Part shown: piece after piece, positions 1 through 64,000 of the stretch
How the letters are laid out: the number at the start of each line of letters is the position of its first letter
How positions within the stretch are numbered: position 1 is the stretch's first letter
Source: Cirrosporium novae-zelandiae
Lineage: Eukaryota
Length of the DNA stretch: 64,000 nt
Assembly (NCBI GenBank): GCA_026023565.1
Contig: JAPETS010000009.1
Coordinates: 682,001-746,000, forward strand
Direction of reading: 5' to 3'
Program-made: the position numbers and the translations under genes
Notes under the pieces: generated by a model
The model's database searches: none
What the model saw: the letters and a program-made list of their open reading frames with translations, nothing else
What the model was told of the DNA's origin: nothing

Positions 1-1746
1 ATGGGTATACCCTCATCCGTCCATTTAATAGTCTATCCATCATTATCAGTAGCAGTACCAGCAATACCAGCAGCAGTACCAGCAGCAACAAATAGCATCA
101 TCATCATCATCATCATCCTCATCATACCTCGGGGTTTAAGTGTCAAAGAGATAAGCTTCCATCCGGTTGCACTGTGATCCATTCCGGGCACATTTCTAGT
201 GCAGACCTCCGTCAGACTACCAGAAACCAAATCAAGCAAGGTTTCCACTCCACCACCGATAGTTTTCCAGCATCTTCAAATTCACTAACCAATCCAACCA
301 TTCACAGTCTATCAATGCTTTTTTTACTCGGATCAAAATCTCAACCTTCAAGATTCGATTTTGAAAGCGTTTGAAAATCAATTACCGAACACGGTTTGCT
401 AAGCACGCCGGGCTGCTCTCATGGTCCGAACACTGTAAAGTCCCAACTTTGTTACGCATTCTCATCTCGATGCGATACATTAATTCATCCAGAAGATCCG
501 ACAATAATTAATTATCCATTTAACTAGGCTCAGTCTGGGGCAATTCCAGCTGAGCTGTCAATATTGCTGATCTTCATTGATCTTTCCCCTTTTTACACCA
601 CTGGAATCCAAAAGAAGATCTTCTTACTTCCTCTCCATATGATGCCATTATTGATACCTTTGAGACCTGCACACAAGATTGCAAATACTTACGAACCCCC
701 AGCCCTGTCTGCAACATTTATGGCATGTCGCATGCACTCAAACATTTGGGACGGATTAGGATCAGACCATCGCTGCTAACAGACCGACATTGGCCATCCT
801 TCCATGAACAAACCCGAGTAGAACTCACCAGACCATTGTTTCATCATTCACCAAAAACTCGAAAAAGAACCAATTGAGACAGAACAACATATCCGAGGGA
901 GCTCTATCATTTCCTTTGGTCCATTCTCCTACATGCAGCTTAGCAATTTGTGGTTGGTTGGGGTTCACTGTTAAATCAAGAAATCCATCACTTATTTCAA
1001 CCAACTTATTTTGAACCGCAAACCGCCTTTGCTGCTGCAACGTGGTTTACTCTTCGCCATAATAACCAAACGAAGAAGTCGCTTGCTACAGTCCTTGCGC
1101 AAGCTTAGCTTCAGGAGGTCCAGGTCCTCCTGGTCTTTCTATCCAATCGGTCGCTGCCCCTAGAATATCATCCAAAAACTCACAATGCCCTGGTGTTTTA
1201 GATTCGTCATGAATACAACCGCTTCATTTTCCAGTAGTCAATGCAGTTGTATCTTCACCGATACTGCTCAGCCCACGACTCTAAACATCAACCCCTGGAT
1301 GACCCATCATGCTGACCGTATTCATGAAAGGAATCGTCTTGGAAGAGATCTGAAAGAGAAGAGAGTATCTAGTCTCGAGTTCTAAGTATTTGGCTTGTAG
1401 TTCTTTGGCTTTCGGTTGTGGTTTTTTCTTTCTTGCCCTTTAGAGACCTCAGAATACCATGTTAAACGTACAATGCAATATTTATGAAGTAAAGAAATAT
1501 GCATTCCCCAAAAGGGTCCTTCGTTTCATTTCGTCTAATCTATGCTCATAAGCACACTCTTGTATATAGTATTCCGTTATGACATGTCACATATGCAGAT
1601 CCACATACAGCCTTCAACCGTTTGCTACCAGGAGATCTTCAAGCAGAATGACGTGCCGAATACACAACTCATTGTGGGCCAGAATTGACTGTCAAACATG
1701 CCCGGAAGACCTCTTTGCAAAGGGATATTTGCTCACTGATTCTAGA

Positions 1747-4506
1747 TCATGCCGTGGCCCCATAACCTCTTTGAGCAATAGCCCTTGCCACGACACTCGC
1801 AAATCGTCCCACGAGATCATTATCCTGTTTTGCTGTCTCAATCGCCAACAAGATCCTCTTGATGCCAATACCTAGCTCTTCGCTTCCTGTCAAATCTCTA
1901 ATTTCCTGGATGCCCCTCTGGATATCCGGCTCTGAGAAAACGGTGGCATGCTTCATGACAAATTGAAGCTCTGCATGCGAACTCACATTCGGAACAGGAA
2001 TATCAGCGTCAAAGTTGGGGGCAAGGTCAAGTTGCTGGAGAACGGTCCTTTCGGTTGTCGTGGCGAGGATGAGGAGACGGCGACCCTTGGGTGGTTCTTT
2101 TCGCAGCAGGAGCATAAGTGCTTGGAGGACAGTGTTGGAAAACCGAGGGCCAATAGGGACCCAGTCGATTAGGCGTTCAATGTTATCAAGGACAACAACG
2201 GAAAGAGACGACTTGTATGCGTCCTCAAAGATTTTGTTTAGAGCTTGCACTTTGCTCAGCTCGCTGAAGCCTACCATGTTCTCCGGGCTTACAAGCTTAA
2301 TAAATGGATATTCCGACTTAATTCCTATCTTGGCCGCCAAGGCAGTCTTTCCACTACCAGGCGGGCCATGGAGCAGTACAGAAAATAGAGGGGTTGAATC
2401 CCGAACTTGGCTGACAAAAAGCTTTCCCTCGTCGAGAATGTTTTCGATGAAAGGTGAGAAGGGGATGATGCCACCGTGGAGACACTTTTCAAGCTCTTCC
2501 TCTGAGACTCCGAAGGCAGGTTTCACTTCCTCTAGTGCATTATAGAAGTCCTGGCGGTTAACTTTCATATTTTGGACGTCGTCGCTTATTCCGGCCATCG
2601 TTCCTAAGAGCAGGTTAGGATATTGATAATATGACTGCTTCGGGAGGCCTCCAACAGTCCCGAGCAACGATATTATTAAAGGGTTCAACATAGTACGTAC
2701 CAACTTTAACATGTCTATTAAATGCGAAACTCGTCGCACTTTTTACTAACCCGTTGATCTCGGCTCCCGAAAAATTCTTCGTCAATTTCGCGAGCTCTTC
2801 TAAGTCCACATCTACGTCCATCACGTTATTTTCTCTCATTTTCGAAGTATGGATCTTGAGAATCTGCTGTCGACCATGCTCATCAGGGAGGCTGATTTCC
2901 ATGTGACTATTGAGGTAGGAAAATTAGCTTGTCGCTATATAAATAAGGCGAAACTAAGTAGAGGAACTTACACCTCGAGACGGCCGGGCCGGAGTAATGC
3001 ATCATCTATCATGTCCTTTCGGTTTGTCATGCCAATCAGGAGTATATTATTGAGTTGGTCCACGCCATCGAGTTTAGAGAGGAGCTGATTGACGACAGAG
3101 TCGCCTACTCCAGTTCCTCCGCCAGCACCACTACCTCGCTGTTTACAAACGGCATCCAGCTCATCGAAGATTATGATGTGCAAGCCACTCTCCTCTCTGG
3201 AAAATTATTAGTGAAGGTATGACCATCTAGAAATGAAATACCAACCCTTTCTCTTTGTACTCCTTCTCCGCGTCCGCAAAGAGTTTCCTGATATTCTCTT
3301 CTGATTGACCTACAAACTTGTTAAGAACTTCAGGTCCGTTGATCACTTTGGGTTCGCGCGCATTTAACATTTTCCCGATTTGGCGAGCAATAAGCGTTTT
3401 CCCGGTTCCTGGAGGGCCATATAGTAGTATTCCTTTAACGTGCTGTATGCCAAGTTTTTCAACCAATCCAGGGGGGAAAATTCGGGATGCAAAAGCACGA
3501 CGGAATATGGCGCTAAATTCGGTATCTAGACCTCCAATTCCCATGTCCTCAAATTTGAAATTCGGTTGTATAATGGAGTTTGCAGCTGGGCGACGGGTAG
3601 AGGCTTTGAGGTTGATTCCTGTCCGGGCATCCTTGAAGAAGTTGATTTGCGTGTGCCTCATAAGGATGCCACGAGCCCTAGGATCAGAATGTGTAGGAGC
3701 AGAAGCGCTAGGTTTCTCCATCGATAAGTCCCCTAGTTGGACAGTCCGGACGACAAATAGAAGTTTAATGCTCTTCATGTCCATCAGGACCCTCTGTCCG
3801 GGTGCGAAGATATGATTCTCGTAGTTCTTTATGAAATATTTGGCGAGCTCATCTTGATCATAAGGGGCTTCTGTTGTTCTTCTTCCAGCAAATCCCACCT
3901 CAATGTCCATATTACTTAGATAGCTTTGCCCGCCAGCACTAAAAGGATCGTAGATTTCGACCTTGACGGTGTCGGTCAAAGCAACTTGAGCCCACGACCG
4001 TTGCGGATCAGACATACTTATTTGACCAGGGACGAAGCCATCATAGGGACGTGCAGTAAAAACATAAGTGTCATTGACAAGGAGGTAAAGATCCGAGCCA
4101 TCGGGGTTGGGAGGGATTTCTTGGGGTGAAACGGCGACGCTAGAAAAAACATTAGCATAAAGAAGATATCTATAGTTATGATATGCCAGCCTCACAGGTT
4201 GCCAAATGTGTATGTATCATCCGGACTTTTCGCTGGCCGGAGCTGCCAGGAACTCCCACCTCCGCCCCGCCCTGGAGGCGGCCGTCCACCAACAGGTTGT
4301 CTTTGAGGCATTCGCTGTTGGGGATGATAGTTATTTGGGGTTCCATGTGGATCATTCATCCCTCCCATTCTTGGATCCATCTCTGTCCTTGGTGGAGGAG
4401 CACCGTAGTTCGGATTGGAGTAACCGTCGCGGGGTGGCGGTCTAGGACTTTGACCAGGTCTGCCGCTGCCACCGAAAGGGTTAGGGACATTGTTGCGATT
4501 AAACAT
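1747..4506 (-). CDS. SEC18: Vesicle-fusing AAA+ ATPase NSF/Sec18 (~830 aa, 5 exons)
   Basis: Exons 4506-4196, 4139-3246, 3196-2972, 2906-2701, 2603-1747 join in frame across GT-AG introns. D1 Walker A GPPGTGKT, Walker [19 protein letters not shown]2 Walker [12 protein letters not shown]-typical [21 protein letters not shown]. Confidence 0.97.
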
Positions 4507-4986
4507 GATGGTAGAATAGAAAGAGTCCTGCTATATAGAGATAAATCGGAGTCAACGTGTCGTCAGATGGAAATGACGGGGCCTAGAATTTGACTGTTGA
4601 CCCTTGGTAGATGGGTGAGGGGAGGCTCAGCCAACTCGCAATAGAGGAACCTCTACTTCTTGGCTAAATTTGGTAATGATATGTTTCCTTTAAGCCAAAT
4701 TTGTTGAAGAGAAATTATTGATATGAGAATAATGTATTAAAGTACATTACTTTTAGTACATTAATACTGTACAAGTATAGGTCTCAATTTGGTGCCTGGC
4801 CCAAGAGTCTTTCTTTCGGCGAAGCTGTGACGCTGGGGTTCGGTAACTCTTTCCCCAGCACCGCCATTCTGTGATTCGCCAGCCCTATCAAAGCTACCCA
4901 TCTTCAACATCCTTTAAGACAAAGGCGCTTCAACTATCAGCCTCAATAAAAGAGTTCTATCGTGATATTTAATTAAAAAGGTTAAA

Positions 4987-6000
4987 ATGGTTCTGTAAGT
5001 ATATGGTATGTGAAAGTCTTTTCATAAGCTAATTATCTTTAGTCATCTACTGGGTAAAAAATCTTGGAACGTCTATAATTCCGATAACATCGCACGAGTT
5101 CGGCAAGATGAAGCTACCGCTAAAGCCAGAGAAGAGGAACAAGAGCGGCGTATGCAAGAAGATGATGCCGAACGACGAATGAACATACTTCGAGGCATTC
5201 CGGTCGACGCTCCTCGAGCACCAGTGGAAGAAGAGTCTACGGCTCCAAGCCGTCCTTCTGGCGGTAGAGAACGAAAGCGTCGTAGGATAGCTGGTGAAGA
5301 TGATACGGATCGGGACATACGTCTAGCCAAAGAAAATTCTGCTTTAATACCTGGAACATTACAAACTGCCCGAAAGTCTACAAGTGATGCGCCTCTGGTT
5401 GATGGCTCTGGTCATATAAACCTATTCCCACCTGAGCCCTCCAAGCGCAATGTCGAAAAGAACCCAGAGGCCGAAGCAGAAGCGCAGAAAAAGAAAAGAG
5501 AAAATGAAGATCAATATACTATGCGCTTTTCTAATGCTGCAGGCTTCAGGCAGAATTTAGCAAATCCCTGGTATGCTTCATCGATGGCGCACGACCAAGG
5601 TCTAGAGGAGCAACAGAGCAAAAACGTGTGGGGAAATGAAGATCCGGGGAGGAAAGAAAGAGCAAAGATGAGGTTGGATTCCAGCGATCCTTTCGCAATA
5701 ATGCAGCGAGGTGTCAAGGATTTAAGGAAGGTGGAGCAAGAAAAGCAGAAATGGAAGGAAGAAAAGGAAAGAGAGGTTGAGGAACTTATAGCTCAGGAAA
5801 GGCGGAAGAGGAGGCAACGCGATCATAAGGATGATGGGGATGATGTTGAAGATAGAAGTCTCACTCGTATTTTCAAGCATGGCCATGATAAAGAGAGGCG
5901 ATCTCGTCATCACAAACGGAGCGAGGATGAAAGGAGTCGGAGTAGGAATAGGCGTAGTTACCGTCACCACTATCACCATCGTCATCGTTCGTCGAGGTAA
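4987..6000 (+). CDS. Cir_N-domain / LENG1-like splicing-associated protein (~321 aa, 2 exons)
   Basis: ATG 4987, intron 4995-5042 (GTAAGT...GCTAAT...TAG) gives N-terminus MVLHLLGKKSWNVYNSDNIARVRQDE, typical of the CIR N-terminal/LENG1 family; charged body and Arg/His/Ser-rich tail. Confidence 0.8.
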
Positions 6001-6451
6001 TTGGGGGGAATTTATGGAGTAATCAACTAATATAATAACACCGAGAAAGCTATGATAATGCGATAGTCAAATAATAAACTTGTACTATCTCCTTACTAGA
6101 AACCCAAAGGTCTCTTTATAACCTAGGTACCTAGGTAGATACCTAAGGTATTACTCCTCTAGAATGCTCAAATACGATTGGAGAAATTTACGCGGAATAT
6201 GTTATCGCCTTAAATCCCGATAAGACGGGAGCTAAGCTGAACGTGTCTTAGTGTTGAAAGAAGGTAGAGAGGAAGATCAAAATTTCGTGTCTTCCTTTTA
6301 CTTCCGATCATCAGCAACGAAGAACAAATTTTTGCTCTTCTTCATACCTTTTTAATCTTGTGAATTGATTCTCCTCTCTTCTCACATCAAAGGCAAAAGT
6401 ATTGGGGTATTAGCTTATACTTCATTACTCTCTTATCGCCGCCTAGGCGCA

Positions 6452-8717
6452 ATGTTAAGTTCTTTTCGCAGAGGACCTGCAGCTGTTGCTCGCCTCCTCT
6501 CCCATGCCTCCCTTCAACAACCCTTAACTGCCTCTCCATTTCTTACCCGATCACTCCTTCAGGCAACATCAAAAGCTCTAGTTGCAAGGCGAGGCTTCCA
6601 TCAGTCTTGGCCATGGCTGGAACAAGCGGTTACGCAGAATGCTTTGGATGACTCTAGAGACTCGTCTATCAGTGAGCAGACTGCAAAACTTGGTCCTCCC
6701 AAACGGTTTGAAGAGCTTGGGACCCGAGGGTTGGTCAATCGAACTGTTGTGCGAACTTTGACCGATACGATGAAGCTAGACCAAATGACAGAAGTACAAA
6801 GCTTGACCATCAATGAAACACTCAAGGGTCTAGATGTGTAAGTGCTCCCTTTTACTAGGTCAATTGATTGTATAATCCTGATTGTTCTATAGCATAGCTC
6901 AAGCCAAAACTGGAACAGGAAAGACTTTAGCTTTCCTCATCCCTGTGCTTCAGAATATCATGGAGGACCCGAATCTACAGCGCCGAGCACGGTATGGTCC
7001 TCCACGAACATCGGCTTCTGATATTCGTGCATTGATTATATCCCCTACTCGAGAGCTTGCAGAACAAATTGCTGCTGAGGCCCGCCGACTAACAAAAGGG
7101 ACAAGTGTGGTAGTGCAGACAGGAGTGGGTGGGACCCAGAAACGGGCTCACTTACAAAGGATGCAACGAGAAGGATGTCATATCCTAGTTGGAACACCAG
7201 GCCGACTTAAGGACATCTTTTCCGATCCTTACTCTGGCGTCAAGGCACCCAAACTGAGCGCTCTGGTTCTTGATGAAGCTGACAGACTGCTTGAAGAAGG
7301 TTTTCAGGAAGAACTTGAAGATATTTACCAACTTCTACCCGATAAGCGGGAGGTTGATAGACAAACATTGATGTTCTCTGCTACCGTCCCTAGGGAGGTT
7401 ATGCATCTTGTACAAGGGACATTGAAGCCTGACTTCAAGTTCCTTCGTACCGTTCATGCTGGCGAAACTCCCACGCATCAACGAATACCTCAGAAGGTAG
7501 TCAACGTTGGTGGCTTAGAAAACAAATTCCCCACTCTCCTCGAACTGGTTCAACGTGAAGCTCAAAAATCGAATGAAGACCCGAAGACCCTTCCTTTCAA
7601 AGCGCTTGTTTTCTTCGGTACTACAAAAGATACGCACTTGGCATCGTCCATGTTCCAGAGGCTTCGCCTTCCCAACGCGGATCCCGATGACTTCCGTCCA
7701 ACTAGTCACCCTCTCGGTCCAATGCGCATTCTTGAAATCCATGGCGGTCTCACCCAAGCTCAACGGACTTTTGCTTCAGATACCTTCCGACGCGCAACAT
7801 CCGGTATCCTCTTCGCGTCTGATGTTGTAGCTAGAGGAATGGATTTTCCGAACGTCACTCATGTGATTCAGTGTGATCTTCCCCGAGACCATGACACCTA
7901 TGTTCACCGCATTGGCCGCACCGGTCGCAGTAACAAACCTGGTGAGGGTTGGCTCCTCGTCTCCGACCTCGAAGCACGTGAAACCACGTACAGACTTAAG
8001 GACATACCCTTGAAGCCTGATAATTCTCTCGTTCTTGGAAGTGTTGATATGACTCGGGACCAAGAACTTCCTACACCAGCTGCCAATATTTTGAGCATGG
8101 TTGGCACTGCCATGCAACGTATCCCTGAATTTGACAGATTGGCAGCCTACAAAGCTCAACTTGGCATCTTGCAATGGGTCCGTCCGAAAGCCCGACTTGT
8201 CAAAGTACTATCCGATCTAGCTAAATACTCGTATGGCTTCAAAGAGGCGCCTGCAATTAGCCCTAAGTTAGCCCAGAAGATGGGATTTTCCCGTGACACT
8301 GGCTTTAACATTGGCTCCGGTATGTCTATGGGCGGAGGCGGAGGCGGTGGTTTTGATAGCCAAAGCAATGATAGATTTGACCGCGGCAGATCCTGGGGCG
8401 ACAGGGATAGTAGAAGCGGTGGGTTTGGATATGGGGGACGTGATGGTGGTAGAGACAACAGGCGTGAGAAGTTTGGAAACGACCGATCCGGATTTGGGAG
8501 GCGTGATGGTAATAGATATGGGGACAGAAACTCTGGAGACAGGAACTTTGGAGACAAGTTCGGAGACAGAAATTTCGGAAACAAAAGGTTCGGAGACAAG
8601 AAGTTTGGAGACAAGAAGTTCGGAGACAGGGGAGAGGGTTTTGGCGGACGTAAACCACGATCTAATGGCGGTGGTGATTTTGGCAGGAAGTTCTCAAGAT
8701 GGGGCGACCGTGATTGA
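6452..8717 (+). CDS. MSS116: Mitochondrial DEAD-box RNA helicase, Mss116/CYT-19 type (~736 aa, 2 exons)
   Basis: Presequence-like start MLSSFRRG; intron 6838-6892; motifs MTEVQ, AKTGTGKT, PTRELA, TPGRL, DEAD, SAT, ARGMD, HRIGRTGR; Gly/Arg-rich C-terminal tail. Confidence 0.9.
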
Positions 8718-9944
8718 ATACTCAGAACCTGCAATTCGATAACAGATTCCCGGTCTGGATCATGCCTAGAAAATGGCTCATATTCAGTCTGACTCTTGGA
8801 CTGGGCTTCACGTCGGCGTTTTTGCGATCAAATTATTATTGACTACGCAGGGCTTAATTGCGTTGGGCTGGAAAGGGAAAAATAACGTGCTGATATGTTA
8901 CCGTGGTTGATAAGTAAGGATTCTGTTCTTATCTATTGTCTTACTCCCGGCGACGTGATGGTTTCTCTTGTTGTTCTTGTACGTTACTCCGCTTTTCTGA
9001 AGCGATCTCATATGTCGGGATCCAGTTACCCGGTTCATTCACGGCCAGCCGATTTGCATGTAGACTACTGGGAAATATGTATGTTGACGGAACTTTAAAG
9101 ATGTGGATTGACGGATAACGGGTGTTTATTTGTGTGAATATGATTTGAGGATAACAACTCCACTCCAATTGATATATTTCATAAGCGAAATTCACTGCGG
9201 CATCCAAAGCACCATTAACTAAGCATGGTTTACTGTTAATTACCCACCGAGGTACAGTACCTAAGGCAGTAGATATAAGTATATGAGGTCATCTCTTCAT
9301 CTCCACCATCCCCCAAAGATTATTTCCACGATATTTCCAGTAGTCACTCACGCGTCATGAGATATTCGCGCTTAGAATGCTGTCTTATCATCCCATGGCG
9401 CAGTGACAAGATTAAAAAATGTAATTATCAGACTTAATTAGTTTAATGGCCATGGTTCAACCTCAGAGAAGCTTCAGACGCTGGCTAGTTTCTAAGATTG
9501 AGGTTGTTTCTCCATTCAGGCTGTGGTCGATTTAGAGGTTCAGGGGGGGGGGGGGGGTAGTCCTCAGAGGTGAACAAAGCTTCTGGAGTTCTGCAAAGCA
9601 TCTAGTCTATCTCAGTTAAGATTTTCCCGTATAGCATTGTGTGAAGAAGAATAATTGGATAATTCATTGTTAAGCTTGTTAAGCTCAAATTGATTCTGGG
9701 GGGGGGGGCTCAGTAACCTTCTGATGGAGTGGAAGAGTTTTTCAAGTGACGCTATTTGGCGCTATTGTCAAGCTTACCCCTGAGCTAAAATTATGGAACC
9801 AATAAGCTTCGAAGTTTCTACAGGTCGTTAGATGAATCAAGAAAATCATATTCTCATATCCTTCATGTCTACTGGAGGGGAGAGATCCGAAAAAAGCGCC
9901 AGCGTGGTTGCCATGGCCCATGGCTCTCTTTACTCCAAGACCTC

Positions 9945-10020
9945 ATTTCCCATATCCCATTTCCCATGTCCCATTTCCCATGTCCCACTTCCCATTTCCC
10001 GTTTCCCGTTTCCCATTTCA
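9945..10020. repeat. Degenerate 7-bp tandem repeat (TTCCCAT) upstream of the SUN gene
   Basis: About 10 units of (T/A/G)TCCC(A/G)(T/C) visible directly. Confidence 0.8.
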
Positions 10021-10283
10021 GGTCCTTTAGGTCTTCCTTTTCCTCCTCAAGCTTTTTCTCACTGCTTCCCAAAGGTCTGCGCTTTTTTACCTCACCCACA
10101 GTCACTCGTTAGGATCAGGTGTCGGCGCAATCTTGTGTTATTATCTGACCCAAACCTATCTTTGAACACTACAACACTTTCGTTTCTGATTATTCTGATT
10201 CAATCCTTGTCAGTTAGCAGAAATACCCTGTCTTTGAAAAGCCCTTTGAGAAATTGAAAAGATTATTTGAATATCAGATCCCA

Positions 10284-11860
10284 ATGCGCGTCACTCATTT
10301 CTCGCAAGCAGCCGGCGCTGCTATTGTTGTGCTGGCTGCTATTGCCGAAGCCAAGCACAGCGGCCCTCATCAAGATGTTCTCCCAAAGAGACATTTGCAT
10401 CATCGACAGCCTGTTCCAGAAACACTATCGTTGAATGAAACTCTTGCGGCTGGAGGGGAACTGAAGAAGAGAGGACAATGTCCATTTCCCACTGATGCCG
10501 GTTTAGTCGCCGTTACTCCAGATGAAACCAATGGAGGGTGGGCGATGAGCCCAGATCAAGCATGCACACCAGGCACTTATTGCCCATATGCCTGTCCTCC
10601 TGGTCAGGTTGCCATGCAATGGAACCCCTTAGCAATAGCATACGTCTATCCTCTCTCCATGGTAAGTCCCATCACGTTCGAAGAAAGAATGGCCGTACTA
10701 ATTCTGCATAGGATGGTGGACTCTACTGCAATGATGATGGTGAAATGGAGAAGCCGTTTCCCGACCAGCCGTACTGCGTTGATGGCGCGGGCTCAGTTGG
10801 AGTAACTAACAAATGCGATGGCATAGTTGCATTCTGTCAGACTGTATTGCCCGGAAATGAGGCAATGCTTATTCCAACAACCATTGATGACTGGGCAGGG
10901 TTGGCTGTTCCTGACCCCAATTACTGGTTGTCAACTGCTGCTCAGTAAGTCCGCTGACTAATAGCCCCCTGAGGAACAATCTTTAACATGAACCACAGCT
11001 TCTATATAAACCCTCCCGGCACCACCGGTGACGAAGGATGCATCTGGGGCACATCTTCCGACCCCGTTGGGAATTGGGCTCCCTATGTTGCAGGAGCAAA
11101 TCAAGATTCCTCAGGAAATACCTTCATGAAACTCGGCTGGAACCCCATCTATCTTGAGAAAACTACACCATTCCGCGATGAAATGCCATCCTGGGGTGTC
11201 GAAATTTCTTGCGAAGGTGACGGTTGCAATGGCCTTCCATGTGCAATCGATCCCTCCACGAATGGTGTCAATGAAATGGAGGGTGATTCTAGCATTGGAG
11301 CCGGTGGCGCTGCCTTCTGCGTTGTTACTGTCCCCAAAGGCGTCACTGCAAACTACGTCGTCTTTGACGGCAGCGCATCGAGTTCCAGCAGCAGTTCCAA
11401 GAGCTCTTCATCCAAGGCCGCTAGCTCAACGTCGTCGTCCTCTTCCTCATCGTCCTCGCCGACTCCCACGCCCAGTCCGAGTAGTAGCTCACTCGTCCAA
11501 TCCAGCACCTCATCCAGCTGGTCTAGCACCTTTTCGTCTTCTTCATCGTTCTCTAGCTCATCCTCCTCTAGCAGCAGCTCCTCGCCCTCTTCTCTCCTCA
11601 CGACCGTCCGCTCCACAAAGGTAACGCCTGCCTCCTCCGCCCCAACGATCGCATACTCTCCGCATGTCTTCATGGAGAACTCAACTGTCATTCACACAAG
11701 TGGTGCTCGTGTTTCTGCAGGCCCATCCCCTACATCTAGTTCCGCTGACGCCGCCGCCACCACCACCGTGGCAGAATCAGAAAACTCGGCTAGCCAGACA
11801 GATAGAGGCAAGAGCATGTTTGCTCTAGGTGTTATTGCTGGGCTTGCGCTGTTCTTTTAA
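10284..11860 (+). CDS. SUN-family (GH132) cell-wall protein, Adg3/Sun2-like subgroup, probably GPI-anchored (~490 aa, 3 exons)
   Basis: Signal peptide; introns 10662-10711 and 10945-10998; motifs NGGWAMSPDQ, CPYACPPG, GGLYC, FCQTVLPGNE, YINPPG, GNWAPYVAGAN; Ser/Thr tail ending in hydrophobic MFALGVIAGLALFF. Confidence 0.9.
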
Positions 11861-13314
11861 ACATCGCATGGCAATTTCATGACCGATGGCTAGGGTTGGT
11901 ATTGGCTGGGGAAGTTGATCTATTTCATTTTGCTTTGCATTCTTGGGCTGGCATTTTATCTCTACATAATTTACTTTCATTAACGTTCCTTATGTTCCTC
12001 ATGCATTTTCGCCGAACTTGGCGCTTGATGTCTACATTACGCTCCTTGACATATCTTCTAATGGCCGGGCCGATATCTTCTTCCGTTATATTTTCATACT
12101 CGGCCCTCAGGGTGGTTGGCTTTGTACCTTTTAATTCCCTTCGTGATACCCCCTTTCTTTTGAATTGAAAGAACTATTCTAGCAGCTCGCTCAGGCGATG
12201 CGCTAATCCCCTCTTGAGGGGGAAACGGCTTGGATGATTGAGGATGGATTTGACTGGGTTGAATAAAGACCAGTTTTCTTTACGCTCCTTTACGACAACA
12301 TTTATACCTATCTTTTAACTTTTTGTACTTAATTTTCCTTTTCAACTCAAGGCTATATATTGTCTAGTGTTTATTGAAGTCCAGTGGCTCGTGCTGGGCG
12401 CCGTGTGAATTGGAAAAGCATGAGAGGCGAGGCTCTCTGGAGGGGAAGGGAGTGCTGTGGGTGTTACTTTGATGCTACTTTGGTGCTACTTTGGTTAGCT
12501 ACAAAAATTGCAATACTGATAACACCGTGATATCTTCCTTCAAGGTCTTGTAGACTATTTGCAAAAGGTTATAGGTATTGGTTGGTTGTAATTAATAGTG
12601 CTGGTTTCACAAGCGCAGTTTCCATTTCCAAACAAGCCATGATACCACCATCAAACCTATTGACATTCAAGAGAAAGTTAGAGAGATAATACTAGAAAAT
12701 ATACAACGTCGAACATGGACACAAACATAGTGGATGATACATGCCACCATCTGACCATTATCTTGGCAATTTAGGTAGAAGTTGAAATCAAGAAATGGTT
12801 TTTTTGGAATAATTAATAATGTGGAAGTCGGCGAAGATAGGGATCTCTCGCTAAACCCCATGGGAATCTTCGGAAATTACCTTTTGCTTTCTTTTTTCCT
12901 TTCCAATACCCCCCCCCTCTCGCTCCCCTCCCTTTTCCCCCCCTCTAACCCTCTAATCCTCTCCCCTTTTGCCGTGCGCCGTACCTACACAGTACTTTCT
13001 AAGCCTACGACTACGACGCGTTCACTCCCTCCCTTCCCCCCCCCCCCATCAAACTTGAAGTGGCCTGAAATGTTTGAAATGTCGCGTCTGGCTTTTTATT
13101 TCCTAAGCCAACCTCCTCTACTCTCCATAGTGTCTTCCTTTATTACTATTTTACTCTCTGTTTTTATTCATCGTGTATATTAACTTTATGTGTAAAATAC
13201 ACTGTGATTATTAAACAGAACATTATTTATTTTTTTTCACTCTACAGCTTTGCTTGTGTGTCACGCTTCACCTCAGGCTTCTTATCCTCGATTTAAATCT
13301 CTCTATACCTAAAA

Positions 13315-14589
13315 ATGTCTCGTCCCTCAAAACGACTGCGTGCTGATAGCATAGTTGCAGCCTCAAGTTCTGGAGAAGAAATTCCCATCTCGCAAGCCCT
13401 TGAGCTCTTGTCCGCTGCAAAAATCAAAGACATACTTATTCTTGCTTCGAAAATGGAACCGGCGGTTGGTGCCTTAATCCGAGCTCAATATCTGGAATAC
13501 CGACAAGAGCAGCAAGAGAAAGTAATTGATTTCGATCATTACTCTAAAAGAATTTGGCATACCATTAACAGCGATTTTTCGGGGTACAGCGGCAGCCGTC
13601 AATATCATGGGTCATTTGAGGTCTTTGAAAGTGTAAAATCTTCCATCATCAACATAGCCAACCAAGCCAGCACATCTGTGTCTTCAAGGGGTACTCGCCG
13701 CAGTGCCATAGAAACCTTGAGGAAGATTGGGAAGACAATTTGTTTAAGCAGTGGAGACACGTTGGGCCATGAGGTGCAGAAGCAATTTCAGTCTGATCAT
13801 ACGTGGGAGGATGCGGTGAAGGATGTGGTCTTGGCTATGACGCCGGAGGAGAGAGCGTGGATCAGAAACGGTGACCTGTGGTCAAAATTTCAAGAGGTAG
13901 AGGGTTTGGCGCAAGATTATTGTATCTTTGAGGAACTACCGGAAATTCTAGATTTGGTTGATGGCATTACTAGCAGTGATGATGATCATGATGTGCAAGG
14001 GTCAGAGGACATGGAGGAAGTGGAGGAAGAGGAGGATGCATCAGACGAAGAAGAGGAGGAGGATGACACGCATGCCGAACGTGACATTCGCGCCCTAGCA
14101 TCGCGTCCCAGCATATCCTCCCAATTCGTCACCTGGCCGACATCCGGTCATGGTCCTGTCTCTCATGGCCTCAACGCTCTTGAAAGCATTTTACAACCCC
14201 CACTTCAGACACCAACCCCACCATCTTCGGCCCCTCCAACGCTTCCACCAATCACACTTCCACCTCCCACCTCTTACAATCAACTTCCACTCCCCATATC
14301 CTCCAATCTTCCTCCAACACCTTTCAGCAGCGAAGCTTGGGTTCCTTCCAATCAACTAGACGAGCTGCGGGGCGGTAGGAACGTACATCAAAGTGACGGG
14401 ATGCTGCCTCATGGGTTAGCATCATATGCGAATGGGTTGAACACGACACCATCGCCACATTCGCAACTATCGATAAAAAATACCACCAATTCCCCACTGC
14501 CTAGTATCCATGAGTGCATGGTGCCTCCGAAGAGCACGGAAAACCAGGGGAGGAGGGGTTTGCCAGGTATTCAGGCGCTTCTATCATAA
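13315..14589 (+). CDS. Hypothetical protein (424 aa): globular N-terminal half, acidic linker, Pro-rich tail
   Basis: Long single-exon ORF with good start context (AAAAATGT) and protein-like composition; no family recognised. Confidence 0.75.
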   Translation: MSRPSKRLRADSIVAASSSGEEIPISQALELLSAAKIKDILILASKMEPAVGALIRAQYLEYRQEQQEKVIDFDHYSKRIWHTINSDFSGYSGSRQYHGSFEVFESVKSSIINIANQASTSVSSRGTRRSAIETLRKIGKTICLSSGDTLGHEVQKQFQSDHTWEDAVKDVVLAMTPEERAWIRNGDLWSKFQEVEGLAQDYCIFEELPEILDLVDGITSSDDDHDVQGSEDMEEVEEEEDASDEEEEEDDTHAERDIRALASRPSISSQFVTWPTSGHGPVSHGLNALESILQPPLQTPTPPSSAPPTLPPITLPPPTSYNQLPLPISSNLPPTPFSSEAWVPSNQLDELRGGRNVHQSDGMLPHGLASYANGLNTTPSPHSQLSIKNTTNSPLPSIHECMVPPKSTENQGRRGLPGIQALLS

Positions 14590-17103
14590 GCTAAGCTCTT
14601 GAAACCTAGTATTCCCAATCTCGAAAAAAAAACAATAGGTCCAAGGAATCCTCAAGCTATTCTTGATCCCAAAACAATTACACCTCGTTCTCGAGCAAAA
14701 AAACAAACACCCTACCTCAACCTCGTCGCATTCAGCCCGGTCTGATTCGACTCGATCCAGCCTGGTCTATCTTATTCCAACACCCAAAAGTTCATGCTTG
14801 CTTGTTTACCAACTCGATTATTCTTGCGTTTCCCGTCTTTTGACATCTGGATTATTTCCCTTTCTCTTGTCACGTGTTTCTATGTCCTATGTATTTATAC
14901 GTGTGATACCCCCCCATTCCTACCTTGGCTCGGATAGGATATATACCCCCCACCGTGGATGATAATATATGATATCTTGGGATGAGGTATATGAATTCTC
15001 TTAATATTTTTCTTAATGGATGTAGGGCTAGCTAGTTGGGGTAACTGGATGGATTGGATGTTATGTTATGCTATCTAGTTATGTTGGCGGTATATATGTG
15101 TGTGCATGGCGTTACTTACTGTGGACCATGAACAGTGGGCTATAGAACAAACAAACAAGCAATCAAACAAACAGACAAACAAACAGACAAACAACCCAAA
15201 CTCAAAAAAGAACTACCTACATATCACGCATATCTACAGTTTTACAACAAACCCCTAAAGCCTCGGTACCCCTGATTTTTGGTCATGGGATAGACCGGGT
15301 CTAACCACGTGAGCGAATACTTTCAACATTACAAGCAAGGATGAAGATAAAATTCCTTATCCAAATTTTTCTTACCCTCCACGTGCTCTCCTCTCCTCTT
15401 CTCCCCTTTTCACCCTCCTACTTTACACGCACCAACCCCCCATCCCTCTCCAAAAAGGGGTAGAATCCCAACTCTACACATCCAACACAAAACAAAACCA
15501 AATCCAAAAAAAAAAACGAAAAAAAACAAGAATCAACACCAAAAAAAATGACGTTCATGGTTTTCCAAATCATACGATTATGACATATATATGAGGCGAA
15601 ATATAAATAAACAAAAAAAATCCGCCACCACGCCTTTGCGTTCCTCACCGCCACCTCCACCTCCGCACCTCGTCTTCCCCTCTCCCCAGGTTTTCTAACG
15701 TTCTCCATATTTTTATTTTTATTTTTGTTTTTATTTCTCGCTTTTTTCTTATTTTCCGCCTTCCGCTTCCATCACGATGGATCTTGATCGGGGAAAAAGA
15801 AATAGAGGAGGGGGGAAATGAAAGAAAGAGAGGAGGAGAAACTTAAAGCCTTTTTTTTTTTTTTCTTAGTTGAGGTTTCTCTCTCTTCTAAGGAATGAAT
15901 GCGTAAAAAGTAATAAATATATATAAAATCCCCAAATAAAAATAAAAATATTAGATTAGATAGATAGCCTTTACATCCATCCTCCTATTGACCATTACCG
16001 TTACCATTACCTTACCTTTTGTCTCCTCTTTATTTCATATAATCCTAATACCTAAATCCCACCACACACACCAATACACACACACACACAAAGATGGGCA
16101 TTTCCATTCCCTATTCCCCATCCCTCCCTCCCCAAACACTTATTCATCAAAACACACACCCAACACACCTAACGCACCATTCCAAGTCTCCAGGTCTCCA
16201 AGTTCCCCAAGCTTTCAAAGCCCCCCTAAATAAACAAAAAATCGTTATTCATCCATTATCTTTCCCTTTCATTTTTTAATTTTTTTTTTTTAGCTTTTTA
16301 GCTTTTTGTCAAGGTTTGGGAGGGGGGTTTTTTTTTTCTATGATGATGGTGGTGGTGGTGGGGATGTGGGGATTTTACTACTGCCTATATAGGGATAGAA
16401 AGAGTGTGTGGGAGAAAGAGAGAGAGAAAGGTAGGTAGAGGTAGGCTTCCCCCTTTTTTTGGTTTTGCCTTTTTTCTTCCTGACTTTAGTTGATGATGTG
16501 GATGTGGATGTGGATGAGATGGACAGATGTCATGTAAGGTGATGGGAAGGTTGTAAAGGTGTATGTAAGGTCGTAGTTGTAGTACTAAGGTAAGGTAAGT
16601 CTCCCCTCCTCCTCCCCCCTCCTTCTCTCCATCCCTCTCTCCTCCCTCCAACGAAACCCACACACACGAAGACACAACCAAGAAATTACTACTAGATGTA
16701 TAGATAGACACATAAAAAGATGAAAAAATAAAATTCCGTTATAACTTTATAACTTTATAACCCTGAAAAAAGAGCAAGCAAACATGAATAAATAAATGTA
16801 TGAGAGAGTAGGTGAGAGGAGTAAAACCCGCTAAGTTTTTTTTTTTAGTATTATAAAGGATTTGTTTCATCTGGCTGACTGTGTTGGATAGATGTATCGT
16901 CTTTTGCGCGATTGGTATCACATGGAATAAAGGTAGGTTAATGATAATGGAAGATAGAGGTAAGGTAAGGTAACCTCCCCCCCCTTTTTTTTTGGCTTTG
17001 CCTTTTTTTTCGTTCTGGCTTTCGTTGATGATGTGGGTGTGGATGTGGATGTGGATGTGGATGGGATGGGATGGGAAGGTTATAAAGGAGCATGTAAGTA
17101 AGG

Positions 17104-17182
17104 TCGTAGTAGTGGTAGTGATAGTGATAGTGGTAGTAATGGTAGTAGTGGTAGTAGTGGTAGTAGTGGTAGCAGTGGTAGT
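17104..17182. repeat. (GTA/GTG)n microsatellite
   Basis: GTAGTAGTGGTAGTGATAGTG... run. Confidence 0.85.
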
Positions 17183-17476
17183 AAGGTAGGGTAGGGTAAG
17201 CCCCCCCCTCCCTCCCCCTCCCCCTCCGCCTCCTTCCTCCCGCTTCCCCCCGCCACCGTCGCGTAACATAACCATAGCTAATAAGCTAGGTTTAGCTAAT
17301 AGCAAAAAAAAGAGAAAATATAGAGATAGAATAGAATAGGATAGGATAACGCCCATGTTGTTGCGTTTCTGTTCTGAGATGTGCAATAATTGATCTGATG
17401 ATGATGACAATGACGATTTATCCTGAAAGTCTTTTTTTCATTCTTTCTTCTTTTTCTTTGCCTTGCTTTGATTGTC

Positions 17477-17507
<31 letters not shown>

Positions 17508-17510
17508 CTT
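17477..17510. repeat. (CTT)n microsatellite
   Basis: Perfect CTT run. Confidence 0.9.
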
Positions 17511-18067
17511 CATCTTTCTTCCTTCACACTTCCTAAAAATATCCATTCCCCTAAAAAAACACATCTCTGATGGGAGGGAAGTCGGTCGATCAAGAGGAGA
17601 GGTAATAAAAAAAACAAAAAGCCTGCCCAATGCCATGTATAAAAAAAGGAGAGAAAAAAAATAGGGGGGGACATAACGGTATCACATTTTTTGCGTTTTC
17701 GCGGTTTTTTTGGATCTCGTGTTGCGCATAAAAAAAGGGCTGTTGTTGTATCAAGTCACAAACACACACTCACACATGAGGGAGAGAGACAAGATAAAAT
17801 GTTGGTTCGGACAATGCAACAATTTATCATCAAAGAAGAAAAGCAAAACAAAAACAAGAAAAAAAAGGATTTTGAATCGATTTGGTCCGGTGTGACATCT
17901 CAATCGAATTCATCCTCCCCTCCCCTTTTCTCGCAATCCAATGCAGTTAATAAATTTCAAAATCCAGGACCAGGACCTACCCCATTTTCTTAAAACAGCT
18001 AAGGAAAAATGACATGGAAAGAAAAATAAGAACCCAAAAATCCTCTTTTCGTTTATATCCCATACAG

Positions 18068-21000
18068 CTACATCCCTCCGCCATTTCCCACTCCTCCCCC
18101 GAAGAAAAATCCATCAAACAGATCCACTCCTCCTCCTTCGGTCCAGTCATGATTCTCGGGTTCTCCGAGATTTAGTCCACCACCAAGCCCAAATCCAAAA
18201 TCAAGACCCGTAACTCCGCCAACTCCAATGTTATTACCGGTATCTTGATGGTTTAACCCTTCATTTAAAAAGTCCATGCCCGTATAACCGTTCGCCCCAA
18301 AGTCCATACCTGCGCCCGTGGTTTGATATGGTCCGCTAGTCGTGGTTGATGTTGTGGTGAAGAAGGATGGTTGTTGCTGATGCTGTTGTTGTTGCTGGTG
18401 CCGTAATGGGGGGGTCATAAGCGGCTGCTGTTGCTGCGGTGAGTGTCGTTGCATGGTCGGTTCGAAGCCAGCTGGAAGTCCATTGGGAGGTGTGGCGGCA
18501 GAAGTGGTCGGCATTCTATATGAATGAGGACTCATTTGTTGTGGTGGGGGCATGAAAGCTTGTTGTATGCTTGGTTGTGGCGGTGGGTATTGTTGTTGGC
18601 GCGTAGGCATCATCATGCTAAACTGGGCTGTGAGTGGTTGTCGATTATTAATATTTTCTTCGGTAAATAAATCTCGAAGGTTCATATCAAAACGAGGAGG
18701 TGGTCTTCGACCATGCGTTCTCGGTTTGGCCATTTGTTGCGATTGAGGGGTCATATTTTGATCATGTGTACTCTCGGGGGAGGCTGATTGACTTCCTGGA
18801 CGTCTATCGAAGCCAGGTGCTTGAGACGCAAAACCTGTTGTCGAGAGACACATCTGAACTGTAGCTTTGCTCATGCGCTCAAAAGCATCACGGCATGCTT
18901 CAGCAGGCGGGCATTTTGCAATGAGATCGCCGAGTACTGAGGTGGCAGCGAGAACAGTAAAGTCGACATCGTCGAGAGTCTACATAATTCAGCTCTGATT
19001 TGATAAACAAGTCAAATAACACGTACCAGCCGGCTGCGAACAGTAGCGGAATGCCATATAGCATACAAGAAAGAAATACCTAAAGCAATGTTAGCCTCAA
19101 AAGGCGCACGTAGAGCGGAGAGTTCCTACCAGCCATAAACAAATGGTGGGTGGCTAGGTATGTATAATTTACAAGCCGGAGTCGGTGGAGTTGGCGATAT
19201 AGACGAAGGACCTTCTGCCCGGCCTCTGCTACTTTTAAAAAGACGTCTTCTTCTTCTTCCCGGGAGTCAACGCTCATCATGGATGGACTTGATACGTCTT
19301 CGGCTGGGCTCATCTGGCCCATCTCCCCGGCCAAGGGCGCAGGTACGCTGAGACTCTGTCGGTAGAGCATGATTACCGCTTGCCAGTAATTTAGCTCCAG
19401 GAACTGAGGTGAAAATGCTACCCCAGTTTCTTGATGACAAGGCGCAGACTCCTTCCATTCCCATAACCTTCGATCTATATCTCGCCTCCAAGAACGGAAT
19501 GAATCAAAATGCTGAAGGAATGGAGATGGTAGTTTCGTATGCATGTATTCGTTGTTCCTGCCTATTCCCGAGGCAAAAACCTGCTGCGCCTGCTGATATT
19601 GCAATACATTTAGGATTTCCGATTGCAGGAGTCGTAATCGGAAGTAATGATATGAGACTCGTTTATAGGATGGAGCGTTGATTGCCCCTCCAGGTATCTG
19701 TACGAACCCTCCCGTCGTAATGTATTTGTCATCGAGTGCTGAAGGAAATTGTGTTGTTATGACCTGATCGGTAATCCCAAACGGACGTCCAACGCAAGTA
19801 CTAACAAGTCGGTCAAAAGAGTACACACACCACCATAGCCGCCTCCTTAGATCTCTGACCCATTCCCGACGTCCTCGTTCTCGTGGGTCGAGGGAGGGGG
19901 CGTTGCAATCGGTATCCATAGGTATCGTGCCTATCGACATGTGGGCATCTTTCACAAACTTGGCCTCCGGACCGGTATCGCCGCCCGTCCCATCTTCGTA
20001 ATGTAGGCCCAAGTCGACCGCCAATCGAACCGCAACACCAACAATGTACCATAATCCAGGGGCGACTGGTCGGAGAAGAGCAAACCCTGCGAGCAGAAGC
20101 ACCGCTTGGAGTTCTTCGAGTCCCCCACCAAATCCGTCTGGTCGATCAGCCGCAGGGCCGGAACCAAGAAAAGTTTCCAGGTGTACTATCGCCGACGCAT
20201 GATACTCCTCTGGTTGTGACTGCTGGCTGAATATTCGTTGTCTCTTGGCGGAAGGAGAGCCACCAAGAGAGTTTGGAGAAGGGCCGCTGGGGGGGCCCAT
20301 ATTAGATGCATCATCGGGATTCTGGGAATCTGGGCCGCCAAATATAATACCCGAGCCAATGGCAAATACAATATTGAGAAGATATAGTTCTCTTGGAGTC
20401 CTGCTCTTATCATCAATCGAATATACTCGATTAAACAGACTCATAAACTCTCCACGGTGGAGGATCGGGATTTGAGGATTGGCGTGTTCGAAATAAAGAT
20501 TAACGAGTTTTTCCGCCAACTCGCGTTCGGGAAAAGGTGCTTTCTTAATGGTTGGTTTAGACTGTAGTCCAAAGAACGAGTCTCGCATCGAGGTGCTTCC
20601 CGCTCCAGGCGGCAGTGGTTTGCTGGGATTCACTCCGCTACGATCGGAACCAGAGGAGGAAACAGAATTTTTAACGGCTTGAAAGACGACCCTCGCAAAG
20701 GAGATGCCAGAAGTAGATCCCAGATATCGAGGATCCGAGGCTCCTTGCACCGAGACCATACCAATGTTGGAGACGAGTTTGTTCAGTTTGTCGTCGTCAT
20801 CCTGTTTCTTCCCCAGGCCGGGATCTTTCGGAGTCGGGGTAATGCTGTTGCTGCTCTCCGTCCCGGGTTCGACTTTGACAACATGATTGCCATTGACTTG
20901 TGGCCGTGAGCGGTCATCGGCAGGGGTAAAAAGGCCGTGGGTGCGAGCGGGAGGGCTCCATTCGGCGTCGTAAGCTTCGGGGAGCTTGAAAGGGATGTTA

Positions 21001-21347
21001 TTGGATTGGAGGAGAGTTTCGAGATATGATATTCGACTTTCGAGGTAATAGACATAGCTGCGAGGAATTTCACGTTTTAAGATGGGGTCGTAGCCGACGC
21101 ATTTGACGTGAGCTTTCTCGCAAGAAGCGCAGGCGGGGAGGCGTTGATCGCATCGGTTCTTGCGCACTCGACAACGGTTACATGCAGAAACATTTCGAAA
21201 GGCAGAACTGACTGCATGGGAGGCAGAGGCAAGGGATATTTCAGGGCGTGATGGGGCATCGCGGGGTTGGGTCGGTGAAGAAGACTCGTCAGAGGAAGGG
21301 TAAGCGCGCTTCAAGCCGCGGCTCGAGGCCGACGACGGAGAAGTCAT
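18068..21347 (-). CDS. uaY: Zn2Cys6 transcription factor, UaY/PPR1 type (positive regulator of purine utilisation), ~1060 aa, 3 exons
   Basis: Cluster ACNRCRVRKNRCDQRLPACASCEKAHVKC followed by REIPRSYVYYLE; fungal TF domain (RRRLWWCVYSFDR); introns 19129-19080 and 19026-18980 restore HHLFMAGISFLYAIWHS...LDDVDFTVLAATSVLGDL...CPPAEACRDAFERM. Confidence 0.88.
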
Positions 21348-23085
21348 AGGTGCAGTGGCACGATAGAGGAGATTGTAACATGATCCGGTTGGAACATCAG
21401 CAGCCGAGTCATCTTCAAGATGCTGATATGGTGGTGGAGAGATGTTGTTGTTGAGCCATTTGCGCAAAGGTTCGTCGCTGTCGCTGTGCTGTCCAACAGT
21501 TCCGGCTGCTTTTGGAGCATCGGCTTATCTTTGCGGATCTCTTCAGCCCTCTTGGAATCTAACCTGATCAGGATGCGAAATGGGGTCACTGAACAAGAGG
21601 AATACAAGACTAACTAAAAAAACCAGTTGTGCCAGTCAATTACTTGGATAATTCACTTCAACTAACTACCTAGGTAGATGATCCAATTAGCTACCCAGTT
21701 TTATTTCTGTCGTTAGTAGTTTAGTGGTTGGTGGTGGTTGGTGGTTGGTTGGGTAGTAAGTGTAGTAAGTAGTAATTGTAATTGAAAAGTTCAATCAATT
21801 ATCGAATGAACGAATAAAATGAATGTTCATTTCAGGGAAAACCGAAAAACCTTGAGGAGTTTTTTTTTGTTATTTTCTGGTATTTTTATTTTTATTTTTT
21901 CATGATTTGGTTGGCGCGATTTGAGAAGGATTCCTTAGGTGTCAGGACTTGAGGAAGAAAGCCTTTCCAGGGTCCAACAGGTCCCCCAATCCACCACCAC
22001 CAGCAAAATATCTGCTTGGAAATTTATAAAAAATAAAAAATAAATAATTAAATAATTAAATCAAATTAGAATATTCCATTCTATTCAGTTTAATTCTACC
22101 AATTCAATCCAGTTATTCAATCCAAAGAATCCTTCTCGACGTATCCCACGTCTTCTAATTCCTACTCGTAATGTCGTCTCCGTGATTCCCCACCGCCGGC
22201 TGAAACGGCTCCTCGAAAAACTGCGACGAAAAACCCCAGTCTTCTCCCCCCCAAAAGACCAAAGGACCAAAGGGTCAAGGATTAGTCTACCAGTCCAAGT
22301 TAAATCAGTCACTGCAACAGGAAGTACTTGCCACTTTCTAATAAATTACACTTTCTTTCCCCACCAACCATCATTCCCTTCTTCCCTCTCCATCGTTACA
22401 TCCATTTCTATTTAAACAAGAAAATGTAGAACATTTACACAATTATCAAAAAATTTAGAGACATCACAGGACTTGTTAGTCGTCAATTGCGAGTGGTTCT
22501 ATCAAAATAATGTAAAAAAACAGAAATCATCGAACACGAATTCCATCCGATCTCTCGATCCCCGATCCTCGTCATTTCTTGACCGCCAATATAACCCCCA
22601 ACTATAGCCAACAGTAATAAGGAGTAACCGCTCAACTCCCTTCCCAACTCTTTGTGCTTTCGCCGAACAATCAATGCTCAAGGCTTCGCTCGCCTCGGGA
22701 TATCATTGCAAAAACATAAAACAGAGAGCCACCCAATGCAAATATAACGATAATGCTGCCAATGAACCAAAACAACCAAAAAGAAAATCCAAACACCTTT
22801 TCAATCCCCCCCGTTCCAAGTCCAGTCCTTGTAATATTATAGCCCTTGAATAGTCCATTTTTAGTCGACAATGTCCCTCTTGCCTCTATTAATCCTGGCG
22901 CCAGACTTTTCCTGCTGCACGATGCTAAAGGTCAAACGCTCATGAATCGGTTAGAATTTTAAATAGGGAATTCGTGACGGAATGGTTTCGGATGTACCAT
23001 CCACTTTGGGTCAACCCCGCCAATGCGGGAGACCCTTTCAACTTTTTTTGTTCGGCTGGTTGTTTTTGTTGTTGCTTTTGTTGTC

Positions 23086-25118
23086 TCAAAACAGTTCACT
23101 TTTTTCTTCTAGTGATGAGAAAGTAACCTCTTCGGTCGGCGTTGGTGGTGATGGCGGCAACAGTGCTGTATCACCACTGATAGAGTTCATGCGACAACTT
23201 CGAAGACCAGCTTCTTCATCAACATCGTCTGCGTTGCTATCCAAGCGCCCTTTACCTTCTTCCATCCACAAGGTTTCGATCGCTCCCAGGAAGCAGATCG
23301 CCCCACTTGCCCACCATGCCAATCCCGTGTAACCATGTTGCAGACCCGCCGAATGGATAATACCAGTAATCGTTGGGCCGAATGCTCTGGCCAAGCTAGC
23401 CGTTGAAGCTGCAACACCGTTGATCAGACCGAGCACCATTGTTGAAGGCGCAGAGTTGGTAAGGAGGATAGCGTTAGATGGAAACGCCATGACATGAGCT
23501 GTAATCTTCCAGATCAAGCATACGTAGACCGCTGGCTTCTGAAGCGAGGTGGGAAGGAGAACAACATATGGCACAGCGAAGTAGAGAATCGGCCATGTCA
23601 TGATGGTGAAGCGAAAGGTATTCAAGGTACCAAAACGCTTGACAATGTACGGGAAGATGAAGAGCTGGGCAATCATCGAGTACACTCCCTGTACAGCTAA
23701 CATGAATCCGATTGTCTTTGATGAAAGGCCGAAACCGCCGGTAAACTTGAAGGGAAGAGAGACTTCGTCATGAGAAACAGGTTCACTCAGAAAAACCGGC
23801 ATCAATTGATCGAAGGATACGCTGTGGCTGTACAAACTGTCAGTATTTGGTGATAATTGGGATAGGTTCTGATGTTACTCACTATGCTAGAAGACCATAA
23901 CCAACGATATTGAGAAGAACTGCTTTAGTAAAGGCCTTCTGGTGGCCACGCAATGCTTTTGGTGGAGGTGAGTCGAGCGAAACGGGTGGTGGCTCCGATG
24001 CGACATGAGAGGTGGAGGTTCTTGGTGACCCTTCGCTTGTCCTGTACCCGGGTGGCTGTTCGTCCTCAAGCAATGATATCACTTCATCCATGGTCTCCGC
24101 TTTGTCAAAACTAAACAACGCAGATTTATCTTCTTTGCCGGTGAGTTTGCTGACAATCCATCGGCCAATTTGCAAGCCCAAATCTCTTTGATGTTTTTTC
24201 TCTGGATGTGTTTCTTCGAGAAACAGTATTCCCACGACGACACCGCACACGAGCACAGAGATACAGACAACATTAGGAAGCAGAAAGGGGTACTTGGCGA
24301 AGATGCTGTCATTGCTGAAAAGCCACGGATAATGGTCGCAAGGCTGAGCTAAAGCTCCACCTAAGGCGGGCCCTAGAATCGAACCAATGCACCAAACAAA
24401 GGGCATGATGGAATATGCACGAGCTGGCAAAGTTAGCCTGAGAGCTCTAACTCCATGGATTTCTCGTACTTACGCTGATGCTCCTTCACAGTGACAATCT
24501 CGGCGACAGTGGTTTGCAAAACCCCAATGTTTCTGGAATATGTTTGTGAGCAAATATATACGCAACGGTAAAATGGCAATCAATTTGGAAAGCAGAAGAG
24601 CATACCCATTCAGAAGACCGCCCAAAGCGCGGCCCAGCAGCGCAGTCGGAAGATTGGTTGCAAATCCGAAAACCATCATGCTAATTGCAGTTCCAGCCAA
24701 ACCCATGATGAGAACTGGCTTCCTTCCAATCCGATCGCTCAGTCTGCCCCATATGACACTGGTGGAGAATTCTGCAAACGCAAACGACGACGTGACCAAG
24801 CCAACGTACACGGCGATTTGGCGATCATCATTGGTAATCTGGAAGGACGAGATCATATAATACACATAAGGGAAGATAGACATGAAGGCAATTGGTTCGC
24901 ATATTCGGCAGAGAGCTATAGACAAGGTGAAGTCAGCAAGAGGAAACTTGAACAAGAGCTGGGATCAAAAACAAATGGATCAATTGGGGCAAGAACCGAT
25001 ATGGGCGCTTTAAGGATCAAGACTTACCAAGTATGAAGAGCTGTCGCGAGGGGAAAGGAGGGCTTTGAGAAGAGGCATCAGGCCGCCGCGAGCGGCCGTT
25101 GAGGAAAGATGGAAGCAT
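23086..25118 (-). CDS. MFS transporter (YCR023C/ZIFL-like, DHA1-related), ~580 aa, 5 exons
   Basis: Exons 25118-25028, 24915-24606, 24532-24474, 24423-23883, 23827-23086 join in frame. FPSRQLFILALCRICEPIAFMSIFPY; motif A WGRLSDRIGRKP; multiple TM segments. Confidence 0.92.
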
Positions 25119-25783
25119 TGAAGCAAGGGTGGTCAAGATGTTTGCTCTGGTTTCAATGAGGTCGAGTTTAAGATGGCAATTGGTTTCGGATCGATTTCGT
25201 CGGCCACGATAAAGAAGAAGGTGGGTTATATAAGAGGGGGGCCTTGAGCGGTAGGTGGATGCGACAGTGGTGACGACTACAACAATGACGGTGGGGAAAG
25301 ATGCAGATAGTTGTCTAAGAATAATATAAAGATTCGGGTGGGATGGGGCGCGAGTTAGTAGAGGATTTGGGACAATTCATGCGCAAGCAGCTGCAGTATG
25401 CATATGCAGTTGGAACAAGGCAACACGAAATGAGGCTGCAGTGAGGTTGTGCAAGACTCACTTGGCGGGCATGGTGCATATAAAGGAAAGATCAGGAAAG
25501 AAAGGAGAGTTTGACATCGCACAGGGCCAACGGCCACGATACCGTTTGTGCCAGCAACAGGGCAAACAACAGGGAGAGCCATGGCCGGATGGAAATCACA
25601 CGAACCCACACAATCGATAAGCGAAGAAAGCAATCAGCCTAGGCTTTGGTAGCTTTGGTAGCTTTGGTAGCTTTTTTTTTTTTCGTAGTCCCAGGAGAAG
25701 AAAGGTTTTGGGTAGGGCGCGTCTTCAGTAGTGTAGTCGTTGGTGTGAGGTCAGAGAGTAGCTTCAGTAGGTCAATAGTGGTA

Positions 25784-25786
25784 GTG

Positions 25787-25824
<38 letters not shown>
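25784..25824. repeat. (GT)n microsatellite
   Basis: GT run with one interruption. Confidence 0.9.
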
Positions 25825-25830
<6 letters not shown>

Positions 25831-26731
25831 TGAGAGTGTGAGTTGAGAGTATGCATAGTGGATCGCGGTAGTTGTTTGGGGAGGGGGGGATGGAAGAAAA
25901 TAATCTAGAAAAGAAGGGAAGAAAGTTTCCGGTTGGGACCTGATTTTGTCGGCTTGTTAGGCTACTTGCTTCCTCTACTTCTTCTTACTTGGTATACTGA
26001 TTTTGTGGTACTGTACTTTTTTTTTTGGTTTTTTTTGGTTTTTTTTGTTTCTTTGCTTACAATGCCATGTTGCACCATTAGAGTTGGGGAGAGCTACAGT
26101 TCCGGGATAAATATTTGGCGGGTCAAAATCAAAAGAATTAGCTGAAAACGATTGGCGTGGAATCGTGCCATTAACTAGAAGGGAGCTTGAGCCATCTTTT
26201 CGAAGACTCGTAGAGCGACTAGAAGACTACTGTAGAAGAACTAGAGGACAGTACTAAAAAGATTACAAACTAGCAAGAGAGAAGCCATAGTTCAGAGCCC
26301 TAAAAGGATAGGGGGGTATGGAATACGAAGGATTGGAAGGGGAAACGAAAGGAAACGAAAGAGAAGAAAGCAAAAAAGTCAAAAACAGGGAAAGACAAGG
26401 AAGAGCTATGAGCTGTTCTGCCAAAGGTTTGTTAGTCGACTGAGTATCATTACGCTACCACACCAGATGAAAAAGGAACCCGAAATTGGAGTAAAAAGCC
26501 AGAAAGAAAGGAAAAAAAAACGCCAGACAGGCCAGACGAAAAGCCAGACAAAAAGCCAGAAATACTCTCCACATTTTCTTCTTAACTTCCCATCATACTC
26601 TGTGAAAATGCTCCAATCTTTAATGCCGAGAACTAACTCTGACTCTGACTTCTGATTCTCTAACACTTCTTCTCTTACCCCCCCCCGCCCCCCCGCTCCC
26701 CCCCCTCCCCAATTTGGTCTTGTAGTAATGA

Positions 26732-26745
26732 TCGGTTGGTACCGA
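26732..26745. promoter_or_regulatory. UaY/PPR1 consensus site TCGG-N6-CCGA
   Basis: TCGG TTGGTA CCGA, 1.6 kb upstream of the MFS gene ATG; single site, could be chance. Confidence 0.3.
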
Positions 26746-26976
26746 TTCAACCCTTGACAACTGAGACTTGCATTCAAGCCTGACCTGCAGGTAGGCTCCA
26801 TAAGCTTGATAGATTTGATAATTCAAAATAAATCAGGTCAGGAACGGGGCGCACACCTTCCCAAGTCCTCAAGTACCCAAGTACGTAGCAGGCCGAAGGA
26901 GCAAACCCGAGGAGTCCCAGAAATCAAGTCCAGGACCCATAAGGCAGGTAGAGAACAAAGCTCAAGCGGTGGGATG

Positions 26977-26979
<3 letters not shown>

Positions 26980-27026
<47 letters not shown>

Positions 27027-27176
27027 ATGTGTATGTGTGGATGTATGTATATATGTGTGTGTATGTGTATGTATATGTATATATGTATGTGTATGTGTAT
27101 GTATATGTATATATGTATGTGTATATGTGTATATGTGTACATATGTGTGTGTGAATGTGCGTGTGTGTATGTGTGT
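26980..27176. repeat. Compound (GT)n/(GTAT)/(GTATAT) microsatellite, ~200 bp
   Basis: Alternating purine-pyrimidine tract; source of several spurious ORFs. Confidence 0.92.
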
Positions 27177-30100
27177 ACAGGCATGTCTGCTCATCTTGCT
27201 CCAGGGGAGAGAAAATGTACCCTCAAATCCTTGTAATGAAACTGACCACCAATTCGACGAGAGGCCCACGAAAGTCATTCGAAGCGCGCCGAGAGGATGG
27301 AAAGCTCTGTTTAGGGCCACTTAGGCTGATCGAGATTCCTACTGGATTTGGCTACATCAAACCTTGTCAGACTGACCGTTATCTTCAGGGGCAATAGACG
27401 ACGGGGAAGACGGAAGGAGGAAGTTTGAATTCTTCTGCCAGACCATGGGCACTGGATCCGAACAACATCACACAAAGTATTTTTTTTTTCTTTCCTTCTA
27501 TCTTTTCCCCCCAGTCGGACGACTAGCCGTAATTTAAGTATCAGATTCATTTATTTTACGTGCATATTCAAACAAATCTTTTTTAGAATTTTTAAATCCA
27601 CTCCTAATAATAAGTGTAAGGCTGGAGAACACATGGGATAATGAAAGAACGAGTAATGGAAAGCCAACCCCCATTGATGGCGAGTAAGTGGGTGAGTTGT
27701 CACAAGGTCAAAAGTTGAAGTTGGGCGTTCATACTCTTACTTCTCTCCTCTTTCTCATTTCCTATTCCCCATTTCCCACTTTCTATTTTTCCCCAATGTC
27801 CCAAAATCTATTTCAGAAGAACGGTGTGGACAATGTGTAAAACGAGACTATCCGAGGGCTCCGTCATCGAACCAACCCACCAGCAGATGTCATGATTTTC
27901 GGCAGGGGTTATCCCCCCAAGGTGACCCAGTCCAATGGGAATTCGTGATAAAGTCAGATGGTCATTAGATGGTCAATCGCTCACTTGCGCACTGCCCTAT
28001 CCCACTATGGCGGAGCAATAAGAAGAATTAACTTATGAAGGACCAAAGGAAGAGATTGGGCATACATGGGAGACAATTGGAACAATTGAAAATAGTTGGA
28101 AAAATAATTACGAAGGACCCCCCCTCCCCCCGGATCTCTCTGGCTACCTTGTTCTCTGACTTAACTGTTTTCGACTAATAGTCTCCTTCCAAACCATCCA
28201 GTCAAACCATAATCGGTCCAGGACTGCTAGCTTAGACCGGACAAGTGGGAAATGGAGCCACGACTAGAATCCTGTCCTACGGTCCCTACAGTACGTTCTT
28301 GTGGCTCTGTCGAAGGGGCTCCCTTTCTTTTCGGTCAAACCAACTCTTACCGGAACTTGACCTGGGGAAGTCGGAATTCATCGACGGTTTCATTAGATCG
28401 TCCTACCCTGGCTCGTCGAAGCCTTCCAAGGTCCTGGCAAAAGCTTCCAAAATGCTTCCGAGACCTTCCAAGATTATTCCTAATTCATTCATATTTCATC
28501 ATAATCTCCTGGTTGATCATCTCCTCAGCGTCTATCAATTCATTCCGAGTTCCGCTGCGGAAACCATCAAAACGAACTAGGTTCCCTGAGGCTGAGTTCC
28601 TCCACACTCGGGCACGACTCGTCCAGACCAGCTGACGTGGTTTAACTAGGACGTGTAACACCCAGTCGCAACTTGCAAGAAGAGGATTTTTCGTCTGCTC
28701 GGTCCATTTTCGGACGATTTGACATTTTACAATGGCTATCAGTTGCCAGCTGCCAGATCATCCATGTACGATACTATCAAGCATGAAAACCTGTAGAGAA
28801 GCGAGCGGTGTAGGGCCGAGCCCTCCTCCGCCTCATATTGATTGGTTTAATGGCTTTTTTTTTTCTAGTCTCTTATTTTGATCAGGCTGGCACGCTGGAA
28901 GGATGAGAAAGACCAAGAATTATTATCATGGAAAAAAGATCGACTATTCCTCCATTACGGTGAAAGCTGACTACTCGTACAATGACATGTGTGACAGTAG
29001 CAGGGGTCGACATTTAATAGTATGGGGGTGGAAAGTCAAGCTTCTCGACGAGTTACTTGAGTAGATACAAGCTGGCTACTGCTTATTGGAAAATTACAAA
29101 GATACAGAGTAATTAACTCATGGAGGGATGAGGGGGGGGGGAGGGGGAAATAAAAAGAAAAAAAGGAAAAAATAAAGCCGATTGGCTTCCTTAAAAAAAT
29201 ACCAGAACAGTGGTAAGACTAAGGAGCGCAAAGGCGGGCTGCACTGCAAATAATGCATGCCATATGCCATATGCCATTCGTGCCATAGAGATGATTGCCC
29301 TAATCCCTAATCATTATTATTAATAAGTGGATGATGCCATAAAAATTCGCTACAAGGGCTCTTTCTTTTCTCTCCTTTAGATGCATAATCTACTTTTCTT
29401 TCCCAGCTTCCAGTTTTCAAATGTCTTGACCAAACATTTGGGTCTTTTTTTTTTCCTTTACATAGAGGCAGCCACTGATAGTCGGGTTTGGGTAAGAATT
29501 CTAGTAAGACTTGCGAAAACCAGAAACATCTAAAATAGCGGTATTGGGTCATGTGAGTCATTTCGTAAAACTCCTGCGCTGGCAATCTGACAGGCCCTTT
29601 GGGCAGTTCCGACATCATTCAATTTAGAAGGTGGATTGGGTGTATGAAGGAGATAAATGGGTGGATGATGATGATGATTAGGATGATTATGATGATATTT
29701 TTTGTCTTGTTGACTGTTGTCCATGTCGACTTGATTTTAGCAAAGAGTCATCCCAAGTCTTGTTCCGAGGCTGACGATTTCATTTGATCAAAACATATCT
29801 ATCTATGGATACCACGGATATAACCACTTAGTAAAGATCCGACATTAGCAAAAGACGAAAGAAAAGGTCGGTCAAGGCTCGGCAGGCTGCGTCCGTTGAA
29901 TTGACTTGGATTGTGGTCTCTTCTGATGATGATGATGATGATGACAATGGTGATCAATTATCTATAATAAAAAGCCAATGGCAATTGGGGAAGTACAACA
30001 AAAAGGAATTAAAAAAAGGGGCAATTGACAGGGATGGGGTTAGTTAATCTTGGGGAAATAAGATCATTTTCCGAAACTGACGAAACCAACGAAACACCTG

Positions 30101-31089
30101 AACGCCAATCGACCCTAGACACCACGACGTGCATGAGAGTAGAGATAGTTCTAATAATTAATTCTTATTATTCAGCAGAGCACGTGTTCACTATTTTTTT
30201 TATTTTATTTTTCCAAGACTTTTTTTATTGTGAAAAAAAATAATTACCTTCCTTTCAAGGTCAATCCAGTTCATTTCATCAAATGAAAGATAAAAAACCT
30301 ACTTTGAGTGTTTTAAATACCATGTAATTAATCGGTATCTAGGGTATCTTGGCCCTAACAATTGACGTTGGTGTCTCCCTTCCCACACACACACACACAC
30401 CCCCCCCCCCTCCCCCTGTCAAGTCCACCAAGTAAATGTACGAGTACGAGCTTGTTGAATTCTAAGAGAGAGAGAAAGAAGGTGTGTATACATAGTGTTA
30501 GATAGACACTCTTTTACTGTTATACATTATCCATCATGGCCGTTCCTGAGTTCTTACCCGAGCGGATGGGCTCCCGTCGCCTCTAGTTTCTCTAGATTTT
30601 GCCACTATTTAGAAATCGCCAGTCGTACCAGTTTAGGGGGTTGCGTAGGAAAGTTGCAAGGCCAGAGTTTCGAACTTAGAATGGTCAGCGGTTGAAAGTC
30701 AGTATTTTCTTTACTTCTGGCACCCAACAAACAAGACTCTACTAAGTTTGAAGGTGGGACAACATTTTAACTTTTCTTTCTTTTTCTTTTCTTCTGCTGC
30801 GCCCAACCGTTTTCGGATGACATCCGCGGGTTTAATATCTGGCCCCATTCGGAGAACTGAATGATTTCGAGAAACACTGAAGTGGATACTTTGTGTACCT
30901 AGCAATCTTGGCCTTATGGGGGGGGGGGGATACACGAGCTCATTCAAAAGTCGAAACAAGAGGAGGCGACGACAAGGCAGACCGCAATAATGGCAATCAT
31001 CAAGGTCACGATACACGTTCGTAAGACGTGATGACTGAGCCCAACCTAACCTTCCGTTTCTTGCATATGGCCATATATCCATTTATCCT

Positions 31090-31206
31090 ATTCAATCAAC
31101 CATTCAATCAATCAATCAATCAATCAATCAGTCAGTCAATCAATCAGTCAGTCAATCAATCAGTCAGTTAATCAATCAGTCAGTTAATCAATCAGCCATC
31201 CATCCA
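31090..31206. repeat. (TCAA)/(TCAG) tetranucleotide microsatellite
   Basis: CAATCAATCAATCAGTCAGTCAAT... run. Confidence 0.9.
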
Positions 31207-31584
31207 TTCTACATGAGCAAAAGAAAGTCGACGATGATATGCTTTGGCACTATACTAGCAAGGACGGAAATTCATGCAACATCTGCAACTTGACGATCTA
31301 TGCATTTTGGATTTCTCGACCCAATGAAAAAAAAGAAGATAATAATTGATTAGTTATGATGGTGATGATGATGTTCGTGGAGGGGTTTTATTTTTCTTCT
31401 CCGGCCTGTATTGAATTATCGTTGCATCCGCGTATACCACTATACCACCCCACTTTATCTTTTTGTTGTTCACAATGAGGGGCAGCTTTATCACCAGCAA
31501 GAAAGGGTAAAAAAAAAAAAAAAAGAGGGAGCTCCCCCGGTCGGCATATCATCCCACGTCAATCAGTTATGCCGTGCTGGTCGC

Positions 31585-31639
31585 AAGGGATTATCAAGGA
31601 TTATCAAGGATTGTCAAGGATTGTCAAGGATTGTCAAGG
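31585..31639. repeat. 10-bp tandem repeat (CAAGGATT(A/G)T) about x5
   Basis: GGATTATCAA GGATTATCAA GGATTGTCAA GGATTGTCAA GGATTGTCAA. Confidence 0.88.
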
Positions 31640-33747
31640 CTACAAGTTTACAACCCATAATGATCATCAATTATCCGTTATGTCTTACCGAAATGCATCT
31701 TGCGGGGCAAAAATCCTATCCAGTTGGATTCATCCGCCCCCCAGTCATCAGTAATAATTATCTTGCGGTCCGACTTTTTCCAACTGAAACTAGATAATTC
31801 TTCCTTCGTCATTCCGCGTCCTAAAAAAATATTTCCTTTTAGCCGCTTTCGTGTAACAGCAATTAAAATGCTGACTGTCTTGGTTTTGGGCATATCTCTA
31901 GATATTTTTCTTCATTCATATGTCAGATATCAGAGGGTAACACTTGAGTCCCATGACCATTTCCAGAATCCTCAATCATGCTTCTTGAACACGGGGCTCC
32001 CATCTACTGGCTTTCTAATGTTTCCCACCCAACACCTCACTACACTAGGCTCCAACAGCGAAAAAACATAGGTGGGATCATGAACTTCTGAGTAATGCCT
32101 TGAAATCCTTTAGCTTCTAATCATTATCGCGAGAACTACCGGGGTGGACAATTTACGGCCTAGGCGGTCGGCCCATTGCAACCATATCGCAATACCTTCA
32201 CTCCCGATACAAGTTTAATCAAAAGCGCAATATTTTCAAGCTAAACAGGTTGCCCCTCCATAGCATCATTTGTCCGTCATTGTTGGACATTATCACCGTG
32301 AGCACATTTATCCCCCCCGAGTCTTCCCTTTATCACTCATCGACTCTCCCCCCCCCCCCCATCATCCATAATGTGAAGTATTCTTGAACTTGCAGGATAA
32401 TGAACCCAGTGCCGCGATCTTGATACATCCCTTGTCGCTGTCCAATCGAGCCGATGTGGCTGCAGCCAAGAGATCTTTATCATCTCAGCTTGCCTTCAGG
32501 GATTACCTTGCTTCACTTCACGAACTGGCGGAGCAATAGGCCGTCTCCATTCAGTCGGTAGAAGAAAAAGCAAACAAGATAATTTCCACCCCTCGAATGC
32601 ACCTCAATCACTTATTCATCACATAACCTTGCCTTTTCCTTGTTCTTGTTTTGGCCCTTTCATGTATCTCCTGTCACAAATATTGGGTCCCTTGATTGCT
32701 AAAGCAAACTAATCTGAAATATTGTTGACAATGACTCTCTAGCATGCCTCACAACCTGGGGGTTGGTATAGTAACAAGCAAAAATGCAGGGTTTGGTCGC
32801 CTATGATACAAACATCATTGGCCACAGGTATATGATCGGGTCTGGAGTGGACTTTGAAGCGGAAGAAGAAATCAAACCTGCATCTGCGGGATGACTTGTC
32901 TCTTTTTCGTTTTGGAATATTTGCTGATAGCCTGGCGGGCCGTGTCTGATCCTTCGGCATACCGTCCATCATCGTGAATCCTGCAAGAGAACCACTTATT
33001 AACATTGGGAATTCCTGCTCGTGACTGCCAAAAACATTCCGCTGCCACGGTAAAACGTTCCAACCTCTCTTTGAGGGTCCAACAGTTATCTTGAATCTGC
33101 TTAACCGGGACTTGGGATTTTTGGGCGTCCTTCGCCATCCTGCAGTGTGGTGATTGGTGCTACCCAAACTGCTGGTACCTGGTGCCTGGATCCTGAAAGA
33201 CGGTGACTCGGTGAGCGGAGTAGCGTCTATATATAGCCGCCCGGGATATATGTGAGATGTAAGTTACAGGGATAGCGATCACTTTCCTGCCATGCAACCT
33301 TTCACTTCCAAGTTCATGGGTGAGCGAGATCCACGGGAAGCTGATTTTCGCACGCCGTTCCGCCCCATGTCGTCTGATATGTCAATTATTCTTCTATTAT
33401 TATTTTTCGACCCCCATCATATTGTTGAGAGCTAGTGACATAAGATGGTGAATATTCATACCCAACAGAAATCAGATCGATAGCTACTATTATGAGACAA
33501 ACACATTATTATTATCATAATCATGACAAGCAACGTAGATTGTTAGGAAAATAAAAAGTGGAAAAAAGGTCAAAAGATTGTCTGCTGTTTAGGGCCTTGC
33601 CCTCCCTGTAATGCCTGAAGTATCTGGCAGCAAGTACAGTAACCTCGGCATCAAGAAAATTTTAGACTAGCTAGGATAGGTAAGCTCTCTTTTCTATCAA
33701 GTATTGATTCATACTCAAAGAGAGCTCAAGACATCTCAATCTCAGTG

Positions 33748-35466
33748 ATGGAGCCTCTGAAGGGAACTCTACTTCCATTTCTCTATCCCTCTTTCAACCT
33801 TTCTCGTACACTTTCCTTCATACGCTTAAAGTCCCCTAAGCTCCGTCATATTTCTTGCCGTCGCTCCCACTCTCTCACTCCATCCACTTCTCCAATTTCT
33901 CAGCCCTTAAATCCACCACCAAGCACAGATGGAACAACCCGCGATTCATCCCCAACAGATGACTACTCTCGCTCCCTCTTTGCTGATCGCTGCCGGCTAG
34001 TTGTACATACCGGCTCTGGCGGCCATGGTTGCGCCTCCTTTCTTCGAGAAAAATATGTTCCCGAAGGCCCTGCCAATGGCGGCGACGGAGGCGTAGGGGG
34101 AAGTATATTCATTCAAGCTATTCCCGAGGAAACCTCTCTCTACAAACTTTCACGTCGGCGCAACATTCGTGCTGGAAGGGGCAAAAATGGGAAAGGAAAA
34201 AGCCAGGGAGGAGAGAGAGGAGGAGATATTGTGATTACGGTTCCCGTTGGGACTGTCGTCCGAGAAGTCGAGCGTTTTGATCCTGTTGCGGAGGAAGAGG
34301 AGCAACAGAAGCTTGCGAGACGAGCGAAAAAGTCTTCCAAATCCGAAGGCGCAGAAACAGAAGGAAGCGCTCGTGGCAGTTGGCGAAGAGATAAATGGTT
34401 AATCTATCCTGGAACCCTCCCCTCCTCCTTCGGCGCTAGCGATTTTCCCTCCCTCCCTCGACCCCGTCGCTCCAACCTTGTAATGCTCCAACCCGCTGCA
34501 CCAATCCACCTAGACCTTTCAAAACCCATGAGCCAACCGCTCCTCCTTGCTGCGGGCGCAATGGGCGGATTTGGAAATCCACACTTCGTGACAAAGTCAA
34601 TTGGGAGACCAAAATATGCCACCAAAGGCGACATCGGAATGTCATTGACACTCGACCTCGAGTTAAAACTCCTAGCAGACGTAGGACTCGTAGGCCTTCC
34701 CAATGCAGGAAAGAGTACATTACTTAGGGCTATCAGTCACAGTCGGGCTCGTGTAGGTAGCTGGGCATTCACCACACTAACACCTAATATCGGAACGGTA
34801 GTGTTGGATAATTACCATGGACGCCCTCGTATCCAGCTCCCAGGCAGTGCCAGTGAAGAATTACGCTCACGTATCACCATCGCAGATATCCCTGGTTTGG
34901 TCGAAGACGCTCATCTGGATCGAGGATTAGGTTTTAGCTTTCTCAGACATGTCGAACGTGCACGCGTTCTTGCCTTTGTGGTTGATTTATCGCATGATCC
35001 AGTGGAGACATTGAAGAGCTTATGGAAAGAAGTTGGAGAGTTTGAAGCTTTTAGAAGCCAGGAAGTGAACGAGCAGACGGAGCGTCGAATCGAAAATGGG
35101 GATGCTCCATCTTCTGCGCGCATGGCCTTGGATGATGAAGGAAATGAGTCTATGATCATTAATCCATCTGGGTCTACATCCCAGGAAGGCCCACTCACGC
35201 TCTCGCCTTTTGCGCCTATATCATCTAAACCATGGTTCGTTGTTGCCACCAAAGCAGATCTTCCCGAAACACAAGAAAATTTTGTGGAATTACAAGCATA
35301 TGTGAATGGTGTTTCGGAGGGATCCATGGAACATCCAAGTGGACGAAAAAACGCATGGAAGAGTGTATTAAAAGGGAGGGTGATTCCCGTGAGTGCTATC
35401 AACGGAATGGGCGTTGGGGGTGTATCAAGAGTGATTGATTCTATTGTTGAGCTTCTAAATGCATAG
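33748..35466 (+). CDS. MTG2: Mitochondrial Obg-family GTPase (572 aa)
   Basis: Obg glycine-rich motifs (GSGGHGC, GGDGGVGG), LELKLLADVGLVGLPNAGKSTLL, FTTL, ADIPGL, TKAD, SA; presequence-like N-terminus. Confidence 0.93.
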   Translation: MEPLKGTLLPFLYPSFNLSRTLSFIRLKSPKLRHISCRRSHSLTPSTSPISQPLNPPPSTDGTTRDSSPTDDYSRSLFADRCRLVVHTGSGGHGCASFLREKYVPEGPANGGDGGVGGSIFIQAIPEETSLYKLSRRRNIRAGRGKNGKGKSQGGERGGDIVITVPVGTVVREVERFDPVAEEEEQQKLARRAKKSSKSEGAETEGSARGSWRRDKWLIYPGTLPSSFGASDFPSLPRPRRSNLVMLQPAAPIHLDLSKPMSQPLLLAAGAMGGFGNPHFVTKSIGRPKYATKGDIGMSLTLDLELKLLADVGLVGLPNAGKSTLLRAISHSRARVGSWAFTTLTPNIGTVVLDNYHGRPRIQLPGSASEELRSRITIADIPGLVEDAHLDRGLGFSFLRHVERARVLAFVVDLSHDPVETLKSLWKEVGEFEAFRSQEVNEQTERRIENGDAPSSARMALDDEGNESMIINPSGSTSQEGPLTLSPFAPISSKPWFVVATKADLPETQENFVELQAYVNGVSEGSMEHPSGRKNAWKSVLKGRVIPVSAINGMGVGGVSRVIDSIVELLNA

Positions 35467-35957
35467 AATGATAGAAATAGCTTAGTTTATTGGTTCTAGG
35501 TTATGGTGATGATAACTGAAAATACATGTGTGAAGATATATAATTGTACTATATAAAAGCCACAAAATGATATGAGTAATACACTTTCTGCGTGCCAAGT
35601 AATATCATCTGCATAATCCAAGCCCCACTCGCTATTGTTTCTGGGGTTACTGGCTGCCTTCCATGATGTCAGCAAATCCTAACTTCATCCACTTCAGTGT
35701 TTGCATTGTAAAGAAAAAAGAAACAACCTATAAAACGTTCCTTTAGTTCATTTTTGGCAAAAACAGCTATGGACAGCGGCTGCTAGTGTGTTTATTGATA
35801 TCAACGTTCTTATTTTCCCATATTATCTAAGATTTGCATTCTGAAAAGCGTTAATTTACAGCATCCTTGAGAAAAGTCATATATACTCCTCTCATTTACA
35901 ACCTTGCACTTGGTGTTTTGGATCAATTACACTGCTTCTATCAAGCGTATCGTTTCA

Positions 35958-37454
35958 ATGGCTGCGGAATATCTTTCTGCTCAAGGAATCTCCGTACCGT
36001 TTCTCCCATCCGAGCGCCCTTCAGCTTCCTCAGGTCGTCCCCGCCTCCAGAAGATTGTATGCGTCCATCTTCCCAATAAGTCTCCAGATTCTCTCTGGGA
36101 TGTCCATTTCTCAGGCTCTCACGTTACCTCTATAACCCCCCACGATCCATCTCTCCTACAACGTCTCTCTCATCTCCCCTCTGTTCTCGACGGTTCACAT
36201 CGCCTTTTGGCCCCGAGTCTCTGCCACGCTCATATTCACCTCGACAAATGCTTCCTTCTGAATAATCCCCGATATCCCGACCTCAGTATCGAGAAAGGCG
36301 ACCTTGTCGAAGCCGTAACTGTGACAAGGGAAGCAAAGAAGAAATTTGAGCATGACGACCTGATGACGAGGGGACGGTGGGCTATTCAGGAGAGCTTAGA
36401 AAAAGGAGTTACGGCAATGAGAGCATTTGTGGAAGTCGATACGATTGTGGAAATGAAATGCTTAGATGCCGCATTGGCTCTAAAAGAGGAGTTTAAGGAA
36501 TGTTGTGAGATCCAAATATGCGCTTTTGCCCACGAGGTCGTTTTTACAGGAGACGCGGGAGAGGCGAACCGGCGGCTTATGGAAAAGGCAATGGAAAGGG
36601 AAGGGGTGGATGTACTTGGTTCTACGCCATACGCGGAAGGCAACGACGAAAGCATGAGGATGAACATCATGTGGGCTATCGATATTGCGATACAGAAACG
36701 TAAACACCTGGATTTTCATCTGGATTACAACTTGAAAATCGATAAAGAAGCACAGGTCTGGGAGGTAGTTCGGTCCCTCAACGAGGAATGGACGAATGAA
36801 AATCCAGGGAAAACTGTTGTTCTAGGTCATTGCACTCGGTTGACATTGTTTAATGATAAAGACTGGGAAAGACTGAAACAAGAGGTGGGAGATCTACCTC
36901 TTTCTTTTGTGGGATTGCCTGCCAGTGATATGTATATGGTTGGGAGACCTGGAGAACGAGGCATCAAGAGTACTCGACCAAGAGGAACACTTCAGATTCC
37001 ATGGATGATCAAGGAACATGGATTCCAGGCAGTCTTGGGGGTTGATAATGTTGGCAATGGATTTACACCGCAGGGAACCTGTGATCCTTTAGGTGTCGCC
37101 AGTCTCGGGGTGGGGCTCTATCACGCTGGAACTCAAGGAGATACGGAAATACTCTATGTAAGTTGTTTCCACAGGCTGCATTTCATTGCTTGGCAGAGAT
37201 CTGACTTGGGATAGGAATGCGTTTCCTCGCGCGCTAAGAAGGCTATAGGTGTCGAGGCGGTTGATTTACAGGGCCTGAAAGAGGATAGTCAAAATGATGC
37301 AACCAATACGGGCAGAGCAGACTTTATATTGTTTGATCGAGAAGGTGATTCGAGTTTGGATGATAGAAGACGGAGAAAGACGATGCAAGAGATTGTGTAT
37401 GACCCCCCAACTGAACGACTTGTTATCAGTGATGGGTTTGTCATGGGACAATAA
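35958..37454 (+). CDS. Metal-dependent amidohydrolase, cytosine/creatinine-deaminase-like (~479 aa, 2 exons)
   Basis: HAHIHLDK metal motif, DFHLD, GHCT, GVDNVGNGFTPQG; intron 37158-37214 (GTAAGT...CTGAC...TAG) continues ECVSSRAKKAIG...VYDPP to TAA 37452-37454. Confidence 0.88.
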
Positions 37455-37665
37455 GAGCCAAGGCGCAAAGCAAGACTCTAGTTCTTTATATTCGTAATAG
37501 TTATGATTGGGATGTAGTGAATGTGAGATAGACAAATTGGGTTAGCGTCATTCTGCTGTGAACTTCATGACATTCGCGAAGCTGAAGTAGACCTGAACAA
37601 GAAAAAAACACCTATCAAATGGCATCAGAATTTATTTAAGTGTTGTATCTTTTCTAGATGATATA

Positions 37666-39451
37666 ATGAACATGCAAATGCGTCCTCAATATGGGACCTA
37701 TCAACAGCAAACAAATCAATGGCCTCCACATCAACCGGCAGTTGCTCGCCGCAGTGGTCCAGGTACGTCTCCATTTCATCCGTCGAAGCTACTCGATTAG
37801 TTAGCTACAAAGCTAGCAGCAAGAAGCGCTTTCGGGTCCGTGCAAACTTTCTAAGACCCAATAATCTAACCTCCGTCATCTTTGATACTTTCTTGGAAGA
37901 CCCATTTGTTTAGATTTGCTGACTTTGATTGTGTTTTACGTGTTTAGCAGTCGCAATGGTCCCTCCCCCTTCTCAATCGCATTCTTCGGCCACTGCGGCC
38001 CATCTGCTTCAGCAACAACAGCGTAACAGTAGTATCATGGCTCAGCATGATGAAGCCCGGCGACGAGCCCGGAGACCTGTTGACAAGACCATCCCTGACG
38101 GCGTGGAAGGGGTGGTCATAGGTGATGGGGTGAAGCAATATCGCCAACTACGAGATATGGAGCGCGAATTGGATATGGCCATGATTAGAAAACGTATGGA
38201 CCTCGATGAGGATCGCAGAAGAGAGGACAGACGCGTCAGAACGATGAGGATATGGATATCCAATACCGCAGACAATCAACCTTGGCAAGATGGTAACGTT
38301 GAAATTGGCGATGAACTGCAAAGGCATGGATCGGCCCGGGTACGAATTGAAGGACGATTACTCCCGGAGGAAGACGACGACGTTGAAGATAGTGAGAATG
38401 AAAGTGAGGGTGAAAAGCAGGAAGATGGAGATGAAATGGATCATGATCATACACCTTCAGCGGCAGCCAAGTCTACCACCCCTCAACTACCTTCAAAGCT
38501 CTCACATTTCTTCAAATCAATCACAATCACCTACGAACGTCCACCATCCGTGCTCGCCCCCTTACCAGACCCAATTGTTTGGAAAAAACCCACCACTCCT
38601 TCAGCAACTCATACCCTTCCTGCGGCCGCCGACTTTGACGTCCTAGAATTCGAGCGCGACGGGGACGAGAATGTTCCAATTACCATCAGCCTTGAGAGGG
38701 ATGATTGGCCAGAACGCTTCCAGTTGAGCTCTGCACTCGCGGAGCTGTTGGATATGCAAACGGCATCTAGCAAGGAAGCTGTTGAAGGGGTCATGGACTA
38801 TATTAAGGTTATGGGCCTTTTAGATGATGAGAAGAACACAGTACGATGTGACAGTCAGCTGAAAGCGGTATGTCATCCATTTTTTCCTTTAAAGGAGGTT
38901 CGACACCCAGGACTAACCACCATCTCCGACTATAGATTTTCCGAAAAGACATCCTTCCTACAAACCAAGTCGCCCACGTCGTTTCCCAGCACTTCTCTCC
39001 CATCCCACCAATCAAACTATCCTACACTATTCAACTCTCCCCACCAGGAATAGATCCAGCCACCAAATGGACCAAATCCACCATCTACGACATACCCTTT
39101 CTCCTTCCCACCCCTCTCTCCCTCGCTCTCAACGCCCTCGCCCAGAAACTCCACACTTCCACAACTCTCCGCCAAATAATCCAATATGACGAAGCGCTCG
39201 CGCTCTGCGTCCAGGCGATCCGCCACTCCAAAGCCCGTCATAAGTTTTTCAAGGAATTCTCCAAGGACCCAGCGGACTTTTTGAAACGCTGGCTCTCCAG
39301 TCAGCAGAGGGATATGGAGGTTATTTTGGGGGAGCAGCATGTTCAAGGGGGTAGGGATGAGTTTGAGAGGGGAGGCAAGGATGGAGTGTGGGGGAAGGAT
39401 ATTGTGAGGGAAACGGTGGGGAGCATGTTCGCGACTGGGAGGGCAAAATAA
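37666..39451 (+). CDS. SNF12: SWI/SNF and RSC subunit Ssr3/Snf12/Rsc6 (BAF60, SWIB domain), ~510 aa, 3 exons
   Basis: Introns 37763-37947(or 37950) and 38868-38935; motifs RRPVDKTIP, MRIWISNT, VRIEGRLL, SHFFKSI, DYIK...VRCD, FSKDPADFLKRWLSSQQRD. Confidence 0.88.
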
Positions 39452-40558
39452 AGGAGGATGGTGGTATGGGTATCTTTTTCAATCGAAACAGGGATACATG
39501 ATTACTTTACAACTTGAGGGAGTCTGATCTGGTCTGATCTGGGAAATCAACCCATTAGAACTAAACTGTACGAGTACCTATTTATTTTTCTTTCTTTCGC
39601 GATATAGAATCTGGCTTGGCTTGGCTTGTACGTACAACTGTAACGACAAGGATGAATGAGGATTTTACCACCAAAGTAACTTTTTTTTTTTTTTTTGCTC
39701 GGGATCAAGGTCTAACCATCATCATCGGTAGGGCAAAATGAGTGAGCAACAAACATTGCTGCGTCTAGGTGCCTGTCTGGATGCTTGCTTGGGTGGCTAT
39801 CTATAGATATGGATATAGGTACATGCTCCTCCTAAGTCATGTCATGGGGAATGGTTATCCTAGCTAATTATATGGAATGATTTCCCGGGTTCGTATGTGT
39901 GGAATGCGAGATGTGGTAATGGGAATGGGGAAGGGGACTAATAATTAAATGCCTTGCTTGCTTGGGTTTCACAGAATACCACAGAAATAATGAATCTGTG
40001 GATAGATGGATGGATGGATGGATGGATGGATGGGGGAGTTTGTGATGTTGGGGGTATCTATCTGGAGAGGGGAGGAGAGAGGATCAAGTGTGTGCGCCCT
40101 GGTTTATTATTATTATTATTATTATTTTCTGTTGTCTATCTGTAAGTGGGTGGGTGGTGGATATGAGAATGGGAATAGCATCCCTGGGGTTACTGTTATT
40201 ATCTGGGACAAAAGAGAGAGAGGGCTTGGTTCCTGCTGAGCTGAACCCAAGCCAAGGTCAGGGAAAGGGAGGGAAGGGAGGGAATCAGTCTTGGGTATCG
40301 CATGTACTATGTACATGTACACACTTTTCAGCTGCTTTGGATGGAACCAATAAGAATGGTCATCTATATCTATCTTGTATGGATGGATGAGTTAGTCTAT
40401 CGAGGAAAGAAAGATGATGAGGAAGAGATAAGTAAAGCAGTTGATTTAATTTTATGGGTTGATATTATTTGACAGCTTTGGATGCCAAGGTATGTCTCCA
40501 GACCTTCTTCTTTTGGTGACAAGTTGTAACTACTAATTATTTTAATTAATTATTATCC

Positions 40559-40560
40559 TT

Positions 40561-40594
<34 letters not shown>
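40559..40594. repeat. (ATC)n microsatellite
   Basis: Perfect ATC run. Confidence 0.9.
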
Positions 40595-40595
<1 letters not shown>

Positions 40596-41771
40596 TAGAA
40601 GAAAAAAAAGGATAGGTAGATATCTGGGGAGACTTGTTTAGCGTTAGGTTGAGAAAGAAACAAGCGGCGGCGTTCCTTGAGATTATGATTCGGTACGTAC
40701 TGGGGGGCCGCTTAATAACTTTTGATTTCTTGATTTCAACTGATTCCAAACTGAATTGATTTGATTATCTTTGTGCATTTGGTGGCACAAGTACGAGCAC
40801 AAGCACGAGCACAAGCACAAGTAATTCACTAGCACAGGCACACAAAGCACAATCACAAAATCAAAATTCATCGAATCATCCTTTCACAATATTTACCGCA
40901 TTTTACTCAAACGAGGAAAGCTGTTTCGCTTTCCTTATCTTTTCCACCTTTTTTTTCTCTCCTCTAACACCTCAGATGGCTCCTTAGTTTCCAGTTAACC
41001 CTGTGATAAGTCCTCGATTCCTTCTTCCTTGGCTTGGTACTTGTACCTTGGTAAGGCTTGGGTAGGGAGGGGAGGTAATGAAGGGTAGTCCAATCCAGCA
41101 ATTCAACTTATCTTTTGCTGGGACCAAGATGAAGCAATAACAATAAACTAATCTTACTCTCTTTTCCTCTGTTTCTTTTCCTCTTTCTCTCCCTCTCTCT
41201 CTCTCCTTTCTCTTTCCTGGTATCTTTTATCTCTACTCTTTTTTTTATTTTCTTTCCTGACTATCGGAAAGTCTGGAATATACTCGAGTCAGCTTCCATG
41301 GTTCTTATACTTTTTTTAAAAAAAATTAAAATCATGGACCAAGTGGATCTTTTATGATTTCCCCAAGGAGTGTGGATCGATCAGTGGGACTGGATGACAC
41401 CGACAGATTGAACCCTTCAGTTCCCCAATTCCCCAATTCAGGGCCCCCGTTGAATCCGTTTAACCGGCACCATCCGGTGTGACATAACTGCCAGACCAAA
41501 CCTATTTACCCCGAGAAAACCCCCCCAATGGTCCAAGCTTCCATCTCATTGTCTTTGATTTCAACCATTATCCAAATCAATATTATTCAACATTTAGTTC
41601 AACATTCAGTTCAGCATACTTGAAAAAACAACAACAACAACAACTACTTCATCATAAAAAATTAAAAGAATGATCCTGTCATATCCTTTATATATATTAT
41701 TACAACCAAATAGTGAAAACCCTCCCGCTGACCCCTCTTCGGAGGCGGTCTAGCGATTGTGACTGACGTCT

Positions 41772-44062
41772 ATGGCACTATTACAACCACGACTTTATCA
41801 GAAAGAACCTCCAGACATTCAGAATGGTCTGGATAATAATCCAACATTGCTTGTTAGTTGGTGGTGTACCTGTTTTGCTCTCGTCATCATTCTTGTTCGT
41901 CTCTGTGGTCGTTATGTGAGAGTCGAGAGATGGTTTCGTGAAGACAAAGCCATGGCATTAAGCATTATCCCGTTGATGATTCGGATGGGATTTGTTCATG
42001 TGGTTCTGATATGGGGAACCAACAATACGAAGACGGAAGGGTTGTCCAACTTGGACATCCATCACCGTTCAATTGGCAGCAGGCTTGTTTTGGCTTCCAG
42101 GATTTCCTATGTTGCCTTGTGAGTTGCCTCGAAACTTCTTGATAATACAATTTGCTGAGGCTACATCTCAGTATCTGGATGGCCAAGTTTACCGTTTCCG
42201 AATTTCTCAAACGTCTGATGAGTGCTCAATGGAGAGAGTCTTATGAGAGGATCCTCGATTTCGTTCGGTATTTCTTGATTATCACCTTTATCGCTGTCTT
42301 TATCGCCACTTTATCCGAATGTCAACCATTTGATCACTACTGGCAGGTAGTTCCTGATCCAGGACCGAAATGTCGCCAGGGTTATGCTCAGCTCATCGCA
42401 ATGGGTGTTTGCGACATCATCACCGATGTTATTCTAGTCATCTTTCCAATCCCTATGGTGCTAGTCAGCAACATGAGATTAAAACGGTAAATTGTTCCAA
42501 AAGACTTTGGAAGTGCCTAACTAAGACTGGGTAGGAAAATATCATTGACGTTGCTGTTCTCCATGTCACTTTTCATGGTCGCAATAACTTCATACCGAGT
42601 CCCGAGTGTAATTAACCGTCATGGCGCTCAACAATATCGGACTCTCCTCGCCTCTTTGGAAATCCTTGCTGCAGCTGCAATTACCAACTCTATAGTCATC
42701 GGCTCTTTCATCCGTGACCGCGGTGTAAAGAAGCAGAAATTCAAGTACGGTTCCGTCTCTACCAAAAGCATGGATCGAGCAGGCACTCGCAGAAGCACCT
42801 TTACCTATCAAAGTTGGGGAAGCGACGCCGATCTAGTGGGTGGTCTTGGGATGCGTCTAGGTCCTGAATTCGAAACCCCCCACGGATCGGTTCCTCGTCC
42901 TGCTCCTGTTGCTCTTCCAGCCAGTTTCACGAGTGATGACGTTATGACTGGTGGAATAGATCCAAATTGGCAATTCCCGCCTAAATCGAACACTTCTACC
43001 CCTAGCTCCATCTCCTTCAAGGACCCAGCAGACCTCGAAGGTGATCCCAATGTTGTGGACATCCCCCTCCGCACACACAAACAACCATCCGGGTCCATCT
43101 CATCCGGCCCCACGATCGCCGCCGGAAAAATATCTTTTTTTGACGTTGGCGGTCTCCTGGACGCCACGACTCCGCCGCCATCAACACCCTCTCGCCGCAC
43201 ATCTTCTTCTGCATTCACGCAAACCATAACCAACGACTTTGCAAACGCCTCTCCCCGGACTCATCATCCGCATCGTAATAATAGCTGCCTCTCGCCCCAC
43301 GGTGGGCGCAACGAGGCGAGCAGCGAAACCCCATTAATGTCTCGGAGACATAGCTCTCCGACTCGCGCATTTGAACGAACTCGTCGATTGGACTCTTCTG
43401 CGGGTATTCCAGCCGCGGTAAGGGAATTGGACGAATCGCGCTCTCCCTCTCTACGACTTGGACCACCAAGCGGCGTTCCCACTCCTAGACTGAGGAGACA
43501 AGAAAGTGATATTAGTCTCCAGGATGCAGGAGGCCTATTAGGTCCGTCTCCTCGAACAATAGGAGCATCCTCATCCCCCAGAAGAAGGGAAAGTCGTTGG
43601 ACGAATCCACGCCGACCTGGTTTTCGCAGGGCGCTTCCTTCGGGCGTACCGACACCGCGGTTACAACGCCAGGAAAGCGAAATCAGCTTGCAGGATCCTG
43701 GTGGTCTCTTGGACCTTTCGGGAGCAGCACAGCAACATAATTCCCGGTCGGCGTTGCCACCAGGTACTGTGACTGGAGCCCAGGGTCCGCAGATTCAGTT
43801 GAGAGGAAGGGAAAGCGAAATCGGCCCGCATGATACCGGAGGTTTACCATCAATGCCCTCGGAAGTATCACCACCACTACCATCACCATCACCACTTCAG
43901 CGCTACCGATCCGTATCCCCCCCTTCCCCAACCACAACTACCGCACCTCGCCACCCAACTTACTATAATACCCCTCCTTCCCCAAGCACCCAGAGCCCCC
44001 ATATAAGAAGAAATGACAGCGACATCAGCTTACAAGATGTTGGTGGATTACTAGGACCCTAA
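41772..44062 (+). CDS. PTH11-like (fungal rhodopsin-domain) integral membrane protein without CFEM, long disordered C-tail (~729 aa, 3 exons)
   Basis: Introns 42119-42171 and 42487-42534; about 7 hydrophobic segments, ECQPFDHYWQVVPDPGPKC loop, DIITDVILVIFPIP motif. Confidence 0.82.
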
Positions 44063-45725
44063 ATAATCCTAAAGCTAATAACTAAAATGTATTTTTTGAA
44101 GCGGGTGGGAGTTTTTTTTTTTCTCCGATGGGATTGGAATGGGAATCAGAATTGGAACAACAGGACAATGGATGATGGATGATGGACGCCGAGGTTAGTA
44201 GTAAGGGTGGAGGGGGTGAAGGGGAGGTTAATTTAGGATATTACCCAGCCGTTATCAATGTTTGTTTGTATAGAAGAAGAAAGACCTCTTCTACTTTCTC
44301 CACACGAGAAATTGGAAATGGATATGGAATATGGACGACCCGGGGGCCGGAAGCGCGGGGGATGCACCGGATGGGATACCCTTTTTGATATATTTTCCTT
44401 TCTTTTTTCTTTCCTAGCTATGTACCTGTACCTGTACGAGCGTTTGCATGATATCCAAACATCTCATGTCCATGTCATGGTTTCCTGTCCAGCGAGCCCT
44501 ACCTAGGGAGAAATAGACCTCAGTTGCAAGTTCAAGTACAAACCCTCACTCACAACTCTCATTTACAATTCCAACTAACCCCCTCCCCCCTCCCCCAGTC
44601 ACGTTCCCAACCAATCAATCAAATCAACCAATACACACACACACATACGTAAGCACGGTGCGTAGCAATATAACAATGTACATTGGTTCTTTACTTACTT
44701 ATAAAAGATCCCCAATACTATACCAACCCTTCCCTTCCCTTCCCTTCCCTCATTCCTTCCATATATATATTCCCAAGATTCCCAAGATTTCCTTGAGCTT
44801 AAGCTTGAACACGAGCACGAGCACGAGCACGAGCACACCTTTGGATCTTAGGATTCAAGAACTCGAGTTGTCATGGGGGGAGGTATAAAGGGGCATAGGG
44901 CATGGGGTATGTATCTAGGTTAGAAGTATAGATTCAAAAAGTTGAATATGAATATGAATGATGAACTTTGAAGTCTCGTTTATTTGATTTATTTTATTGG
45001 GGGCTTTCTTTCTTTTGGAAAGATCTGAAATCGAAATTGTTTTCTGGTTGAGGGGTTGGTGATGGTGATTGGAATTGTGATTGTGATTATGATCGTCATG
45101 AGAGAGAGTTGTGGTTGTATGGTTCAGTGAGGTGTGTTTGCACAACTGAGCTTTCTTTGGCTGAAACTTGCAACTGAAACCTGTAACCTGAGGCTTACCA
45201 CGTTAATCAAATCCAAAACCACCTCACCTCACTCAACCCTCCTGAAATTTTACAGTAGCTCTCTACTCTTTTTTTTCTTTTTTACTCTACTTCTGACTTT
45301 AAAAATCTCCCAATCAAATTACAAGTCTAAAAAGCCAAAAAATTCAAGCAAAGTAAATCATGAGATTTTTGTTTCCCTTTCTTCCATGCTATATTAACAC
45401 AATATAAAACTCAAAACTCCCCGTTTATGGATATAAACTCTCTTTAAAAATATATATACATTTCGAAAAAACATTGCCCACACGAACAAAATGAAATAAC
45501 TCTTGAAAGACTGCTAGGGATTTTTTTCTTAGTCCCACTTTCCTTACTTTGCTTTCACACAATACACACGGAACCATGTGTTTTTTGTTGTTCAATCCTA
45601 AATCACATTTTCAAATCCTATTATTTAACAAGAAATGAAACGATTTTCGTCATCGAAGTTCCTTCCCCCCCCTTCCCCTTTCTTACATCATCCCATAACT
45701 TTTTATATCATTCCGATGTCTCGCT

Positions 45726-48700
45726 TTAAACATAGACATAAACAATCTCACACTCATCACCATCCTCATCGGTGTAGGTACCGGAGCCTGATCCCTCACT
45801 TGTAGAAGTAGAAGAGGAAGAGGTAGATCCAGTTGCGGCAGCCTCAGCAGCTGAAGAAACAGCAGATCCAGAGGCAGCAGTCTCAACAGCGGCAGCAGCA
45901 GAGGAAACAATAGAGCCCGAGACAACAGGAACCTTGACCATGGTGGTACCGACAGCAGCAACGGAGGTGGAGACCTGGGTTGCATCGGCAGGGCAGTTAG
46001 TGATGCTGCTAGCACACTTTGTAATTGTGACAAGGGAAGTTTCATAGACAGTGCTGGCAATGGAGGTATATGAGGTAACCTGCGCGGAAGCGGCGGCGGC
46101 GGCAGATGTGGCGGCAGTCTCAACAGCGGCAGCACCAGATGTTACAGCAACAGTCTCAACAGCAGCAGCGGCCGAAGAAACGGCAGCAGCAGCGGTAGAG
46201 ACGGCAACAGCTGAGGAGGTCACGACGGGAACACGGATGGCAGTTGTACCGACAGCGGCAACCGAGGTGGAGACCTGGGTTGCGTCGGCAGGGCAGTTGG
46301 TGATGCTGCTGGCACATTTTGTGACGGTTACGACAGATGTCTCGTAAATGGTGCTGATGGAGGTGCTGTAGGAGGTTACGGCCACATAGGAGGATGCAGC
46401 AACGGCAGCGGCGGTTGAGGTCACAGGGACGACGGTGGCAGCGGCGGAGGAGCCAGCGACTGCAGCTGCCGAGGAAGCTGCGGGGACGCTTGAGGTGCCG
46501 ACAGCAGCCTCAACGGAGGAAGCAACTGGGGCAGCTGAAGAAGCTACGGGGACGCTTGAGGTGCCGACAGCAGCTTCAACAGAGGAAGCAACTGGAGCAC
46601 TTGAACCGGCTGCTGCTGCGACAGAGGAAACGGCAGCGGCGGCAGATGGGGTAACGGTGACGTAGACAGCAACAGTGCTTACGGCCTGGACAGTGGTAGA
46701 AACAACCTCGACTTGGGAAGCAGCTGGGCAGTTGGTGACATCAGCAGCGCAAGATGTGATGGTGACAACAGAGGTCTCGTAGATGGTAGAAATCATCTTG
46801 GTAACGGTGGCAGATTGGGCAGCGGAGCTTCCAATGGCTTCAGCAGCGCTTGAGACAGCTGGGACGGCGGATTCAGATGGAACAGAGCCGGTGCCAGAAG
46901 GAGCGACACCAGTTGCGGCATAGCCAGATGGGACAAAGCCAGATTGAAGTGGGGAAGCTGAAGCTGCAACGGGAGCAGATGAGCCAACGGCTGCGACAGC
47001 GCTAGAGGCGGCAGGAACAGCAGATCCGGAGAATGGAATAGCAGCGCTGGAACCAACGGCGGCAGCAGCAGTTGAAGCACTTGCAGAAGCAACAGCGACA
47101 GCGGTGCTGACTGCAGAGACGGTGGCAGAGGCGTAGGGGCAATAATAAACGGTGCTATGGACATCGACGGTAACCACTTGCTCGGAGGCGGTATAGGTTC
47201 CAGGGGTGAAAGTAATGGCGGTGCTACCTGCTTGGAGAGTAGTTGCAACGGTCATAACTGTGGTGGAAGCAGCAAGGGTATAAGTTCCGGGGCTGGTTAA
47301 AGCAGTGGTAATGGCGGCAACAGCAACTTGAGATGAGACTGCAACAATGCTTGAGCCGGCAGCAACTGGGACGGAAGAGGTTCCGACAGCAGCAACGGCG
47401 GATGACACGGCTGGGACAGCAGAAGTTCCGACAGCAGCAACAGCAGATGATACAGCCGAGGAAGCTACAGCTACAGTGGTAGCGCTAACAGTTGCCGAGG
47501 CGTACGGGCAATAGTAGACAGTTGAAGTGACATCAACAGTGATGACCTGTTCAGATGCGGTATAAGTTCCGGCGGTGAATGTCAAGGTTGTGGATCCAGC
47601 TTCCAGGGTAGCGGCTTCGGTCAGAACAGCGGTGGTGGCAGCAATGGTGTAAACACCAGTTGAAGTCAAAGCAGTAGTCAATTGTTCTTGGTTGGCAGCA
47701 ACAGAAGAAGTGCCGACAGCAGCGAAAGATGAACCAGCAACTGGGGCAGAAGTTCCAACAGCGGCGAAAGATGATCCGGATGGAGCATATGAAACACCGG
47801 CGACACCTGAGGGAGAGACACCAGATGGGGAAGCACCGGATGGAGCATATCCAGAAGCTGAAACGGCATAAGAAACACCAGCTGAAGTTCCGATGGCAGC
47901 GACGGCTGAAGATAGAGGAGAAGCTGAAGCGGAAACGGCGGTAATAGCTGCAGATGAGGCGCTCACAGTTGCGCTGGCATATGGGCAGTAGTAAACTGTA
48001 GATGTAACATCGACAGTAACGACTTGTTCGGAGGCAGTATAAGTACCAGCAGAGAAGGTGAGGGTCGTGGATCCAGCTTCTAAAGTAGTAGCTTCAGTGA
48101 GGACTGCAGTGGTGGCAGCAATAGTGTAAACACCAGTTGATGTCAAAGCTGTGGTAAGAGCAGCGACTTGGCTATTGGCGACAACAGATGAAATACCAGC
48201 TGCAACAGATGAACCTGAGACAGGGGCAGAGGTGCCAACAGCAGCGACAGCAGAAGAACCAACGGGGGTGGTGCCAACGGCAGCAACAGCAGAAGAACCA
48301 GCAGCGGAAGTGGCAACAGCAGCAACAGCAGAGGAAACTGTGGCAGAAGCGTATGGGCAGTAGTAAACAGTCGATGTAACATCAACGGTAACAACTTGGG
48401 CAGAAGCAGTGTAGGTACCAGCAGTGAAAGTGAGAGTTGTAGATCCTGCTTCTAGGGTGGTAGCTTCAGTTAAAACAGCTGTAGTGGCGGCGATAGTATA
48501 AACACCAGTAGAGGTGAGGGCAGTTGTCAAGGCAGCGACTTCAGTGTTGGCAGCAACGGATGAAACACCAGCTGCAACAGATGAACCGGCGGCAGAGGTG
48601 CCAACAGCAGCAACAGCGGAAGAACCAGCAGCGGAAGTGGCAACAGCAGCAACAGCAGAGGAAACTGTGGCAGAAGCGTATGGGCAGTAGTAAACAGTCG

Positions 48701-51494
48701 ATGTAACATCAACGGTAACAACTTGAGCAGAAGCAGTATAAGTACCGGCAGAGAAAGTAAGGGTGGTAGAACCAGCCTCCAAGGTTGTAGCCTCGGTCAA
48801 GACGGCGGTTGTAGCTTCGATGGTATAGACACCAGCTGAGGTCAAAGCGGTTGTCAAAGCGGCGGCGGCAGAGCTTACAACAATTCCAGAGCTTGCAGCG
48901 GGGACAGAGCCAGTGCCAGAGGCACCGACACCATAAGCGCCAGTTCCATAAACAGCAGCAGATGCTGAGGATTGGCCAACAGCGGCAACAGAAGAACCAG
49001 CAGCGGAAGTGGCAACAGCAGCAACAGCAGAGGAAACTGTAGCGGAAGCATATGGGCAGTAGTAAACAGTGCTTGTTACGTCAACAGTCACGACCTGGGC
49101 GGAAGCAGTGTAGGTACCAGCAGAGAAGGTCAAAGTAGTGGATCCAGCTTCCAAAGTAGTAGCTTCAGTGAGGACAGCAGTAGTAGCAGCAATAGTGTAA
49201 ACACCAGCTGATGTGAGAGCGGTTGTCAAAGCAACATCGTTAGATCCAGTAGCAAAACTGCCACTAACACCAGCGGAGACACCACCGGAAACAGATGCGG
49301 ATGGGAAAGATCCACCTGTGGCGACACCTACGGAAACACCACCGGAAACAGCGGCTGAGGTTCCAAAGGCACCAACAACCGAAGAGACAGCAGCGGAGCC
49401 AGAGACACCTGCGGAATATCCAGCAACCGCAGAAGACTGTGCAGCAGCGGAGCCGACAGGTACAGAAACACCTGCGGAATATCCAGCAGCAGCAGAGGAC
49501 TGGGCTACGTAGGCAGAAGATTGACCAACGGCAGCAACAGCTGAGGAATAAGAAACGGCCTGAGCAGACGAGAAAGACTGGACATCGCTAACAGCAATTG
49601 AAACCATAGCAGTGGAAACAGCGACCAAAGAGGTTGCGACAACAGTGGATGCCGAGTTGGCTGGGCAGTTGGTGACATCAGCAGCGCAGCTGGTGACAGT
49701 GACAACGGTAGTATCATAGACGGTCGAGGCAACTTCAGTCATTGAAGCACCAGCGGCAGAGGATTGACCAACTTGGACAGCTGTGGAGGCAGCATATCCT
49801 TGGGATTGATAACCAGCTTGGGATTGAGCAGCAGAAGCAACACCAGCAGCAGATGATTGACCGAAGGCGGCGGCGGCTGAGGTGACGGCATATCCTTGAG
49901 ATTGGACAGCAGATGAAGCGACAACAGCAGCAGCGGACGATTGACCGAAAGCGGCGGCAGCCGAGGTAGCAGCGTATCCTTGGGATTGAGCACCACCTTG
50001 GGATTGAGCACCACCTTGGGATTGAGCACCACCTTGGGATTGGACTGCAGATGAAGCAACAACGGCGGCGGATTGGCCGAAGGCATCGGCAGCTGAAGAC
50101 TGGGCAACGGCTACCGCAGATGAAGCAGCATAGCCCTGGGCAGCGGAAGAAGCCTGGACAGCTTGAGCCGATGAGTGAGATTCGACTTCGCTGACAGCCA
50201 TGGAAACCATAGCAGTAGAAACAGCCGAGTAGGAAGTCTGGACCACAGCAGTGGCGGAATCTGCTGGGCAGTTTGTAACATCAGCGGCACAGCTAGTAAC
50301 GGTGACAACGCTAGACTCGTAGACGGTGGAGGCGACCTCGGTCATAGAAGCACCATCGACATCCCTCTCGGAGCTAGAGTTTGTGCTAGTAGTGGAGCTG
50401 GAGGCTGATGAGAGAGCAGCTTCAATACCGTAGTAAGCAGGCTTCTTGGCGAGGGAAGAATTCCATGGGCAGGCGTCACCGTATCCGGAGAAGGTATCGG
50501 GAACCCAAGAATATTCATCATCAAAGTCCCAGAGAGTGATACCGACACAGCCATCAACCTCCAGACAAGCGGAGACAACGGTGTTGTAATCGGTTTTTTG
50601 TTGAGCAAGCTTGCTAGAGGTGCTTGGCAGCTCCATCTTGATATCCAATTCGGTTTGAGCTACCTCGACGCCAAGAGCAGTGAAGCTCTCCATGGCCGAG
50701 ACCAAGTCGGTCTGGTCTGGAAGTTCACCGACAGTGAAATGATATTGAAGACCAACACCATCAATTTGGATTCCCCGGTTTTGGATGTCCTGGACCAGAG
50801 CGAGGGCGGCAGTGAGTTTGTCACCGGAATATTCGATGTTGTAATCATTGTAGTAGAGCTTGACACCAGATGGAGCGGCAGCGGCGGCAGCCTCAAAGGC
50901 AATGGGAATATAAGCTTCACCAATGTATTGGTACCAAACGGAGTCTCGGTAAGATCCGTCCGAGTCGAGAGCTTCGTTAACAACATCCCATGCATAACAG
51001 TCGGAACCGAAATGGTCGACGAGGTTGGTAATATGGTTCTTGAGAACAGCGGTAAGGGTTGCATTTGTCCAGGAGCCACTGGTAACCCATGATGGCAGTT
51101 GTTCGTGCCAGATTAGATTATGGCATCGCAGGAGTTGACCATTAGTAGAAGCAATTTCTTGCATAACAGAGGCATCGGAGTAATCGAATGTTCCTTGCGT
51201 GGGCTCGGTATATTCAAACTTGAATGCATGTTAGCAACGATTTACCTCGATAGAAGAGAATGGACAACGTACCTTCATGGCATTTCCCTCCGTCAGTTGT
51301 CCGAACATGGACGTGTCATTCAGAATGGTCATGTAGGCATCGTCACTGAGTTCGTCGGTTCCAGGTATATCGGCAGCAGTACCGAAATATGTGAGACCGG
51401 CGGATGTGGCGAGAGAATTGAGGCCTGAAGAGGCAGCGGCGGCCAGCGAGGCAGAGCCCACCAGGCCTAATAAGGCGGTTGAATGAGTGTGCAT
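45726..51494 (-). CDS. Secreted GH10 endo-1,4-beta-xylanase with giant repetitive Ser/Thr/Ala/Val tail (~1904 aa, 2 exons)
   Basis: Signal peptide [20 protein letters not shown]; intron 51272-51219 joins GNAMK|FEYTEP; GH10 motifs [14 protein letters not shown] (acid/base), [20 protein letters not shown] (nucleophile), GITLWDF..YSW; frame stays open for 5.4 kb. Confidence 0.93.
47117..49232 (-). repeat. Six copies of a ~67-aa (~200 nt) coding repeat inside the GH10 tail
   Basis: Consensus ALTTALTS(A/T)[27 protein letters not shown](S/T)AGTYTAS(A/E)[22 protein letters not shown] at about 49232-49035, 48860-48662, 48533-48333, 48161-47962, 47681-47484, 47313-47117. Confidence 0.95.
49978..50040 (-). 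repeat. 18-bp coding tandem repeat (SQGGAQ) about x3
   Basis: CCTTGGGATTGAGCACCA repeated in tandem on the + strand. Confidence 0.9.
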
Positions 51495-53467
51495 GTTTGT
51501 TATCAGTATGAGCGAGTGTAGGTTGGAGATTTATAACTTTTTTTTAAAGATCAAAGAAGGTGGTAAAATCGAAGCCTGCTCCGATGGTTTGTGATGTATA
51601 AACTCCAATGGAGAGAAAAAAGAATGAATCAATAAAGGGTATTCACAGTTGAAATATATAAGTCATCGCAAGGCAAACGTCTGCGAATCCTGGGTACTCC
51701 TGAACAACAAAGAATGGATGAGGAAACTATTGAAAGAAGGTGGACACCGACGTAAAGGTACTATTTATATTTTTTAGGACATAGCGACTCACAGTGAGAC
51801 GGAATGATCGAACCGTTGGTGGATCTAAGCGGACGATATACTCGAACAAGGATCTCAGAACAACCGATGCGGAGTTGGAGCGACAGGATGAAACGATGGA
51901 CAGGGGGGAGAACACGCACAACACGTTAAACCATTGAACCATTCAACATGTTCTTTTAGAACTGATGATCGGATTGGAGGCATTATTGGAACATGAGACG
52001 ACTTGGGACATCGGGAGGGAAGACCTTGGAACCCTTGGAGCCCTTTGGAGAGGAGGAGAGAAGAAGGAGCTTGAGAGTTTTTGTTCTAGTCATCTCGAGT
52101 ATAGTTAGGTTGAACATGGTCAAACATGGGTCAAGTTTCTTATGTTTCTCTGTTTCGATGATTTGATAATTTTGGGATGTTTTCTGGTTTGTTTTCTTCT
52201 TCTTTTTCTTTTCTGTTCTTTTCTTTCTCTGGTGTTACCTAGTGGTTTAGTTGTTGTTGATTAGGTAGTTGTTCCTTTTTTCCCCCACATCCAGGAAAGT
52301 GAGTTAACAAGGTCAACGGAGAATTAATTAATTACCGGTACAGGTACAGTATTAGAGATTACCACATTAAGCCTTTTTCTTGTTTTTTTCAACTTTTCAA
52401 GACCCGACAACCAGATCTGCCGAAGATGACGAATCCAGGTGTTTCTCGTTACCATGTCCATTCTGGGTATCCTGGGTATTCTGGGTATTCTAGGTATTCT
52501 GTATCCTGTACGTGGTATCCTGTATCCTGCTTAACGACCAAAAATTCAATAGCATAGAATTTAAACAATTCAAATAAATAACAATAATGAATAGCTGGGA
52601 ATACTATAATTTAGATCCTAAACGCCCTCAACTTTTGGACAATTAGTTTGTTCATTGTGGACTGACAAAGGAGGCCAACGGATTGTTGATCGAAGACGGT
52701 TCCTGCATCAGTTGCAACCCTTTGATCTCAGCGGTTGAAAGAGGATGGAGCAAATAATCTCCCTCATATAAAGTGGATGTGTTAAGGCCGTTTCAAGCAT
52801 GCCAAGCCTTTTTTCTTGAGCTTGTACTGGTTGGATGACCTTTGGGGTCTGACATTCTACGGCACTTGACGAGTACGAGAAGAAACGTCCCTTCACCGTT
52901 TCTAAGACTTTCCAACTGACTTGTACAGGACCACTGTAAAATAAAATAAAACAGGGTCTTTTTCGGGCCAAAAATACCGAAGGTCGGCACTTTCCGTTAC
53001 TTTCACCTGTCAGACAAAGTCAGAGACAGTCAGATAGTCAGACAGTCCCGAGTCGGACACAGCCACAACTCACCTACCAAGTAAAACCTAGAAAAGGGTG
53101 CTTGGACACCTTGACGCCTTAACCCCCTCCCCCGAATGCCCCGAGTGCCCTCAGTGCCTCGGTGCGCCTCAAAGCCTTGACCCCTTACTTAAATTACATC
53201 GACACCTCAGTCATCCACTTCCATTCATCCTCGCCAAATAAACGGAACATTCCATCATCAAACTCTTGGCAATCCCACCCTGCACACACCACACAGAGAA
53301 AATAGAAAATACCAAAAAAATAATTGAAACCACCACCGATATCTCAAACGTCGTCACTCGCATCACATTCATCAAGCAATCTTCCCTTAACCCACAGTCC
53401 AACACCTCCTTCATTTCATATTCTTCACATAGACAAAAAAAATTAAAGAAATCTAACCCTCTCAAAC

Positions 53468-53943
53468 ATGGATGCCGGTAAGGCCCTTCTTTCTATCTAT
53501 TTCTATACAATCAGTAATTAACCTCTTCTCTCTCGTAACAGCCGCAAAACAACCCGTCAAGGTAACCTTCCAATCCGCCCCCAATCCAAAAACAAAAATA
53601 ACCAACCAAAAAATAAAAATGAAACAAATACCAATTTCTAACCCTTTCCTATAGCTGGTCAAAGTAACCAAAGTCCTCGGTCGCACTGGCAGCAGAGGAG
53701 GTGTCACCCAAGTTCGAGTTGAATTTATGGATGATCAGACTAGATCTATTATTCGTGTAAGGATGAAGCCCTCCAAAAAGAAAAGAAGAGGAGGAGGAAA
53801 AGGATTCATGGATGGATATATGAATAAAATGGATGAGTGACTAATATGAAACAAAAAAAAAATAGAACGTCAAAGGCCCCGTCCGTGAAGACGACATCCT
53901 CTGCCTCCTCGAATCCGAACGTGAAGCCAGAAGATTGAGGTAG
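53468..53943 (+). CDS. RPS28: 40S ribosomal protein S28 (eS28), 69 aa, 4 exons
   Basis: Exons 53468-53477, 53542-53561, 53655-53756, 53866-53943 translate [69 protein letters not shown]. Not in the ORF track. Confidence 0.97.
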
Positions 53944-54399
53944 AAGAAAAGAAAACGAAAACGAAAATGTATCCCGCTTACATATCGGACTTACCATGAG
54001 GTGGTGTGGGGGATCACGTTTACGATGAAGATGTTTTTTTTTTATTTGGTTGGCTGGCTAGCCAGGCATGTTTCGTCGTTCGAAGAAAGGGTGACGATAA
54101 CCAAAGATGAACGGATGGGAAAGAAAGATAATGGGCAATCAAATCGAAAACATGCTTGGTTAGAGGGAAAGGGGAGTGGTTCTTCTATCTATGATGGATG
54201 GAATAAATGAGAATTCGCTTATGAACATTATCGCTTGCTTGGAATGGAAGAAGTGATTTGCGAATTCTCTGTTACAAAAATAAAGAAAGTAGAAAATGCT
54301 TGCTTGCTTTCTTGGTAATACCAAGACCAGATCATTTAAACTCTCGCAGATTCTACAAACCCCTCATGTATTTCTTAAATTTTTAAATTATCCCCAAGG

Positions 54400-56753
54400 C
54401 TAAACGCTAACCACAACACTCGCACTCCCTCTCAAGTCCCGACTCGAAGCCCCTACCGAAAATGTATAAGTGCCTCCTACGATCATCCACTCCTGTGCGC
54501 TTACGTCCCAAGCACTGAGATCCCTTCTTCTGAGTTCAAATGCTACAGTCGTTGTCTCTCCGGGTTCTAAATACACCCTTTCGAAGCCCCTTAGCTGTCG
54601 GATCGGTTGGGATGCTGCATCGGGGTACGTGATGTAGAGTTGGGGAACCTCGTGTCCAGCAAGAGAACCGTTGTTGGTGACGGGGACAGTAACAGTGAGA
54701 AGAATGTCCCAAAGATCTTCACGGCCACCAACCGAGATTTTACCGCTAGCGTAGCTGGAGACTGTGATTGAACTTGTAGAGGAGCTGGAGTCTGATACCG
54801 TCACATCACCATAATTGAACGTGGTATACGAGAGCCCGTAACCGAATGCATAGCGCGGCGTAATATCTTCCTTGTCGAACCATTTGTAATCGATATAAAC
54901 GCCCTCGGTGAAATTACATTCAGCTGTGTAGCAGATCTTAACTGGGTAATCATCCTCGTTCTTTGCGATGGTGTAGGGAAGGCGTCCTGACGGATTCACG
55001 TCTCCGTATAAAACGTCCGTGATGGAATGACCTGATTCCTGACCCAGAAGCGAGGAATAGAGGACAGCGGTGACGTTCTCGTGATCGATCCATGCTTCGA
55101 GGATGCGGGCAGCGACTGTATTAATGACGACGATGGTGTTGCTGCAGTTACCAGCAACTTCGGTGACGAGGTTGTCTTGGTCGACGTTATAAAGCTCGGT
55201 TCTGTCGGTGCCCTCGCCCGCGAGAGCATTGAGAAAGACGATGCATGCATCGGAATTTGGGGCATAGTTGTCAATGGATGGGTTGACGGCGGTGCCACTT
55301 TGGAGAGCCATGAGTGCTGTAATACTCAAGGTTGAAGGAATGTATGTGTCGTTGAGAATCCAGCGAATCATTGTACCATCTTCAATGGCCCTTTCTGTCA
55401 GGGCTTGCTGGGGTGTAACGAGATAGGGCAGACTGGCCTCTGCACTCCCACTGCCCGTGGCCAGGTGGCCTTGATATATAGGTCCCGAACCTATGATAGT
55501 GAACCCTTGATTTGGTCCGCCAATTGCTGGCCCTGCATGTGCGCCGAATATACTCATTTGATCAAGATCTTTGAGGGGGAGGGCATTATTCTTATTTTTG
55601 AGAAGGATCATAGAAGCAGCACCTGTGGAACGGATGATCTTGCTGTGGCCTGCACGAACGTCACGGAAACTGGTGGTAGAGGCGAGCGAGGGCTGGTTGC
55701 CATCGTCGAGACCTACATAAAAGTATCCAATGACGTTGCGAACGGCCATATCATCAAGACGACCTTGAGTGAACCCATTTTCCCCAATCGATTCAAGCAG
55801 AGATGTATCGTTCCATAGATCTGCATCTCCATAATCCAGCCCATTGATAGCGGATTTTAACCCCGATTTTTGAGCATTGAAATCTGCGTACACCATACCC
55901 GGGAACCCAAGTTCGGTTTTTAGAATACTATTAAGGAGATCATTATTCTCGCACGAATCAGTACCGTTGACTTTGGTCATGGCGCACATGACGGCGCTAA
56001 GACCGGCCTTTACGCCATCATAAAAGGGCCAAAGGTAGGTTTCGTGAAGGGTCTTGTCATCGACATTACTAGAATAGACGGTGGTGGTTGTGGTACTTGT
56101 GTCTGTAGTGCGATTTGTTTCTTGTTCGTTGAGGAGGAAATGCTTCCCTCCAGGGATAACACCTGCATCCGTAAAGGCCTTTACACCTACTCCAAAGGCA
56201 ATTCCGTTCAGATAGCAATCCTGACCTAAGCCCTCGACTAATCTGCCACTCCAAGGTGTCCTTCCTAACACCTCGCTAGTAGGTCCATTAATAACCTGAA
56301 ATCCTTTGAGATAGAACTCGGTTCCAACTGCATAAAGCTGTTCATATATTAGATCTTTATCCCATGTCATTGCCAAAGCGCTCGGGTCACTGAATCCAGA
56401 TACTGCATAATACTTCTGGACACCTTCAGTGCCATCTCCGAAATTAAGAGCTTCAAAGGTGACACTGGAGGAATTAATACTCGAGCCGGTTATGAGGGAA
56501 AGTTTTTCTTCATTGGTTAATTGGGAAACGAAAGCAGCGGCCTTAAGGAATGCGATCGACCAGTCAACGGTGGTGGCTCGAGTTATAAGTTAGTGAAGTG
56601 CCGTCTTGAGGATCATGATCTCTACTTACCACCACTGTCGGTACTGGATGACCCGTCCGAAGTACCATCTCCAGGATGCGACGAAGAGGAAGACGATGAA
56701 CCAAAGATATTCAAAATAGCTGTAACGATAGTGGGAAGACTGGAAAGTTGCAT
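54400..56753 (-). CDS. GH3 beta-glucosidase (BglD-like), probably secreted (~766 aa, 2 exons)
   Basis: ATG 56753, intron 56629-56577; LTNEEK, GRTPWSGRLVEG, KHFLLNEQETNR, ETYLWPFYD, LKTELGFPG, LLKN, GEGTDR, NPSGRLPYT, FGYGLSYTTF, and a C-terminal Fn3-like EVPQLY/LRGFERV region. Confidence 0.92.
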
Positions 56754-57293
56754 ATTGACAGTTTATGGCAACAAATTATAACGAATGACCACAAGTGGGA
56801 GAATTAGACAGTAAGTGGATCTACAATCAGATTTCCAGATCTGATGTCCATAGCGGGAGAATAAAAAAGAAAAGGAATTTTATGATAATTGCGAAAGTTA
56901 TGAGAACAGCTGAGAGGTCTTAGAAAATTCAAAGTTTCCAAGGTTCCAATTTGTTTCAACCATGAGCTGGCTGTCGGAAGATTGTCAATAGTGTCAAGTC
57001 AGGACTCAGTAGTGTCCAAGACGATTTCTTTTGTTGGCGTCTGGACCGAGGAGAGCCATCTAGACATTCATGGATTCATGGATTCATGGAATTATCTATC
57101 GAGATATAATAACTCCACATTATGAAGATTGGGAGATTGATTGTTGTCCACTTGAGGTGGGGGGGTGGGATATTCAGTAGATCGTTGGGTAGATCAAAGG
57201 TGGATGTTCTTCATGTGGTCAATACTCACTCTGTTCTCTGACAAGTACTTTGTTTGTACCTTGGTTGTTAATTACTTAATCAAGCGAAAGACT

Positions 57294-57328
57294 CGGCTAG
57301 ACTGTATCGGTTAATTCGTTTTAACCGA
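57294..57328. promoter_or_regulatory. Cluster of XlnR/Xyr1-like sites upstream of the GH3 gene
   Basis: CGGCTAG at 57294-57300 and inverted pair TCGGTTAA-N6-TTAACCGA at 57307-57328, ~550 bp upstream of ATG 56753. Confidence 0.45.
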
Positions 57329-57503
57329 CCGCACTCTTACAAGCATCACCCTCGCAATATAAAACCGTCATCGTACCACATTGCCCATTACGGTCGCCCT
57401 CCCGCTTTCTGTATCATAGGGCAGTAAGATCTCTTCAGCTCCTTTGAGCATTGCCGTCTAATCGATTCTAGAACTTGATACTACTATGAAAAAGGAATAT
57501 GGG

Positions 57504-57563
57504 TTGAAGTTGTTGAAGTTATTGAAGTTATTGAAGTAATTGAAGTTATTGAAACTATTGAAG
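57504..57563. repeat. 9-bp tandem repeat (TTGAAGTTA) about x6
   Basis: TTGAAGTTG TTGAAGTTA TTGAAGTTA TTGAAGTAA TTGAAGTTA TTGAAACTA. Confidence 0.85.
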
Positions 57564-59031
57564 CTTTCACCGCTCGCCGGAAATTCGTTTGAGCGGCGAT
57601 GCTGCTGTTTGTAAAATTCATGTGAATCTTGAATAGTAATTAACAATGATGGGAAACAATTGATGGAAGAAATGTATAATATAAAATATCCAACTTCTGT
57701 GGGTCGGTTTGATTATTTTTGATGTCTTGGTGTATCCTTGGTCAAATAAGTAGAAGTCTATTAAATATTACCATCATATAAAAAAAATCCAGATATCTCA
57801 AATAATAATAACGTTAACTTCTTGCTTCATCAGTCACAGGGTTAATTCTAGCTGTTCAAACTAAATTATATCATTCTTCAATATGAAAAACTTCCCGTCT
57901 TCCAAACACCTTGCAGAGTCTCTCGATTGACAATCACATTGACCGACCAGAAATAACCCTACCACTTTATCCAGGTATAGCTGTAGAGCAAGTTTCTTCC
58001 AAGTCCAGGGTTTACTTTCCTTGCAGCAACATAGCCATCTCCATTCAACTAACTTTAAGACATTCAGCTACCCTGGATTGTCTCTTTAGCTATCACTAGC
58101 TTTGATATAAAGTGAACCTAGAGATAAATCTCTCACGCCATAGCAAACGTGTCAGCGGGTAAGAAGAATGCTGTGGTCACCATATGCTATCCTGCATGAT
58201 CAATTTCACAACAAACTATCCATAATTCCTACTCCGTAATCCCAATGAGAGAGAAGAAAATGAAAAATGTCTTCTTAAAATTAACCCAAGGTAGCCAAGG
58301 TATAATAGATATTTTGAAGATATATATTCTAGTGTTTTTTAAAGCAGAGCTATAGTAGAGACTTGGTTACTAGGTCGTATTTGCTAAAATGTTGTTTTTG
58401 CTGGAGTAATTGTATGTGTATTAATAATTATGAAGTTGAAAGTGAAATAAATAAATAGAAAATAGAAAATAGAAAATCATAGAAGTCTAGACGGTACAGT
58501 ACAACATCAGCTCCAAGTGTCTTGGGTTGGCTATACTAATTAACCCTAGAGAAGAAGAAATACTTATAAAACAAAAGAGTAAGAAAAAAGAAGAGACTAA
58601 TCTTTATATGAGGTGTTGCCAGCTCCAGAATTCGTATAAAATACTTGGTACCTGGAATTATATCGGAGTGACGTCGGAGCTCAGTTCTCCCAAAACCTTA
58701 TCTTAGCTTGCCAATGTTTATTACTTTCTTACTTTCCACCAGAACAAATCCACACTTCAACCATCACTTGTCCTCAGTTAGGTCTGAGATGGTTTTTTCA
58801 ATTTTCGATCAATAAATTACTCTATCAAAGTACGCATCGAAGGACTCCATTTACCTATCCACAAAAACTTCAAACCTCTCTACTTTACATTCTTTCCCGA
58901 TAAATATCCACCAAGTTTACTTGAGTACACAACCAACAGCTCCAGCAACCCCAAACCTCCACCACAATTTTACCCTCACAATTATATAAACCTAGCTCTC
59001 TAAACCTTCCTTTATACCCCACTACATAACC

Positions 59032-59673
59032 ATGTCCTCCAAAAAGAACGCCTACAACAGCACCACGAGCGACACCTCCTTCCGTCGCACGTGGGACAAA
59101 TCTGAATACGCCGCCAAAGCCGCCACAAACGAAGCCAAATCCCGCGAAGAATCCAAAGCGCGCTACGAAGCCAAACTCGCCGGCCACAAATACATCCCCC
59201 GCCCCTCCACCCCCCCCGACGCCAAAGAAACCGCCGCACGTGCCCGAAGACTCGATGTCAGTGCAAATGTAGGCAAGACGATGCTGGTGCCTGCGGGCGC
59301 GGCCATCGGCAAGAGGGGCAAGGGCGCCGGATTCTACTGCGCGGATTGCGACTTGACGTTTAAGGATAATTTGCAATTTGTGGACCATTTAAATTCGAGG
59401 CAGCATCTGGTGGCGACGGGGCAGACGGGGGATGTGAGGAGAGCCACGCTGGAGGATGTGAGGGAGCGGCTGAGGTGGTTGAAGGCGAAGAGGGAGGAGG
59501 AGGAGAGGGAGAAGGAGGGCGTGGATTTGCAGGAACGGTTGAAGAGACGGATCGAGGATGAGGAGAGGGAAAGGGAGGAACGGAGGGAGAAGAGGAGGGA
59601 AAAACGGAGGAGGGCTAAGGAAGAGAAGGGGGTGAAGGTGGAAGAGGAAATTAGAGGTGGCATTATTTGCTGA
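59032..59673 (+). CDS. SNU23: U4/U6.U5 tri-snRNP zinc-finger protein Snu23/ZMAT2 (213 aa)
   Basis: FRRTWD N-terminal motif, GFYCADCDLTFKDNLQFVDHLNSRQH matrin-type C2H2 finger, ATLEDVRERL, charged coiled-coil tail. Confidence 0.9.
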   Translation: MSSKKNAYNSTTSDTSFRRTWDKSEYAAKAATNEAKSREESKARYEAKLAGHKYIPRPSTPPDAKETAARARRLDVSANVGKTMLVPAGAAIGKRGKGAGFYCADCDLTFKDNLQFVDHLNSRQHLVATGQTGDVRRATLEDVRERLRWLKAKREEEEREKEGVDLQERLKRRIEDEEREREERREKRREKRRRAKEEKGVKVEEEIRGGIIC

Positions 59674-60256
59674 GGGCTGCTCTGGACATGTTTTTGGAAC
59701 TCATTGGGCGTGGATTCAAAGAATACAGCTAAAAACTGGGACCAGGAAGGACATATTTTGCTTCCAGCATTTACGGGCGTTATAGATGTACTGTACAAAC
59801 ATGATACAGAGATAGGACTGTGATTCTATGGAACAGACAACTATCGACACACTACATGACATAATAATCATTTTTGTGCTAGAAAAGTTTGTGAGATAAA
59901 TGGACAAGATTAGAAACCAACCATTAATAGATAATCTCTAAAGGGGTGGGTAGCACATTATGTATGATCTAAGCATACTACAGGTAGTAATAGAAATCTA
60001 ATCCTGAGCGCCCCCCTTCTTCCAAACCATGGTATATGTACATGTGCAAATATCCCACCTATATTGTAATGTTATCAGCTGAGGACGTTTCCCATAACCT
60101 ATGCATAATTAACCCCCCAACTGTAATCCAGTCATAAAAGGTCGACCAGTAATAAAAAATCCCATATTTGAATGAGATCGATCCAACACCTCTTTTTTTC
60201 CCCGTAAAATAAAACGCCATCGCTTGTAAAACATTCCCGGAATCAGGGCCACACTA

Positions 60257-61219
60257 CTAGAAGAAACACAACGGAATCCTCTGTAACCTCTTACTAAAAT
60301 TCGTCATCGCTTTACCCTTATACCCTTTATGCTGCAACCTTCTAAAAGCCTCCTGAATATTTTTTGGTTCGATGGGAGTTCTCCCTTCTTCGGGACCATC
60401 AAACAACCCTTGCTCCCTCTTGCGTTTCTTGCTGTTCTGGTCACTTCCGAATTTGTTTTTGTAAGAGTCTTCGGCCTCTTTGACCTTCAGAGCTTCCTCA
60501 GTGAGGGTCTGAACCATCTCGAATGTGAGGAAGCCGAGGATGTCGATGATGTCGTCGTTGGGTTTTGCGTCGGTGACGATGCCGAAGCCGGCCCATTCGC
60601 GGAAGCGCTTGCCCTTGCGGAAGGTGAAGGATGCTTGGCGGCAGTCGGACCAGTGGACGTATTCTTCGCGGGTCATGCTCTTGGTACGCTCGTCTGCGTT
60701 CTTGAGGCGTTGGAGCGTGGCGTAATTCATTTCCTCTTCTTCTTCATCTTCTTCGTCTTCTCGTTCGGGTACTTGCTCGCTGTAGTAACTTGAGACATCC
60801 CATGGTAGTCCCACTTTCGCTTTTTTGTTTTTCTTTGCGGCATCCCCCACGGGGCCCCCTCCCCCTACAACCCCGACCGCAAGAGTATCGTCGCCGGCAC
60901 CGAAGTCTGCAGCATCTCCACCACCCTTGTCGTCCGAATCCTTGACGTTTTTGCGTACATCTTTCCAGGATAAGAAAGTTCGCAGGCGAGAGACCTTGGC
61001 TTTGTCGTGGCGGATGAGGAAAATAAGATCATCTGTGGAGATGGAGCGTACGCCTCGGCGCGCAGCTACGGCGGTACATTGGTAAAGCATTTCGATAACT
61101 TGTTGTCGAACAATCTCCTCGATGATACTGGTTGTTTCGACGGATGGTTCCGACGTCTCTCCAGAGACGAACATCATCTGCTGGATTTCCTGACGGTACT
61201 TTGATTGTTTGTCCGCCAT
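60257..61219 (-). CDS. SPT3: SAGA complex subunit Spt3 (320 aa)
   Basis: [75 protein letters not shown]. Confidence 0.95.
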
Positions 61220-61587
61220 ATTTGCGACTGGAGGATATCACGAAGTTTTGGAAATTTTGGTGGGTAATTTTGGGATTTGCGACGGGTGTTGGGTTCGTGA
61301 GGTCTCCAAGAGAATGACTCGATCGTCAGCAGTCTGCAAGTGAACATGGAGATGAATGGGGTTGGGAGTTATTGTGAAGGTAGCTATCCATGCTACTTCG
61401 CTTCCCGAAGGGCCAATCAAAGCTCAGTTCCATCGTTCATTGATTATTGTTAAGCTAGCTTGCGGGAGCGGCTAGTAAGCGCGAACTGTACAACGTACAG
61501 CGGTAGCGATAACACGATAGTAGCGGGGCCACCCACATTTTATTTTCTTCTCAACAACGGAAATTTAACAAGCACCACAACATCACA

Positions 61588-62594
61588 ATGCTCTTCCTGG
61601 TTGGTCTCGGGCTTGCCGACGAGACGGATATTACAGTCAAAGGACTGGATGTTGTAAAATGTGCTTCACGGGTCTACTTGGAAGCATATACTAGTATATT
61701 GCTAGTGGAGAAGGAGAAGCTGGTATGTATAATTTAATATTTACATATATTTTTGCTTCAGATTTACGGCTCATGGCTGATCATTTTTTGCCTTCACTAG
61801 TAGGAAGCCTACTATGGCCGTCCCGTAATTATTGCCGACCGAGAAATGGTCGAGTCTTCAAGTGATGAGATTCTTGCAGATGCCGACAAAGTAGATGTTG
61901 CATTCCTTGTGGTTGGAGATCCTTTCGGGTAAGAACTAAATATAGAGAATGAAAATATAACAAATTAACACTCTTCTCAAGGGCGACAACCCACACCGAT
62001 CTCGTCATCCGCGCTCGTGAACTAAAAATTCCTACCCAATCAATCCCCAATGCATCTATCATGTCTGCCATCGGTTGCACAGGCCTCCAGCTATATAATT
62101 TCGGGCAAACAGTGAGCATGGTATTCTTCCTTGATAACTGGAAACCATCTTCCTTCTACGATCGCATCAAAGAAAACACACAAATAGGACTACACACACT
62201 GGTACTACTGGATATCAAGGTAAAGGAACAATCATTAGAGAATATGGCTCGAGGCCGTAAGGTTTACGAACCCCCACGATATATGACTGTTGCACAATGC
62301 GCGCAGCAGATGCTGGAGACAGAGGAAACAAGAAAGGAAGACGTTTATGGACCTGAAAGTCTAGCGGTAGGAGTTGCACGAGTGGGATCGAAAGACCAGA
62401 AGATGGCAGCGGGAACACTCGCACAACTGGCAGAATCAGACCTCGGAAAACCATTACACAGTCTAGTGCTGTTGGGTAAGAGGACGCATGACTTGGAAAG
62501 AGAGTTTATTCAAGAATTTGCTATTGATAAGGAGATATTTGCCAATATCTGGAAGAGGGACTATGCCGAAAACCATAATACAAAAACGAAATGA
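61588..62594 (+). CDS. DPH5: Diphthine methyl ester synthase (~290 aa, 3 exons)
   Basis: [27 protein letters not shown]; introns 61723-61803 and 61929-61981; [48 protein letters not shown]. Confidence 0.96.
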
Positions 62595-62723
62595 GGCATG
62601 CAAAATCAAGTGTTCGTATTGATCTAGCTATGCTTCATAAAATTCATAAAAAATGACAAGTCTGAACAAGATTGGGTTGAACTGGGTTCTTTTAGGCATA
62701 CACCATTGTTCATATCGTGACAA

Positions 62724-63642
62724 TCACCCACGGTGTGTTGCGCGCCCTATCATATCATCAGGTCAGATAAAGGCTCTCACCACCTTGGGGAAAAACCTAG
62801 AAATAAATCTCCTCATTGACCCAGGAAGACCTACATTGCTCCAGCTCCTGCGTACTAATCTCTCTCAGCTTGTTTATTGCTGGGGCTTCGCCTGTGACGA
62901 CCCCCTTCACGATTTCCACACCCTTTCCTACAGCTGATTTCCTACTGACTGCATACGTTACCGTCACAGCCTCGACCCTAATCACACCAATTCTCGGATC
63001 CTCGGGGCCACCGTCATGAGTCCCATCACCAAGATCACTTATCCAGGCTTTGAGGGCTGGAGAGTAGTATTTTTTGATGGTGTCACAGTCGGTAAGAATG
63101 TTGGCGTGACCGGAGATGGAAGCCCATTCACCGGTGTTGGTGTTTAGAAATGCAATATTGATACAAGGATCAGAGACAAGATCAGAGGTTTTGCCCGATT
63201 CAGTGTTTGTGTGGAAGAGGAGGTCGATACCACCGGATTCCTGGTATGTGATGTCAGAAAGAGTATCTAAAACACTTCAAGATATTGAAATATCAAGGTG
63301 ACCATCGTAAGGTTATAGAAAGCCTTCTTGCTTTGCTCATCGTTCCAACTTTAAAGGACATAGAACATGTTTCGAGAGACCACTAATTACAACTAATAAA
63401 TTCAGACGAACAGATAATCAAGAAATATTACGAACCTGGGCCGCTAAACCCATGCATCTTGACACCAGCAATCCCGAGCTCGCAATCCTTGTCGTCATCA
63501 TAGCGAACTTAACACCGGATATAAAATGAGAAAGATCCTCGACCTTCTCGCTGAGTGAAGGCTCATCGATGTTTTTAGCCTTGTAAGGATCTGCAGGCTT
63601 GGAACCTGTGTCGGCGTTGCTAAACCCGGCTTGAACAGACAT
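62724..63642 (-). CDS. bli-3: Blue-light-inducible protein Bli-3 (pyridoxamine-oxidase-like split barrel / general stress protein), ~211 aa, 3 exons
   Basis: FSNADTGSKPADPYKAKN, KFAMMTTR, LVSRCM, GGIDLLFHTNTESGKT, WLGDLGDGTHDGGPEDPRIG; introns 63435-63241 and 62834-62747 (the second gives the end ...ELEQWRATHRG*). Confidence 0.88.
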
Positions 63643-64000
63643 TTTTGGAGCAGTTATATATGGTTCTGGTTCTAGTTCTGGTTGCTAGATTTGGCTTGGA
63701 GTTTTTTTGTAGAGTTTGAAAGACTGAGAGATAGTTAGAATGGGGATATACTTAATGTGAGTGACAGAAGATAATTGTCGAGTTGAGGGAAAGTAAGTAC
63801 ATGTATAGGGCGATCAAGATGAGGAATCGATGACGTAGGGGGTAAACAGTGGAAGGTTTCACCACCTGCTACCGAATTGTTAGCCGTCCCGATTCAAGGG
63901 AGTATTGCTTTCATCATCGAAATGGGGATGATTTACTCTATGTAGGTACCTAGTTAGGATCAATGGTTGGGGAGGTTTCCTCAATCATGGTCATCCAAAT

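What the first reader, a model, noticed from the sequence alone, without database searches (positions are those of the whole stretch)
45726..51494. Giant GH10 xylanase on a ~1550-aa adhesin-like repeat stalk with no GPI signal
Seen: signal peptide, a GH10 domain with both catalytic glutamates (WDVVNE, TELDI) ending near 50410, then ~1550 aa of Ser/Thr/Ala/Val with two Cys-containing repeat families, in one open frame. Established: fungal GH10 enzymes are usually ~330-450 aa with at most a linker and CBM1. Inference: a cell-wall- or matrix-tethered xylanase that projects its catalytic head on an O-glycosylated stalk, or an enzyme-adhesin fusion for host or substrate contact.
Basis: partly seen in the sequence, partly recalled or inferred. 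Interest (0 to 1): 0.8.

Follow-up and report, generated by a model that had tools for sequence, protein, structure and literature searches.

The report
Giant xylanase with cell-wall repeat tail
This fungus encodes a xylan-cutting enzyme five times the usual size, because it carries a long tail built from modules otherwise seen in the fungus's own cell-wall proteins, which probably keeps the enzyme on the hyphal surface instead of letting it diffuse away.

Summary
The gene is real: minus strand, two exons (54-nt intron with an in-frame stop, so not one open frame), 1904 aa. An intact GH10 head is followed by about 1560 aa ordered A-A-B×6-A-A-A and a C-terminal acidic C-x-x-x-Y-V-Y-V motif, with no GPI-like end. 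The tail is under purifying selection (B copies: pS 0.43-0.79, pN 0.03-0.21) and shares the head's codon bias, which argues against a chimera. Repeat B is predicted to fold (all-beta, pLDDT 81, no PDB match). In this genome it otherwise precedes non-GPI GH17- and PF11790-type glucan enzymes. Repeat A occurs in GPI-like wall proteins. Shorter database GH10s carry one A (8 of 120) or the terminal motif (4 of 120); none carried B or a comparable tail. This was the only GH10 found in the genome, and no GH11 was found. Best reading (0.5): a secreted endoxylanase held in the hyphal wall or sheath by borrowed wall-protein modules. Tethering, a rigid stalk and adhesion are all untested. Verdict: an extreme new variant of a known kind.

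The parts
51273..51494 (-). Exon 1 (aa 1-74): signal peptide and start of GH10
   Evidence: weak PF00331 match to profile positions 2-46
51432..51494 (-). Predicted signal peptide, aa 1 to about 21
   Evidence: hydropathy peak 1.87 and A-x-A site; SignalP not run
51219..51272 (-). 54-nt GT-AG intron with branch site GCTAAC and an in-frame TAA
45726..51218 (-). Exon 2 (aa 75-1904 and stop), 1830 codons without a stop
50421..51425 (-). GH10 catalytic domain (aa 24-340, spans the intron); acid/base E156 at 50973-50975, nucleophile E264 at 50649-50651
   Evidence: PF00331 E 1.8e-86; PDB 7WHA E 2.4e-113; 89 of 95 strongly conserved columns kept; roles of the two Glu from established GH10 knowledge
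50199..50354 (-). Repeat A1 (core TVTSC-x6-CPA)
49752..50198 (-). Gln-rich Ala/Ser linker (15% Q) with an 18-nt tandem repeat at 49978-50042
49596..49751 (-). Repeat A2
49029..49232 (-). Repeat B1 (68 aa, GxYT...GTYT...YYCPY, one Cys)
48657..48860 (-). Repeat B2
48330..48533 (-). Repeat B3
47958..48161 (-). Repeat B4 (the copy folded: eight short strands, pLDDT 81, pTM 0.57)
47481..47684 (-). Repeat B5
47112..47315 (-). Repeat B6 (most diverged, 76-79% identical to the others tested)
46659..46814 (-). Repeat A3
46224..46379 (-). Repeat A4
45924..46079 (-). Repeat A5
45726..45770 (-). C-terminal acidic run plus C-x-x-x-Y-V-Y-V and stop; not GPI-like
   Evidence: similar ends on L032 and on GH10s P0017, P0026, P0032, P0043

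Best explanation
A secreted endo-1,4-beta-xylanase retained at the fungus's own wall or extracellular sheath without a GPI anchor. SHOWN: two-exon gene, intact GH10 active site, tail under protein-level selection, tail modules shared with wall-type proteins of the same genome, no GPI-like end and no dibasic site in the tail. INFERRED: the protein is secreted whole and O-glycosylated on its linkers. The six B modules, folded Thr/Tyr-rich beta units that elsewhere precede non-GPI GH17 (Scw11-type) and PF11790 glucan enzymes, bind wall glucan or wall proteins with high avidity. The seven unpaired cysteines (one per B, one in the terminal motif) may add disulfides, and glycans may be cross-linked into the wall. 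The head then cuts plant xylan at the hypha surface, so released oligosaccharides stay near the producer. The tail replaces CBM1 as the localisation device and points to self instead of to cellulose.
For: Selection on B copies: pS 0.43-0.79 against pN 0.03-0.21 over 15 of 15 pairs, with 591 of 819 differences at third codon positions. A/G at fourfold third positions is 0.21 in the head and 0.15-0.20 in all six tail blocks, against 0.33-0.45 in 10 of 10 other window ORFs. B occurs at 3 other loci of G000: before PF11790 (L028, E 1.4e-59), before a GH17-like domain (L029, PDB 4WTP E 8.3e-08), and before DUF7029 (L030). B also matches the N-terminal region of an independent 559-aa GH17-like secreted protein (L046; hhalign 96.6%, E 6.7e-10), whose size and lack of a GPI-like end fit A. 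fumigatus Scw11p (565 aa, no GPI; PMC5872321 Table 1). A occurs at 4 other loci. Three have GPI-like C-termini read by eye (CFEM protein L031, GH16-like L034, small protein L033). The fourth (L032) ends in the same acidic C-x-x-x-YVYV motif. The B alignment is gap-free over 14 copies and folds with pLDDT 81. Non-GPI wall proteins and glycan-mediated cross-linking are established in filamentous ascomycetes (PMC6638348 passages).
Against: No direct evidence of localisation, binding or expression. No function is known for A, B or the terminal motif, so this is guilt by association. GH10s with one A or the terminal motif exist on short tails in several fungi and nothing shows that they are wall-bound. 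L030 carries five B copies on a DUF7029 protein of unknown role, so B is not restricted to glucan enzymes. The B model has only moderate pTM (0.57), rests on 14 sequences from one genome and has no structural match. In PMC6638348 the term 'xylanase' does not occur in the main text, and plant-wall enzymes found in wall preparations were treated as trapped secreted proteins.
Confidence: 0.5

Rival explanations
1. A freely secreted xylanase whose tail acts like an oversized LPMO-type disordered C-terminal region: the terminal Cys motif and the B cysteines drive dimers or larger assemblies that raise avidity for plant wall or slow diffusion in mucilage, without binding the fungal wall.
For: A lone Cys near the end of a disordered tail drives dimerisation and better cellulose binding in CoAA9A (PMC10990093 passages). 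The terminal motif sits at the exact C-terminus of 4 of 120 other GH10s and of L032. Colletotrichum GH10s combine one A repeat with a Cys plus basic X283-like end.
Against: The X283 consensus RxHAR is absent and the end here is acidic. This reading does not explain six conserved copies of a module that elsewhere precedes glucan-active wall enzymes.
Confidence: 0.25
2. An enzyme-adhesin: the tail is a glue (beta-aggregating Ala/Val/Thr segments plus Cys repeats) that fixes hyphae to wood or host surfaces or to each other, and the head grips or opens xylan.
For: Size, tandem repeats, Cys motifs and Ser/Thr content match the general adhesin features, and non-GPI adhesins exist (PMC6023273 passages). 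A (C-x6-C) and B (YYCPY) loosely recall the CX4C and WCPL motifs.
Against: No PF13928 match in the gene; no CX4C, no WCPL, no GPI-like end, no dibasic site in the tail. The head keeps a full catalytic site. The B-bearing relatives are enzymes or DUF proteins, not known adhesins.
Confidence: 0.12
3. The head has shifted specificity (for example transglycosylation, or a glycan of the fungus's own wall or matrix), and the protein is a wall-remodelling enzyme like the other B carriers.
For: Y233 in the Q-x-H motif next to the conserved His is seen in 0 of 120 homologues (all G, A, S, T or C); E69 and S91 also differ from near-invariant residues. B elsewhere sits on wall-type enzymes.
Against: All invariant substrate-binding and catalytic residues checked are kept (N71, K74, H107, W151, N155, E156, H234, E264, D266, W304, W312). 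It is the only GH10 found and no GH11 was found in a genome that has GH7 genes.
Confidence: 0.07
4. The long form is not made: assembly chimera, or a transcript that ends or splices out before the tail.
For: No long orthologue was found in three protein searches, and no reads were examined.
Against: One unbroken frame across the junction; head and tail share a codon bias unlike 10 neighbouring ORFs; repeat copies are only 63-84% identical in DNA, with mostly synonymous change, so they are old and not collapsed or duplicated reads. No donor-branch-acceptor candidate of 45-400 nt was found in exon 2. GH10 plus A and GH10 plus terminal motif both have database precedents.
Confidence: 0.06

Closest known systems
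Fungal GH10 endoxylanases (PDB 7WHA and 6JDT; Aspergillus hancockii P0009; Botrytis P0012 and P0016)
   Same: 59-63% identity over the head to P0009, P0012 and P0016; PDB matches E about 1e-113; both catalytic Glu
   Different: No CBM1; tail of 1557 aa against about 160 aa in these; Y233 not seen in 120 homologues
Colletotrichum tailed GH10s (P0027, P0037, P0045, P0055, P0057, P0058, P0059, P0062)
   Same: GH10, no CBM1, S/T/A-rich tail with one repeat A, terminal Cys motif
   Different: Tails of 307-344 aa, one A, no B, basic end; heads 50-53% identical and in a separate clade
GH10s ending in C-x(2-3)-E-Y-x-Y-[VF] (P0017, P0026, P0032, P0043; three named as Neophaeotheca, Teratosphaeriaceae, Elasticomyces)
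   Same: Similar terminal motif on a tail without CBM1
   Different: Tails of 132-154 aa, no A or B. They form their own clade (SH-aLRT 98), which the query does not join; the query's position is unresolved
Scw11-type GH17 non-GPI wall proteins (L046, L029; A. fumigatus Scw11p in PMC5872321)
   Same: Thr-rich module homologous to B, signal peptide, no GPI-like end
   Different: The module is N-terminal to a GH17 there and C-terminal to a GH10 here; one or two copies against six. The link to A. fumigatus Scw11p itself is by size and architecture only; it was not aligned
AA9 LPMOs with disordered C-terminal region and X283 motif (CoAA9A, PMC10990093)
   Same: Secreted plant-wall enzyme, low-complexity tail, lone Cys near the end
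   Different: Different enzyme class; no RxHAR, acidic end; tails there are 24-179 aa
GPI-anchored yeast adhesins and flocculins (Flo1, Aga1, Hwp1, Als)
   Same: Size, N-terminal folded head, tandem Cys-bearing repeats, Ser/Thr-rich spacers (PMC6023273)
   Different: No GPI end, no PF13928 match, C-x6-C and YYCPY instead of CX4C and WCPL, catalytic head

Membership tests
GH10 | PF00331 domain above the curated cut-off | tested here: met
   290.7 bits against cut-off 22.1
GH10 | Acid/base and nucleophile Glu and conserved subsite residues | tested here: met
   E156, E264 and the invariant positions checked; 89 of 95 strongly conserved columns kept
GH10 | Endoxylanase activity | not testable with these tools
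   needs an assay; Y233 is unusual
GH10-CBM1 xylanase | CBM1 | tested here: not met
   no PF00734 match, no QCGG; the one CBM1 found in G000 lies on another contig
GPI-anchored wall protein or adhesin | C-terminal hydrophobic GPI signal | tested here: not met
   last 40 aa: best 11-residue hydropathy 0.55; L031, L033, L034 show the typical end by eye; no GPI predictor was available
GPI-anchored wall protein or adhesin | Adhesion activity | not testable with these tools
   needs an assay
Flocculin type 3 / WCPL-CX4C repeats | PF13928 match, CX4C, WCPL | tested here: not met
   only hit in G000 is on another contig, E 3.75; CX4C 0, CX6C 5, YCPY 6
PIR proteins | DGQ repeat core (motif recalled, not taken from a call) | tested here: not met
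   0 DGQ; the paper passages read gave the ester mechanism but not the motif
X283-bearing disordered C-terminal region | RxHAR after a Cys, basic end | tested here: not met
   no RxHAR; tail has 59 D/E and 6 K/R
Scw11-type N-terminal Thr-rich module (repeat B) | Sequence homology to the region preceding GH17 | tested here: met
   hhalign 96.6%, E 6.7e-10 with L046; 53% identity with L029
Scw11-type N-terminal Thr-rich module (repeat B) | Binding to wall glucan (proposed here, not established for the module) | not testable with these tools
   no functional data found in the passages read
A described Pfam family for repeat B | Pfam match | tested here: inconclusive
   0 of 14 copies reach E below 0.04 in the held Pfam; P0124, which has five B copies, carries a precomputed PF28457 that the held library lacks, so a newer family may cover B

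The most novel reading that the evidence does not exclude
Repeat B is an uncharacterised, compact all-beta wall-binding module without a solved structural relative, normally used to retain non-GPI glucan-remodelling enzymes. This fungus has arrayed six copies, with five A repeats and a Cys-bearing terminal motif, behind its only detected endoxylanase. That would be a GPI-independent, self-tethered plant-wall hydrolase and a transferable surface-display tag.
Probability: 0.3. Interest if true: 0.7.

Novelty: new variant of a known kind. Interest (0 to 1): 0.45.

Why it matters
How non-GPI enzymes stay in the walls of filamentous fungi is only partly explained, and C-terminal tails of CAZymes are usually cut off before study. 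PMC8615602 states that disordered C-terminal regions had not been observed in glycoside hydrolases (passage). This gene is an extreme natural test case with three separable modules (A, B, terminal motif) that recur on other enzymes. If B binds the wall, it names a function for the Thr-rich region of Scw11-type GH17 and PF11790 proteins and shows a fungus privatising xylan breakdown. If not, it is still the longest-tailed GH10 seen in these searches, but a curiosity of one lineage.

Tried and rejected
Expression: no RNA holder was listed, so no reads were laid; this is no evidence either way. B homodimer prediction gave no answer (score 0.00, alignment not used); no evidence either way. Repeat A fold was low confidence (pLDDT 56, pTM 0.24) and was not searched. 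B fold searches: no Foldseek match at E<=0.001 and no chain at Z>=2 among 48,161; this does not show a new fold. Sequence hits of B to designed Pizza propellers were rejected as summed weak repeats (per-stretch E above 50). B against the ESM Atlas gave only scores of 0.81 or less. The word-indexed search with the B alignment found nothing among 8000 candidates (weak evidence, low complexity). No B match in phages. Trees of the head did not place it with either tailed clade (support 0.27; a different position). Sampling was limited to proteins over 478 aa: 66 rows, 30 of those. Genome pattern scans for the terminal motif gave 6 and 3 matches (controls 4 and 0). Only this gene and L032 are in long frames; the other 6 loci lie in frames of 10-31 codons and were dropped. 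One regex hit (P0212) was dropped as not resembling the motif. P0124 reads the same as the L030 frame and was not counted as independent. A xylan gene cluster was considered and rejected: the upstream GH3 is closest to beta-glucosidases. Three look-ups of earlier scan notes returned nothing. Paper searches that found no description of such a protein: (open-access library only; listings and abstract starts seen).
Full report
OBSERVATION. The window is eukaryotic, with intron-bearing housekeeping genes and a Zn2Cys6 factor. It is G000:C118:682001-746000 of a 31.4-Mb, 128-contig assembly. The gene is on the minus strand: exon 1 at 51494-51273, a 54-nt GT-AG intron with an in-frame TAA at 51272-51219, and exon 2 at 51218-45726, giving 1904 aa. 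'One open frame' is therefore wrong for the first 74 aa but right for the rest. The tail frame has 0 stops in 1557 codons against 35 and 42 in the other frames; 500 shuffles gave at most 378 open codons.

HEAD. PF00331 matches at E 1.8e-86 and solved GH10s at about 1e-113. Against the 120 listed homologues the head keeps 89 of 95 strongly conserved columns, including E156 and E264. It deviates at E69, F75, S91, S146, A189 and K268, and has Tyr at the middle position of Q-x-H, seen in 0 of 120. It was the only GH10 found in G000 (1 candidate in each). No GH11 was found (absence is not proven), and one CBM1 and two GH7 loci were found.

TAIL. The order is A, A, B x6, A, A, A, terminal motif, with about 930 aa of linkers that are 23-32% Ser/Thr, 22-46% Ala, 10-27% Val and at most 8% Pro in the eleven inter-repeat linkers. 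A has a C-x6-C pair; each B and the terminal motif have one Cys. The tail has 509 Ser+Thr (33%), 59 acidic and 6 basic residues, and no Lys/Arg pair. The C-terminus is not GPI-like. B copies are 63-84% identical in DNA, with pS 0.43-0.79 and pN 0.03-0.21 in 15 of 15 pairs; A copies show pS 0.55-0.77 and pN 0.07-0.40 in 10 of 10 pairs. A/G at fourfold third positions is 0.21 in the head, 0.17 in the tail and 0.33-0.45 in 10 of 10 other window ORFs. No short-intron candidate with donor, branch and acceptor was found in exon 2. These results make a chimera or a non-coding expansion unlikely and suggest a well-expressed gene (inference from codon bias). No reads were examined.

WHERE THE MODULES COME FROM. 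B has 14 matches in G000: 6 here, 2 in L028, 1 in L029 and 5 in L030. L028 ends in PF11790 (that this is CAZy GH128, a beta-1,3-glucanase family, is recalled), L029 in a GH17-like domain, and L030 has DUF7029. A metagenome scan gave 55 pattern matches, of which 1 was confirmed: L046, a 559-aa secreted GH17-like protein whose N-terminal region matches B. Its size and lack of a GPI-like end fit A. fumigatus Scw11p (PMC5872321, passages and Table 1); I did not align Scw11p itself. A has 11 matches in G000: 5 here, 3 in a CFEM protein (L031), and 1 each in L032, L033 and a GH16-like protein (L034). L031, L033 and L034 have GPI-like ends by eye. L032 ends in nearly the same acidic C-x-x-x-YVYV motif as this gene, and its N-terminal part resembles unnamed ascomycete clusters (score 0.92). 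AlphaFold2 on 14 B copies gave eight short strands, pLDDT 81, pTM 0.57, with no match in the PDB by Foldseek or VIA-align. A newer Pfam entry, PF28457, precomputed on P0124, may cover B but is not in the held library. A gave only a low-confidence hairpin.

HOW WIDESPREAD. Among GH10 relatives of 479-2000 aa (458 hits, best 120 listed), 8 of 120 carry one A repeat (all Colletotrichum), 4 of 120 end in the terminal motif, and 0 of 120 carry B. Among the best 150 of 9745 representatives found with the first 1199 aa of exon 2, 1 of 150 has A (P0058, already counted) and 0 of 150 have B. The longest run at 60% or more S/T/A/V is 1434 aa here against at most 185 aa in the 268 distinct hits. A search at 1006-3203 aa returned 3 hits among 7998 candidates, none an orthologue. 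These searches are biased against low-complexity sequence, and long forms can hide behind shorter cluster representatives, so rarity is likely but not proven. Trees left the head unresolved and outside both tailed clades, which fits repeated, independent gain of such tails, though the sample is biased to long proteins.

MECHANISM. My best reading (0.5) is a secreted endoxylanase retained at the hypha's own wall or sheath by B modules borrowed from non-GPI glucan-remodelling enzymes, helped by unpaired cysteines and glycan cross-links. The gene structure, active site, selection and module sharing are shown. Secretion of the whole chain, glycosylation, binding and localisation are inferred. Rivals: a free, self-associating enzyme like CoAA9A (0.25; PMC10990093, passages), an enzyme-adhesin (0.12; PMC6023273, passages), a head with shifted specificity (0.07), and an artefact or short transcript (0.06). 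Against my reading: no function is known for any of the three modules; L030 shows B on a non-enzyme partner; the tail's Ser/Thr share is under the 40% threshold of PMC3579731 (passages), so a stiff mucin-like stalk is uncertain; and PMC6638348 (passages) treats plant-wall enzymes in wall fractions as trapped secretions.

COMPARISON AND NOVELTY. It is a GH10 by every test possible here. It is not a GH10-CBM1 enzyme, a GPI adhesin, a Flocculin_t3 or WCPL/CX4C protein, a PIR protein (motif recalled; mechanism from passages of 10.1101/2024.07.18.603779) or an X283 protein. PMC8615602 (passages) says disordered C-terminal regions had not been observed in glycoside hydrolases; the database hits show that tailed GH10s are not rare, so the general design is not unique to this gene. 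I found no description of a GH10 with such a tail in searches (open-access library, listings and abstract starts only; passages of 10.64898/2026.03.07.710159 were read and were not informative). No supplements were read. Verdict: real, an extreme new variant of a known kind, interest 0.45. The most valuable lead is repeat B as a candidate GPI-independent wall-binding module.

Noticed in passing
window 54400-56589 (-): GH3 gene upstream on the same strand; closest solved relatives are beta-glucosidases and bifunctional xylosidase/glucosidases. Not clearly a xylan cluster.
   Followed up: partly
L032:2009-3769 (+) (G000:C13, about 704.5-706.3 kb): Protein with an unnamed ascomycete domain, one repeat A and the same acidic C-x-x-x-YVYV end as this gene; no Pfam match.
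   Followed up: partly
L028:2579-4663 (-) and L029:2212-3633 (-): PF11790 and GH17-like secreted enzymes with two and one B copies; the L028 copies are 66-72% identical to this gene's B4, the likeliest kin of the array.
   Followed up: partly
L030:1074-4643 (-): Large secreted protein with five B copies, DUF7029 and a long Ser/Thr/Asp region.
   Followed up: no
P0027, P0037, P0045, P0055, P0057, P0058, P0059, P0062: Colletotrichum GH10s end in Cys plus a basic R/K-rich run with His, much like the X283 tail described for AA9 LPMOs; they might dimerise likewise.
   Followed up: no
window 50742-50744 (-), residue Y233: Tyr in the middle of the GH10 Q-x-H motif, where 120 of 120 homologues have G, A, S, T or C.
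   Followed up: no
window 42521-44062 (+): Pro/Ser-rich frame with repeats of a D-x-G-G-L-L motif, likely the cytoplasmic tail of a membrane protein; converges on this gene; no Pfam match over cut-off.
   Followed up: no
L047, L048, L049 (G000:C59, C48, C39): The only CBM1 found precedes a GH5-like frame (family judged by eye); the two GH7 genes found end without linker or CBM1.
   Followed up: partly
window 10973-11860 (+): SUN-family beta-glucanase exon (PF03856), another wall enzyme in the window.
   Followed up: no
window 26980-27177 and 31092-31195: Long degenerate TG/TA and TCAA microsatellites.
   Followed up: no
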